Part shown: positions 1-30,466 of the stretch, piece after piece
Layout of the letters: each line of letters begins with the position of its first letter
Position numbering within the stretch: position 1 is the first letter of the stretch
Program-made: the position numbers and the translations under genes
NCBI GenBank assembly: GCA_021788795.1
Contig: JAJYKG010000001.1
Location: 1 to 30,466, forward strand
DNA: 30,466 bases
Direction of reading: 5' to 3'
Source of the DNA: Thermoplasmata archaeon
GTDB lineage: Archaea; Thermoplasmatota; Thermoplasmata; RBG-16-68-12
Notes under the pieces: generated by a model
What the model saw: the letters and a program-made list of their open reading frames with translations, nothing else
Databases searched by the model: none
Told to the model about the DNA's origin: nothing

Positions 1-3
1 ACC

Positions 4-591
4 ATGGTTCCGACCTCTGTGGACCCTCGGACCCAGAGCGGCCTCGATGACCTGCGCGAGCACGATCGCGAGGTCCTCGAATTCCTCTCGCGAGATCCTT
101 CCGCCCAGGTGGCGTTCCAGGGCATCCGCCGGCGGCTCGGGATCCACCCCGAGCAGCTCTCCCGTGCCCTGCACCGGCTCGCGGAGGATGACCTCGTCCA
201 GAAGACCGAGGTCGGGTACCGGGTCACCGCCAAGGCGCTCACGATCCTGAGCCCGAAGGACTGGGCCCCGGAACGCACGGGCGCGACCATCCTCCAGACG
301 TACCTGCCCGCGGACGTGGACGTGCGCGCGTTCGTGACTTCCCTCCGCGGATCCTGGGTGGGACCGCTGCGCTGGTATGGGGTGGTCGAGTCCTCGGAGG
401 AGTTGCGGCTGTCCTGGGCCCTCGAGGACGAATCGGTCCAGCTGGACGTGCGGATCCACGGCGGCCAGCTCATGATCACCGCGAACGTGGAGGACCCGAG
501 GCGCCTCGATGAGGCCACGCGCCTGGGGCACCTGCTCTTCCGCCAGATCTCGGGAGAGGCCTCGCGCGGATACGGCGGCCTCGTGGCATGA
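4..591 (+). CDS. Winged helix-turn-helix domain protein with an uncharacterised C-terminal alpha/beta domain
   Basis: The N-terminal segment DREVLEFL...FQGIRRRLGIHPEQLSRALHRLAEDDLVQKTEVGYRVT fits a wHTH (helix-turn-helix plus wing). The start lies at the window edge, so the true start could be further upstream. Confidence 0.7.
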   Translation: MVPTSVDPRTQSGLDDLREHDREVLEFLSRDPSAQVAFQGIRRRLGIHPEQLSRALHRLAEDDLVQKTEVGYRVTAKALTILSPKDWAPERTGATILQTYLPADVDVRAFVTSLRGSWVGPLRWYGVVESSEELRLSWALEDESVQLDVRIHGGQLMITANVEDPRRLDEATRLGHLLFRQISGEASRGYGGLVA

Positions 592-668
592 CCGGTCTTT
601 TGTGACTGGGCCGACCGTCTTCGAATCAACATACCCCACCGCCGCCATGGTCCCTCCGAGGTCAACAC

Positions 669-1247
669 ATGACCACCACGGTTGGCATACGCAGCAAGGA
701 CGGCGTGGTCCTGGCGGCCGACAAGCGCGCGTCGAAGGGGTTCTTTGTCGGATCCAAGGTGGTCCAGAAGCTCTTCGCCCTCGACGACGCGACGGCCGTC
801 GCCATCGCCGGACAGATGTCCGATGCCGAGTACCTCGTGAACCTCGCGAAGGCGGAACGAAGGCTGCTCACCCTGAGGCGCGGCTACCCGCTCAGCGTCC
901 GCGAGAGCGCGAAGCTCATCTCGAACATCGTGTACAACGGAATGAAGAGCTACAGCCCGTTCTACGTCGAACTGGTCGTCGCGGGCGTGGACAAGGAAGG
1001 CGCCCACGTCTACACGAGCGACATGAGCGGCGCCGTGACTTCGGAGGACTTCATGTCCTCGGGGAGCGGCTCGCCGATCGCGTACGGCGTGCTCGAACAG
1101 GGCTACCGCAAGGACATCGCCCTCGAGGACGCGGGGAAGCTCGCCGAGGCCGCGGTCCGCGCGGCGATGGAGCGGGACCCGGGAAGCGGGAACGGCGTGG
1201 ATGTCCTCGTCGTCCCGAACGGACGATGGCACGGGGAGGCGAACTGA
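669..1247 (+). CDS. psmB: 20S proteasome beta-type subunit (Ntn hydrolase) without a propeptide
   Basis: Begins M-TTTVG. D17 and K33 (numbered from Thr1) and the S-G-S-G motif (SSGSGSPIAYGVLE) are present, as is RDPGSGNGVDV. A GAGGT Shine-Dalgarno lies at 658-662. Confidence 0.92.
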   Translation: MTTTVGIRSKDGVVLAADKRASKGFFVGSKVVQKLFALDDATAVAIAGQMSDAEYLVNLAKAERRLLTLRRGYPLSVRESAKLISNIVYNGMKSYSPFYVELVVAGVDKEGAHVYTSDMSGAVTSEDFMSSGSGSPIAYGVLEQGYRKDIALEDAGKLAEAAVRAAMERDPGSGNGVDVLVVPNGRWHGEAN

Positions 1248-1248
1248 G

Positions 1249-1917
1249 ATGGCGGCAGAGATGGGGCGCATGCCCTTCTTCTACTCGCCCGAGGGCCGGC
1301 TGGTCCAGGTGGACTACGCCCTCCAGGCGGTGTCCCGCGGCTCCACGACGGTCGGGCTGAAGACGAAGGACTTCGCCCTTCTCTCGAGCCAGGTGAAGCC
1401 CACGCGACCCCTGCTCGAGCCCGCGGAGAAGGTCTATGTCCTCGACGACCACGTCGGCGCGACCGGAAGCGGCTACATCGGCGACGTGACGACGCTCATC
1501 GACGAGCTCCGCGTGGAGGCGCAGAAGCACCGCCTCGTGTACGACACGCCCATCGACGTGGGCACGCTGTCGCGGCACCTCTCCGAGTACCTGCACCAGC
1601 TGACGATGTATGCGGTGCGCCCCCTCGGCGCGTCGATCATCTTCGCTGGGGCGGACGAGCTCGGCATCCAGCTCGTCCAGGTGGACCCCAGCGGCACCGC
1701 CTTCCGCGGCTCCGGGTTCGCGATCGGCCAGGGGGCCGACGAGGCCCTCGAGGCGATCCATAAGGGCTACCGGCCCGACCTGAGCCTCGAGGAGGCCCTC
1801 TCGCTGACGACGAAGTCCATCGAGGACCTCAACGGCGGCAAGAGCGTCATCGAGCACGGTGTCGTGCAGGCGGGCACGAGGCGCTTCGAGCACCTCCCGT
1901 CCGCGAAGGCCGAGTGA
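1249..1917 (+). CDS. psmA: 20S proteasome alpha-type subunit, divergent N-terminus, 222 aa
   Basis: YSPEGRLVQVDYALQAV matches the alpha H0 signature. GSTTVGLK, EKVYVLDDHVGATGSG, RPLGASIIFAG and VDPSG...AIGQG are also present. The ATG at 1249 is 1 nt after the beta stop; the 1201 start in the track overlaps the beta gene. Confidence 0.9.
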   Translation: MAAEMGRMPFFYSPEGRLVQVDYALQAVSRGSTTVGLKTKDFALLSSQVKPTRPLLEPAEKVYVLDDHVGATGSGYIGDVTTLIDELRVEAQKHRLVYDTPIDVGTLSRHLSEYLHQLTMYAVRPLGASIIFAGADELGIQLVQVDPSGTAFRGSGFAIGQGADEALEAIHKGYRPDLSLEEALSLTTKSIEDLNGGKSVIEHGVVQAGTRRFEHLPSAKAE

Positions 1918-2046
1918 ACCACTCGGCCCCCTTCCTTTCCGTCATACCTCCACTCAGAGGTACGCGCGAATCCGCGGCGGCGGAGCGGCCCCGCGCGCGT
2001 GAACAAGCGTTAAGTGCCCGGCGGTCCATCGCGAGCCCGCATCGCC

Positions 2047-2964
2047 ATGCGCATCGTGTCCTTCCTGCCTGCGGCCACGGAGATTTGCTACGCCTTGGGT
2101 CTGGGCGGGGAGCTCGTGGGCGTCTCGCCCGAGTGCGACTACCCGTCCGCGGTGAAGGAGGTGCCGGTCGTGAGCCGCGCCCTCGTGGACTCCGACGGCA
2201 AGACGAGCGCGGAGACCAGCCAGGGCGTCGGCGAGGCGCTCGCGGAGGGCGGCGCCCTCTACGAAGTCGACCGCGAGAAGCTCGAAGAGGCGGCGCCGGA
2301 CGTGATCCTGACGCAGGGCCTCTGCGAGGTCTGCGCGCCGTCCGTGGCGGACGTGCGCGCGATCGCGACCCGCCTGACGAAGAAGCCGCGCGTCGTCTCG
2401 CTGGACCCCCACACCCTCAAGGACGTGCTCGAGAACATCGAGGCCGTCGGCAAGGCGTGCGGGTCTCCCGTGGCGGCGCGGAGCGTCGTGGAGGATCTGC
2501 GGGAGCGGATCGAACGGGTGGCGTTCCTGACGGCCCGCGTCCACGAGCGGCCGAAGACCGCGTGCATCGAGTGGCTGGAGCCGCTGTTCATGGCGGGCCA
2601 CTGGGTCCCCGAGCTCGTGGAGTTCGCGGGCGGCATCGACGCGGTAGCGAAGCGGGGGGAGCGGTCGCGGCGGATCGAGCCGAAGGACCTCGTCCTCGCC
2701 GCCCCCGAGGTCGCCGTGCTCATGCCGTGCGGGTTCCACCTGGAGCGGACTCGGGCCGAGGCGCCGGCCCTGACGACGAAGCCGTGGTGGAAGGACCTCC
2801 CCGCGGCCCGCGCGAACCGTGTGTGGCTCGCGGACGGCTCCGCATACTTCAGTCGGCCCGGGCCGCGGATCGTGGACGGCCTCGAGATCCTCGCCCACAT
2901 CCTGCACCCCGAGATCTTCTCCCGCGCGCCCGCCTCCAAGGACGCGGTCCCCTGGATGGGCTGA
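2047..2964 (+). CDS. Cobalamin/Fe-siderophore-type substrate-binding protein (BtuF-like) with no signal peptide
   Basis: Shows MRIVSFLPAATEICYALGLG..LVGVSPECDYP, PDVILTQGLCEVCA and YFSRPGPRIVDGLEILAHILHPE. Start moved to the ATG at 2047. Confidence 0.85.
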   Translation: MRIVSFLPAATEICYALGLGGELVGVSPECDYPSAVKEVPVVSRALVDSDGKTSAETSQGVGEALAEGGALYEVDREKLEEAAPDVILTQGLCEVCAPSVADVRAIATRLTKKPRVVSLDPHTLKDVLENIEAVGKACGSPVAARSVVEDLRERIERVAFLTARVHERPKTACIEWLEPLFMAGHWVPELVEFAGGIDAVAKRGERSRRIEPKDLVLAAPEVAVLMPCGFHLERTRAEAPALTTKPWWKDLPAARANRVWLADGSAYFSRPGPRIVDGLEILAHILHPEIFSRAPASKDAVPWMG

Positions 2965-2965
2965 C

Positions 2966-3508
2966 ATGCCCGAGCTGTACACGCGGACGGGGGATGCCGG
3001 GACCACCGGGCTCCTGGGGCCGGAGCGCATCTCCAAGGACGACCCGCGGGTCGAGGCCATGGGCGCCGTCGACGAGCTCAACGCAGTCCTGGGCGTGACG
3101 CTCGCGGCGCAGAAGGACCGCGCCATCCGGGAGACCCTTTTGAGGGTCCAGGACGACCTGTTCACCGTCGGCGCAGAGCTCGCCATGGCCCGGAAGGCGG
3201 AGACCAAGGTTCCGGTGGTCACTGCGGCATACGTCTCCCGACTCGAGTCCGCCATGGAAGGACTCGACGTCGGACCGGTGAAGGAGTTCCTCCTGCCTCG
3301 CGGGTCCGAGGCCCTCGCCCGGCTGCACTGGGCCCGGACCGTCGCGCGTCGCGCGGAGCGCCGTGTCGTCGCCCTGGCCCACAAGGAACCGCTGAACCCG
3401 GAGCTCCTGCGGTACATGAACCGCCTCTCCTCCCTCCTGTACCAGATGGCCCTGTGGGTGCAGACGAAGGAGAAGCGGAAGCGGGAGCACCCCACCTACC
3501 GCAGCTGA
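2966..3508 (+). CDS. pduO: PduO-type ATP:cob(I)alamin adenosyltransferase
   Basis: Shows LYTRTGDAGTTGL, RVEAMGAVDELNA, QDDLFTVGAELA, ARTVARRAERR and YMNRLSSLL. The ATG is 1 nt after the previous stop. Confidence 0.92.
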   Translation: MPELYTRTGDAGTTGLLGPERISKDDPRVEAMGAVDELNAVLGVTLAAQKDRAIRETLLRVQDDLFTVGAELAMARKAETKVPVVTAAYVSRLESAMEGLDVGPVKEFLLPRGSEALARLHWARTVARRAERRVVALAHKEPLNPELLRYMNRLSSLLYQMALWVQTKEKRKREHPTYRS

Positions 3509-3543
3509 CGCGGCGCCCGACGCCCGATTCTGAACGGCAAAAC

Positions 3544-3562
3544 TATTTTAGGATTAACTAAT
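3544..3562 (+). promoter_or_regulatory. TATA-like box plus a short inverted repeat (candidate MarR operator) upstream of the MFS gene
   Basis: TATTTTA at 3544-3550 and ATTA-AC-TAAT at 3553-3562 form an AT-rich island in GC-rich DNA, about 25 nt before the ATG at 3576. Confidence 0.5.
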
Positions 3563-3575
3563 TGGAAGGGGCCCG

Positions 3576-5363
3576 ATGGTCGAGTACAAGTGGGTGGCCC
3601 TCTCGAACACCACGCTGGGGGTCCTCATGGCCTCCATCGACAGCACGATCGTCCTCATCTCGCTGCCGGCCATCTTCCGCGGAATCAACATCGACCCCCT
3701 CACCTCCTTCCAGTACCTGATCTGGCTCCTCTTCGGGTACTTCATCGTGACGGCCACCCTGCTCGTGACCTTCGGCCGCATCTCGGACATGTACGGCCGC
3801 GTGCGGCTGTACAACCTGGGGTTCGCGATCTTCACCGCGGGCTCCATCCTCCTGTCCATCACCCCGAACACGGGCGACCTGGGCGCCATCGAGCTCATCG
3901 GCTTCCGCCTCATCCAGGCGGTCGGCGCGGGCTTCCTCTGGAGCAACAGCGAGGCGATCATCACGGACGCCTTCCCGCCGAACGAGCGGGGGAAGGCCCT
4001 CGGCATCAACCAGATCGCGTTCCTCCTGGGCTCGTTCATCGGCCTCGTCCTCGGCGGCGTCCTCGCGGTCATCGACTGGCGCCTCGTCTTCCTGGTCAGC
4101 GTCCCCGTCGGGATCGCCGGCACGATCTGGTCCTACGCGAAGCTCCGCGAGCTCGGGACCATCCGGCCGGACCGCAAGCTCGACGTGTGGGGCAACGTGA
4201 CCTTCGCCCTCGGGCTCACGACCCTGCTCATCGCCGTCACCTATGGCCTCCTGCCCTACGGCGCGGACCCCATGGGCTGGAGCGACCCGTGGGTCATCGG
4301 AGGCCTGGTCGCCGGGGCCGCGCTCATGGTCGGTTTCATCTTCATCGAGCTCCACGTCCCGGACCCGATGTTCCGGCTGGAGTTCTTCCGGAACCGGTCC
4401 TTCGCGACCGCGATCTCCGCGACCTTCCTGGGCTCGGTCGCCCGCGGGGGGGTCCTCCTCATGCTCACGATCCTCCTCCAGGGGATCTGGCTCCCCCTCC
4501 ACGGATACAGCTACGACTCCACGCCCTTCTGGGCGGGCATCTTCATGCTGCCCGTGTCGCTCGGCCTCATCACGGCGGGACCCATCAGCGGCTGGGTCTC
4601 CGACCGCCACGGGGCGAGGACCTTGGCCACGACGGGCATGGCCCTCGCCTCGGCCACGTTCCTCGCGCTCACGACGCTGCCGTACAACTTCGACTACCTG
4701 ACCTTCGGCGTCCTCATCTTCCTCAACGGGCTCGGCATGGGCATGTTCGCCGCGCCGAACATGGCCTCCATCATGAACGCCGTGCCGCCGGAGCACCGCG
4801 GCGCGACCGCGGGCATGACGAGGACGCTGCAGAACACCGGTCAGCTCGCGAGCTTCAGCATGTTCTTCACCGTGGTCACCGTGGCGTTCTCGGGGAGCCT
4901 TCCCGCCGCGCTCTCGTCCGCGGTCACCTCCGCGGGTGCGCCCCAGCTCGCGCCGGTCCTGAGCCAGATCCCCCCGACGGGCGCGATGTTCGCGGCCTTC
5001 CTGGGCTACAACCCCATGGGCACGATCCTGTCGCAGCTGCCGCCCAGCCTGCTGAACTCCATCCCGTCCTCGACGATCGCGACGCTCACGGGCCTCACGT
5101 GGTTCCCGAACGCCATCGCCCCGGCCTTCATGTCCTCCCTCGCCGAGGCGTTCTACGTGAGCGCGGGCCTGACCGCCGTCGCCGCGGTCGCCTCGGCGCT
5201 CCGGGGCAAGCGGTTCGTGTACGAGGAGGACGTCCTGGGAGCACACCGGATCGCCGCAGCCGCGAACGGCGGGGGCGGCGGCGGGCCTCCGGCCGGCGAC
5301 GACCCCCCAGCTCGGGAGAGCGGTCCTGCGGATCCGGATCCCCCGTCGCCCCCGGGGGGATGA
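3576..5363 (+). CDS. MFS drug-efflux transporter, DHA2/EmrB-like
   Basis: Shows [15 protein letters not shown], motif A ([13 protein letters not shown]), [18 protein letters not shown] and many TM helices, with a Gly/Pro-rich C-terminal tail. Confidence 0.9.
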
Positions 5364-5367
5364 GACC

Positions 5368-5865
5368 GTGGTCGAGGACGCGCCGGACCCGATCGACGTC
5401 TGGAAGACCTTCTCCAACGTCTCGAAGACCTGGTTCCGGCTGGCCGAGGCCGACCTGCGCCCCCTCGGCCTCTCCCTGCTCGAGGTCCGCGCCCTGCGGC
5501 TGCTCTCCCGGGAGGGCCCCCAGCCCATGGTCCGGTTGTCCGAAGAACTGCTCGTCAGCCAGCCCGCGATCACGGGGATCGTGGACCGGCTGCAGCGCCA
5601 GGGCCTCGCGGAGCGCGCCCGGGATCGGGCGGACCGACGTGTGGTCCACGTCCGCATCACCGCGGCCGGGCGGCGGACGCTGACCCGGGCCATCGCCATC
5701 CACCGCTCCTTCGTCCGCGAGTCCCTCGACCACCTCCCGCCCCGGGAGGCGGAACGGCTCTCCGGCATCCTGACCCGCCTCGGGGACGCCCTCGCGGCCT
5801 ATGAGGGACAGCGGGAAGCCGCCAGGGCCCAGGCGCGGTCTCACGCGGTAAGGGTGCGGCGGTAG
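5368..5865 (+). CDS. MarR family transcriptional regulator
   Basis: Shows LSLLEVRALRLL, LSEELLVSQPAITGIVDRLQRQGLAER and DRADRRVVHVRITAAG. The GTG start is 4 nt after the MFS stop. Confidence 0.9.
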   Translation: MVEDAPDPIDVWKTFSNVSKTWFRLAEADLRPLGLSLLEVRALRLLSREGPQPMVRLSEELLVSQPAITGIVDRLQRQGLAERARDRADRRVVHVRITAAGRRTLTRAIAIHRSFVRESLDHLPPREAERLSGILTRLGDALAAYEGQREAARAQARSHAVRVRR

Positions 5866-6656
5866 AACCGCAGGACGCGGTCCCACGCGTCCGCCGCGGC
5901 CTCCTTGCGGAACGTCGTCGGGTTCGTGTCGTTGAAGAAGGCGTGGGGGGCTCCCGGATAGATGCGCATCTCGAAATCCCTCTTGTGCTCCGCCATGGCC
6001 CTGACGAGCGCGTCGAGGCCGGCGTTGATCCGCGTGTCCTCGCCCCCATAGAGCCCGAGGACGGCCCCCTGGACATGGGCCAGCTTCTCGATGGGCGTCG
6101 GGTTCTCGCCGTAGAAGATCACGCAAGCGGCGACGTCGGCGGCGCAGGCGAGGTTGATGGACATCCCGCCGCCGAAGCAGAAGCCCACGCAGCCGATGCG
6201 GTCCTTCCGCACGAACGGCTGGGACTGCAGGTAGCGGACCGCACCCACGAGGTCCTGGGTGAGCCGGTCCTTCGGGAGGCCGCCCAGGAGCATCTGCACG
6301 GTGCGGCCCACCTCCGTGCGGTCCGGCTCGGGCAGCTGCTCGATGGCCTGCCTCGCCAGCTCCGGGTCGCGGCGGGGCAGGCGGTACATGACCTGCATCG
6401 CCTTGCGGATCCTCTCCTGCGTCAGGATCTGGGCCAGCTCCGGGCTCCCGAAGAGGTGCGGGGCGAAGGCCACGAAGCCCTCCCGCGCGAACCGGTTCGC
6501 GATGTCCTTCGTGTGGTCGACGAGCCCGAAGATCTCATGGATCACGACCACGCCGGGACGCGGACCCTCGGCCTGGGGCCGGGCCAGGTACGCGGGCATC
6601 CGGCCACTCTCCCCGGTGAACTCGACCATCTCGGAGGATGCGATCTCGACGGCCAT
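5841..6656 (-). CDS. Dienelactone hydrolase family protein
   Basis: Shows PGVVVIHEIFGL, the nucleophile motif GFCFGG, GGEDTRI (Asp) and YPGAPHAFFND (His). Confidence 0.92.
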   Translation of the reverse strand: MAVEIASSEMVEFTGESGRMPAYLARPQAEGPRPGVVVIHEIFGLVDHTKDIANRFAREGFVAFAPHLFGSPELAQILTQERIRKAMQVMYRLPRRDPELARQAIEQLPEPDRTEVGRTVQMLLGGLPKDRLTQDLVGAVRYLQSQPFVRKDRIGCVGFCFGGGMSINLACAADVAACVIFYGENPTPIEKLAHVQGAVLGLYGGEDTRINAGLDALVRAMAEHKRDFEMRIYPGAPHAFFNDTNPTTFRKEAAADAWDRVLRFYRRTLTA

Positions 6657-6728
6657 GCTTACCCTCGGACGGGCCGAGACGGGACCGCCGCTTAAACCTT
6701 CACTGCGGCACCGATCCGGCCCCGCCTG

Positions 6729-7787
6729 CTACGCCGAGACTCTCGTGTCCAGGAACCGCTGGAGATGCGCGACGGCCTGTTCGTTGCCCGTCGCCATGGG
6801 CGGGAGCCGCCCCAGGGCGAGCTTCTCCGGGATCAACTCTTTGAGCCGCTGGACGTCTTCGAAGCGATAGCCCAGCTCCGCCGCGTTGCGCTCGGCTTCC
6901 GCATGGCCCTTCGGCGGGATGGCGATCACCGGTGTGCCGTAGGCGCGCGCCTCGCCCACGGTCCCCTTCCCCGCGGTCGTGAGGACGAGGTCCGCCGCGA
7001 GCACGAAGTCCTGGAGGTTCGGGAGGAAGCCGTACGTGTACACCCCGGGCGCGGGGTCGACCTTCAGCTTCGGGCCGCTGACGACGACCATGGAGGCGTC
7101 GGGCAGGTCGAGTTCCCGGAACGCCTGGATCGCCGCGCTCAGGAGGAACTCCCCCGCCGCCGTGCCTCCCGCGGTCACGAGGATCGTCCGCTTCCGGAAG
7201 AAGAGATCCTCCCGCAACTTCTCCCGCGAGGCGCTCGGCGCCCGCACGATGGGGCCGACCCGCTTCACGTTCGGCCAGTCCGGGCCGGAGTCCGTCACGA
7301 GGATGAGATCGACCCGCCGGGCGAGCCGCGAGAACCCGAAGTTGCCGAGTCCCTCGGCGGCCCGCGACAGCGGATCAAGCGCGAAGTCGCGTGCGAACTC
7401 GTTCAGGACGAGTGCCGTCGGCACGTGATGGCGGACCGCCTCGCGGACGGAGGCGAGCTCGCTGTCCGAGAGGAGGAAGCGGTAATACTCCCAGTCGCCC
7501 TCTTTGCGCATGAACCTCCCTGCGGTCCGCAGGTAGCGCGCGTACCCGCGGTACCAACGCCAGACCGGCCCGAGGACCCCATCCTGGGCGGGGAAATCCG
7601 GCGCGGGCGGCATGGTCAGGGCGTCGAAGCCGCTCGAGACCACGAGGTCGAGCGCAGGCGACCCCGCGAGGAACAGGAAGTAGAGGCGCGGGTCCCGTTC
7701 CAGGAGCCCGCGGGCGAGGGCCACCGATCGCGTGGCGTGGCCGAGGCCCTGGGAATGCACCGCGAAGTAGCCGTTCCGCTCCTCCAT
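6729..7787 (-). CDS. GT-B glycosyltransferase (GT28/MurG-like C-terminal domain)
   Basis: N-terminal SQGLGHATRS. The C-terminal domain has ILVTAGGT and ADLVLTTAGKGTVGEARAYGTPVIAIP. Confidence 0.75.
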   Translation of the reverse strand: MEERNGYFAVHSQGLGHATRSVALARGLLERDPRLYFLFLAGSPALDLVVSSGFDALTMPPAPDFPAQDGVLGPVWRWYRGYARYLRTAGRFMRKEGDWEYYRFLLSDSELASVREAVRHHVPTALVLNEFARDFALDPLSRAAEGLGNFGFSRLARRVDLILVTDSGPDWPNVKRVGPIVRAPSASREKLREDLFFRKRTILVTAGGTAAGEFLLSAAIQAFRELDLPDASMVVVSGPKLKVDPAPGVYTYGFLPNLQDFVLAADLVLTTAGKGTVGEARAYGTPVIAIPPKGHAEAERNAAELGYRFEDVQRLKELIPEKLALGRLPPMATGNEQAVAHLQRFLDTRVSA

Positions 7788-7827
7788 GGCGGGGTGCCGA
7801 TGGGTGCGGGCTACTAAGACCTTGGCG

Positions 7828-8313
7828 CTAGGGCTTCGAGGCCGCTTTCGCAGGCGTGGGCATAGGAGGCACCTCGCCCGCGGTGGTCACCTGGTCGAAC
7901 TCCTTGTCCTCCCACATGTCGTAGGCGATGGCCACCGCGGCCGCCTGCGTGATAATCGCGAAGGCGTTCACCACGTGGACGAACAGGAGGACGTAGAAGA
8001 GGGAGAGGTTGACGACAGGTATCTCCCACGTCAGGTAGCCCTTGAACAGGAGGATGACGCCGAGGACCGCCATGAGGATGGACAGCTGGAACGTGGACTG
8101 GGCGGTGCGCTTCACGCGGCCCGCAATCGTCGTGTTCCGGACGCCGTTGTAGTTGTTCAGGGCCAGGAGGATCATCGCGAACCCCAGGGCCGAATGGATA
8201 TAGATGAGGGGGTCGGCCACGCCGCCGAAGGCGGCCACGTGGGTGCTCATCACGATGAGGAACTCCAGGAACGCGATCCAGATCATCGCGAACAGTCCCT
8301 GCCACAGCTTCAT
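7828..8313 (-). CDS. Hypothetical four-TM membrane protein
   Basis: 161-aa ORF with four hydrophobic segments and an SD-like GAGGTTGGTGG before the ATG. Confidence 0.75.
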   Translation of the reverse strand: MKLWQGLFAMIWIAFLEFLIVMSTHVAAFGGVADPLIYIHSALGFAMILLALNNYNGVRNTTIAGRVKRTAQSTFQLSILMAVLGVILLFKGYLTWEIPVVNLSLFYVLLFVHVVNAFAIITQAAAVAIAYDMWEDKEFDQVTTAGEVPPMPTPAKAASKP

Positions 8314-8495
8314 TCCACCAACCTCGGCTGAGGAAGAAGCGCCGCGGGAGTAAGCATTCGGTCTTTACTCTAAGGAACGATGTGAATTTCGGACTCCGAA
8401 GATGCACCGCCCATTGCGCCGGGGAGGGGAGCCCGACGTCCACTTTCGCCAGCCCCCGCGCTGGCCTTTTAACATCGGGCGGCGTTGCTCCGCCC

Positions 8496-9536
8496 GTGGA
8501 ACTGCCCGCTCTGGCCAAATTCCCCTTCCTTCGCGAGGCGGCCGCCCACATCCGCGCGGAGGGAATCACCCTGGAGGAGCTCCTCTCGGAAAGTGCGTAC
8601 GCGCGGGCGCGGGCCCTGGGAAAATCCCGCGTCGTCGAGGCCCTAGAGAAGGGGCCGCCGACGGAGCGCGTGGCCATCGACACCGCCGATCAGCTCGCCC
8701 AGCTCCTCGCCTACCCGGTCGCCCGCATCCTCGTCTCCGCGAACGCGGACCACTACCTCATCCGGCGGTTCTCCCTCCACGAGGCGATGGCCGCGGAGCT
8801 TCGCCTCGAGGCGGAGCCGGACGATTTCATCGTCCACCTGGCCGCCGAGCTGGGCCTCGACCTGCGGCGGGAGGACGGCGCCTTCCGCCTGCACTTGGCG
8901 GACTTCCTCTTGTACACGAACACGCTCCGCGAGCCACCCTGGAAGCTCATCAACCAGCGGCTCGACGCCGGATACGTCCATCTCCGGAGGGAGAAGGCCC
9001 TTCGAGTCTTGCGCAACGCAATCGAGCGGCACATCGAGGAGGGCCTGCCGATCCCCGTGAACGACACGATCGAGAGCGCCTTCCGGGCGGACCTCGCGGA
9101 CATCCGCGAGCGTCTGGAGAAGAAGAAGGCGACCTTCAAGGCGGACGACATCGGAAAGATCAGCATCACCCGCTTCCCGCCGTGCATGTACAACCTCCTG
9201 GCCCAGATCCAGAACCATGAGAACGTGCCCCACATGGGCCGGTTCGCCATCGTCTCCTTCCTCCACACGATCGGCCTGTCGAACGACGAGATCTTCCGCG
9301 TCTTCGGCGACGTCCCCGACTTCGCCGCGGACGTCACGAAGTACCAGATCGACCACATCACCGGGACGACATCGCCCACGGAGTACACCCCGCCGGAGTG
9401 CTCGACGATGAAGTCGTACGGCCTGTGCCCCGGGCCGGACCGCCTGTGCCTTCGGATCCGGCACCCCCTCAGCTACTACCGCATCAAGGGGAAGGAGAGG
9501 CGGCCCCCGGGCGAGAGCGCGGCCACGGCAGTGTAA
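8496..9536 (+). CDS. priL: DNA primase large subunit
   Basis: Shows AKFPFL, AQLLAYPVARILVS, FPPCM, HMGRFAIVSFL and PPECSTMKSYGLC...RLC (four Cys, Fe-S domain). The GTG start at 8496 follows a TTTTAA box at 8467-8472. Confidence 0.9.
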   Translation: MELPALAKFPFLREAAAHIRAEGITLEELLSESAYARARALGKSRVVEALEKGPPTERVAIDTADQLAQLLAYPVARILVSANADHYLIRRFSLHEAMAAELRLEAEPDDFIVHLAAELGLDLRREDGAFRLHLADFLLYTNTLREPPWKLINQRLDAGYVHLRREKALRVLRNAIERHIEEGLPIPVNDTIESAFRADLADIRERLEKKKATFKADDIGKISITRFPPCMYNLLAQIQNHENVPHMGRFAIVSFLHTIGLSNDEIFRVFGDVPDFAADVTKYQIDHITGTTSPTEYTPPECSTMKSYGLCPGPDRLCLRIRHPLSYYRIKGKERRPPGESAATAV

Positions 9537-9625
9537 CCGTTATCAGAATGACCAGGAAACGCTCTTATATCCGAAAACCCGCACGCCGCATCGCCTCCCG
9601 GGCGCGACCCGAGGCGGCAGGCGAG

Positions 9626-10083
9626 ATGAACGATATGAAGACCGGGCTTGCGTGGTTGATCGGCTTTGTGGTGGCGCTCTTGGTGGCCCTGATGGTGTTC
9701 GTCGTGAACACCCCCTTGGGTGCCAACCTGTCGCTCGTGGGCGGGTTGATCGGGGATTCCTCGTGGGGTTCCTCGTCCGAGACGTGAAGAAGGGCATCGT
9801 GCACGGCTTCGTCAGCACCTTCGTCGGCGGGCTTGTGGGCATGCTCCTCGGCCTCTTCGTGATCGTGGCCATCGTGACCTCCGCGATCCCCGTGTTCGGG
9901 GGCGTGGTCGGTGGCCTCCTGCAGATCTTCGCCATCATCGCGGCCATCGGCTATGGAATCGCGGTGGGCATCGTCGGGCTCGTCGGCGGGGCCCTCGGCG
10001 GGGTCGTCGGGGAACACATGGGGCCCGCGCCCGTTGCCCAGCAACCCGCGACGCCGCCCCCTATGGTGCCGCCCCCGATGTGA
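9626..10083 (+). pseudogene. Gly-rich membrane protein (DUF5518-like) split by a single-base deletion; real frameshift or assembly error
   Basis: One frame gives MNDMKTGLAWLIGFVVALL...VGGLIG and the other continues GFLVGFLVRDVKKG.... One extra G in the G4 run at 9752-9755 would join them into a 152-aa protein. A TTATAT box lies at 9565-9570. Confidence 0.7.
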
Positions 10084-10100
10084 GGCGGGAGAACCACCTT

Positions 10101-10736
10101 CTACGGCGGGGCGTCGAAGCCCCGCCATATTCCAACGGCCCGCTGGACCGCGGTCGCGTTCGCGAGGATCGCGAAGAGGACCAGGATCCACCCGAGCGGG
10201 CCGAAGGCCGCCGCGCCGATTCCCCAGGCCGCATTGCCGTTCGGCGCGAGGAGGAGCTGCACGAGGCCGCCGAGGCCCAGCAGGACCAGGCGGTCCGCGC
10301 GCCCCAGGAGGCCCGCGTACCGGCGGCCCTGACCGACCGCCTGGGCTTGGGTCCCCATGTAGGACGTCAGGAGCACGCCGATGATCGCGAGCGTGCCGAC
10401 CCAGAGCGGGCAGTACGCCGCGTTGAACGCGATGCCGGCCAGGAGGAACACGTCCGCGTAGCGGTCGAACACGTGGTCGATGAAGTCGCCCCGCGCGGAG
10501 GCCTTGCCGAACATCTTCGCGACCTTGCCGTCGAGGGCGTCCAGGTACGAGCTCAGGAGGAGGAGCACGAGGGCGGCGAGGAGGAGCCAGGCTCCCCCCA
10601 GGTAGAAGGACGCCCCCGCGACGGCGGCGACCAGGAGGGCCATCCACGAGATCGCGTTCGGGTTGACGCGGCCCAGGCGGGAGGCGACGGGCACGAGAAG
10701 GCCGTCCGCGGCGGGCCGGAGGCGGTCTAGTACCAC
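10101..10736 (-). CDS. CDP-alcohol phosphatidyltransferase (archaetidylinositol-phosphate synthase-like)
   Basis: Motif DALDGKVAK...GDFIDHVFDRYAD, plus NPNAISW and GLLGRADR. The GTG start at 10736 overlaps the adenylate kinase stop. Confidence 0.88.
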   Translation of the reverse strand: MVLDRLRPAADGLLVPVASRLGRVNPNAISWMALLVAAVAGASFYLGGAWLLLAALVLLLLSSYLDALDGKVAKMFGKASARGDFIDHVFDRYADVFLLAGIAFNAAYCPLWVGTLAIIGVLLTSYMGTQAQAVGQGRRYAGLLGRADRLVLLGLGGLVQLLLAPNGNAAWGIGAAAFGPLGWILVLFAILANATAVQRAVGIWRGFDAPP

Positions 10737-11248
10737 GAGAGCACCTCGTCGCTCCAGTCCACGGAGCCGGGCTCGTGCCCCTGGGTCTTCCCGCGGAGGA
10801 TCCCGAGGATCGCGTCCGCGGTCTCCTCGGGCGTCCCCCGCGTCGTGTCCACCTCGTACACGAGGGGGAGGCGCTCCACCGCCTGCTGGGTGATCACGTC
10901 GATCGCCTCGGCCTCCACGTTCTCCCGCACCTTCTCCGGCGGCCACCCGCGCGCCTCGAGCCTCGCCCGGAGGACCGCGGGAGAGCAGCGCAGCACCACG
11001 GCCATGTCGACGCCCATCTCATGGGCGTAGTGCGATCGGAGGAAGGCGATCTTCGCGGGCACGCGCAGGCTCTCCCGCAAGGCGTCCACGTCGACCTCGT
11101 CGCTCCCGCGCGCTTCGTCCCGGCCCACGACGAAGCCCCCCTGGCGGGCGACCTCATCCAGGTCGAGGACGACGTAGCCACGGCGGGACAGGACGTCGCA
11201 GGCGGTCGTCTTCCCCGTCCCCGGGGTCCCCGTGACCGCGACGAGCAT
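10727..11248 (-). CDS. Adenylate kinase, AK6/Fap7 family
   Basis: Walker A GTPGTGKTT, SHYAH, VVLRCSP and KVRENVEAE. A TTTAA box at 11273-11277 (minus) lies about 25 nt before the ATG. Confidence 0.88.
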   Translation of the reverse strand: MLVAVTGTPGTGKTTACDVLSRRGYVVLDLDEVARQGGFVVGRDEARGSDEVDVDALRESLRVPAKIAFLRSHYAHEMGVDMAVVLRCSPAVLRARLEARGWPPEKVRENVEAEAIDVITQQAVERLPLVYEVDTTRGTPEETADAILGILRGKTQGHEPGSVDWSDEVLSWY

Positions 11249-11277
11249 CGGAGGGCACGATGGGCGGGGCCGTTAAA

Positions 11278-11700
11278 TCACTTGCGGCTCGTCGCCCCGA
11301 ACGGGAGGTCCTTCCAGACGCGGCGGAAGTACCAGCCGCGGACCCCCATGCCCACAAGGATGCCGACCAGATTCATGACGAACGCCAGGACGAAGAAGAT
11401 GAGGCCGTAGTGGGCGACGAAGAACGGGATGTCGCCTGGCTGGGCCAGGTAGAGGCCGGAGAAGAGGATGGGCGAGAGGGCGATGAGGGACGCGAACACG
11501 GCGCCGAGCGGGAGGGAGACGATGAGAGCGATGCCCCCGAGGGTGAGGTCGTCCGTCGCGAAGCCTACCGCGGCCGCGACGAGGCCCAGGACGGCGAGGG
11601 CGAGGGCGAACGACGCGCTCCCCAGGGCGGGGAAGCTCACGGTCGGGAAGACGCCCTCGAAGACCACGTAGCCTACGGAGAGCCCGAGGACCACGGACAA
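11278..11700 (-). CDS. Hypothetical multi-pass membrane protein; start uncertain
   Basis: Four hydrophobic segments. The track uses a TTG start, but the frame stays open and hydrophobic upstream of it. Confidence 0.7.
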   Translation of the reverse strand: MSVVLGLSVGYVVFEGVFPTVSFPALGSASFALALAVLGLVAAAVGFATDDLTLGGIALIVSLPLGAVFASLIALSPILFSGLYLAQPGDIPFFVAHYGLIFFVLAFVMNLVGILVGMGVRGWYFRRVWKDLPFGATSRK

Positions 11701-11740
11701 CGCGGCTCCGTGCGCGATCAGGCGCCCCAGGACGGAGAGG

Positions 11741-12424
11741 TCACGCGGCGAGGTCGTCCCCCCAGGTGAAGACGATCCGGTTGACGTTGAGCAGGTAGTC
11801 GGCCGTGTTCGGCGAGGAGGCGGCGGGGATGCCCAGGATGTCGAGACTCACGAGCACCCAGGCGTTCCAGACGATGCTCGACGGGCTTCCGCCCGTGCTC
11901 ACGACGTAGTCCGTGATGTTCTGGACCACGCGGAAGTTCGTGGCGTCGGAGGACGCGTTCAGCCGGAGGGGGAAAACCAGGGTCGCGTGGCCGTCCGCCG
12001 GCACGCGGGACGGCGCGACCTGCACGGACTCGATGTAGACGAGGGTGAACAGCTGCGTGCGGCTGCCGTTCGTCACGGCCACCTCCTGCCGCGCAGGGGC
12101 TACGGGCACGTGGGCCTCCGCCGGGACGTCCTCGATCCAGACCTTGTACGCGACCGTGTCGAAGGCGAGATCCCGCGGGCTCGGGTTGCCCACTGTGAAG
12201 AGGAAGGTGAAGTTCACGGTCCCGTTGTCCAGGAGGGCGCCCGCGGGCGTCGTCCCCTCGTAGTGGACGACCTGGGCGACGTCCAGCGTGGAGAGGCGCG
12301 CGTCCGCGACGGAGAGGTACGTCCCCGCGGAGGCGAGGGCGAGGAGTCCGACGACGACGCCGGCGCCGAGGAGGACGTACCACGGCAGCTGTTCCGCACG
12401 GGAGGGCCGGCGGCCTTCGCTCAT
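11741..12424 (-). CDS. Membrane-anchored extracellular beta-rich protein (LEA2/Ig-like fold suspected)
   Basis: One N-terminal TM (WYVLLGAGVVVGLLALASAGTYL) followed by a beta-strand pattern (FTFLFTVGNPSPRDL..VAYKVWI) and five N-X-S/T sequons. Its start overlaps the oppF stop (ATGA). Confidence 0.75.
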   Translation of the reverse strand: MSEGRRPSRAEQLPWYVLLGAGVVVGLLALASAGTYLSVADARLSTLDVAQVVHYEGTTPAGALLDNGTVNFTFLFTVGNPSPRDLAFDTVAYKVWIEDVPAEAHVPVAPARQEVAVTNGSRTQLFTLVYIESVQVAPSRVPADGHATLVFPLRLNASSDATNFRVVQNITDYVVSTGGSPSSIVWNAWVLVSLDILGIPAASSPNTADYLLNVNRIVFTWGDDLAA

Positions 12425-13545
12425 AGGTCAGTCGAGGGGAGCTCCGGGGTCGGCGGCGCGACAGGCTCCGGCGCCATCGGAGGTGCCTCCAATCGTCCCT
12501 CGAAGATGTCCTCCGCGAAGTGGCACTCCACCGAGTGTCCGGGCACCACCTCGACCACCGGCGGCCGGACGAGCTTGCAGATCTCCTGGGCGTAGACGCA
12601 GCGCGTCCGGAAGCGGCAGCCGCTCGGCAGGTCAATGGGGCTCGGCAGCTCCCCCTGGATCGGGACGGCGGTGTACACGTGCTCCGGGTCCGGGATGGGC
12701 ACCGCGGTCAGGAGCGCCCGCGTGTACGGGTGCGTGGGATGCGCGATCACCTCCTCGGTGGGCGCGCTCTCGACGATCCGCCCGAGGTACATCACGTTGA
12801 TCCGGTCAGACATGTACCGCGCCACGGCGATGTCGTGGGTGATGAACACGTAGGGCATCCGGTGCCGCGCGCGGAGATCGAGCATGAGGTTCATCACGCC
12901 CGCGCGGATCGAGACGTCGAGCATGGAGACGGGTTCGTCCGCGATGATGACCTTGGGGTTGAGGACGATGGCGCGGGCGATCGCCACGCGCTGCCGCTGC
13001 CCACCGGACATCTCGTGGGGGAACCGGTCGAGGAAGTCCTGCCCGGGCCGGAGCCCCGCCTCCTCGAGGGCACGGATGACGAGCTCCTCGCGCTCCTCCC
13101 GCGACTCGCCGATGCCGTGGATGAGGAGCGGCTCGGAGATCGCGCGCAGGACGCTGTAGCGTGGGTTGAGGGACTCGTACGGGTCCTGGAAGATCATCTG
13201 GAGGTCGCGGCGGAAGCGGAAGAGATCCCGCGGATCCAGGACGGCGATGTCGACGCCCTGGAAGAGGATCCGCCCCTCCGTGGGAGTCTCGAGCCGCGCG
13301 ATCAGCCGCCCCGTGGTGGTCTTCCCGCACCCCGACTCCCCGACGAGCCCGAGGATCTCGCCCTGCCGGAGGTCGAAGCCGATCCCGTCGACCGCGCGGA
13401 CGGAGACGGGCTCTCCGCGGAGGGACTTCAGGAAGCCCTGCTTGAGCTGGTAGTACTTCTTGAGGTGCTGGACGCTGACGACGACCCCGTCCTCCGCGAC
13501 GGGAGGGGCCTCGACGACCTCCGGGACCGCGGAACCGGCGCTCAT
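12421..13545 (-). CDS. oppF: Oligopeptide/dipeptide ABC transporter ATPase (OppF/DppF)
   Basis: GESGCGKTT, QMIFQDP, MSGGQRQR, IIADEP and a C-terminal CRFRTRC...C...CH cluster. The ATG at 13545 overlaps the oppD stop. Confidence 0.93.
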   Translation of the reverse strand: MSAGSAVPEVVEAPPVAEDGVVVSVQHLKKYYQLKQGFLKSLRGEPVSVRAVDGIGFDLRQGEILGLVGESGCGKTTTGRLIARLETPTEGRILFQGVDIAVLDPRDLFRFRRDLQMIFQDPYESLNPRYSVLRAISEPLLIHGIGESREEREELVIRALEEAGLRPGQDFLDRFPHEMSGGQRQRVAIARAIVLNPKVIIADEPVSMLDVSIRAGVMNLMLDLRARHRMPYVFITHDIAVARYMSDRINVMYLGRIVESAPTEEVIAHPTHPYTRALLTAVPIPDPEHVYTAVPIQGELPSPIDLPSGCRFRTRCVYAQEICKLVRPPVVEVVPGHSVECHFAEDIFEGRLEAPPMAPEPVAPPTPELPSTDL

Positions 13546-14882
13546 GTGTGGCCCAGCCCCCCCTGCTCGTAGAAGTCCTTCGAGAAGTGGCACAGGGCGC
13601 GGTGGCCTCCCTCCGGGGTGTAGAAGTAAGCGGGCTCCTGCACGAGGCAGACGTCCTGCACGTACTTGCAGCGCGGGTTGAAGCGGCAGCCCTTGGGCGG
13701 GGTCACGAGGCTCGGCGGGCTCCCGGGGATGGCTTCCAGGCGGCGCTTCTCGCCCTTGACGCTCGGGAAGGCGCCCAGGAGGCCCTGGGTGTAGGGATGG
13801 AGCGTCCGGCTGAAGATGTTCTTCGAGGCGCTCTCCTCGACCAGCTGGCCGGCATACATGACGCAGATGCGGTCCGCGACCTTCGCCACCGTGGACACGT
13901 CATGGGAGATGATCAGGAGGGTCATCTTCAGCTGCTTCTGGATGCGGAGGACCTCGTCCATGATCCGGGAGGCGGTGATGACGTCCAGGGCCGTGGTGGG
14001 CTCGTCCATGATCACGAGCTTCGGGTTCAGGGCCAGCGCCATGGCGATCATCGCACGCTGCTTCATGCCCCCGCTGTACTCGTGCGGGTAGTTGTCGATC
14101 CGGTCCGGCGGGATGCCCACGAGCCGGTACAGCTCCTCGACGCGGGTCCGCGCCTGCCCGTCGTCCACGTCCTCGTGGGTCTGGATGGCCTCGATGATCT
14201 GGTCGCCGACGGTGTAGACCGGGTTGAGGGCGTTCATCGCGCCTTGGAAGACCATGGCGATCTGCTTCCAACGGATCGCGTTGAGCTTCGGGTGGTATTC
14301 CCGCAGCCGGCCGTCGGGCAGGCGGGTGATGTCGACGAGGTCGCCCTCCTGGGTGGCCGCGGAGAGACGGCGCCGCGCTTCGATCAGGGGCCGGCGGACG
14401 CTCGGGTCGTTCGCCTGCCAACGCTCCGTGAGGGTGTCCACCTGCTTCTGGAGCGTCTTGATCTCCGCGTCCAGATGCGTCCGGTACGTCTCCGAGAGCG
14501 GGTTCTCCAGGCGCCCGATCTCCTCCTCGAGCTCCTGGCGGTCCTGGGAGGAGCCGTCCTCCTTCGGCGTCTGCGCCAGCTTCGCCCTCAGGTCCTCCAG
14601 ATCCCGCTGGAAGCGGGACTCCGCGAGACCCCAGTACTCCGGACGATAGGGGTTCGAGCCCCCCTCGCCGTGGAACAGGACTTGGCCCCCGAGGACGTAC
14701 GCGTTGGACGGGAGGAGCTGCGTGATCGCGTAGGCCAGGGTCGTCTTGCCGCATCCGGACTCCCCGACGAGCCCGACCGTCTCCCCCTCGTCGATGTCCA
14801 GGTCGACGCCGTCCACGGCCTTGACCCACCCGGCCTGGACCTTGAAGTAGACCCGGAGCTTGCGCACGGAGACGAGCGACAT
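13542..14882 (-). CDS. oppD: Oligopeptide/dipeptide ABC transporter ATPase (OppD/DppD) with a ~110-aa helical insertion
   Basis: GESGCGKTT, IAMVFQGAMNALNP, YSGGMKQR, VIMDEPTTALD and a C-terminal CRFNPRC...C...CH cluster. Confidence 0.93.
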   Translation of the reverse strand: MSLVSVRKLRVYFKVQAGWVKAVDGVDLDIDEGETVGLVGESGCGKTTLAYAITQLLPSNAYVLGGQVLFHGEGGSNPYRPEYWGLAESRFQRDLEDLRAKLAQTPKEDGSSQDRQELEEEIGRLENPLSETYRTHLDAEIKTLQKQVDTLTERWQANDPSVRRPLIEARRRLSAATQEGDLVDITRLPDGRLREYHPKLNAIRWKQIAMVFQGAMNALNPVYTVGDQIIEAIQTHEDVDDGQARTRVEELYRLVGIPPDRIDNYPHEYSGGMKQRAMIAMALALNPKLVIMDEPTTALDVITASRIMDEVLRIQKQLKMTLLIISHDVSTVAKVADRICVMYAGQLVEESASKNIFSRTLHPYTQGLLGAFPSVKGEKRRLEAIPGSPPSLVTPPKGCRFNPRCKYVQDVCLVQEPAYFYTPEGGHRALCHFSKDFYEQGGLGHT

Positions 14883-14884
14883 GG

Positions 14885-17227
14885 TCAGCGCCTCCGCAGG
14901 CGGGGGTTGATGATCTCATCGAAGCCGCGGCCGATGAGGTAGAAGCCCAGGGAGAGGAACGTGATCCCGAGCCCGGGCGGCAGCAGCCACCACCAGGCGT
15001 GCAGCGCGCCGCTGAACGTCAGCAGGTTGGAGAGCATCCCGCCCCACGAGGTGACGGTGGGGTCCCCGAACCCGAGGAAGCTCAGGGCCGCCTCCGTGAT
15101 GATCGCGCCGCCGACATTCAGGCTCATGTAGAGGAAGCTGAACGGGAGCACGTTGGGCGCGATGTGGAGGAACACGAGCCGCAGGTCCGAGGCGCCGGAG
15201 ACGCGCGCCGCGTCCACGAACGGGCGCTCCTTGAGGCTGAGTACTTGGGACCGGATGACCCGGGCGATCCCCGGCCACCCGAGGATCGCGATGACCAGGA
15301 TGATGATCCAGATGCTCGGGCTCACGATCGAGATGAGGACGAGCACGATGGGCAGGAACGGGAGGACGAGGAAGACGTCCGTCGTCCGCATGAGGAGGGT
15401 GTCCAGGGTCTTGCCGTAATACCCGGAGATCACGCCGACGAGCGTCCCGATCCCGACGCTGAAGAACGCCGCCAGCAGGCCGACGAGGAACGCGATCTGC
15501 GTGCCGTAGATCCACTCGGTCAGAATGTCGCCGCCGAAGAAGTCCGTGCCCCACAGGTACGTGTTCCCGGACGGGTAGGAGCCGGGCGGGAGCGGGGTGC
15601 GCACGGATCCTTGGAGCTGGAACGCGACCGTCTGCGCGGTCACGGGGTCCGTCCAGACGCCCCAGAGCTCCTGCGTCGAAAGGCTGCCGTAGAGCGTGCC
15701 GTGGAAGGAGCCGCCGTACTCAATGCTCTGCACGCCGGTCGGCGGGAAGACCGGGAACTCGTCGGGCGTCACCGCCGACGAACCGGAGTAGACCGTCATG
15801 AGGGAGAAGATCCTGTGGTCGCTTCCCAGGAAGAAGACCCGGTTCTGCTCGAAGGAGTAGAAGTAGCTCAGGACGCGGCCGGGGATGTGGACCTGGAACT
15901 GGGGGACGAGCTGGTAGCTGATCCCCGACGCGGTGGTCGCATTCACCTGGGTCGCGCCGACGAAGTACGTGTCGTTGGACGTGGCGTTGTACCAGGCGCT
16001 GAAGTAGTCGCTCCCGGTCCGGCTGAAGGTGTGGCCGAGGGGCTGCCATCCTGTCCCGGGGAGGGTGTACATCGTCCCCAGGGTCAGCGTGTTGAGGTCA
16101 AGGTAGGCCATCCCGCTGGCGGTGGCGGAGCGCAGGGGCAGGTACAGGCGCAGGGGGTACTGGGCCTGGGTGTACCCGATGTTCCCGACCACGGTCGCCG
16201 GAGCGCCGTCGAGGGTGAGCGGGACGAACGCCCGGACGGTCCCGGTGACGTCCGCGACCTCGAGCGTCCCGTTCGCCAGGGGCAGGAAGATGCCTTGGCC
16301 CGGGCCCGAGCGGTAGGCGTCCGCCGACGTGACGCCGGACGGGTTGTAGTAGACGAACGGAGGGGCGGAGAGCGTCACGTTAAGGGAGAACACCCGGGAC
16401 CCCGTGTCGATCGAGGAGGCCCACGCGTTGCCGTACTGGACCTCGTAGACGACGGTCTCGGTGCCGTTGGAGGCATAGAAGTACTGGTACGGGCCGACCG
16501 GCGTGCAGATGATGCCGAAGCACGAAGACCGCTGGGCGGGGGCGATGAGCAGGTCCCCGGCGGCCAGCGGATCCTCCCCGGTCCACGTCGGCGTGAAGTT
16601 CATCCGATCCCGGAAGAAGGCGTTCGCGCTGAACGGGTCCGCCGCGACGAAATCCTGCCCCGAGAAGAACGCGATGCCCCCGTTGAGCAGCGACGGCCCG
16701 AGGCTGCCGTTGAGGAGGGTCGAGGGGACGACATAGTAGAGGGACACCATGGGAAGGCCGGGGGGCGGGGCCAGTTTGAAATACTGGGTGATGTCGATCG
16801 TGCGGGTGTAGTTGGACGACAGGAACGGGCTCTCGTTGAACCCCACGGCGTACTCGAGCGGGTTCATGTAGATAATGCCGGCGGTGCGGTTGTAGTTCAG
16901 CTCCCACATCGCGCCCGCGGCGTTGCTGAGCGGCGTCGTGGGCCCGAGCACGGGCTCCGCGTAGGTGAGGTTCGCGGGCAGATCCAGCGTGTACGCCTTG
17001 TTCTGGAACCGGTCCACGTCCGGCGCGAGGTACAAGCGCGGATAGGGAGCAATGACCGGGGCCAGGATGGCGATGAGGGCGAACAAGACCACGATGACGA
17101 AGCCGATCATGCCGAGGCGGCTCTGCCGGAGCGTGGACCACGACTTCCTCGCGAGCTGCCCCACGCGCTGAAGCACGAGCTGGCCGGTGGAGGGCGCCGG
17201 GCGGCCCGCGGAATCAGATGCGGACAC
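14885..17227 (-). CDS. oppC: ABC permease OppC/DppC with a ~490-aa extracellular insertion
   Basis: N-terminal TM (LGMIGFVIVVLFALIAILAP), then after the insert WGTDFFGGDIL, GVISGYYG, the EAA loop (ERPFVDAARVSGAS) and EAALSFLGFG. A GTG start at 17227 overlapping the oppB end was chosen. Confidence 0.88.
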   Translation of the reverse strand: MSASDSAGRPAPSTGQLVLQRVGQLARKSWSTLRQSRLGMIGFVIVVLFALIAILAPVIAPYPRLYLAPDVDRFQNKAYTLDLPANLTYAEPVLGPTTPLSNAAGAMWELNYNRTAGIIYMNPLEYAVGFNESPFLSSNYTRTIDITQYFKLAPPPGLPMVSLYYVVPSTLLNGSLGPSLLNGGIAFFSGQDFVAADPFSANAFFRDRMNFTPTWTGEDPLAAGDLLIAPAQRSSCFGIICTPVGPYQYFYASNGTETVVYEVQYGNAWASSIDTGSRVFSLNVTLSAPPFVYYNPSGVTSADAYRSGPGQGIFLPLANGTLEVADVTGTVRAFVPLTLDGAPATVVGNIGYTQAQYPLRLYLPLRSATASGMAYLDLNTLTLGTMYTLPGTGWQPLGHTFSRTGSDYFSAWYNATSNDTYFVGATQVNATTASGISYQLVPQFQVHIPGRVLSYFYSFEQNRVFFLGSDHRIFSLMTVYSGSSAVTPDEFPVFPPTGVQSIEYGGSFHGTLYGSLSTQELWGVWTDPVTAQTVAFQLQGSVRTPLPPGSYPSGNTYLWGTDFFGGDILTEWIYGTQIAFLVGLLAAFFSVGIGTLVGVISGYYGKTLDTLLMRTTDVFLVLPFLPIVLVLISIVSPSIWIIILVIAILGWPGIARVIRSQVLSLKERPFVDAARVSGASDLRLVFLHIAPNVLPFSFLYMSLNVGGAIITEAALSFLGFGDPTVTSWGGMLSNLLTFSGALHAWWWLLPPGLGITFLSLGFYLIGRGFDEIINPRLRRR

Positions 17228-18215
17228 GTGGATCGAGCACTCCGTACAGGATGTCCGCAACGATGTTGCCCGCGATGACCAAGAGCGAGATCATGAACAG
17301 GATGGCCCCCGCGAGGAACCGATCCTGGGTCTCGATCGAGGTCAGAAGATAGTAGCCCATGCCGAAGTAGGAGAAGATTTGTTCCAGGATGATGGCCCCC
17401 CCGACGACGAAGCCCAGGGCGATGACGATGCTCGTGACGACCGGAAGGTAGGCGTTCCGGGCCGCGTGCCGCTTCCGGACGATGCGCTCCGAGAGGCCCT
17501 TAGCCTTGGCCGTCAGGATGAAGTCCTCGCCCATGACCTCGAGCATGGACGTTTGCATGAGGAGAATCGTCCCGGCGGAACTGATCAGGACGAGCGTGAG
17601 CATCGGGAGCACCGCGTGGGACGCGACATCCACGAACTGGAACCACAGGGACGAGGGGTCGGTCCCGGCCCAGGGATAATGCTTCAGGACGAAGGACGCG
17701 TCCTGGAAGTGCCCCAGGTCGAAGATCGGGATGGTGAAGGCGAAGATGTAGAGCAGGATGAGGCCGATCCAGAACGACGGCATGTTGAAGAAGAACAGGC
17801 TGGTCATGATGACGCCGCCCTCGACGGCGCTCCCGCGCTTCCAGGCGATGTACCGGCCGACGAGAATCCCCAACATGTACTCGATGACCACCGCCCCGCC
17901 GAACAACAGGAGCGTACGGGGTAGCGCCTGCTGGATGATCGAGATGACCGGGACGCCGGTGATCGACTCACCGAACTGGAACGTGAACATGTTCACGATG
18001 TACTTGTACATCTGGATCCAGAACGGGTCGTTGAGCCCGTACTCACTCGCGACGTAGGCGATGGTCTGCTTGGGAATCGTGGGGTTGCCGCGCAGCCCGT
18101 CCAAGGGGCTGCCGGGCTGGGCCTTCCACAGGAGGAAGATGATGATCGTGACGATGAAGAGAGTAAGGAGGCCCTGAATGAGCCGACGCACGATGTAACG
18201 GCCTAGCGAGGCCAC
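17214..18215 (-). CDS. oppB: ABC permease OppB/DppB
   Basis: RYIVRRLIQ, FQFGES, LPRTLLL, the EAA loop (EDFILTAKAKGLSER), RNAYLP and LEQIFSYFGMG. SD GAGGGGGTGA before the GTG. Confidence 0.93.
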   Translation of the reverse strand: MASLGRYIVRRLIQGLLTLFIVTIIIFLLWKAQPGSPLDGLRGNPTIPKQTIAYVASEYGLNDPFWIQMYKYIVNMFTFQFGESITGVPVISIIQQALPRTLLLFGGAVVIEYMLGILVGRYIAWKRGSAVEGGVIMTSLFFFNMPSFWIGLILLYIFAFTIPIFDLGHFQDASFVLKHYPWAGTDPSSLWFQFVDVASHAVLPMLTLVLISSAGTILLMQTSMLEVMGEDFILTAKAKGLSERIVRKRHAARNAYLPVVTSIVIALGFVVGGAIILEQIFSYFGMGYYLLTSIETQDRFLAGAILFMISLLVIAGNIVADILYGVLDPRVRI

Positions 18216-18254
18216 GGTTCACCCCCTCGGATTCGCTCCAGGAATCTCCGGAGC

Positions 18255-18263
18255 CTATAATAT
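18255..18263 (-). promoter_or_regulatory. TATA box of an internal promoter for oppBCDF
   Basis: The minus strand reads AGCAAAC-ATATTATAG, about 40 nt upstream of the oppB start. Confidence 0.55.
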
Positions 18264-18305
18264 GTTTGCTCAACCTCAAGCCCATTGGAACAAAAGTTGG
18301 AAAGT

Positions 18306-18330
18306 GGACCGGGGTTCTTCGCCCCGGTCC
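18306..18330 (-). terminator. Stem-loop with a downstream U-rich tract after oppA
   Basis: GGACCGGGG-N7-CCCCGGTCC is a perfect 9-bp stem 8 nt after the oppA stop. On the minus strand it is followed by ACTTTCCAACTTTTGTT. Confidence 0.7.
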
Positions 18331-18338
18331 GTTCGCTC

Positions 18339-21300
18339 CTAGAGCTTCTCGTCCGGCCCAAGTTCCTCCTCGGCGGGGGACTTGGTCTCCGCAGGCTGCT
18401 CCGTCTCCTCGGGCATCGCCATCGTCGGCTTCTTCCGCCGGCGCGACAGCATGAGCCCGACGAGCGCGCCCACGACCAGGCCCACGATCAGCAGTCCGCC
18501 GGCGAGGGCGTAGGCCACGAGAGAGCCGATCGTGCTCTCGGCGGAGCCCACCGTGACCGACGTCGACTGGCTCCCGATCGCCACGGTGTACGTGCCGGCC
18601 GACGCGAAGGCGTACGACAGGGTCACGTTCGCCGTCCCGAGGGAACCGACCGACACGGACTGCGCGGCGACGGGTTGGCCGTTCACCATGAGGACGACCG
18701 TGGAGGTGCCGGCGACAGGCAGAACGTTCGTCACCGTGAGTGCGAACGTCGAGACCTGCCCAGCCGCGGCCACGTTCGTCGCCATGCCGCCGTAGGTCAG
18801 CACGGGCGCCGCGGCCATCAGACCGAACCAGGCACGGAGCACCTGACCGTCCGCGGTGGTGACGACGACCATCTGCTCGACCGCACCGACCCCTGCGGTG
18901 TACGTGAACACCGCGTTGCCGTTGCTGTCGGTGACGGCCTGGACGGCTCCGCTCCAGACGGACGCCCCGTCGACGGCGGCGCTAGCGCCGTTCGCCACAT
19001 GCACCGTGACCGTGGTCGTCCCTCCGAGGGGAACGATCGTCGAGGACGGCGTGGCGGTCGCGAAGTCCGTCGCCGTCGGGATGGCGAGATACCCGACGTT
19101 GAAGTTGAACGGGAACTTCGCCAGCAGGACCTCGAAGGTCGGGCCGAACCAGAAGTCACCGTAGCCGTCGCCGAACAGCTGGTCGCGGGCTCCGAAGGCG
19201 AACGCCGGGTCCGCGGGCAGGAAGCCGAAGGACAGCGCCTGCGAGAGGCTGAACAGCGGGGCCTTGTAGGAGTCGGTCGCGACGCCGTTCGCGTCCGTGG
19301 TGATCGTCCCGCCGAACGCACCTAGCACGTTCGTGGGCGATCCGCCCTGGACCAGGAACACCTGGACGTTGGACGCGGGGACATCCGTGGATCCACTCAG
19401 CTTGTAGAACGTGCCCGTGATCGTCTGGGTCCGCCCGGTCGTCGAGTTGTAGACGGGGTTCGAGAGCGTCCACGAACCGAGGGCAAACACCGGCGCGCGC
19501 TGGGACACGACCCCTGAGTCGATCCGGAAGACCGAGTTGCCCACCGAGGCCACTGCCGCGCAGGCGTTCACGGTCACGTTCATGTCCGGCTGCCCGACGT
19601 ACAGCTGCACCTGGAACCGCTGGTCCGCAATCTCCGGGTTCGCCCAGAAGGTCGAGGTGTAGGTGCCCGCGGAGCTGGTCACGCTCGTCGCGTTGATGTA
19701 GTACAGCCCGTTGAAGTTGCGCGGCCACGCGACGGTCCCCGCGGTCTTGCTGCCGCCGGAGTTGCACGAGTCGATCGTTGCGTTGATCGCGTAGTTGTTG
19801 CCCATGTTGGCGAGCTCATAGTCGTTGACCATGTTCTCGACACCGTAGGCGGGCCCCTGCTTGATGTTCGGTCCCGGAACGGAGGGCCCGATCGGGCCCG
19901 TCGAGTTCTGGAAGGTGCCGCCCAGAGAGCCGAACCCGAAGAACGTGCTCAGCTCCAGGCCGGATCCCGCGTACTCGATGTTCTGGTAGCCGCCCTTCGT
20001 CCCCGACACGTTGACGAGCGTGTACACGAACGGGAACTGGGCCGCCAGCCCGTAGTCGCCGAGCGGGATGTTGAACATCACCGGGACGCCCGATGCGACA
20101 GCGCCCGTCTGATCCCACAGGTGCGCCGTCACGGTGTCCGTGGTCTTCGACGCCGAGAAGGCGAGCGCCCGCGAGCCGAAGGTGAGTTCCGCCGCGTAGC
20201 TAGCGTTCAGTACGTTGCTGCCCACGACAAACGCGAGCTCGTCCGAGGTCGCCGTGGCGTTGAACGGCGTGTCGAAGCGGACGAACACGTTCGTGTCGTT
20301 GGTCTTCACCGCGTTCACCTGGGGCGCGTTGCCCGTCATCGTGAACGTGGCCAGACCGCTGGCATCGGTCTTCGCGTATCCTGGCGCGATGGTCAGGTTC
20401 TTCGGGTCGGAGTTCTCGGCCGTGATGTTCACGCCGGGCACCCCCGCCCCGCTGAAGCCCGCCGCCTTGACGACAACCGTGGTCGAGGGGTGCGTGGTGT
20501 TCAGGACGAGGCCCGTCCCGATGCTCTGCACGGAGACGATGTCCACGTTCGGGGCGTTCGGGTTCTGCACCGCGATGGTCAGCGACGCGGACTGCGTCGT
20601 CCCGACGATCGTGTCCGGCACGCTCACGTTCGCGAGGATCGTGTCGAGCAGGTTCGCGTTCGGGAACAGCGCCGCGGTCGCTGGCGCGGTGTAGGTGAAG
20701 GTCGCGTGCCCGTTGGCGTCCGTGACGAAACTGGACCCGGAGGCGGTCCCAAGCATGAGGTGCGTGTCCAAGGTGACCGTCTGGCCGGCGATCGGGTTAC
20801 CTAGCCCGTCCACCAGCGAAGCCGTCACCGTGGCCGTGCCTCCCGGGAGGATGACCGGCGTCGGCGTCGAGAGCGACAACGTGGCCATCGGCGCCGGCGG
20901 CCCGACCGAGACCTCGAGCTCCTTCGTGACCGTGGAGGTCGCGCTGCCTTTGGCCGCCGTGACGGTCAGGTAGATGTTGCCCTGGATCACCGGGACCGTC
21001 CAGCTCACCTGCGCCCCGCCCGTGACGTCCGTCGTGCCGCTGGCACTGTTGAGCGCCGTGCCCGAGGGCAGGGACGCGTTGAGCCAGACCGTCGCGCCGT
21101 CCACCGGGACCCCGTTCTGGGAGACGTAGGCGGGAACCTGCATCACGTGATTCGCGAGCACCCGCTCCGGCACCGTGGTCGCCACGTTCAGCGTGCCCGA
21201 AGGCGGCGGCACGGCCGGGACTCCCGCGGGTCGCAGGCTGACGAGGGAGTAGAAGTTGAAGACTCCGCCGCCGCCCGAGAGCGCGTTCAGCACCGGGTTG

Positions 21301-23249
21301 TCGATGAAGCCCGACCACCGCGTGTTCAGGTAGGCGTTGATGTTCTTGCGGTAGTACAGGACGTTCCACGGAATCGCGTTCGTCACGATCCCTTCGACCT
21401 GCTGGATCTCCTGGATCCGCTTGGTCTGGTCGACCGTGTAGGGGATGACATCGTTCGCGAGGTAGTCCACCGTCGCGTTGCTGAATCCCGCGGAGTTCGA
21501 GCCCGCCGGGTTGATGTTCGGGTCCTGGTTCGTGCAGAAGAACGCGCACAGGTACGTCTCCGGGTAGGGGCCTAGGCTCCATCCGAGGATGTAGATGTCG
21601 AAGCTCACCGGGGGCGAGAACGCCTTGGCCACGATCGTGTCGAAGCTCGTGGGGGCGGAGTTGATGTCCAGGCCCGCCTGCTTCAGGTTGTTCGAGATCA
21701 TGATGCCCGCGTCGGCCCGCACCGGGTCGTAGTCCTTGGGCGGGGTCAGGATCGTCGCGGAGATCGGGGTCCCGTCCGGCGTGTCGTAGAACCCGGTGTT
21801 CGGGTCCTTGTGGAACCCGCAGCCGTTCAGCTTGGCATCGATGCCGGCCAGGTTGAACGACGGGGCGTTCGCCGAGAAGTTCACGTAGGCCGGGTTGATG
21901 ATGGAGATCGGCACCGAGCCAGGCACGCCGAAGCCGCCCAGCAAGGTGTTGACGATGTAGTTCTTGTCGATCGCCATCGAGATGGCCTGCCGCAGGCAGA
22001 GGCTGTACGGCTCCTGGCCCCAGGGCGCCTTCCGCATGTTGAAGGACAGGTAGAAGAACCCGCTGTCGGTGACCGTGTCGACGGAGATCGCCGGGTTCGA
22101 CTGGACCTGGGTGTAGAAGCCGGGCGTCAGGGACCAGATCAGGGTGTCAATCACGCCCTGTTGCAGGGCCAGGCTGACGACGTCCAGGCTGCTGTAGATC
22201 ACGAACTTGATCGACTGCAGGTAGGCGTCTCCCGTGATCGGGTTGATCTGGGGGTAGAACGGGTAGTTCACGCCCTGCCAGACATGGCCCAGGCCGATGC
22301 CCCAGTAGGTCGGGTCCAAGGAGACGAGGGAGCCCTGGTTGTGGACCCACGACGTCAGCTCGAACGGCCCCGTGCCGATGGTGGCGGCGAGCGTGCTGTA
22401 GCTGAAGTCGATCGACCGGTCCCACGTGTCGCTTACCGCCGCGGACGTCGAACTCGAGTAGTTCGCCTGGGCCGTGGGGTCGATGTGGCCGGCCCAGATG
22501 TGCTCAGGGATAATCGACGTGCTCAGCGTCGTGGTGAAGAACAGCGCATAGGCGCCCGGCGTCGCCTGGCCCGTGATGGGGACCGGCAAGAGCTGGAACC
22601 GCACCGCGTACTGGTTACCGGAGACTCCGAACACCGCGATGTGGGACATGCAGGCGTACTGCATCCCTGCGGGTGCCTTGCAGCTCCCACCGTAGGTGGT
22701 CGAGTTCCACAGGGGCGCGATGGGCTGCGGGAACCAGAGTGCCTGGTAGATGCTCGAGGCCAGGGTGGACCAGGCGAGGGTCTGGTACGAGAAGATCACG
22801 TCGGACGCGTTCATCGGCGTGCCGTCCGTGAAGTGCACGGCCGGATTGATGAACACCGTGAAGTTCAGTCCCGATCCCCCCGTGCCGCCGTCGTAGCACA
22901 TGCCGGGGTACGGCGCCTGAACGTACGTACTCCCCATGACGCTCTGACAGGTGGCCGTCGAGATCATTGACTGGTTGGCCAAGTCGGGATACACGCTGGA
23001 ACTTGGGTCAATCGTGTATAGCGCCTCGAAGTCGTACTCTAGCTGATATGCCTTCCAAACGGTATTCGTCGCCGGATCGAACAGGTTGAGGGTAGTCATG
23101 TCATTCTGAAGACCCACAACGAGCTGGTTCGGGCCGGCCTGGGCGGATACCGGGTTGGGCTGCACCATGAACACAAAGCCCGCGAGAATCATCACCCAAA
23201 CGAGGATGGTCACGCGCAGAGCGTTCGAGCCGAGCAATTTGCTTACCAT
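18339..23249 (-). CDS. oppA: Giant family-5 (OppA/DppA) substrate-binding protein fused to Ig-like repeats, with a C-terminal TM anchor
   Basis: Signal peptide ending VSA-Q. The SBP domain (about aa 39-670) has FEALY, VHFTDGTPMNASDVIFS, IGTGPFEL, YLSFNMRKAPW, LRQAISMAIDK and AIPWNVLYY. It is followed by repeated TD(A/S)xG-x-A-x-F beta motifs, a CARDB-like module, a TM helix and an acidic tail. Confidence 0.9.
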   Translation of the reverse strand: MVSKLLGSNALRVTILVWVMILAGFVFMVQPNPVSAQAGPNQLVVGLQNDMTTLNLFDPATNTVWKAYQLEYDFEALYTIDPSSSVYPDLANQSMISTATCQSVMGSTYVQAPYPGMCYDGGTGGSGLNFTVFINPAVHFTDGTPMNASDVIFSYQTLAWSTLASSIYQALWFPQPIAPLWNSTTYGGSCKAPAGMQYACMSHIAVFGVSGNQYAVRFQLLPVPITGQATPGAYALFFTTTLSTSIIPEHIWAGHIDPTAQANYSSSTSAAVSDTWDRSIDFSYSTLAATIGTGPFELTSWVHNQGSLVSLDPTYWGIGLGHVWQGVNYPFYPQINPITGDAYLQSIKFVIYSSLDVVSLALQQGVIDTLIWSLTPGFYTQVQSNPAISVDTVTDSGFFYLSFNMRKAPWGQEPYSLCLRQAISMAIDKNYIVNTLLGGFGVPGSVPISIINPAYVNFSANAPSFNLAGIDAKLNGCGFHKDPNTGFYDTPDGTPISATILTPPKDYDPVRADAGIMISNNLKQAGLDINSAPTSFDTIVAKAFSPPVSFDIYILGWSLGPYPETYLCAFFCTNQDPNINPAGSNSAGFSNATVDYLANDVIPYTVDQTKRIQEIQQVEGIVTNAIPWNVLYYRKNINAYLNTRWSGFIDNPVLNALSGGGGVFNFYSLVSLRPAGVPAVPPPSGTLNVATTVPERVLANHVMQVPAYVSQNGVPVDGATVWLNASLPSGTALNSASGTTDVTGGAQVSWTVPVIQGNIYLTVTAAKGSATSTVTKELEVSVGPPAPMATLSLSTPTPVILPGGTATVTASLVDGLGNPIAGQTVTLDTHLMLGTASGSSFVTDANGHATFTYTAPATAALFPNANLLDTILANVSVPDTIVGTTQSASLTIAVQNPNAPNVDIVSVQSIGTGLVLNTTHPSTTVVVKAAGFSGAGVPGVNITAENSDPKNLTIAPGYAKTDASGLATFTMTGNAPQVNAVKTNDTNVFVRFDTPFNATATSDELAFVVGSNVLNASYAAELTFGSRALAFSASKTTDTVTAHLWDQTGAVASGVPVMFNIPLGDYGLAAQFPFVYTLVNVSGTKGGYQNIEYAGSGLELSTFFGFGSLGGTFQNSTGPIGPSVPGPNIKQGPAYGVENMVNDYELANMGNNYAINATIDSCNSGGSKTAGTVAWPRNFNGLYYINATSVTSSAGTYTSTFWANPEIADQRFQVQLYVGQPDMNVTVNACAAVASVGNSVFRIDSGVVSQRAPVFALGSWTLSNPVYNSTTGRTQTITGTFYKLSGSTDVPASNVQVFLVQGGSPTNVLGAFGGTITTDANGVATDSYKAPLFSLSQALSFGFLPADPAFAFGARDQLFGDGYGDFWFGPTFEVLLAKFPFNFNVGYLAIPTATDFATATPSSTIVPLGGTTTVTVHVANGASAAVDGASVWSGAVQAVTDSNGNAVFTYTAGVGAVEQMVVVTTADGQVLRAWFGLMAAAPVLTYGGMATNVAAAGQVSTFALTVTNVLPVAGTSTVVLMVNGQPVAAQSVSVGSLGTANVTLSYAFASAGTYTVAIGSQSTSVTVGSAESTIGSLVAYALAGGLLIVGLVVGALVGLMLSRRRKKPTMAMPEETEQPAETKSPAEEELGPDEKL

Positions 23250-23297
23250 GGCCGTACTCCTCCGCTAAACCCTTAAGACGCCCCAAGCGTCGGGATG

Positions 23298-23306
23298 CTA
23301 TAAATA
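23298..23306 (-). promoter_or_regulatory. TATA box of the oppA promoter
   Basis: The minus strand reads CAAAATG-TATTTATAG. An SD GGAGGAG precedes the ATG at 23249. An inverted repeat GACGC-N5-GCGTC at 23277-23291 lies between the box and the expected start site. Confidence 0.65.
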
Positions 23307-23501
23307 CATTTTGCGGTTGACCACAAAGTGTCTCGCCGATTCCTGGCGCTCCGGAGTGAACCGGGCGGACATGGAGGAATCGTACGCCGCGTGCCGGATT
23401 TCGGTCGGCCAGAGGTCCGGCGGGAACGCGGCGTTGCCGAGACGCGGATATCGAAGATCGCCGGTCCACGTCAGGCGACGGCGGTCCGTCCCGCGTTGTA
23501 C

Positions 23502-24284
23502 TCACGCGTGCGCAGCTTCGAAGAGATCGCGCAGGAAGCGCGAGCGCAGTTCCAGGCCCTCGCCGATCTCGCGCCACTCATCCAGGACCTTGGGCTTCAG
23601 CAGCGGCACGAAGCGGACCGCATACCGCACGTCCATGAGCACGAGAGGCTCCGCGGGCGCCATGCCGAAGTCGTGCCGCTCGCCCTGGAGGGCGGCTTCG
23701 ATTTCCGCGAGTCTGATCTCCCCGGCCGCATGCCCGACGAGCGCGGCGACGATTCGGCGGATCATCCCGCGGCGGAAGCTCTGGGCGCGGACGTCAACCA
23801 CCTCACCTTCCCCTGCGGGGTTCACCTCCACGCGGCTGATGGCGTGCGGCCCGGCCGGGGGATCCGAGGTGAACCAGCGCAGGTCGTGCTCGCCTTCGAA
23901 AGCCGAGGCCGCGGCGCGTAACGCGTCGAGCGGAAGGCGGCGGAGGAGGTGGTACCGGTACCAACGTTCCTCGGCGTGACGGGGATGGAAGGAATCGGGG
24001 ACCGCCGCGAAAGCCCACGCCCAGACCCCACGTGATTTGTCGTTGAAGGCACCGACCACGGCCTCTGGCCGGAGGGACGTGTTGAACGCAATGACGTTCC
24101 CCACGGCGCTCACGCCCCGGTCCGTGCGGCTCGCGCTCCGGAAGAACGCCTTCCCGGGGTCGGAAAGGATCTTCGCAGCCTTCAGGGCCGCGAGGCACTC
24201 GCCCTCGACCGTGCGGGCGTCGGGCTGCCGCTGGTGGCCGTAGAACGCCCGCCCGTCGTAGCTGATCTTGAGCGCGACCCGCAT
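23502..24284 (-). CDS. truA: tRNA pseudouridine(38-40) synthase
   Basis: MRVALKISYDG...QRQPDARTVEGE, catalytic ASRTDRGVSA, FHPRH...RWYRY, FEGEHD and SFRRGMIRRIV. Start moved to 24284. Confidence 0.92.
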   Translation of the reverse strand: MRVALKISYDGRAFYGHQRQPDARTVEGECLAALKAAKILSDPGKAFFRSASRTDRGVSAVGNVIAFNTSLRPEAVVGAFNDKSRGVWAWAFAAVPDSFHPRHAEERWYRYHLLRRLPLDALRAAASAFEGEHDLRWFTSDPPAGPHAISRVEVNPAGEGEVVDVRAQSFRRGMIRRIVAALVGHAAGEIRLAEIEAALQGERHDFGMAPAEPLVLMDVRYAVRFVPLLKPKVLDEWREIGEGLELRSRFLRDLFEAAHA

Positions 24285-24323
24285 CCGAAGACGATATTCC
24301 CTTGTAGATAATATAGAGCGACG

Positions 24324-25049
24324 ATGCCCCGGGTCCGAGTGATCTTGGTTGAACCGAAGAACGAGGGGAACGTCGGCGCGGTCGCGCGCGCGATGCGGAA
24401 CTTCGGCGCGAGCGAGCTGGTCCTCGTGAGGCCGTGTCCCATCGGGGACGAGGCGGGGAAGCGCGCGATGCACGGCCGAGAAATCCTGGAAGCCGCCAGG
24501 ACCGTGGACTCCCTCGCCGCGGCCGTGCGGGGCGCCGACCTACTCGTCGGCACCTCCGGGATCGACACGGAGAGCGAGAAGCACTTCGCGCGCATCGCGA
24601 TGCACCCCCGCGAGCTGGCGGCGCGCGTGGCACCGATGGACGGCACGCTGGCCGTCGCTTTCGGGCGGGAGGACTTCGGGCTGCTCGAAGACGAGCTCGC
24701 GCAGTGCGACTTGCTCGTCAAGATCCCAGCTTCCGCGGAATACCCGATCCTCAACCTCTCCCACGCCGCCACGATCGTCCTCTACGAGCTCTTCGGCGCG
24801 CGCGCGGCGGCGCGGGGCCGCCGCGAGGCCTCCGGCTTCGAGAAGGAGAGACTCCAGGAGGCGTTCGCCGCCCTCCTGGAGGCCACCCACTACCCCGATC
24901 ACAAGCGCGGCCGCACGAAGGTCATGTTCCGGCGGCTGGTGGGCAGGGCCGTGCCGAGCAAGTGGGAGTTCCACGCGCTGATGGGCGTGCTCCAGCGGGC
25001 CACGAAGCGGATCGAGAGGCTCGAGCGGGAGCCTCGACGCCTCACCTGA
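24324..25049 (+). CDS. trmJ: SPOUT tRNA methyltransferase, TrmJ family
   Basis: VILVEPKNEGNVGAVARAMRNFG, AFGREDFGL and IPASAEYPILNLSHAATIVLYE. Confidence 0.9.
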   Translation: MPRVRVILVEPKNEGNVGAVARAMRNFGASELVLVRPCPIGDEAGKRAMHGREILEAARTVDSLAAAVRGADLLVGTSGIDTESEKHFARIAMHPRELAARVAPMDGTLAVAFGREDFGLLEDELAQCDLLVKIPASAEYPILNLSHAATIVLYELFGARAAARGRREASGFEKERLQEAFAALLEATHYPDHKRGRTKVMFRRLVGRAVPSKWEFHALMGVLQRATKRIERLEREPRRLT

Positions 25050-26061
25050 CGGCGCCGATGCGCATCGTGCGGTCCGTCTTCTCCATGCTCTTCCGCGGAT
25101 CCTTCTCGAGCTGCAGGAGCGCGCGGATCGCGTCCACGTTCTCCGGCACAACGTCGGACTCCTGGTGGACCGCCTGGAAATAGTACAGGTGCTTCCCTTC
25201 GACCACGTGGACGCCGTCCTTCCACACGGCGATCTCGTACAGATCCGACCGGTCGCGCGACAGGTCGCGGGCCAGCTCCATGATCTGGGCCGTGGACTTG
25301 ACGCCCTCGCCGCCCGAGACGAATGCGACGCGCGGGAAGCGCTTCCATACGTCCAGCACCTGCGCCTCGTCCACCGGCTCCTTCAGGTCGACGGAGACCG
25401 CGTGGAGGTGCATGAGCGTCGAGGAGACCTTCACCGCAATCGTGTGGATGTTCAGCTTCGGGAGCACGCTCTGGACGTCCGGGCCGTGGTGGCTCGGCAT
25501 CTCGAGCTCCGGCTCGATTGCGTTGATGGGGCCCTTCTTGGAGTCGCCGGGGTCCGCGGCGCGGCGGACCATGACCGCGAGGACCTTCTCGACCCCGATG
25601 TGCGCGTCGAGGGGGTAGAGGGTGCGGATCAGCCCGGTCGTGTTGCACGAGGGGACGCGCACGAAGCGCGCCCCGAGGCAGTCCGCGTAGTTCGCGGCGG
25701 CGTTGAAGGAGAGGTTCGTCAGGGAGTGCTCCTCGCCGCCCTGCCAGACCGCCTTCACGCCCGCCTTCTCGTACATCGGCTTGTACCCGCTCTCCTCGGG
25801 CGTGCAGTCCACGACCAAGTCGGCCTCCTTGAGAAGGTCCTCCAGCGTGCCGGCGGCCTGGAAGCCCGCCTTCGCGAACTTGCCGAGGGACTCCTTGTCG
25901 CTTGCGTACACCGAGTACCCTTTCTTCGCAGCGAGCTTGGCCTCGAAGTTGGGCTTCGTCTTCGCGACGCCGACGACCTTCATGTCGTCCTGCAAGGAGA
26001 CGGCGTCGGCGACACGCTTTCCGATTGTTCCGTATCCGTTGATGGCGATCTTCGCGGGCAT
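25042..26061 (-). CDS. gap: Glyceraldehyde-3-phosphate dehydrogenase, archaeal type II (phosphorylating)
   Basis: IAINGYGTIGKRVADAV, VVDCTP, QGGE, catalytic VPSCNTTGL, SHHGPDV and QAVHQESDVVPENVDAIRA. Start moved to 26061. Confidence 0.95.
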   Translation of the reverse strand: MPAKIAINGYGTIGKRVADAVSLQDDMKVVGVAKTKPNFEAKLAAKKGYSVYASDKESLGKFAKAGFQAAGTLEDLLKEADLVVDCTPEESGYKPMYEKAGVKAVWQGGEEHSLTNLSFNAAANYADCLGARFVRVPSCNTTGLIRTLYPLDAHIGVEKVLAVMVRRAADPGDSKKGPINAIEPELEMPSHHGPDVQSVLPKLNIHTIAVKVSSTLMHLHAVSVDLKEPVDEAQVLDVWKRFPRVAFVSGGEGVKSTAQIMELARDLSRDRSDLYEIAVWKDGVHVVEGKHLYYFQAVHQESDVVPENVDAIRALLQLEKDPRKSMEKTDRTMRIGAVR

Positions 26062-26213
26062 GGAGCAACCCCCGGCCAGACCGAAGGACAGGCGCCCCAT
26101 TAAGATTGTGGGGAGACTGTATGTTCGGAGGGCGGGTTCCCTGGTTGCCCCGATAAAGCTGTCGGCGAGCGCGGGGGAACAACGTACATCTCCGTCGTCC
26201 GCCATGCCGGTGC

Positions 26214-26420
26214 ATGCTCTGCCACTACTGCGAGAACCAGGCACGGGGGATCTGCCGCTTCTGCGGCGCAGGCGTCTGCCGCGACCACATGCGCGCGACG
26301 CGGTTCGTCAGCGGTTTCGAGTACCCGACGGAGATGGGGTACATCGCGGACTACGCCGTCGTGGACAACGCGATCTGGTGCGGCCGCTGCTCGGCGCGGT
26401 TCGTGCGCAACCACCCGTAG
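26214..26420 (+). CDS. Small Cys/His-rich putative two-zinc protein, 68 aa
   Basis: CxxC-x7-CxxC-x4-CxxH-x30-CxxC gives eight evenly paired ligands. The ORF fills the gap between two housekeeping genes. Confidence 0.8.
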   Translation: MLCHYCENQARGICRFCGAGVCRDHMRATRFVSGFEYPTEMGYIADYAVVDNAIWCGRCSARFVRNHP

Positions 26421-26432
26421 CGGGGCCGCGAC

Positions 26433-27407
26433 TCAGGCCCGGTACAGGTCCCGGCGGATCCGCGGGACCATGGCCATGAGGACCGCCGCCTCCGTGAGCG
26501 TGTCCCGGTCCATCCGCCGCTCGGTCAGGTAGCCGATGGCCCCGAACTTCGAGCCAATCTCGCGCACGCCCGTGAGTTCCGCCATCGCCTCGCTCACCGT
26601 CTTCCCGCCCTTCACCCGCTCGATCACCGCGGGCGGATACTCGAACCCCGGGCCGTGGCCGAGGGTCACGCGGCCGGCGCGGTCCACGATGGCGCAGTAC
26701 TGCACGTCCAAGTAGCCGCCCACGGAGGCGTCCCAGAGGAGCCCAGCCTCGATCCCCACGCCGAGGTCCGCGTCGCCGAGGGCCGCCCGCGCCCGGTTCA
26801 TGGCGCCCACCGCGGCCTGCTGGTCGACCGGCTGCTCCGGCACGCCCGTCGCGACGGCCACGCCGCGAACCCGGACCCGGTCGAACACGTCCTCGAGCAC
26901 GCGGCGCACCGCGCGGACCTTCACAGGGTTGTCCGTGCCCACGTGGGCGGCCAAGGGGGTGAGGCGGCGGCCGTGCGCGTCGATCGTCCCGGCGCGGATG
27001 CGGCGGGACTGGATCGAGAGCCCGTCCTCGGCCAGGACCATGGGGACCGCGCGCACCTCGAGCGGGCGCAGTCCCTTGCGCGCGCGGGCGTCGTTCAGCG
27101 CCTGGCCCACGTGGGCCCGCTCCGCGGAGACCACGAGGACGTCCAGGTCCGGGAGGTCGTCCGCCGGCCCGAAGGCGTCGTCAATCGGCTCGACGACGAA
27201 CCGCGTCGACCCGCGGGCCCGGAGGTATCGCACGAGGTTGCGTTCCCGGACCGGATAGGGGTTGAGTTCGGAGCGCGTCTCGCGCGCGAACCGGTCCGTC
27301 GTCAGGCCGATCAGGACCCGCGTGGCCCGGAGCGCGAAGGCGGCCCCGAGGAGGGCTTTGTGTCCGTCGTGGAGGAGGTCGAACGTCCCTCCCATGGCGA
27401 CGCGCAT
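26433..27407 (-). CDS. coaD: Bifunctional phosphopantetheine adenylyltransferase / inosine-xanthosine triphosphatase (YjjX-like)
   Basis: N domain: GGTFDLLHDGH (HxGH), GLTTD, VVSAE and IQSRRIR. C domain: VGTDNPVKVRAV, GVPEQP, GAMNRA, VGIEAGL and GAIGYLT. A CTTATAT box (27431-27437, minus) lies 24 nt before the ATG. Confidence 0.9.
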   Translation of the reverse strand: MRVAMGGTFDLLHDGHKALLGAAFALRATRVLIGLTTDRFARETRSELNPYPVRERNLVRYLRARGSTRFVVEPIDDAFGPADDLPDLDVLVVSAERAHVGQALNDARARKGLRPLEVRAVPMVLAEDGLSIQSRRIRAGTIDAHGRRLTPLAAHVGTDNPVKVRAVRRVLEDVFDRVRVRGVAVATGVPEQPVDQQAAVGAMNRARAALGDADLGVGIEAGLLWDASVGGYLDVQYCAIVDRAGRVTLGHGPGFEYPPAVIERVKGGKTVSEAMAELTGVREIGSKFGAIGYLTERRMDRDTLTEAAVLMAMVPRIRRDLYRA

Positions 27408-27443
27408 CGCGCCGCCATCCGGTGCTCGCGATATAAGCATGCC

Positions 27444-28478
27444 CTAGGGGAGGAGGCGGCCCTCGTGGATCGCGATCAAGTCCGAGTACACGGCGAAGGC
27501 GGTCTGCCGCAGGCCGGGGTTGCGCTCGGAGATGAAGATCTCCTTGAGCATGTCCGTCCGCGCGAGGAGCCCGTTGGACGTCCCGTCGACCCCGGCGAGG
27601 GGATGGTCGAGGGGCACCTCCTCCACGGTCACCGAGGCCCGCACGCCGCCGTCCTCGCGCCATCCGCGCGCGACCTGCTTGACGCGCCGCCCCAGGGCGC
27701 GGGCCTCCTGCACGCGGGAGGCGGAGATCCCCAGGATTCCCTGCCGCGGCACCGTCTCGGGCCGGAGACGCCCGCCCATGAGGACGTTCGCGAGGAGGCA
27801 GGCCTTCGCCGTGGCGTCCCAGCCCTCCAGGTCCATGGACGGGTCGGCCTCGAGGAAGCCCATGCGCCGCGCCGCCTCCACGCCGGCCTCGTAGGAGCGG
27901 CCGGCCTCGATCTCGGACAGGATGAAGTTGCTCGTGCTGTTCAGGATGCCCTCGAACGACTCGACGTGCGCGCCGCGGAGGGTCTCCTGGAAGAGGTTGA
28001 AGACCGGCGCGCCGTCCATCACGGTCCCCTCGTAACGGAAGCCGGCGTGGTTCCGCCGCGCGAGCGCGCGCAACGCGGCGTAGTGGTAGACCACCGGGCC
28101 CTTATTCGCGGTGATCACGTGCTTTCCGCTGGACAGCGCGGCCCGGATGTGGTCGACGGCTGCCTGGCGCTCCGCGATGCGCAGGGGCGTGAGTTCCACG
28201 ACGATGTCCGCGCGCACGCGGCGGAGGAACGGGACGGTCTCCTCCCGGATGGCGCGGCCGCACGGCTCGAGCGACCGGCCCGCGCCTGCCAGTCGCAGCG
28301 CCTTCCGCAGATCGACCCCCTTCGCGTTCTCGACGCGACCGTGGCGGCCCGTCAGGATCGCGACGACGCGGGCCTCGAGGCCCTGCTCCCGCCGCAGCTC
28401 GGCGCGGCGCTCGAGGAGCAGGCGGGCGAACTCCTGCCCGACGTTGCCGAAACCCAGGAGGACGATACGATGACCCAT
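27444..28478 (-). CDS. hom: Homoserine dehydrogenase, no ACT domain
   Basis: LLGFGNVG, HVITANKGPV, YEGTVMDGAP, GILNSTSNFIL and GFLEADPSMDLEGWDATAK. Confidence 0.92.
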   Translation of the reverse strand: MGHRIVLLGFGNVGQEFARLLLERRAELRREQGLEARVVAILTGRHGRVENAKGVDLRKALRLAGAGRSLEPCGRAIREETVPFLRRVRADIVVELTPLRIAERQAAVDHIRAALSSGKHVITANKGPVVYHYAALRALARRNHAGFRYEGTVMDGAPVFNLFQETLRGAHVESFEGILNSTSNFILSEIEAGRSYEAGVEAARRMGFLEADPSMDLEGWDATAKACLLANVLMGGRLRPETVPRQGILGISASRVQEARALGRRVKQVARGWREDGGVRASVTVEEVPLDHPLAGVDGTSNGLLARTDMLKEIFISERNPGLRQTAFAVYSDLIAIHEGRLLP

Positions 28479-28533
28479 GGCGACGACCTCACGGCGCAGG
28501 ACGCCGGGATGGACACCGCAGGGTTAAGAATTC

Positions 28534-28596
28534 CGGGCGCTTTCGGTGCGCCCGCGCTTCCACGCGAAGCGGTGGAGCTCCCCCTCCACCGAAAGC
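28534..28596. other. Cluster of overlapping inverted repeats, a candidate structured RNA
   Basis: Three tandem hairpins plus a perfect 10-bp long-range complement; see findings. Confidence 0.45.
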
Positions 28597-28684
28597 TGTT
28601 TGAACACTTCGGAACAACCTTGCGTCGTTCTACTTGAGAATTCCGATAACCTCAAATAGTGCACATTTCTTCTCCGCGACCGAG

Positions 28685-28966
28685 ATGCGAGGGGGATCGA
28701 GAAGGCTGGGGGTGGTCGAGAACATCGGCCACGACGGCAGCCTGCTCGTCCGCTCGGAGTTCGCACCGGCGAGAGGTGCCGACGTCTTGGACAAGCGGAA
28801 CCGCCCCCTCGGCCGCGTGGCGAGGGTCTTCGGGCCGGTCAAGGAGCCGTTCACGTCCGTCCGTCCCTCCGTCCCCGCGTCCCCGTCCCTGCTCGGGACG
28901 GCCGTGTTCGTCAGTGAGGGAAAGCATGCCCACGAAGAAGATCGAGGAGGCCGAAGAGGTCACTAG
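28685..28966 (+). CDS. gar1: H/ACA RNP protein Gar1/Naf1
   Basis: RRLGVV..., [28 protein letters not shown], and the conserved position directly upstream of tfb. Confidence 0.85.
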
Positions 28967-29861
28967 GTGCCCGGAGTGCAACTCCGGCCACCTGACCTTC
29001 GACTACGAGCGAGGCGAGCTCATCTGCGAGGAGTGCGGGCTCGTCCTGACCGACCAGATGATCGACCAGGGACCCGAGTGGCGGGCGTTCGACGTCGAGC
29101 AGGGCGAGAAGCGCGCCCGCACGGGAGCGCCGATGACGTACACGATCCACGACAAGGGCCTGTCGACGACGATCGGCTGGAAGAACAAGGATTCCTACGG
29201 CAAGTCCATCCCGACGCGGAACCGCGCCCAGCTGTATCGCCTGCGGAAGTGGCAGCGCCGCATCCGCGTGAGCAACGCGACGGAACGCAACCTGGCGTTC
29301 GCCCTGAGCGAGCTGGACCGGATGGCGAGCGGCATGGGCCTCCCGCGGAACGTCCGCGAGACCGCCGCGATGGTGTACCGCAAGGCGGTCAACAAGAACC
29401 TCATCCGAGGGCGGTCCATCGAGGGCGTCGTCGCCGCGTCCCTGTACGCCGCTTGCCGCCAGTGCAACGTGCCGCGGACGCTCGATGAGATCGCGAACTC
29501 GTCCCGCGTCGGCCGGAAGGAGATTGGCCGCACCTACCGCTTCATGACGCGCGAGCTCAAGCTGAAGCTCATGCCGACGAAGCCCCAGGACTACGTGTCC
29601 CGCTTCTGCTCCGAGCTCAAGCTGAGCGGCGAGGTGCAGTCCCGGGCCGTGGAGATCCTCAAGGACGCGCAGGACAAGGAGCTCACGTCGGGTCGCGGCC
29701 CGACGGGCGTGTCCGCGGCGGCAATCTACATCGCCTCCATCCTGTGCAATGAGCGGCGCACGCAGCGCGAGGTCGCCGACGTCGCCGGCGTCACCGAGGT
29801 CACGATCCGCAACCGCTACAAGGAACTGACGGAGAAACTCGGCATCAAGGTCGAGCTGTAG
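28926..29861 (+). CDS. tfb: Transcription initiation factor IIB
   Basis: Zn ribbon CPEC...CEECG, B-reader DQGPEWRAF...RTGAP, and cyclin repeats ERNL...GRS...VPRTL...GRGPTG...RTQREVA...TIRNRYKEL. Start moved to 28926. Confidence 0.97.
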
Positions 29862-29877
29862 CCCCGGACCCCACCCG

Positions 29878-29894
29878 GCGGGATCAGATCCCGC
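29878..29894. terminator. Inverted repeat between convergent genes (possible terminator)
   Basis: GCGGGATC-A-GATCCCGC lies just after the tfb stop and over the stop of the convergent ORF. Confidence 0.3.
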
Positions 29895-30225
29895 GGGCGC
29901 CGGCGAAGAGGAGCGCGGCCCGCTCGCCCGAGCGCTTCGCGCGGCGGTCCTCAACAATCCCGACGGACGGCTCGCGCGTCCGACCGACGCGGGTGAGCGA
30001 CCACTCGAGCTTGGCCACCTTGCTCGCGAGCGTCTCCCCCATCCGACGGTTGTATGTGGCCATGCGCCGCAGGAGCTCCTGCTTGACGCGCGGAGAATCC
30101 GCGCGGCCGAGGAAGTCCTCGCGGCGCACGCACACGCCGTCTTCGTTCTCCATGTGCCAGAAGTAGAGGTTCACCACATGCCCCCGGGACGTGCGAAGTC
30201 CCACGCCACCGCAGCCGATTTCCAT
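29884..30225 (-). CDS. Hypothetical protein, about 113 aa
   Basis: Open frame with no recognised motif. The ATG at 30225 was chosen because AAGGTGG precedes it and the 30342 start collides with the divergent permease start. Confidence 0.5.
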   Translation of the reverse strand: MEIGCGGVGLRTSRGHVVNLYFWHMENEDGVCVRREDFLGRADSPRVKQELLRRMATYNRRMGETLASKVAKLEWSLTRVGRTREPSVGIVEDRRAKRSGERAALLFAGARGI

Positions 30226-30340
30226 CGTTCCACCTTGGCCCGCTCCAGTTCCGACCAAGCCCATGAACCTTGAACCGAACCCGTTCGATGCGACGACCGC
30301 TTGGTAAAGCTTCTTCTGGAACGCAAGGCTGCGTCGCGCC

Positions 30341-30466
30341 ATGGCCGCGCGGAAGATTACGATGGCTCAGGCGGCGTTCATCGGGCTCGGCAACATCATC
30401 GGGGCGGGGATCTTCGTCCTCGCGGGCACCACAATCCACCTCGCGGGCCCGGGGGCCCTCGTGGCC
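30341..30466 (+). CDS. APC-family amino acid permease, N-terminal fragment running off the window
   Basis: My translation is MAARKITMAQAAFIGLGNIIGAGIFVLAGTTIHLAGPGALVA, with the TM1 motif GxxIGAGIF. It is not in the ORF track because it has no stop in the window. Confidence 0.85.
   Translation, partial: MAARKITMAQAAFIGLGNIIGAGIFVLAGTTIHLAGPGALVA

Follow-up and report, generated by a model that had tools for sequence, protein, structure and literature searches.

Introduction

The 20S proteasomes of archaea serve as reference models of how proteasomes assemble, gate, and mature, and they are usually described with unlinked alpha and beta genes and with beta subunits that bear propeptides. A beta gene followed by an alpha gene in one operon is the arrangement of actinobacterial prcB-prcA, and actinobacterial betas have long propeptides. 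Additional sets of subunits have been described in both groups. Rhodococcus erythropolis has two complete prcBA operons (PMC13022661), and in archaea, alternative subunits (alpha2 of Haloferax volcanii, a second beta in Pyrococcus and in Sulfolobus) are believed to serve when conditions change (PMC13022661). According to the same review (PMC13022661), the characterised archaeal paralogous subunits mostly mix into shared particles. A separate particle is therefore not the default.

Here, we describe a three-gene locus in a 30,466-nt stretch of a Thermoplasmata genome (hereafter, the window) that encodes a winged helix-turn-helix (wHTH) protein, a proteasome beta subunit (beta2), and a proteasome alpha subunit (alpha2). 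The pair is not included in the catalogue of 22 distant homologs by Fuchs et al. 2021 (PMC8665760), and full-text literature searches found no description of the module. Also new here is a 26-bp dyad (601-630) upstream of beta2.

Results

The wHTH gene (4..591, + strand; an ORF of 195 aa) is followed by an intergenic stretch of 77 nt (592-668), by beta2 (669..1247, + strand; 192 aa), and by alpha2 (1249..1917, + strand; 222 aa). The stop codon of beta2, TGA, occupies positions 1245-1247; a single base later, the ATG of alpha2 begins at 1249. The GGAGG Shine-Dalgarno sequence for alpha2 sits within the 3' end of beta2, and alpha2 appears translationally coupled to beta2. In every module locus, the beta-to-alpha junction measures between -4 and +24 nt. 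A second Shine-Dalgarno-like motif, GAGGT (657..661, + strand), read from the sequence 7 nt 5' of the beta2 ATG, is kept in the alignment of the intergenic regions. The first-pass annotation had described psmB and psmA as separated by 1 nt and as lying 77 nt downstream of a co-oriented wHTH gene, and the ORF coordinates bear this out.

Five genes of the genome match PF00227, among them a canonical psmA at the exosome locus, beside SBDS and Rrp4, and a canonical psmB that adjoins aCPSF1. Since canonical psmA and psmB are present elsewhere in the genome, the pair in the window is an extra set. The first-pass annotation was therefore right in proposing a second paralog pair, and the possibility that these are the only proteasome genes of the organism is refuted by the five PF00227 genes. 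It was also right about the missing neighbours: the genes that usually flank archaeal proteasome genes are absent here and adjoin the canonical copies instead. Both subunits are shorter than these copies (241 aa for alpha and about 210 aa, including the propeptide, for beta) and score below the NCBIfam equivalog cut-offs, in agreement with their description as shortened and atypical. Five module-bearing genomes of the Nitrososphaerota/Methanomethylicota type each have one canonical alpha and two canonical betas in addition to the module pair; the canonical sets of the hosts thus differ, Thermoplasmatota having a single canonical beta and Thermoproteota two.

beta2 matches PF00227 over profile positions 5-189 of 189 (E = 1e-49, 169 bits), and its closest solved structures are the beta subunits of A. 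fulgidus and M. jannaschii (E about 1e-40). With the archaeal PsmB equivalog TIGR03634, it scores 209.7 bits, which is below the cut-off of 224. Thr1, Asp17, Lys33, Gly47, Ser129, Asp166, and Ser169 are present in beta2 of the window and in 17/17 module betas, and from these residues beta2 is predicted to be a catalytically complete proteasome beta subunit. Its N-terminus reads M-TTTVGI, with the start codon directly before Thr1, as in 16 of the 17 module betas (the start in L097 is ambiguous). No ATG, GTG, or TTG was found between the in-frame upstream stop and position 669, and beta2 has no propeptide with a Gly-1 for autocatalytic removal. The canonical betas used for comparison have propeptides of 6-14 or more residues, with the exception of L108, whose start was set by script.

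alpha2 carries the alpha N-terminal signature (PF10584, Proteasome_A_N; 28.1 bits, cut-off 27.7) and the proteasome domain (PF00227; 140 bits), with an N-terminal extension before the core and no free Thr1. Its score with the archaeal PsmA equivalog TIGR03633 (165.3 bits) is far below the cut-off of 287.35. In the gate cluster of the window protein, Tyr8 is replaced by Met and Asp9 by Gly; Arg10, Pro17, and Tyr26 are kept. A conserved GRMP[FY]FY segment stands in place of YDRAITVF in alpha2 of this lineage. The Methanomethylicota-like (type B) module alphas have kept Tyr8, and some have also kept Asp9. Lys66, in the HbYX pocket where activators dock, is invariant in all aligned module and canonical alphas. 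The C-terminal tail, about 15-20 residues, is gone from all module alphas; a propeptide-less beta and an alpha without this tail are common to the whole module clade.

The module subunits share the Ntn-hydrolase fold with canonical PsmA and PsmB (T. acidophilum 1PMA, A. fulgidus 1J2Q/6HE5, M. jannaschii 3H4P), and their best PDB matches are canonical archaeal 20S proteasomes (E about 1e-39 to 1e-40). Also shared are Thr1, Asp17, Lys33, Ser129, Asp166, and Ser169 in beta2 and the N-terminal signature, Pro17, and Lys66 in alpha2. Unlike the unlinked canonical genes, the module is a linked beta-then-alpha operon with its own putative regulator; furthermore, beta2 has no propeptide, alpha2 lacks the C-terminal tail and, in this lineage, Tyr8-Asp9, and both subunits lie below the equivalog cut-offs in separate clades. 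The likeness to prcBA noted in the first-pass annotation holds for the gene order, beta then alpha in one operon. It does not extend to a special relatedness, since the pair is far below the cut-offs of the bacterial 20S models (TIGR03690, 66.2 bits, cut-off 191.9; TIGR03691, 16.2 bits, cut-off 139), and an actinobacterial affinity was rejected on these scores. Genes for Pup or Mpa were absent from the flanks examined.

With HslV, beta2 shares a Thr nucleophile directly after the initiator Met, and in HslV removal of this Met suffices for maturation. HslV-type proteases have no alpha-type partner, whereas in every module locus an alpha gene is coupled to beta2. An identity with HslV, Anbu, or BPH was rejected, as the beta2 clade lies among archaeal betas and has this coupled alpha gene. 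At E <= 0.01, the NCBIfam matches are limited to the alpha and beta models of the 20S proteasome, archaeal and bacterial.

The wHTH-beta2-alpha2 trio is a conserved unit. Within the order of the window organism, it is carried by 39/78 other genomes, which belong to 2/7 families; the module was found in 0/400 other Thermoplasmatota genomes sampled. In a sample of Thermoproteota, beta2 occurs in 44/401 genomes, and named MAG loci of Nitrososphaerales and Methanomethylicota have the full trio, as do metagenome contigs with alpha identities of 62% and 39%. Hence, the pair does not occur throughout the lineage. Neighbour clustering showed the trio to be all that the lineages share, and a fourth conserved gene was rejected on this basis.

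In the trees, the module betas (support 99/96) and the module alphas (100/99) are each monophyletic, and the beta2 and alpha2 trees have the same inner topology. Trees that join them to the canonical Thermoplasmatota clades are rejected by AU tests (p = 8e-5 and 4e-5), and neither subunit branches with ordinary Thermoplasmata PsmA or PsmB. The cassette occurs in unrelated archaeal phyla and is most likely horizontally portable. The alpha and beta trees contain no named Halobacteriota, Asgard, or actinobacterial sequences, and we draw neither a root nor a direction of transfer from them.

These data also bear on the view that psmA and psmB underwent a recent, lineage-specific duplication and that the resulting pair is drifting, under relaxed selection or on its way to being lost, with the wHTH gene as an accidental neighbour. 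Scores under the NCBIfam equivalog cut-offs, the shortening of both proteins, and the absence of the pair from some genomes of the same genus would fit such a duplicate. However, most of the genomes without the pair are incomplete MAGs, and orthologs with the same trio are found in other phyla. The catalytic residues are invariant, and dN/dS values of 0.05-0.2 for the pair indicate purifying selection (0.05-0.14 for beta2 and 0.07-0.20 for alpha2; 0.14-0.24 for the wHTH gene). A recent duplication within the lineage is rejected by the AU tests, and we regard this explanation as highly improbable.

The N-terminal part of the wHTH protein (about residues 19-81) is a winged helix-turn-helix, and a beta-alpha-beta4-alpha domain (about 94-188) makes up the C-terminal part. 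In Pfam, it remains just below the cut-off of MarR_2 (26.5 bits; cut-off 27), and HVO_A0261_N is also a weak match. An AF2 model (pLDDT 83) was compared as a whole with the PDB by Foldseek and matched MarR, OhrR, and IclR-type regulators through the wHTH only (TM 0.43-0.50 over 70-80 residues for the MarR/OhrR type). Neither this search nor a protein atlas search with the C-terminal domain gave a fold match for that domain. The protein thus resembles MarR/OhrR-type regulators in its wHTH fold and in its proposed target, a site with dyad symmetry at the promoter of the neighbouring operon; it differs from them in its C-terminal domain, which is not the MarR dimerisation helix bundle, and in its score below the MarR_2 cut-off.

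In Thermoplasmata, Nitrososphaerales, and Methanomethylicota, homologs of the wHTH gene precede beta2-alpha2 and share their orientation. This constant company across phyla, together with a C-terminal domain that has no identified fold match, would also be expected if the protein were not a transcription factor but a structural partner of the particle, for instance as assembly chaperone, substrate adaptor, or cap, and acted through its C-terminal domain. Against such a role stands the recognition helix, with its invariant H-x-E-x-LSR-x-L-x-RL, which is the best-conserved segment. Furthermore, the gene adjoins a conserved dyad of the type bound by dimeric wHTH proteins, and paralogs of the regulator are found without proteasome genes beside the same type of dyad. 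In several relatives, other genes intervene between the wHTH gene and beta2, and the dyad remains with beta2. A structural role is, on balance, improbable, and we treat the protein as a putative regulator. Its paralogs are located among redox genes.

The dyad (601..630, + strand; TGTGACTGG-N12-CGAATCAAC in the window; family consensus TGAC[CT]-N16-[AG]GTCA) lies just 5' of, and continues straight into, a TATA-like stretch (CAACATAC, 627-634) before beta2. In 21/21 module loci that were aligned, representing three lineages, it is found at the same place, and GTGAC and TCA do not vary. The inner half-site positions covary on both arms (TGG/CCA, TCG/CGA, TAG/CTA). The downstream half-site of the window itself is imperfect, with AATCA versus AGTCA in the family. 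In the 2.2-Mb genome, the pattern has one match only; a reversed control pattern has 0, and shuffles of the window give an expectation of 0.00. An Rfam scan of the window returned no RNA family. We consider the dyad a candidate operator of the wHTH protein. A co-inherited wHTH gene, together with a conserved dyad that is unique in the genome and lies 5' of a TATA-like stretch, lends support to the earlier claim that the pair is separately regulated.

The same dyad occurs 36-72 nt 5' of genes for HtrA-like proteases in four lineages (G013, G034, G479, and L087); it is not present at three other HtrA loci of same-genus relatives. Three other matches to the strict pattern outside modules were treated as chance. 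Two of them lack an obvious target downstream: G073:C35 is located inside ORFs, and G034:C7 has no called ORF nearby. The third (G003:C23) is about 50 nt 5' of an ORF of 289 aa.

Soil metatranscriptome contigs from relatives cover beta2 and alpha2 and span the junction, in libraries that may contain DNA, which hints at a transcription of the pair. Coverage in relatives comes from soil libraries only; the RNA run of the source study itself gave no contigs.

Discussion

Taken together, our data favor a self-contained, horizontally portable cassette of three genes that would provide an alternative 20S core with a dedicated regulator in addition to the canonical genes and that is possibly stress-induced; we consider this the probable reading, by no means a certain one. 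In our model, a dimer of the wHTH protein would bind the 26-bp dyad before the TATA-like stretch and thereby gate transcription of the beta2-alpha2 operon. Translational coupling, as suggested by the 1-nt spacing and the Shine-Dalgarno sequence inside beta2, would then yield equal amounts of the two subunits. From beta2 and alpha2 alone, a 20S-type particle of the composition alpha2(7)-beta2(7)-beta2(7)-alpha2(7) may be assembled. Removal of the initiator Met would expose the Thr1 nucleophile of beta2, so that no autocatalytic maturation is needed; the Met-Thr1 start is seen in the sequence, and the chemistry is deduced from HslV and from what is known of Met aminopeptidase specificity. With the Lys66 pocket for activator C-termini kept in alpha2, an unfoldase such as Cdc48/VAT could still dock, and the rebuilt pore-gating segment may result in a different gating. 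As the weakest step of the model, the cassette is probably induced in a response to protein damage or oxidative stress.

That beta2 and alpha2 form a particle of their own, as the first-pass annotation proposed, is favored by their translational coupling, their congruent trees, and the transfer of the cassette across phyla, and we infer it from these features of the sequences. The main alternative is that beta2 and alpha2 are swapped into the canonical particle, giving a mixed or asymmetric 20S proteasome and no separate particle. Precedents are reported for alpha1/alpha2 of Haloferax volcanii and for archaea with two betas, and the retention of Lys66 is compatible with such an exchange. The archaeal alternative subunits indeed resemble the module in being extra paralogs besides a main set (PMC13022661). 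In those cases, however, the duplication concerns one ring type, and the paralog enters an existing particle, whereas the module duplicates alpha and beta together, translationally coupled and with congruent trees, as one operon that moves between phyla with its putative regulator and operator. The absence of the beta propeptide and of the alpha tail throughout the clade also speaks against swapping. Moreover, the cassette is present in hosts with differing canonical sets, one beta in some and two in others, which argues that beta2 and alpha2 are the main partners of each other. An exchange into the canonical particle is thus unlikely, although it retains appreciable weight.

The model can be extended, more tentatively, to a stress-induced alternative 20S proteasome that has spread horizontally among soil and sediment archaea. 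Having no propeptide, such a particle would be self-maturing, and its rebuilt gate (GRMP[FY]FY) could let damaged proteins be degraded either independently of an ATPase or with a different one. Its induction would coincide with that of an HtrA-like protease, both under regulators of a proteolysis regulon that bind the 26-bp dyad and belong to an archaeal family not recognised before. We consider this extended version possible but doubtful. The dyad before HtrA-like genes in four lineages and the regulator paralogs among redox genes are the reason to regard the cassette as probably stress-induced; the idea of a stress regulon rests on the four HtrA promoters and on anecdotal neighbours. If it is true, the cassette would have its counterparts in inducible proteasome variants and in the heat-shock protease regulons of bacteria, and the regulator and its dyad, through their link to HtrA, would mark out a small regulon for protein quality control in archaea. 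The eukaryotic immunoproteasome and thymoproteasome are similar in that a variant particle arises from a second subunit set with transcriptional control of its own. They differ in that catalytic betas are replaced in an otherwise shared particle, and the likeness is functional, with no specific sequence relatedness.

The cassette can be seen as a natural experiment on several questions for which archaeal proteasomes serve as models. It bears on whether propeptides and the YDR gate are dispensable, on how two 20S systems might exist in one cell without cross-assembly, and on the transcriptional control of archaeal proteolysis, for which few regulators are known. Ammonia-oxidising archaea of soil (Nitrososphaerales) appear to carry the module, and some of these may be cultured; if module-bearing Nitrososphaerales are in culture, the predictions would be directly testable.

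An extra proteasome gene pair in one genome

The window corresponds to contig C88 in a metagenome-assembled genome (MAG) of 2.2 Mb (completeness, 78%; GC, 68%), and among metagenomes its DNA best matches one from mine drainage. The ORF calls bear out the layout read by the first-pass annotation: a wHTH regulator gene (4-591, plus strand) is followed, after a spacer of 77 nt, by a proteasome beta gene (beta2; 669-1247, plus strand), and a single base separates beta2 from a proteasome alpha gene (alpha2; 1249-1917, plus strand), whose preceding GGAGG sits within the 3' end of beta2. Both products are proteasome subunits by Pfam. Against the NCBIfam archaeal equivalog models, beta2 scored 209.7 (PsmB; cut-off of 224) and alpha2 scored 165 (PsmA; cut-off of 287), each under the cut-off, and the bacterial NCBIfam proteasome models scored far below the archaeal ones.

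A whole-genome PF00227 search returned five genes, two of which are beta2 and alpha2. The annotation had taken these for a second, extra pair that is missing the usual archaeal neighbors, and both points stand, as the search also found canonical psmA and psmB. The former (L001:1423-2148, minus strand; 241 aa, N-terminus MQPGQMAYDR...) adjoins SBDS and Rrp4, with FtsZ on the opposite side, and the latter (L002:1429-2061, minus strand), which has a propeptide, adjoins aCPSF1. This placement is the textbook archaeal arrangement; the window pair is without these neighbors, which adjoin the canonical copies elsewhere in the genome. The fifth gene (L005:1453-2196, minus strand; contig C46) adjoins a FEN1-like gene and is a third alpha-like paralog; it encodes a fusion protein in which an N-terminal ribbon-helix-helix (RHH; CopG-type) domain precedes a divergent alpha-like domain (PF10584 and PF00227 matches, 62 to 68 bits). 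A second copy lies in a distant Thermoplasmata genome (G133; L138:1279-1980, plus strand), and the two form their own long-branch clade with a support of 100.

Distribution of the module

The wHTH gene, beta2, and alpha2 (together, the module) remain linked in relatives, with identities to the window proteins of 47 to 82%, 77 to 99%, and 70 to 92%, respectively, and two more distant alpha homologs from metagenomes (62% and 39% identical) both lie within the same trio. Synteny agrees with the earlier view of a separate paralog pair: the trio is kept, yet its occurrence is patchy, with the module in 39 of the 78 other genomes of the order (37/43 in family f1, 2/4 in family f6, and 0/31 in the five remaining families) and in none of 400 sampled genomes of other Thermoplasmatota. 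A scan of the wHTH protein alignment against one genome per species also recovered the trio from named Nitrososphaerales/Nitrososphaerota and Methanomethylicota MAGs, and 44 of 401 searched Thermoproteota genomes have a beta2-type ortholog (55 to 68% identical). Five module-bearing Thermoproteota genomes each combine the module pair with one canonical alpha and two canonical betas; the module always comes on top of the canonical proteasome set. Neighbor clustering of the module loci found no gene common to different lineages except the trio.

Two same-genus genomes have two beta2-alpha2 copies each (G003:C1:2355-3582 and G003:C16:79077-80298; contigs C11 and C17 of G075), which reflects either duplication or a strain mix in the bin. 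In many same-genus genomes, a co-oriented gene for a peptidase M29-like aminopeptidase lies directly 5' of the wHTH gene (e.g., L032:4174-5340, L025:5748-6833, and L042:2771-3907), whereas the window's contig itself begins at the wHTH gene; the peptidase gene was not found at module loci of other phyla.

Subunit features and phylogeny

Thr1, Asp17, Lys33, Gly47, Ser129, Asp166, and Ser169 are kept in 17/17 module betas, and in 16 of them the start codon is immediately 5' of the Thr1 codon (the start of L097 is ambiguous). The canonical betas compared have a propeptide of 6 to 14 or more residues ending in Gly, all but L108, whose start position was assigned by script. Position 53 is Gln in canonical betas and Glu or Asn in module betas. 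Module alphas have an invariant Lys66, and all of them lack about 15 to 20 C-terminal residues. In type A alpha2, to which the window's belongs, a conserved G-R-M-P-[FY]-F-Y segment stands in place of Tyr8-Asp9; type B alphas retain Tyr8, and the alignment therefore confines loss of the gate motif to the type A branch instead of the entire module. Conservation of the replacement segment makes the gate look rebuilt rather than decayed. The beta2-alpha2 junction measures -4 to +24 nt in all module loci, and dN/dS is 0.05 to 0.2 for both genes. Among solved structures, none is of a module subunit, and the closest are the 20S proteasomes of A. fulgidus, M. jannaschii, and T. acidophilum (E, ~1e-35 to 1e-40).

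In maximum likelihood trees, beta2 and alpha2 form clades of their own (support of 99/96 and 100/99), and AU tests rejected a common group of module subunits from Thermoplasmata and canonical subunits from Thermoplasmatota (beta, P = 8e-5; alpha, P = 3.9e-5), which places the window pair apart from ordinary PsmA/PsmB, as had been supposed. Named Halobacteriota, Asgard, eukaryotic, and bacterial sequences were not included in these trees; in the alpha tree, diverse alphas from a representative search partly stand in for them, and ten long-branch rows were left out. Both clades have the same inner topology, with a Methanomethylicota-like type B branch and a type A branch in which Nitrososphaerales copies are sister to Thermoplasmata copies. 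The congruent trees and the patchy cross-phylum spread point to a module that would have been inherited and transferred as one cassette. That it is spread more widely in Thermoproteota suggests transfer into the Thermoplasmata lineage.

Extra archaeal proteasome paralogs and the two prcBA operons of Rhodococcus are already known (PMC13022661), and the window pair is not among the 22 distant homologs surveyed by Fuchs et al. in 2021 (PMC8665760). Full-text literature searches found no description of the module. We class it as a putative alternative 20S core whose genes form a portable, regulated cassette. The two genes very likely constitute a distinct extra set, co-inherited and with a regulator of their own, and the prediction that their products form a separate particle is somewhat favored.

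A candidate operator and a possible regulon

The AlphaFold2 model of the wHTH protein (pLDDT, 83) has a wHTH and a beta-alpha-beta4-alpha domain, and it matches MarR, OhrR, and IclR-type regulators via the wHTH only. All 21 aligned spacers 5' of beta2, from three lineages, contain the dyad T-GTGACTnG-N12/13-CnAGTCAA-TAA, in which GTGAC and TCA are invariant and the inner positions co-vary between both arms. In the window it spans 601-630 and continues into a TATA-like stretch (627-634), followed by the Shine-Dalgarno sequence (657-661) and the ATG of beta2 at 669. The strict pattern has one match in the whole genome (reversed control, 0; expected from window shuffles, 0.00) and one to three in each of four relatives, always with one upstream of beta2. 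Its reading as a candidate operator of the wHTH protein is new here. Where other genes intervene between the wHTH gene and beta2, the dyad remains beside beta2, and beta2-alpha2 must therefore have a separate promoter. One such insert, in G003:C16, is a low-GC gene of 366 aa on the opposite strand (L025:7650-8750, minus strand), SIR2-like by eye; inserts of ~2.1 kb occupy the same spot in L037, L046, and L050, and there too the dyad adjoins beta2.

Coverage by soil metatranscriptome contigs (85 to 95% identity to the window) is higher over beta2 and alpha2 than over the flanks, and several contigs span the junction of the two genes. The support that this lends to transcription of the pair is weak, because the contigs stem from relatives, DNA may be present in RNA libraries, and the window had no signal in the RNA run of the source study.

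The 26-bp dyad also lies 36 to 72 nt 5' of genes for HtrA-like (Trypsin_2 plus PDZ) proteases in four lineages: in G034 (L027:5632-5657), where a YaaA-type peroxide-stress gene comes next; in the same-genus G013 (L146:2076-2101), with an identical 'AGTCAACAA' continuation; in the nitrososphaerotal G479 (L151:2062-2088); and in a Methanomassiliicoccales MAG (L087:2802-2827), whose HtrA gene is 5' of a stand-alone regulator paralog with an adjoining peroxiredoxin. Other stand-alone wHTH paralogs adjoin genes for a flavin reductase, a DsbA-like protein, thioredoxin reductase, and PadR. These sites hint that the wHTH family may control a small protease regulon. These observations suggest a putative regulon of proteolysis or oxidative stress, the weakest step of our reading, as the dyad is missing at three HtrA loci of same-genus relatives. 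Induction of the module by stress is a tentative proposal, somewhat less likely than not.

Flanking genes

Downstream of alpha2 (2014-3508, plus strand), the window encodes a BtuF-like periplasmic binding protein (Peripla_BP_2) and a PduO-type cobalamin adenosyltransferase, a synteny kept in several same-genus relatives and not beyond the lineage. Farther on lies an Opp-type peptide ABC transporter cluster (12421-23249, minus strand), whose family-5 solute-binding protein has 1636 aa with Ig-like (Big_1) domains and whose OppC-like permease is likewise unusually long (791 aa).

Follow-up and report, generated by a model that had tools for sequence, protein, structure and literature searches.

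What does a proteasome alpha subunit do in an archaeal cell when the YDR motif of its gate reads MGR? Such a gene, here called alpha2, lies near the start of a 30,466-nucleotide stretch of DNA from a Thermoplasmata archaeon (assembly GCA_021788795.1, contig JAJYKG010000001.1, positions 1 to 30,466; hereafter, the window). An earlier note made from the sequence had taken it to be the proteasome alpha subunit of the organism, altered in its gate motif. This framing was contradicted by the rest of the genome, in which a profile search found five PF00227 genes. A canonical alpha whose YDR motif is intact sits in the usual exosome/SBDS neighborhood beside SBDS and Rrp4; a canonical beta with a propeptide adjoins aCPSF; and PAN was recovered at 592 bits with a C-terminus (...GAMYA) ending in the HbYX motif MYA. 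The genes for the canonical subunits (psmA and psmB) are unlinked, in contrast to alpha2 and its neighboring beta gene (beta2), which form a single operon behind a dedicated regulator (Table 1). The possibility that YD loss is common among ordinary alpha subunits of this lineage was also checked and found not to hold: because the canonical N-terminus is near-invariant across the sampled families of the class, with AYDR or GYDR kept in 31/31, YD loss is no lineage habit. An ordinary alpha subunit in which the gate residues are merely substituted would fit the alpha-type sequence and the source annotation 'proteasome subunit alpha', but this reading is almost certainly wrong and was ruled out by the YDR-bearing alpha found both in the same genome and in every sampled family of the class, most families of which lack alpha2. 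Alpha2, 36–37% identical to its co-resident canonical counterpart, is a paralog, a second alpha subunit encoded with its own beta subunit and regulator alongside a normal proteasome.

Table 1 Features of the locus, with positions in the window
Feature	Positions	Strand	Description
wHTH protein gene	4..591	+	195 aa; N-terminal winged helix-turn-helix and conserved alpha/beta C-terminal domain; weak Pfam matches to MarR_2 and HVO_A0261_N
Palindromic operator-like element	601..631	+	TGTGACT-N17-AATCAACA; half-sites GTGAC / GTCAC-like; ends 38 nt before the beta2 start codon
beta2	669..1247	+	192-aa catalytic proteasome beta subunit without propeptide (M-TTTVGI); PF00227 E 1.1e-49
alpha2	1249..1917	+	222-aa alpha-type subunit; AlphaFold pLDDT 91.9; Foldseek TM-scores 0.85–0.90 to solved alpha subunits
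Rebuilt gate tail	1249..1296	+	Residues 1–16, MAAEMGRMPFFYSPEG; replaces the canonical tail; in-register family counts in text
Lys61 codon (AAG)	1429..1431	+	Equivalent of Lys66, the residue binding the activator C-terminal carboxylate; invariant in 122/122 family members
Tyr76 codon (TAC)	1474..1476	+	Position of T. acidophilum Leu81, activator pocket; Tyr in 122/122 family members

The start codon behind the altered N-terminus is well supported. Translation of window positions 1249–1917 gives the alpha2 N-terminus MAAEMGRMPFFYSPEGRL, with the translated protein opening MAAEMGRMPFFYSPEGRLVQVDYALQAV, and its ATG stands one base past the beta2 stop codon (TGA, 1245–1247). This start is supported by a GGAGG 9 nt upstream, by the residues M-A-(A/T)-(E/D)-M conserved at the start across the alpha2 family and by several relatives in which the open reading frame cannot begin further upstream. 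Alpha2 matched the Pfam Proteasome family PF00227 with an E value of 1.2e-40. Its match to the alpha N-terminal signature PF10584 scored 28.1 bits (cut-off 27.7) and covered only signature positions 8–23, and no match to this signature is recorded for most members of the alpha2 family. The NCBIfam cut-offs were not reached by alpha2 for the equivalog TIGR03633 (165.3 versus 287.35 bits) or the subfamily NF003075 (178.6 versus 219 bits), or by beta2 for the equivalog TIGR03634 (209.7 versus 224 bits). Against the solved A. fulgidus subunits, alpha2 and beta2 scored 136–141 bits. The AlphaFold model of alpha2 has a proteasome-family Ntn fold with an H0 helix at residues 19–29 and no Thr1 nucleophile, and superposes on solved alpha subunits with an rmsd of about 1.5 Å. 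The C-terminus, suspected earlier of being truncated, proved to be so: 63 residues follow the conserved AIG glycine, whereas the co-resident canonical alpha has 76, and the last element of the model is a beta-strand (213–216), the terminal helix being absent.

Beta2 retains the full catalytic set of Thr1, Asp17, Lys33, Ser129, Asp166 and Ser169, as judged by alignment to 1pma_B, 1j2q_H and 3h4p_a. Its ATG at 669 is the first start codon past an in-frame stop, and in every beta2 relative examined the start codon immediately precedes TT(T/I)VGI. A propeptide for autocatalytic removal is absent here and in all of these relatives. Beta2 is also short at its C-terminus.

The gate region was compared residue by residue using the canonical alpha of the same genome as the numbering reference, since its landmarks I12, T13, P17, G19, L21, V24, Y26, K66, G80, L81, V82 and YGGVRP from 126 coincide with the T. 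acidophilum residues described in PMC10349882. In register, Tyr8 and Asp9 are replaced by Met5 and Gly6, Arg10 is kept as Arg7, Ile12/Thr13 become Pro9/Phe10 and the N-tail is three residues shorter than that of the T. acidophilum alpha, so that the earlier reading of a shortened tail with Met and Gly in place of Tyr8 and Asp9 was borne out. The same note had listed Pro17 and Tyr26 as kept. Both are present in this sequence (Pro14 and Tyr23), but family-wide they are kept only in this sub-lineage, and position 26 is often Phe or Ser in relatives from soil and peat contigs. A different set of residues is conserved in the family: among 125 alpha2 proteins, Arg10 was found in 118, Pro12 in 123, Phe13 in 117, Phe14 in 123, Tyr15 in 123 and Pro17 in 25, compared to Tyr8 in 77, Asp9 in 80 and Pro17 in 88 of 92 other alphas. 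A conserved R-x-P-F-F-Y tail thus occupies the gate region in about 125 alpha2 proteins. The back-loop is also shorter (28 residues versus 30), as is the annulus loop, by one residue in 125/125 family members. Since Tyr8/Asp9 and the Ile12/Thr13 switch are replaced in about 125 relatives, along with the length of the back-loop and in most cases Pro17, the comparison supports the proposal of the earlier note that gating would differ. The AlphaFold monomer has a mean pLDDT of 53 over residues 1–10 and is uninformative on a heptameric gate.

The activator pocket is intact. The Lys66 equivalent, which the earlier note had recognized in the motif EKVY, is Lys61, and together with Gly19, Leu21, Val24 and Gly80 it is invariant in 122/122 family members. 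Position 81 is Tyr throughout the same set, compared to 16/92 other alphas. As this Tyr and the short back-loop (19/92) each occur also in some YDR-bearing alphas, neither is diagnostic alone. On the evidence of residue conservation, a fully conserved HbYX docking pocket argues against a simple loss of activator binding. Mutagenesis of the T. acidophilum 20S proteasome offers a point of reference. Deletion of I59 and substitution of I12 and T13 gave higher basal activity and blunted or abolished stimulation by PAN and PA26, and an engineered L81Y partly opened the gate (PMC10349882). The same kinds of change are natural in alpha2 (Tyr81, a shortened back-loop and residues other than Ile/Thr at 12/13). 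However, the mutants are single laboratory changes in a YDR-bearing subunit, whereas alpha2 is a co-evolved natural paralog with a new conserved tail, so its behavior is not simply readable from them and extrapolation is weak.

This pattern of conservation also bears on whether the two proteins form a proteasome core at all. Sequence scores under the NCBIfam equivalog cut-offs for both proteins, an alpha2 without its C-terminal helix and a C-terminally short beta2 could be accommodated by a proteasome-like assembly of other architecture or role, for example, a protease made of two rings or of half a particle, or a peptidase that has no gate and never operates together with an unfoldase. Many proteasome homologs of other architectures exist (PMC8665760). 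Alpha2 and beta2 score 179 and 210 bits against archaeal models and fall firmly inside archaeal sequence space, the tail has been strongly conserved instead of being lost, and the selection that holds the Lys66 pocket residues invariant is difficult to account for unless a partner docks there; we regard this reading as quite improbable. HslV provides a precedent for exposure of the catalytic Thr by mere removal of the initiator Met, as proposed for beta2, but it is a two-ring dodecamer without alpha subunits, whereas beta2 is clearly of the archaeal PsmB type and has a partner alpha.

Measured against canonical PsmA/PsmB (T. acidophilum 1PMA/8F6A and A. fulgidus 1J2Q/6HE5), the locus has the same folds, beta catalytic set, alpha H0 helix and activator pocket. 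Alpha2 departs from PsmA in lacking Tyr8/Asp9, the Ile12/Thr13 switch and the C-terminal helix, in its unconserved Pro17, in Tyr81 and in loops shortened by two residues (back-loop) and one residue (annulus loop), and beta2 departs from PsmB in lacking the propeptide. A second comparison is with actinobacterial PrcB–PrcA (M. tuberculosis 3H6F/3MI0), which shares with the locus the beta-then-alpha operon order and the absence of a YDR motif. The PrcA sequence of M. tuberculosis starts with MSFPYFISPEQ, and a variant without residues 2–9 is present in PDB entries; in the register of this gate peptide, F-P-Y-F-I-S-P-E of M. tuberculosis aligns with M-P-F-F-Y-S-P-E of alpha2. The bacterial 20S models were nevertheless not reached, with alpha2 scoring 16.2 bits against TIGR03691 (cut-off 139) and beta2 66.2 bits against TIGR03690 (cut-off 191.9). 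The likeness is limited to gene order and a short tail motif, and alpha2 and beta2 are archaeal-type by sequence. Actinobacterial PrcB carries a long propeptide, whereas beta2 has none. Two alpha/beta pairs in one genome are found in Rhodococcus erythropolis, which has two prcBA operons (PMC13022661).

The gene upstream of beta2 suggests that the pair is under its own control. The wHTH protein was modeled with a pLDDT of 78.8, and its N-terminal domain resembles the DNA-binding domains of MarR, MexR and IclR; a Foldseek search with the model returned no convincing match for the C-terminal domain. In both clades, most relatives have this gene immediately before beta2, and its product is probably the transcription regulator of the module. 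An alternative role as an activator or chaperone with an HbYX-like C-terminus was considered and rejected, as no HbYX motif was found at its C-terminus. Between the wHTH gene and beta2 lies the palindrome, for which the pattern TGTGACY-N14-18-RTCAHYW gave one match in the window compared to 0.01 expected by chance. The palindrome recurs immediately in front of beta2 at cassette-bearing loci in the two clades. The pattern was unmatched in 80 fetched loci, nearly all of them without the cassette, and three cassette loci had no exact match. The whole genome contains only two matches, the second of which falls inside a TFB coding region and was taken as chance. Upstream of the wHTH gene itself, the beta2 palindrome was not found in Thermoplasmata relatives, where only a TATA-like box is present. 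From the position of the palindrome alone, we infer that it may be bound by the wHTH protein.

The three genes are conserved as a unit. The order wHTH–beta2–alpha2 is syntenic in Thermoplasmata genomes (alpha2, 77–92% identical; beta2, 87–97%) and in at least 19 soil and peat contigs (alpha2, 57–61%; beta2, 63–68%; wHTH, 33–38%), the latter (P0123-type) loci coming from a metagenome scan. The database relatives closest to the soil and peat beta2 proteins carry the names Nitrososphaerales, Nitrososphaerota or Thaumarchaeota. Carriers in one Thermoplasmata order comprise 37/44 genomes of one family (f1) and 2/4 of another (f5), compared to 0/31 in five other families, and none was found outside these two families among 200 genomes of the class or 400 of the phylum. 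One MAG (L016) has a further alpha2 copy, cut at its 5′ end where it meets unrelated DNA; rather than a solo gene, it is probably a chimera of the assembly. In the alpha tree, the alpha2 family forms one clade (99–100% support) outside the canonical alpha clade of the class; the backbone of this tree is too weak to tell an old duplication from horizontal acquisition. The beta2 tree parts the two groups with 98% support, and its outgroup branch is far too long for rooting, so it gives no direction for the transfer between phyla. A sister cluster (P0132), 39% identical, keeps YDR, and it was not found in the 400-genome sample of the phylum. No published description of the wHTH–beta2–alpha2 module was found in the literature searched; Fuchs et al. 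2021 (PMC8665760) deals with distant homologs only.

This distribution weighs on a further reading, in which alpha2 and beta2 do not build a particle of their own but join the canonical alpha and beta in shared rings or particles, like alpha1/alpha2 of Haloferax volcanii, adjusting gating as well as specificity within a single proteasome pool. The YDR motif is retained in both H. volcanii alphas, and the paralogs there are single extra genes, whereas alpha2 belongs to a beta–alpha pair in one operon that has a regulator and an operator of its own. Archaea that carry more than one alpha or beta gene, H. volcanii among them, do assemble alternative core particles, and those with two or three such genes form both homo-oligomeric and hetero-oligomeric particles (PMC13022661). 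The general archaeal alpha and beta folds retained by alpha2 and beta2, and the presence of all four subunit genes in one genome, would permit such mixing. We nonetheless consider it unlikely. The alpha2 and beta2 genes always sit next to each other, separated by one to a few bases, and were apparently moved between phyla as a pair with the regulator, an identity of 36–37% separates alpha2 from the co-resident canonical alpha, a heptameric gate built from two incompatible tail types would close poorly, and the fact that only beta2 has lost its propeptide points to an assembly route of its own.

The reading that we favor, with moderate confidence, is that window positions 4–1917 constitute a self-contained unit encoding a second proteasome core of the 20S type, separately regulated and with non-canonical gating, beside the ordinary one. 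The wHTH protein would probably bind the palindrome at 601–631, which overlaps the likely promoter, and thereby switch the beta2–alpha2 operon. As the two genes are one base apart, beta2 and alpha2 would be made in equal amounts, and they are predicted to assemble with each other into an alpha2(7)-beta2(7)-beta2(7)-alpha2(7) particle. Beta2 should need no autocatalytic maturation, as removal of the initiator Met would expose Thr1. In the alpha2 ring, the open-state cluster (Tyr8, Asp9, Pro17 and Tyr26) and the Ile12/Thr13 switch would be replaced by the Arg-x-Pro-Phe-Phe-Tyr tail, which probably acts as an aromatic plug comparable to the PrcA gate peptide (MSFPYFISPE) of actinobacteria. Because the activator pocket is kept, although with Tyr81 and a back-loop two residues shorter, the particle probably still docks C-terminal HbYX-type tails. 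The gate should then open, or leak, by a mechanism other than YDR or the IT-switch, and the likely outcome would be higher basal or activator-insensitive activity under particular, perhaps stress, conditions.

A bolder and more tentative extension, which we hold possible but rather doubtful, is that the module is a self-sufficient, horizontally mobile 'stress proteasome'. Its P-F-F-Y plug and pocket Tyr would make gating independent of YDR and the IT-switch, and perhaps of any ATPase, and the wHTH protein would act as a repressor that releases the module, together with other quality-control proteases, under proteotoxic stress.

The allosteric gating of the proteasome has been studied intensively, and four of its elements (the YDR motif, Pro17, Tyr26 and the Ile/Thr switch) are regarded as almost universal across lineages from archaea to humans. 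In alpha2 the activator pocket is kept and the whole gate is swapped for another conserved design, beside an unaltered proteasome and PAN in the same cell. The module is therefore a natural test of which gate elements are required for activator-driven opening, and a two-gene particle without propeptide processing should be simple to express and image. A complete protease module of regulator, operator and two subunits is apparently common to two archaeal phyla, including named Nitrososphaera strains, in which its regulation would be open to direct study. If the 'stress proteasome' proposal were true, it would represent a second, independently evolved gating solution within the archaeal 20S lineage.

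In Pfam, alpha2, the alpha-type paralogue, belongs to the proteasome family (PF00227, E 1.2e-40). NCBI curated models class it as archaeal alpha-type, yet far under their cut-offs (equivalog 165 vs 287 bits), and the alpha N-terminal signature PF10584 is matched through its second half only (28.1 bits against a cut-off of 27.7). The closest solved structures are ordinary alpha subunits (~136 bits, 35–38% identity). A confident AlphaFold model built from an 86-sequence alignment (pLDDT 91.9) gave TM-scores of 0.85–0.90 against solved alpha chains and places the H0 helix at residues 19–29.

Proteasome-related features of the window and canonical subunits of the same genome
Feature	Window position	Strand	Description
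wHTH	4–591	+	195-aa winged-helix protein, upstream of beta2
Palindrome	601–631		TGTGACT-N17-AATCAACA; half-sites near GTGAC/GTCAC; ends 38 nt before beta2 start
beta2	669–1247	+	192 aa, directly upstream of alpha2
alpha2	1249–1917	+	222 aa; N-terminus MAAEMGRMPFFYSPEGRLVQVDYALQAV
Canonical alpha			241 aa; adjoins SBDS and Rrp4-like genes
Canonical beta			Propeptide present (...VETG/TTTLG); adjoins aCPSF-like gene

An earlier note had described the start of this gene as that of a proteasome alpha subunit with the YDR gate motif changed to MGR. As a numbering ruler we used the genome's own canonical alpha, which shares the numbering of Thermoplasma acidophilum alpha at all the landmarks that PMC10349882 names (I12, T13, P17, G19, L21, V24, Y26, K66, G80, L81, V82 and V129/R130). 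In-register alignment to it agreed with the note on the replacement of Tyr8/Asp9 by Met/Gly, the retention of Pro17 and Tyr26 and a tail shorter by three residues; the Lys66 equivalent is likewise retained. The suspected C-terminal truncation was also borne out, as 63 residues follow the AIG motif in alpha2 vs 76 in the canonical alpha, and the last element of the model is a strand (213–216), with the canonical C-terminal helix missing.

Gate-region residues of alpha2, the alpha2 family and other alphas (T. acidophilum numbering)
T. acidophilum residue	Window alpha2	alpha2 family	Other alphas with T. acidophilum residue
Tyr8	Met5	Tyr absent (n = 125)	77/92
Asp9	Gly6	Asp absent (n = 125)	80/92
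Arg10	Arg7 (kept)	Arg 118/125	49/92
Ile12	Pro9	Pro 123/125	
Thr13	Phe10	Phe 117/125	
Position 14		Phe 123/125	
Position 15		Tyr 123/125	
Pro17	Pro14 (kept)	Pro 25/125	88/92
Tyr26	Tyr23 (kept)		90/92 (full alignment)
Lys66	Lys61 (kept)		

The assembly (2.2 Mb, 78% complete) holds five proteasome-family genes, the alpha2/beta2 pair included. That alpha2 is the cell's ordinary alpha subunit is refuted by the canonical YDR alpha in the same genome. Nor is YD loss frequent in the lineage's ordinary alphas, since the canonical alphas of 31 families of the class all have a near-invariant N-terminus; the change belongs to the paralogue. PAN is present (592 bits; contig C192, loci L006 and L007) and ends in ...GAMYA, a textbook HbYX motif. 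Beside it lies a 733-aa Cdc48-like double AAA protein ending in ...RQDLEVS, without the penultimate Tyr. A third alpha-like protein (247 aa; G000 contig C46, L005:1453–2196, minus strand) has a weak PF00227 score (62 bits); an N-terminal segment of ~45 residues, ribbon-helix-helix-like in look, replaces its gate tail and is followed by ...CFAPDGRVYQLEYA. This protein is patchy and fast-evolving: within the order, 12 of 79 genomes have it (45–82% identity), with in-frame stops in two of the copies.

Across ~125 alpha2 sequences in Gly19 register, the consensus tail is (M)-A-[A/T]-[E/D]-M-G-R-M-P-F-F-Y-[N/S]-[Q/T/P]-E-G. Nitrososphaerota members have ...G-R-x-P-Y-F-Y-G-P-E-G, with Pro17 retained and position 26 often Phe or Ser. 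Each of the four canonical cluster residues is thus dispensable in some part of the family. The R-x-P-aromatic-F-Y tail is conserved among proteins otherwise only ~58% identical; it is under selection and not in decay. Beyond the tail, position 81 is Tyr, not Leu, in 122/122 alpha2 sequences (16/92 other alphas), the back-loop before Lys66 has 28 residues vs 30, and Y-[A/T]-V-R-P replaces Y-G-G-V-R-P in the annulus loop of all 125. The docking pocket (Gly19, Leu21, Val24, Lys66 and Gly80) is invariant, which argues that the C-terminal tail of some partner still docks there.

In T. acidophilum, removing one residue from the back-loop raised basal activity slightly and abolished PAN and PA26 stimulation, Ile12 or Thr13 substitutions raised basal activity 2–6 fold with activation blunted or abolished, and L81Y, a mimic of the HbYX tyrosine, left the gate partly open; the YDR residues are ordered in the open state only (PMC10349882). 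Compared with these mutants, alpha2 unites natural counterparts of all the changes, and by inference the canonical opening mechanism would be closed to an alpha2 ring. The proposal that gating differs is supported for alpha2, whose gate region is replaced family-wide; alpha2 is not the cell's only alpha, as a canonical YDR alpha is co-resident. The N-terminus of Mycobacterium tuberculosis PrcA (MSFPYFISPE), checked against PDB chains, falls in the same register as the alpha2 tail; this is a resemblance only, and alpha2 is archaeal-type by sequence. PDB chains of PrcA include a variant without residues 2–9, the 'open-gate' mutant.

The beta2 stop codon (TGA, 1245–1247) is followed by the alpha2 ATG at 1249. 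Beta2 opens with M-TTTVGI, its ATG being the earliest start codon available past an in-frame stop, and catalytic Thr1, Asp17, Lys33, Ser129, Asp166 and Ser169 are all present in alignment to solved beta subunits. An architecture other than a 28-mer is possible but unlikely, both proteins being very close to ordinary subunits. The order wHTH-beta2-alpha2 is conserved in related Thermoplasmata genomes and in at least 19 far more distant soil/peat contigs (identity 57–61% for alpha2, 63–68% for beta2 and 33–38% for wHTH), in all of which TT[T/I]VGI immediately follows the beta2 start codon. Downstream of alpha2, a Peripla_BP_2 (periplasmic-binding-protein-like) gene and a PduO-type cobalamin adenosyltransferase gene (window 2014–3508) are syntenic in Thermoplasmata relatives and absent from Nitrososphaerota loci, and therefore lie outside the module. 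One MAG carries a second alpha2 copy (L016:3900–4663), probably an assembly chimera because its 5' end is cut off and its neighbours, which encode a response regulator and a metallophosphoesterase-like protein, are unrelated and lower in GC; two other genomes of that genus also have two alpha2 matches.

The palindrome pattern occurs once in the window (0.01 expected by chance) and twice in the whole genome, the second match inside a coding region. In the cassette loci of the two phyla, whose base composition differs greatly, it immediately precedes beta2, and almost all of the 80 loci without a match lack the cassette. The wHTH protein probably binds this element, whose overlap with the likely promoter would fit a repressor. 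In a Nitrososphaerota-type contig (L038), a second copy (3242–3272) closely precedes a gene (3391–4335) for a PDZ-containing, HtrA/DegP-like serine protease, which hints that wHTH controls a small protein-quality-control regulon. Nitrososphaerota-type contigs (L023–L043) also show a symmetric TATA region, CCCAAAGTATATATTTGGG, ~40–60 nt upstream of the wHTH genes and unlike the beta2 palindrome.

Of the order's 79 species-representative genomes, those with alpha2 number 37 of 44 in family f1 (its seven genomes lacking a match are 53–85% complete), 2 of 4 in f5 and none of 31 in five other families. Outside those families it was detected in none of 200 class genomes, a sample that includes G098, flagged as unpublished and counted solely among genomes without alpha2, or 400 phylum genomes. 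A search with one distant beta2 returned relatives named Nitrososphaerales, Nitrososphaerota or Thaumarchaeota, including Nitrososphaera sp. AFS; the module is therefore present in two archaeal phyla. In trees of ~150 and 63 alphas, alpha2 of both phyla formed one clade (99–100% support) with the small cluster P0132 as sister (98–99%), and the two grouped apart from the canonical alphas of the class, which form a clade of their own, on a weakly supported backbone. P0132 (230 aa; contigs up to 627 kb), which retains G-Y-D-R and Pro17 but resembles alpha2 in its short back-loop and in having an aromatic residue, Phe, at position 81, could represent an intermediate. In the beta2 tree a 98%-support branch splits the phyla, the Nitrososphaerota side being much more diverse.

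That alpha2 and beta2 enter canonical particles is a less likely alternative, against which stand their strict pairing, their apparent co-transfer and their low identity to the resident canonical subunits. Archaea with multiple alpha or beta genes and Rhodococcus with two prcBA operons are already known (PMC13022661), and Fuchs et al. (PMC8665760), in surveying proteasome homologues, cover remote families only; our full-text literature searches turned up no account of the module, nor of any alpha family bearing an R-x-P-F-F-Y tail. From the trees, we regard alpha2 and beta2 as an ancient, separate alpha/beta pair that one Thermoplasmata order probably acquired from Nitrososphaerota, with the direction of transfer an inference.

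Follow-up and report, generated by a model that had tools for sequence, protein, structure and literature searches.

A seven-domain Ig-like stalk on an archaeal OppA-type binding protein co-occurs with an enlarged OppC permease and may tether the binding domain to its importer

The OppA-type binding protein of a soil archaeon of the class Thermoplasmata carries, in residues 680-1636 beyond its binding domain, seven beta-sandwich domains, a transmembrane (TM) helix, the basic cluster RRRKK and an acidic tail of 29 aa. Six of the seven domains are Big_1-like, as in invasin and intimin, two of these being elaborated, and the seventh is CARDB-like. This anatomy is conserved among the homologs and co-occurs strictly with an OppC permease enlarged by a large ectodomain. 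On balance, we consider it somewhat more probable than the contrary that stalk and anchor serve an oversized Opp importer as its dedicated tether and partner module. The stalk, a glycine-zipper helix and the acidic tail would then tether the peptide-binding domain to the membrane, and OppA would be a dedicated subunit of its own importer. Where the archaeal OppA proteins characterised so far have a short, glycosylated linker rich in Ser/Thr, this protein would have the folded stalk, which would work with the large OppC ectodomain at the outer face of the membrane.

The 1636-aa protein is encoded by a minus-strand ORF at positions 18339-23249 of the window (the whole stretch of 30,466 nucleotides that was analysed; all features below lie on the same strand), of which 18339-21215 corresponds to residues about 679-1636, directly C-terminal to the SBP_bac_5 domain. 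The gene is single-copy in its genome and stands first in a complete Opp operon, being followed downstream by oppB, oppC, oppD and oppF, whose products match BPD_transp_1, OppC_N and, twice, ABC_tran with oligo_HPY (Pfam). Between the binding-protein gene and oppB, an 8-bp G+C-rich hairpin followed by T runs could be read from the sequence (18292-18329); it is terminator-like and may function as such. Strong hydrophobic stretches are limited to the N-terminal signal and residues ~1578-1602. The predicted signal peptide (residues 1-36; 23142-23249) contains hydrophobic residues 9-31 and the consensus ASAQ, A36 is invariant in the homolog alignment, and SPase I probably cleaves after the conserved ASA/AQA motif. 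It precedes a family-5 (Opp/Dpp-type, cluster C) substrate-binding domain (residues 37-679; 21213-23141), which belongs to SBP_bac_5 (PF00496, residues 126-574, 142.7 bits against a cut-off of 32.4, E 2.2e-41). The closest solved sequence to this domain is Bacillus subtilis AppA (1xoc, E 1e-17), a similarity from which a peptide-type ligand is predicted.

A sequence-only reading of this DNA had described about 950 aa of recurring modules past the binding domain, and the five modules that it quoted are found at residues 739-750, 842-853, 960-971, 1317-1328 and 1439-1450. Its proposal of six to seven stacked Ig-like domains is borne out by the domain parse and by high-confidence structure prediction, which give seven. 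The AlphaFold2 model of the stalk (957 residues) has a mean pLDDT of 86 and a pTM of 0.67 and is all-beta until the TM helix. Judged from sequence profiles, the repeats are more than chance, because profile-profile comparison interrelates four modules at 80-98% probability; both halves of the interrupted module match module 2 at 78-86%.

Following a Pro-rich linker, D1 (residues 686-782; 20904-21194) is Ig-like, with a pLDDT of about 90 and hhalign probabilities of 92% to D2 and 91% to D6. D2 (residues 786-897; 20559-20894) is of the Big_1/intimin-invasin type, contains the best Pfam Big_1 stretch (805-855) and has as its best structural match intimin D00-D0 (6tqd; Z 12.7, rmsd 2.1 over 97 residues, VIA-align). 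D3 (residues 898-1012; 20214-20558) is Ig-like according to the modelled beta strands and to its relation with D2 (hhalign 96.6%). In the module model, D4 (residues 1016-1252; 19494-20204) has an Ig-like core with a ~120-aa insert lying within one Ig-like domain (residues about 1067-1185; 19695-20051). The insert has no Pfam match, and neither a wide PDB search nor the AlphaFold DB clusters gave a fold match for it, only the two Ig cores being matched. Many alignment columns of D4 are invariant Gly, Asp, Tyr or Cys, and the stalk's only cysteines, C1162 and C1230, both belong to this domain and are invariant in 36/36 homologs, so that the insert and the nearby cysteine pair seen in the sequence-only reading are both confirmed. 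D4 and D5 are modelled as a rigid pair (pLDDT 89.5, pTM 0.86). D5 (residues 1253-1390; 19080-19493) begins at an R-A-P motif, of which R1251, A1252 and P1253 are invariant; it is Big_1/MG4-like, contains a helix-containing insert of ~50 aa, and matches (model residues 250-387) both intimin (1f02) and the MG4 domain of C5 (6rpt) at Z 9.0. D6 (residues 1391-1478; 18816-19079) is an Ig-like, Big_1-related domain, according to its modelled strands and hhalign probabilities of 97.6% to D2 and 94% to D3. Finally, the membrane-proximal D7 (residues 1481-1569; 18543-18809) is CARDB/FN3-like.

The invasin-type assignment made earlier is supported at both levels: the sequence score for Big_1 (PF02369) over the whole protein is marginal (36.6 bits in three stretches, cut-off 34.9) and the fold match is clear. 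For the last domain, the suggested CARDB likeness holds for the fold, with matches to a CARDB domain (3idu, Z 10.1) and to a Methanosarcina acetivorans surface protein (2l0d, Z 9.9; VIA-align), but not for the Pfam profile, as D7 falls below the cut-off of PF07705 (E 0.85, 10.3 bits against 22.7); several homologs have a recorded PF07705 match. The stalk profile found no match among PDB sequences, and searches with the whole stalk in Foldseek gave domain-level matches only (TM about 0.13), which are compatible with a rod as well as with a compact body. The top Foldseek hits (E 1e-17), together with weak Pfam MG4 similarity, come from the consecutive MG/Ig-like beta-sandwiches of alpha-2-macroglobulin and complement. 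Kinship with alpha-2-macroglobulin was rejected: the protein has no thioester CxEQ, no bait region and no CUB/TED, neither of the two stalk cysteines belongs to a CxEQ motif, and the TM is about 0.13.

OppC of the same operon harbors an ectodomain of roughly 480-490 aa between TM1 and the permease core (15566-17035), apparent as a gap in its Pfam annotation, with OppC_N at residues 38-75, BPD_transp_1 at 605-790 and no match between. Its ESM Atlas model, of low confidence (pLDDT 0.60), matches 7-bladed propellers (TM 0.5-0.7), and the ectodomain is probably a beta-propeller. Where a stalked binding protein is encoded next to permease genes, OppC is enlarged in 12/12 operons (749-791 aa as listed; 749-779 aa in the class-wide comparison), namely the window's own and 11 further loci across the class, representing at least eight family codes. 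Moreover, the ectodomain is kept in 13/13 related soil-MAG loci. Within the archaeon's own genome, Opp operons whose binding protein has no extension or a different one have a normal OppC, and the sole paralog with a Big_1-like extension (contig C251) has an enlarged OppC too. A match to the stalk was obtained in 77 of the 401 sampled Thermoplasmata genomes but in 31 of the 33 with a match to the OppC ectodomain, related genomes being non-independent so that these co-occurrence counts overstate the support; the 77 genomes with stalked family-5 binding proteins include the cultivated Aciduliprofundum boonei. In A. boonei and two further genomes (G114 and G081), no gene for a binding protein lies near the permease operon, and an unlinked “orphan” stalked protein is encoded elsewhere in the same genome. 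In G184 and G043 a stalked binding protein is present and the contig ends close to oppB. A complex prediction for the OppC ectodomain with D1-D3 scored 0.02, a value that counts neither for nor against binding.

Because the stalk always travels with the enlarged OppC, we regard it as tied to the transporter, which bears on the adhesin or S-layer-like role first proposed from the sequence. On such a reading, the protein would double as an adhesin or a substitute coat, its Ig array building the surface or binding particles or cells, and peptide binding would be secondary. Arrays of Big_1 domains indeed typify adhesins, S-layer proteins are listed by Foldseek among the multi-Ig matches, and in an Asgard archaeon lacking an S-layer the surface protein that is most abundant, and that carries most of the glycosylation, is a family-5 binding protein with a C-terminal anchor (PMC11284389). 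The 15 N-X-S/T sequons of the stalk would also be consistent with it, but they represent no enrichment over the about 12 estimated from composition. The protein shares with invasin and intimin (1cwv, 1f02, 6tqd) tandem Big_1-type Ig-like domains (Z 9-12.7) and a TDxNGxA-type strand motif. However, it has neither their N-terminal outer-membrane beta-barrel, the N-terminus being occupied by SBP_bac_5 in Pfam, nor their C-terminal lectin-like receptor-binding domain, and its host is archaeal. Its polarity is opposite, with the anchor C-terminal and the functional head N-terminal, and the inter-domain geometry also differs, since two-domain superpositions fail (rmsd 11-17 A). No lectin-like or other receptor-binding tip is present, the tip being the binding domain itself, and the gene opens a complete Opp operon, occurs in one copy and has a phyletic distribution linked to that of the enlarged permease. 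An adhesin or coat function appears improbable, nothing in the analysis having pointed to adhesion or to a lattice.

The 36 homologs, down to about 40% identity, have all seven domains in the same order, with a stalk of 869-1007 aa. The stalk domains (conservation 0.52-0.66) are as conserved as the binding domain (0.64), which is not expected of a mere spacer. It is nonetheless conceivable, though unlikely, that the stalk is a passive spacer that carries the binding domain out past a glycocalyx or S-layer, where peptides would be captured at the periphery of the cell, and that it makes no specific contact with OppC, the enlargement of the latter serving otherwise. Rod-like Ig stalks are the classic spacers in invasin and intimin, from which the structural matches come, and the pTM obtained over 957 residues suggests rigid inter-domain packing. 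The same anchor is used by many other surface proteins of the genome, and the composition and length of the distal stalk vary widely across the class. On the other hand, a spacer should be free to gain or lose domains and to diverge faster, whereas number and order are fixed here; it leaves the strict pairing with the OppC ectodomain unexplained, and docking on the permease would be impossible for a binding domain at the far end of a rigid rod. Against the tether reading, several orphan relatives differ greatly in their distal parts, reaching 2940 aa and including NosD/beta-helix modules, which suggests that no single geometric constraint acts on the membrane-proximal part throughout the class.

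D7 ends only about 8 residues ahead of the TM helix (residues 1578-1602; 18444-18518), which is predicted from hydropathy and modelled as a helix. It is followed by the stop-transfer cluster RRRKK (residues 1603-1607; 18429-18443), recognised from the sequence, and by a cytoplasmic acidic tail (residues 1608-1636; 18342-18428) with the C-terminal motif AEEELGPxExL, defined from the alignment of 36 C-termini. This succession agrees with the sequence-only reading, whose quoted acidic stretch lies at 1614-1636. The helix contains a glycine zipper (G1590-x3-G1594-x3-G1598), whose glycines are invariant together with L1582, L1586 and L1587, and no part of the protein is more conserved than helix and distal tail together (0.76). 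At least 20 further long ORFs in the genome end in an anchor of the same TM and RRRKK type, five of them coding for other family-5 binding proteins. An archaeosortase (PGF-CTERM) signal was considered and rejected, as the sequence before the helix reads AYALAGG and lacks PGF, and the basic cluster is followed by the conserved 29-aa tail.

The high conservation of helix and distal motif could suit a signalling or regulatory link between the tail and the ATPase subunits, for example the charged insertion in OppD, or another cytoplasmic factor. Residues E1628 and E1629 are invariant, the motif lies at the exact C-terminus and is unique within the genome, and distant stalked relatives again have acidic tails rich in Glu and Pro. 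Beyond the genus and order, however, these tails are of low complexity and do not form a conserved motif. Relatives with strongly acidic tails have an ordinary OppD of 335-349 aa, in the own-genome paralog whose OppD contains an insertion the tail is merely short and basic, and the tail of the protein itself is disordered in the AlphaFold2 model; we consider such a link very unlikely. Docking of the tail on an OppD insertion was rejected as a general rule, since the length of OppD in stalked systems (335 to 491 aa) does not follow the acidity of the tail. The tail, conserved and with both glutamates invariant, may still make some cytoplasmic contact.

The characterised OppA proteins of Saccharolobus solfataricus and Aeropyrum pernix have just a short stretch of glycosylated Ser/Thr between binding domain and anchor (PMC3387779), and the contrast with this linker, drawn at the outset from the sequence, holds. 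The stalked protein resembles them in its family-5 domain, its Sec signal with an SPase I-type site, its single C-terminal TM anchor and its association with an Opp/Dpp-type importer, and is best read as a variant of archaeal C-terminally anchored OppA. It differs from them in having about 890 residues and seven folded domains in the linker position, an invariant glycine zipper, a conserved cytoplasmic motif and an OppC with an ectodomain of roughly 480 aa.

If stalk and anchor are a dedicated tether and partner module, as we favor, the stalk and the OppC ectodomain may contact or position each other and the binding domain would thereby be presented to the permease. The TM helix might pack on another helix, belonging to the permease or to a second copy of itself, and the stalked OppA would be glycosylated and exposed at the surface. 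Should the stalk be an extended rigid rod of ~25 nm and not a folded-back body, it would keep the binding domain far from the permease face on which type I importers dock it, which would count against the tether reading. Related arrangements exist in the E. coli maltose importer, where MalF P2 is an Ig-like loop, and in GlnPQ and OpuA, where binding domains are fused to the permease. The concept of an outside part of the permease that engages the binding protein, or of a permanently attached binding domain, is shared with these systems. By comparison, the OppC ectodomain is of much greater size and is probably a propeller, OppA is separately encoded and anchored on its own, and its contact with OppC is one that we infer. 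In a bolder version, which we regard as a long shot, the stalked OppA would be a permanent stoichiometric subunit of the importer: the zipper helix would sit in OppBC, the Ig domains nearest the binding domain would latch onto the OppC propeller when loaded, the C-terminal motif would touch the ATPases, and the motor would sense mechanically that a peptide has been captured at a distance from the membrane. We know of no ABC importer in which the binding protein docks and signals in such a manner.

Homologs of the stalked protein are common in databases, where they are named only “ABC transporter substrate-binding protein”, and a literature search, with most subscription journals outside its reach, found no paper describing the stalked OppA architecture or its pairing with OppC. 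The novelty, as judged from the genomes compared, would be the class-wide occurrence of stalked OppA and its pairing with an enlarged OppC. To our knowledge, in every solved type I ABC importer the substrate is handed over by a binding protein docked directly on the membrane face of the permease. The design of stalked OppA and large OppC spans a whole archaeal class, including abundant soil peptide consumers and one cultivated species. Both parts have distant counterparts in A. boonei (ADD08603.1 and an OppC of 818 aa), so that the question is addressable in culture. If the stalk and the OppC ectodomain cooperate, they would represent a new way to keep and present a binding protein in cells without a periplasm, which would bear on peptide scavenging by these archaea.

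The binding protein containing the feature under study is encoded by an ORF of 1636 codons on the minus strand (18339-23249), with an SBP_bac_5 domain at residues 126-574 (Pfam, E 2.2e-41) and a weak Pfam match to MG4. The G+C content of the window is about 65-72%, the host assembly is 2.2 Mb long and 78% complete, and close relatives of the gene are found in Thermoplasmata MAGs from soil and sediment. The genes oppB, oppC, oppD and oppF follow directly downstream on the same strand. Downstream of oppF lies a 173-aa nucleotide-kinase-like gene (AAA_18; 10727-11248, minus strand), whose distance from oppF is constant in all related loci (70-81% identity); the approximately 1.2 kb separating the two hold a 227-aa ORF without family match.

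The strings quoted in the sequence-only reading are all present in the ORF where it had placed them: the five TDxxGxA modules (residues 739, 842, 960, 1317 and 1439), the RRRKK cluster (1603-1607) and the acidic tail (1614-1636). The recurrence of the modules reflects real homology, with profile-profile probabilities of 80-98% among four of them and of 78-86% when either half of an interrupted module is compared with module 2. An AlphaFold2 model of residues 680-1636, based on a 36-sequence alignment (mean pLDDT 86, pTM 0.67), is all-beta until a long helix at the predicted transmembrane segment, and its final 35 residues are disordered. The stack of six to seven Ig-like domains that had been proposed for this stalk is borne out by structure prediction as seven beta-sandwich domains: D1 (residues 686-782, Ig-like), D2 (786-897, Big_1 or intimin-type), D3 (898-1012, Ig-like), D4 (1016-1252, whose Ig core is interrupted at 1067-1185 by an insert of some 120 aa), D5 (1253-1390, Ig/MG-like and carrying an insert of around 50 aa that includes a helix), D6 (1391-1478, Ig-like) and D7 (1481-1569, CARDB/FN3-like). 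A pTM of 0.67 over seven domains of about 100 aa suggests rigid inter-domain packing, as an extended rod or a folded-back body; a second model, of residues 1004-1390, reached pLDDT 89.5 and pTM 0.86.

The predicted Big_1 character is supported by Pfam in three stretches (36.6 bits, just over the cut-off of 34.9), and the best solved match of D2 is intimin D00-D0 (Z 12.7, rmsd 2.1 Å); invasin and InvE match as well. D5 matches intimin and complement MG4 (Z 9), and D7, likewise anticipated as CARDB-like, matches the CARDB domain 3idu of Pyrococcus (Z 10.1) as well as a domain from a Methanosarcina surface protein. No match to the D4 insert was found in the PDB, AlphaFold DB clusters or Pfam. The only two cysteines of the stalk, C1162 and C1230, are invariant in 36 homologs. 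Foldseek hits of the whole stalk to complement C5, alpha-2-macroglobulins and an S-layer protein have TM-scores of about 0.13 and so reflect only a run of beta-sandwiches.

The full architecture is common to about 42 clusters (1490-1670 aa), with a stalk of 869-1007 aa and all seven domains in order. Among 401 genomes of the class searched with a stalk profile, 77 gave a match, the full-length stalk being confined to the same genus, where 10 of 28 other genomes match, and to parts of its order. Positions 2-390 of the profile, which cover D1-D3 and the beginning of D4, find matches in many families, the open frames there measuring 1400-2990 aa; these distant stalked proteins also show the R-A-P motif where D4 meets D5. 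One of these, from the cultivated Aciduliprofundum boonei T469 (ADD08603.1), is annotated only as "extracellular solute-binding protein family 5". The distal modules of distant members differ, for example by NosD/beta-helix modules. Some distant members reach 1986-2940 aa (L054:588-9410 (+); proteins P0064 and P0065); their extra modules, right-handed beta-helix and others, come after the conserved D1-D5, and the C-terminal anchor is absent in some of them.

The permease subunit OppC is enlarged. Its ORF is listed with 791 aa (the ESM Atlas gene call begins at residue 51), and no Pfam match exists between OppC_N (residues 38-75) and the permease core (605-790). This ectodomain of about 480-490 aa, between the first transmembrane helix and the permease core (15566-17035, minus strand), resembles a seven-bladed beta-propeller in a low-confidence ESM Atlas model (TM-score 0.5-0.57 by query, 0.6-0.7 by hit). 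It is kept in 13 of 13 related MAG loci. Class-wide, permease genes adjoin 11 of 20 stalked loci, and all 11 encode an OppC of 749-779 aa; with the window's own, all 12 operons with an adjacent stalked binding protein have an enlarged OppC. Within the same genome, Opp operons with an unextended or otherwise extended binding protein have an ordinary OppC, and the sole paralog with Big_1-like domains, on contig C251, is again accompanied by an enlarged one. An ectodomain profile matched 33 genomes, 31 of which also have the stalk; of the other two, one has only a free-standing 547-aa homolog and one is 68% complete with fragments. All these counts are descriptive and do not amount to a statistical test, since related genomes are not independent, but the pairing recurs across nine or more family codes. 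No gene for a binding protein lies near oppBCDF with a putative-propeller OppC in G114, G081 and A. boonei, the stalked gene being located elsewhere; it is likewise orphan in G184 and G043, but there the contig with the permease genes breaks off shortly upstream of oppB. In the complete Aciduliprofundum genome (G013), both permeases of this operon (L074:7953-11900 (+)) are enlarged (OppB to 491 aa, of which about 195 form an N-terminal extension; OppC to 818 aa), and the stalked gene is about 45 kb away. Free-standing ectodomain homologs of 508-547 aa occur outside any permease in genomes of the same genus as the host (L072:4785-6428 (+) and L073:5387-6913 (+)).

Such unlinked genes agree with separate transcription of the binding protein, which also fits our reading of the sequence. 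A TATA-like box TATTTATA (23299-23306) and GGAGG, both within 23259-23306 on the minus strand, precede its start codon, a G+C hairpin of 8 bp and runs of T follow its stop codon (18292-18329), and a second TATA-like box and Shine-Dalgarno-like GAGGGGGTGA stand ahead of oppB (18230-18329, minus strand, together with the hairpin). This suggests two transcription units, the binding protein probably being transcribed at the higher level.

Conservation peaks in the transmembrane helix and last 12 residues (0.76, against 0.64 for the binding domain and 0.52-0.66 for the stalk domains). Three glycines that form a GxxxGxxxG zipper (G1590, G1594 and G1598) never vary among the homologs, and the same holds for three leucines. 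At least 20 long ORFs of the genome, including five other family-5 binding proteins, combine a transmembrane helix, an RRRKK-type cluster and a charged, Pro-rich or Glu-rich tail (e.g. on contigs C200, C114, C144, C218, C45, C106 and C251), so the organism uses helix plus basic cluster as its standard stop-transfer anchor, and this ending looks like a general surface-protein anchor of the lineage. What is distinctive here is the conserved helix face and the tail motif AEEELGPxExL, which is present in most homologs and was found nowhere else in a search of the genome. A similar E-G-x-[LI]-x-LPP ending occurs in several of its binding proteins, and such anchors perhaps carry short cytoplasmic recognition motifs. 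Docking of the acidic tail on OppD (446 aa; 13542-14882, minus strand), whose ATPase domain contains a charged insertion of about 110 aa, is unsupported, since the insertion comes and goes independently of the tail: OppD ranges over 335-491 aa among relatives, stalked systems have 397-447 aa with it or 335-349 aa without it, and a paralog in the same genome combines the insertion with a short, basic tail.

In the characterised archaeal OppA proteins, too, a C-terminal helix provides the anchor, preceded by a short Ser/Thr linker that is glycosylated (PMC3387779); here a conserved seven-domain body takes the place of that linker, a contrast drawn correctly in the sequence-only reading. Anchored archaeal OppA is known, while the stalked form and its pairing with an enlarged OppC are apparently undescribed: our literature search found no description of a stalked OppA or of its pairing with a putative-propeller OppC, and a paper on the soil lineage mentions only many encoded peptide transporters (PMC9038741). 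The stalked protein could possibly serve as an adhesin or S-layer-like coat, as had been suggested; in an Asgard archaeon that lacks an S-layer, the dominant glycosylated protein at the cell surface belongs to the family-5 binding proteins (PMC11284389), which is context and no more, and we found no specific support for either role. The fixed domain count, a stalk conserved as much as the binding domain and the strict pairing with an enlarged OppC speak for the stalk as a functional component of the importer, and against a loose spacer or a separate adhesin. In the most likely mechanism, which we favour with moderate confidence, stalk and OppC ectodomain would position the binding domain for hand-over to the permease, and the zipper helix may retain the binding protein at its own transporter.
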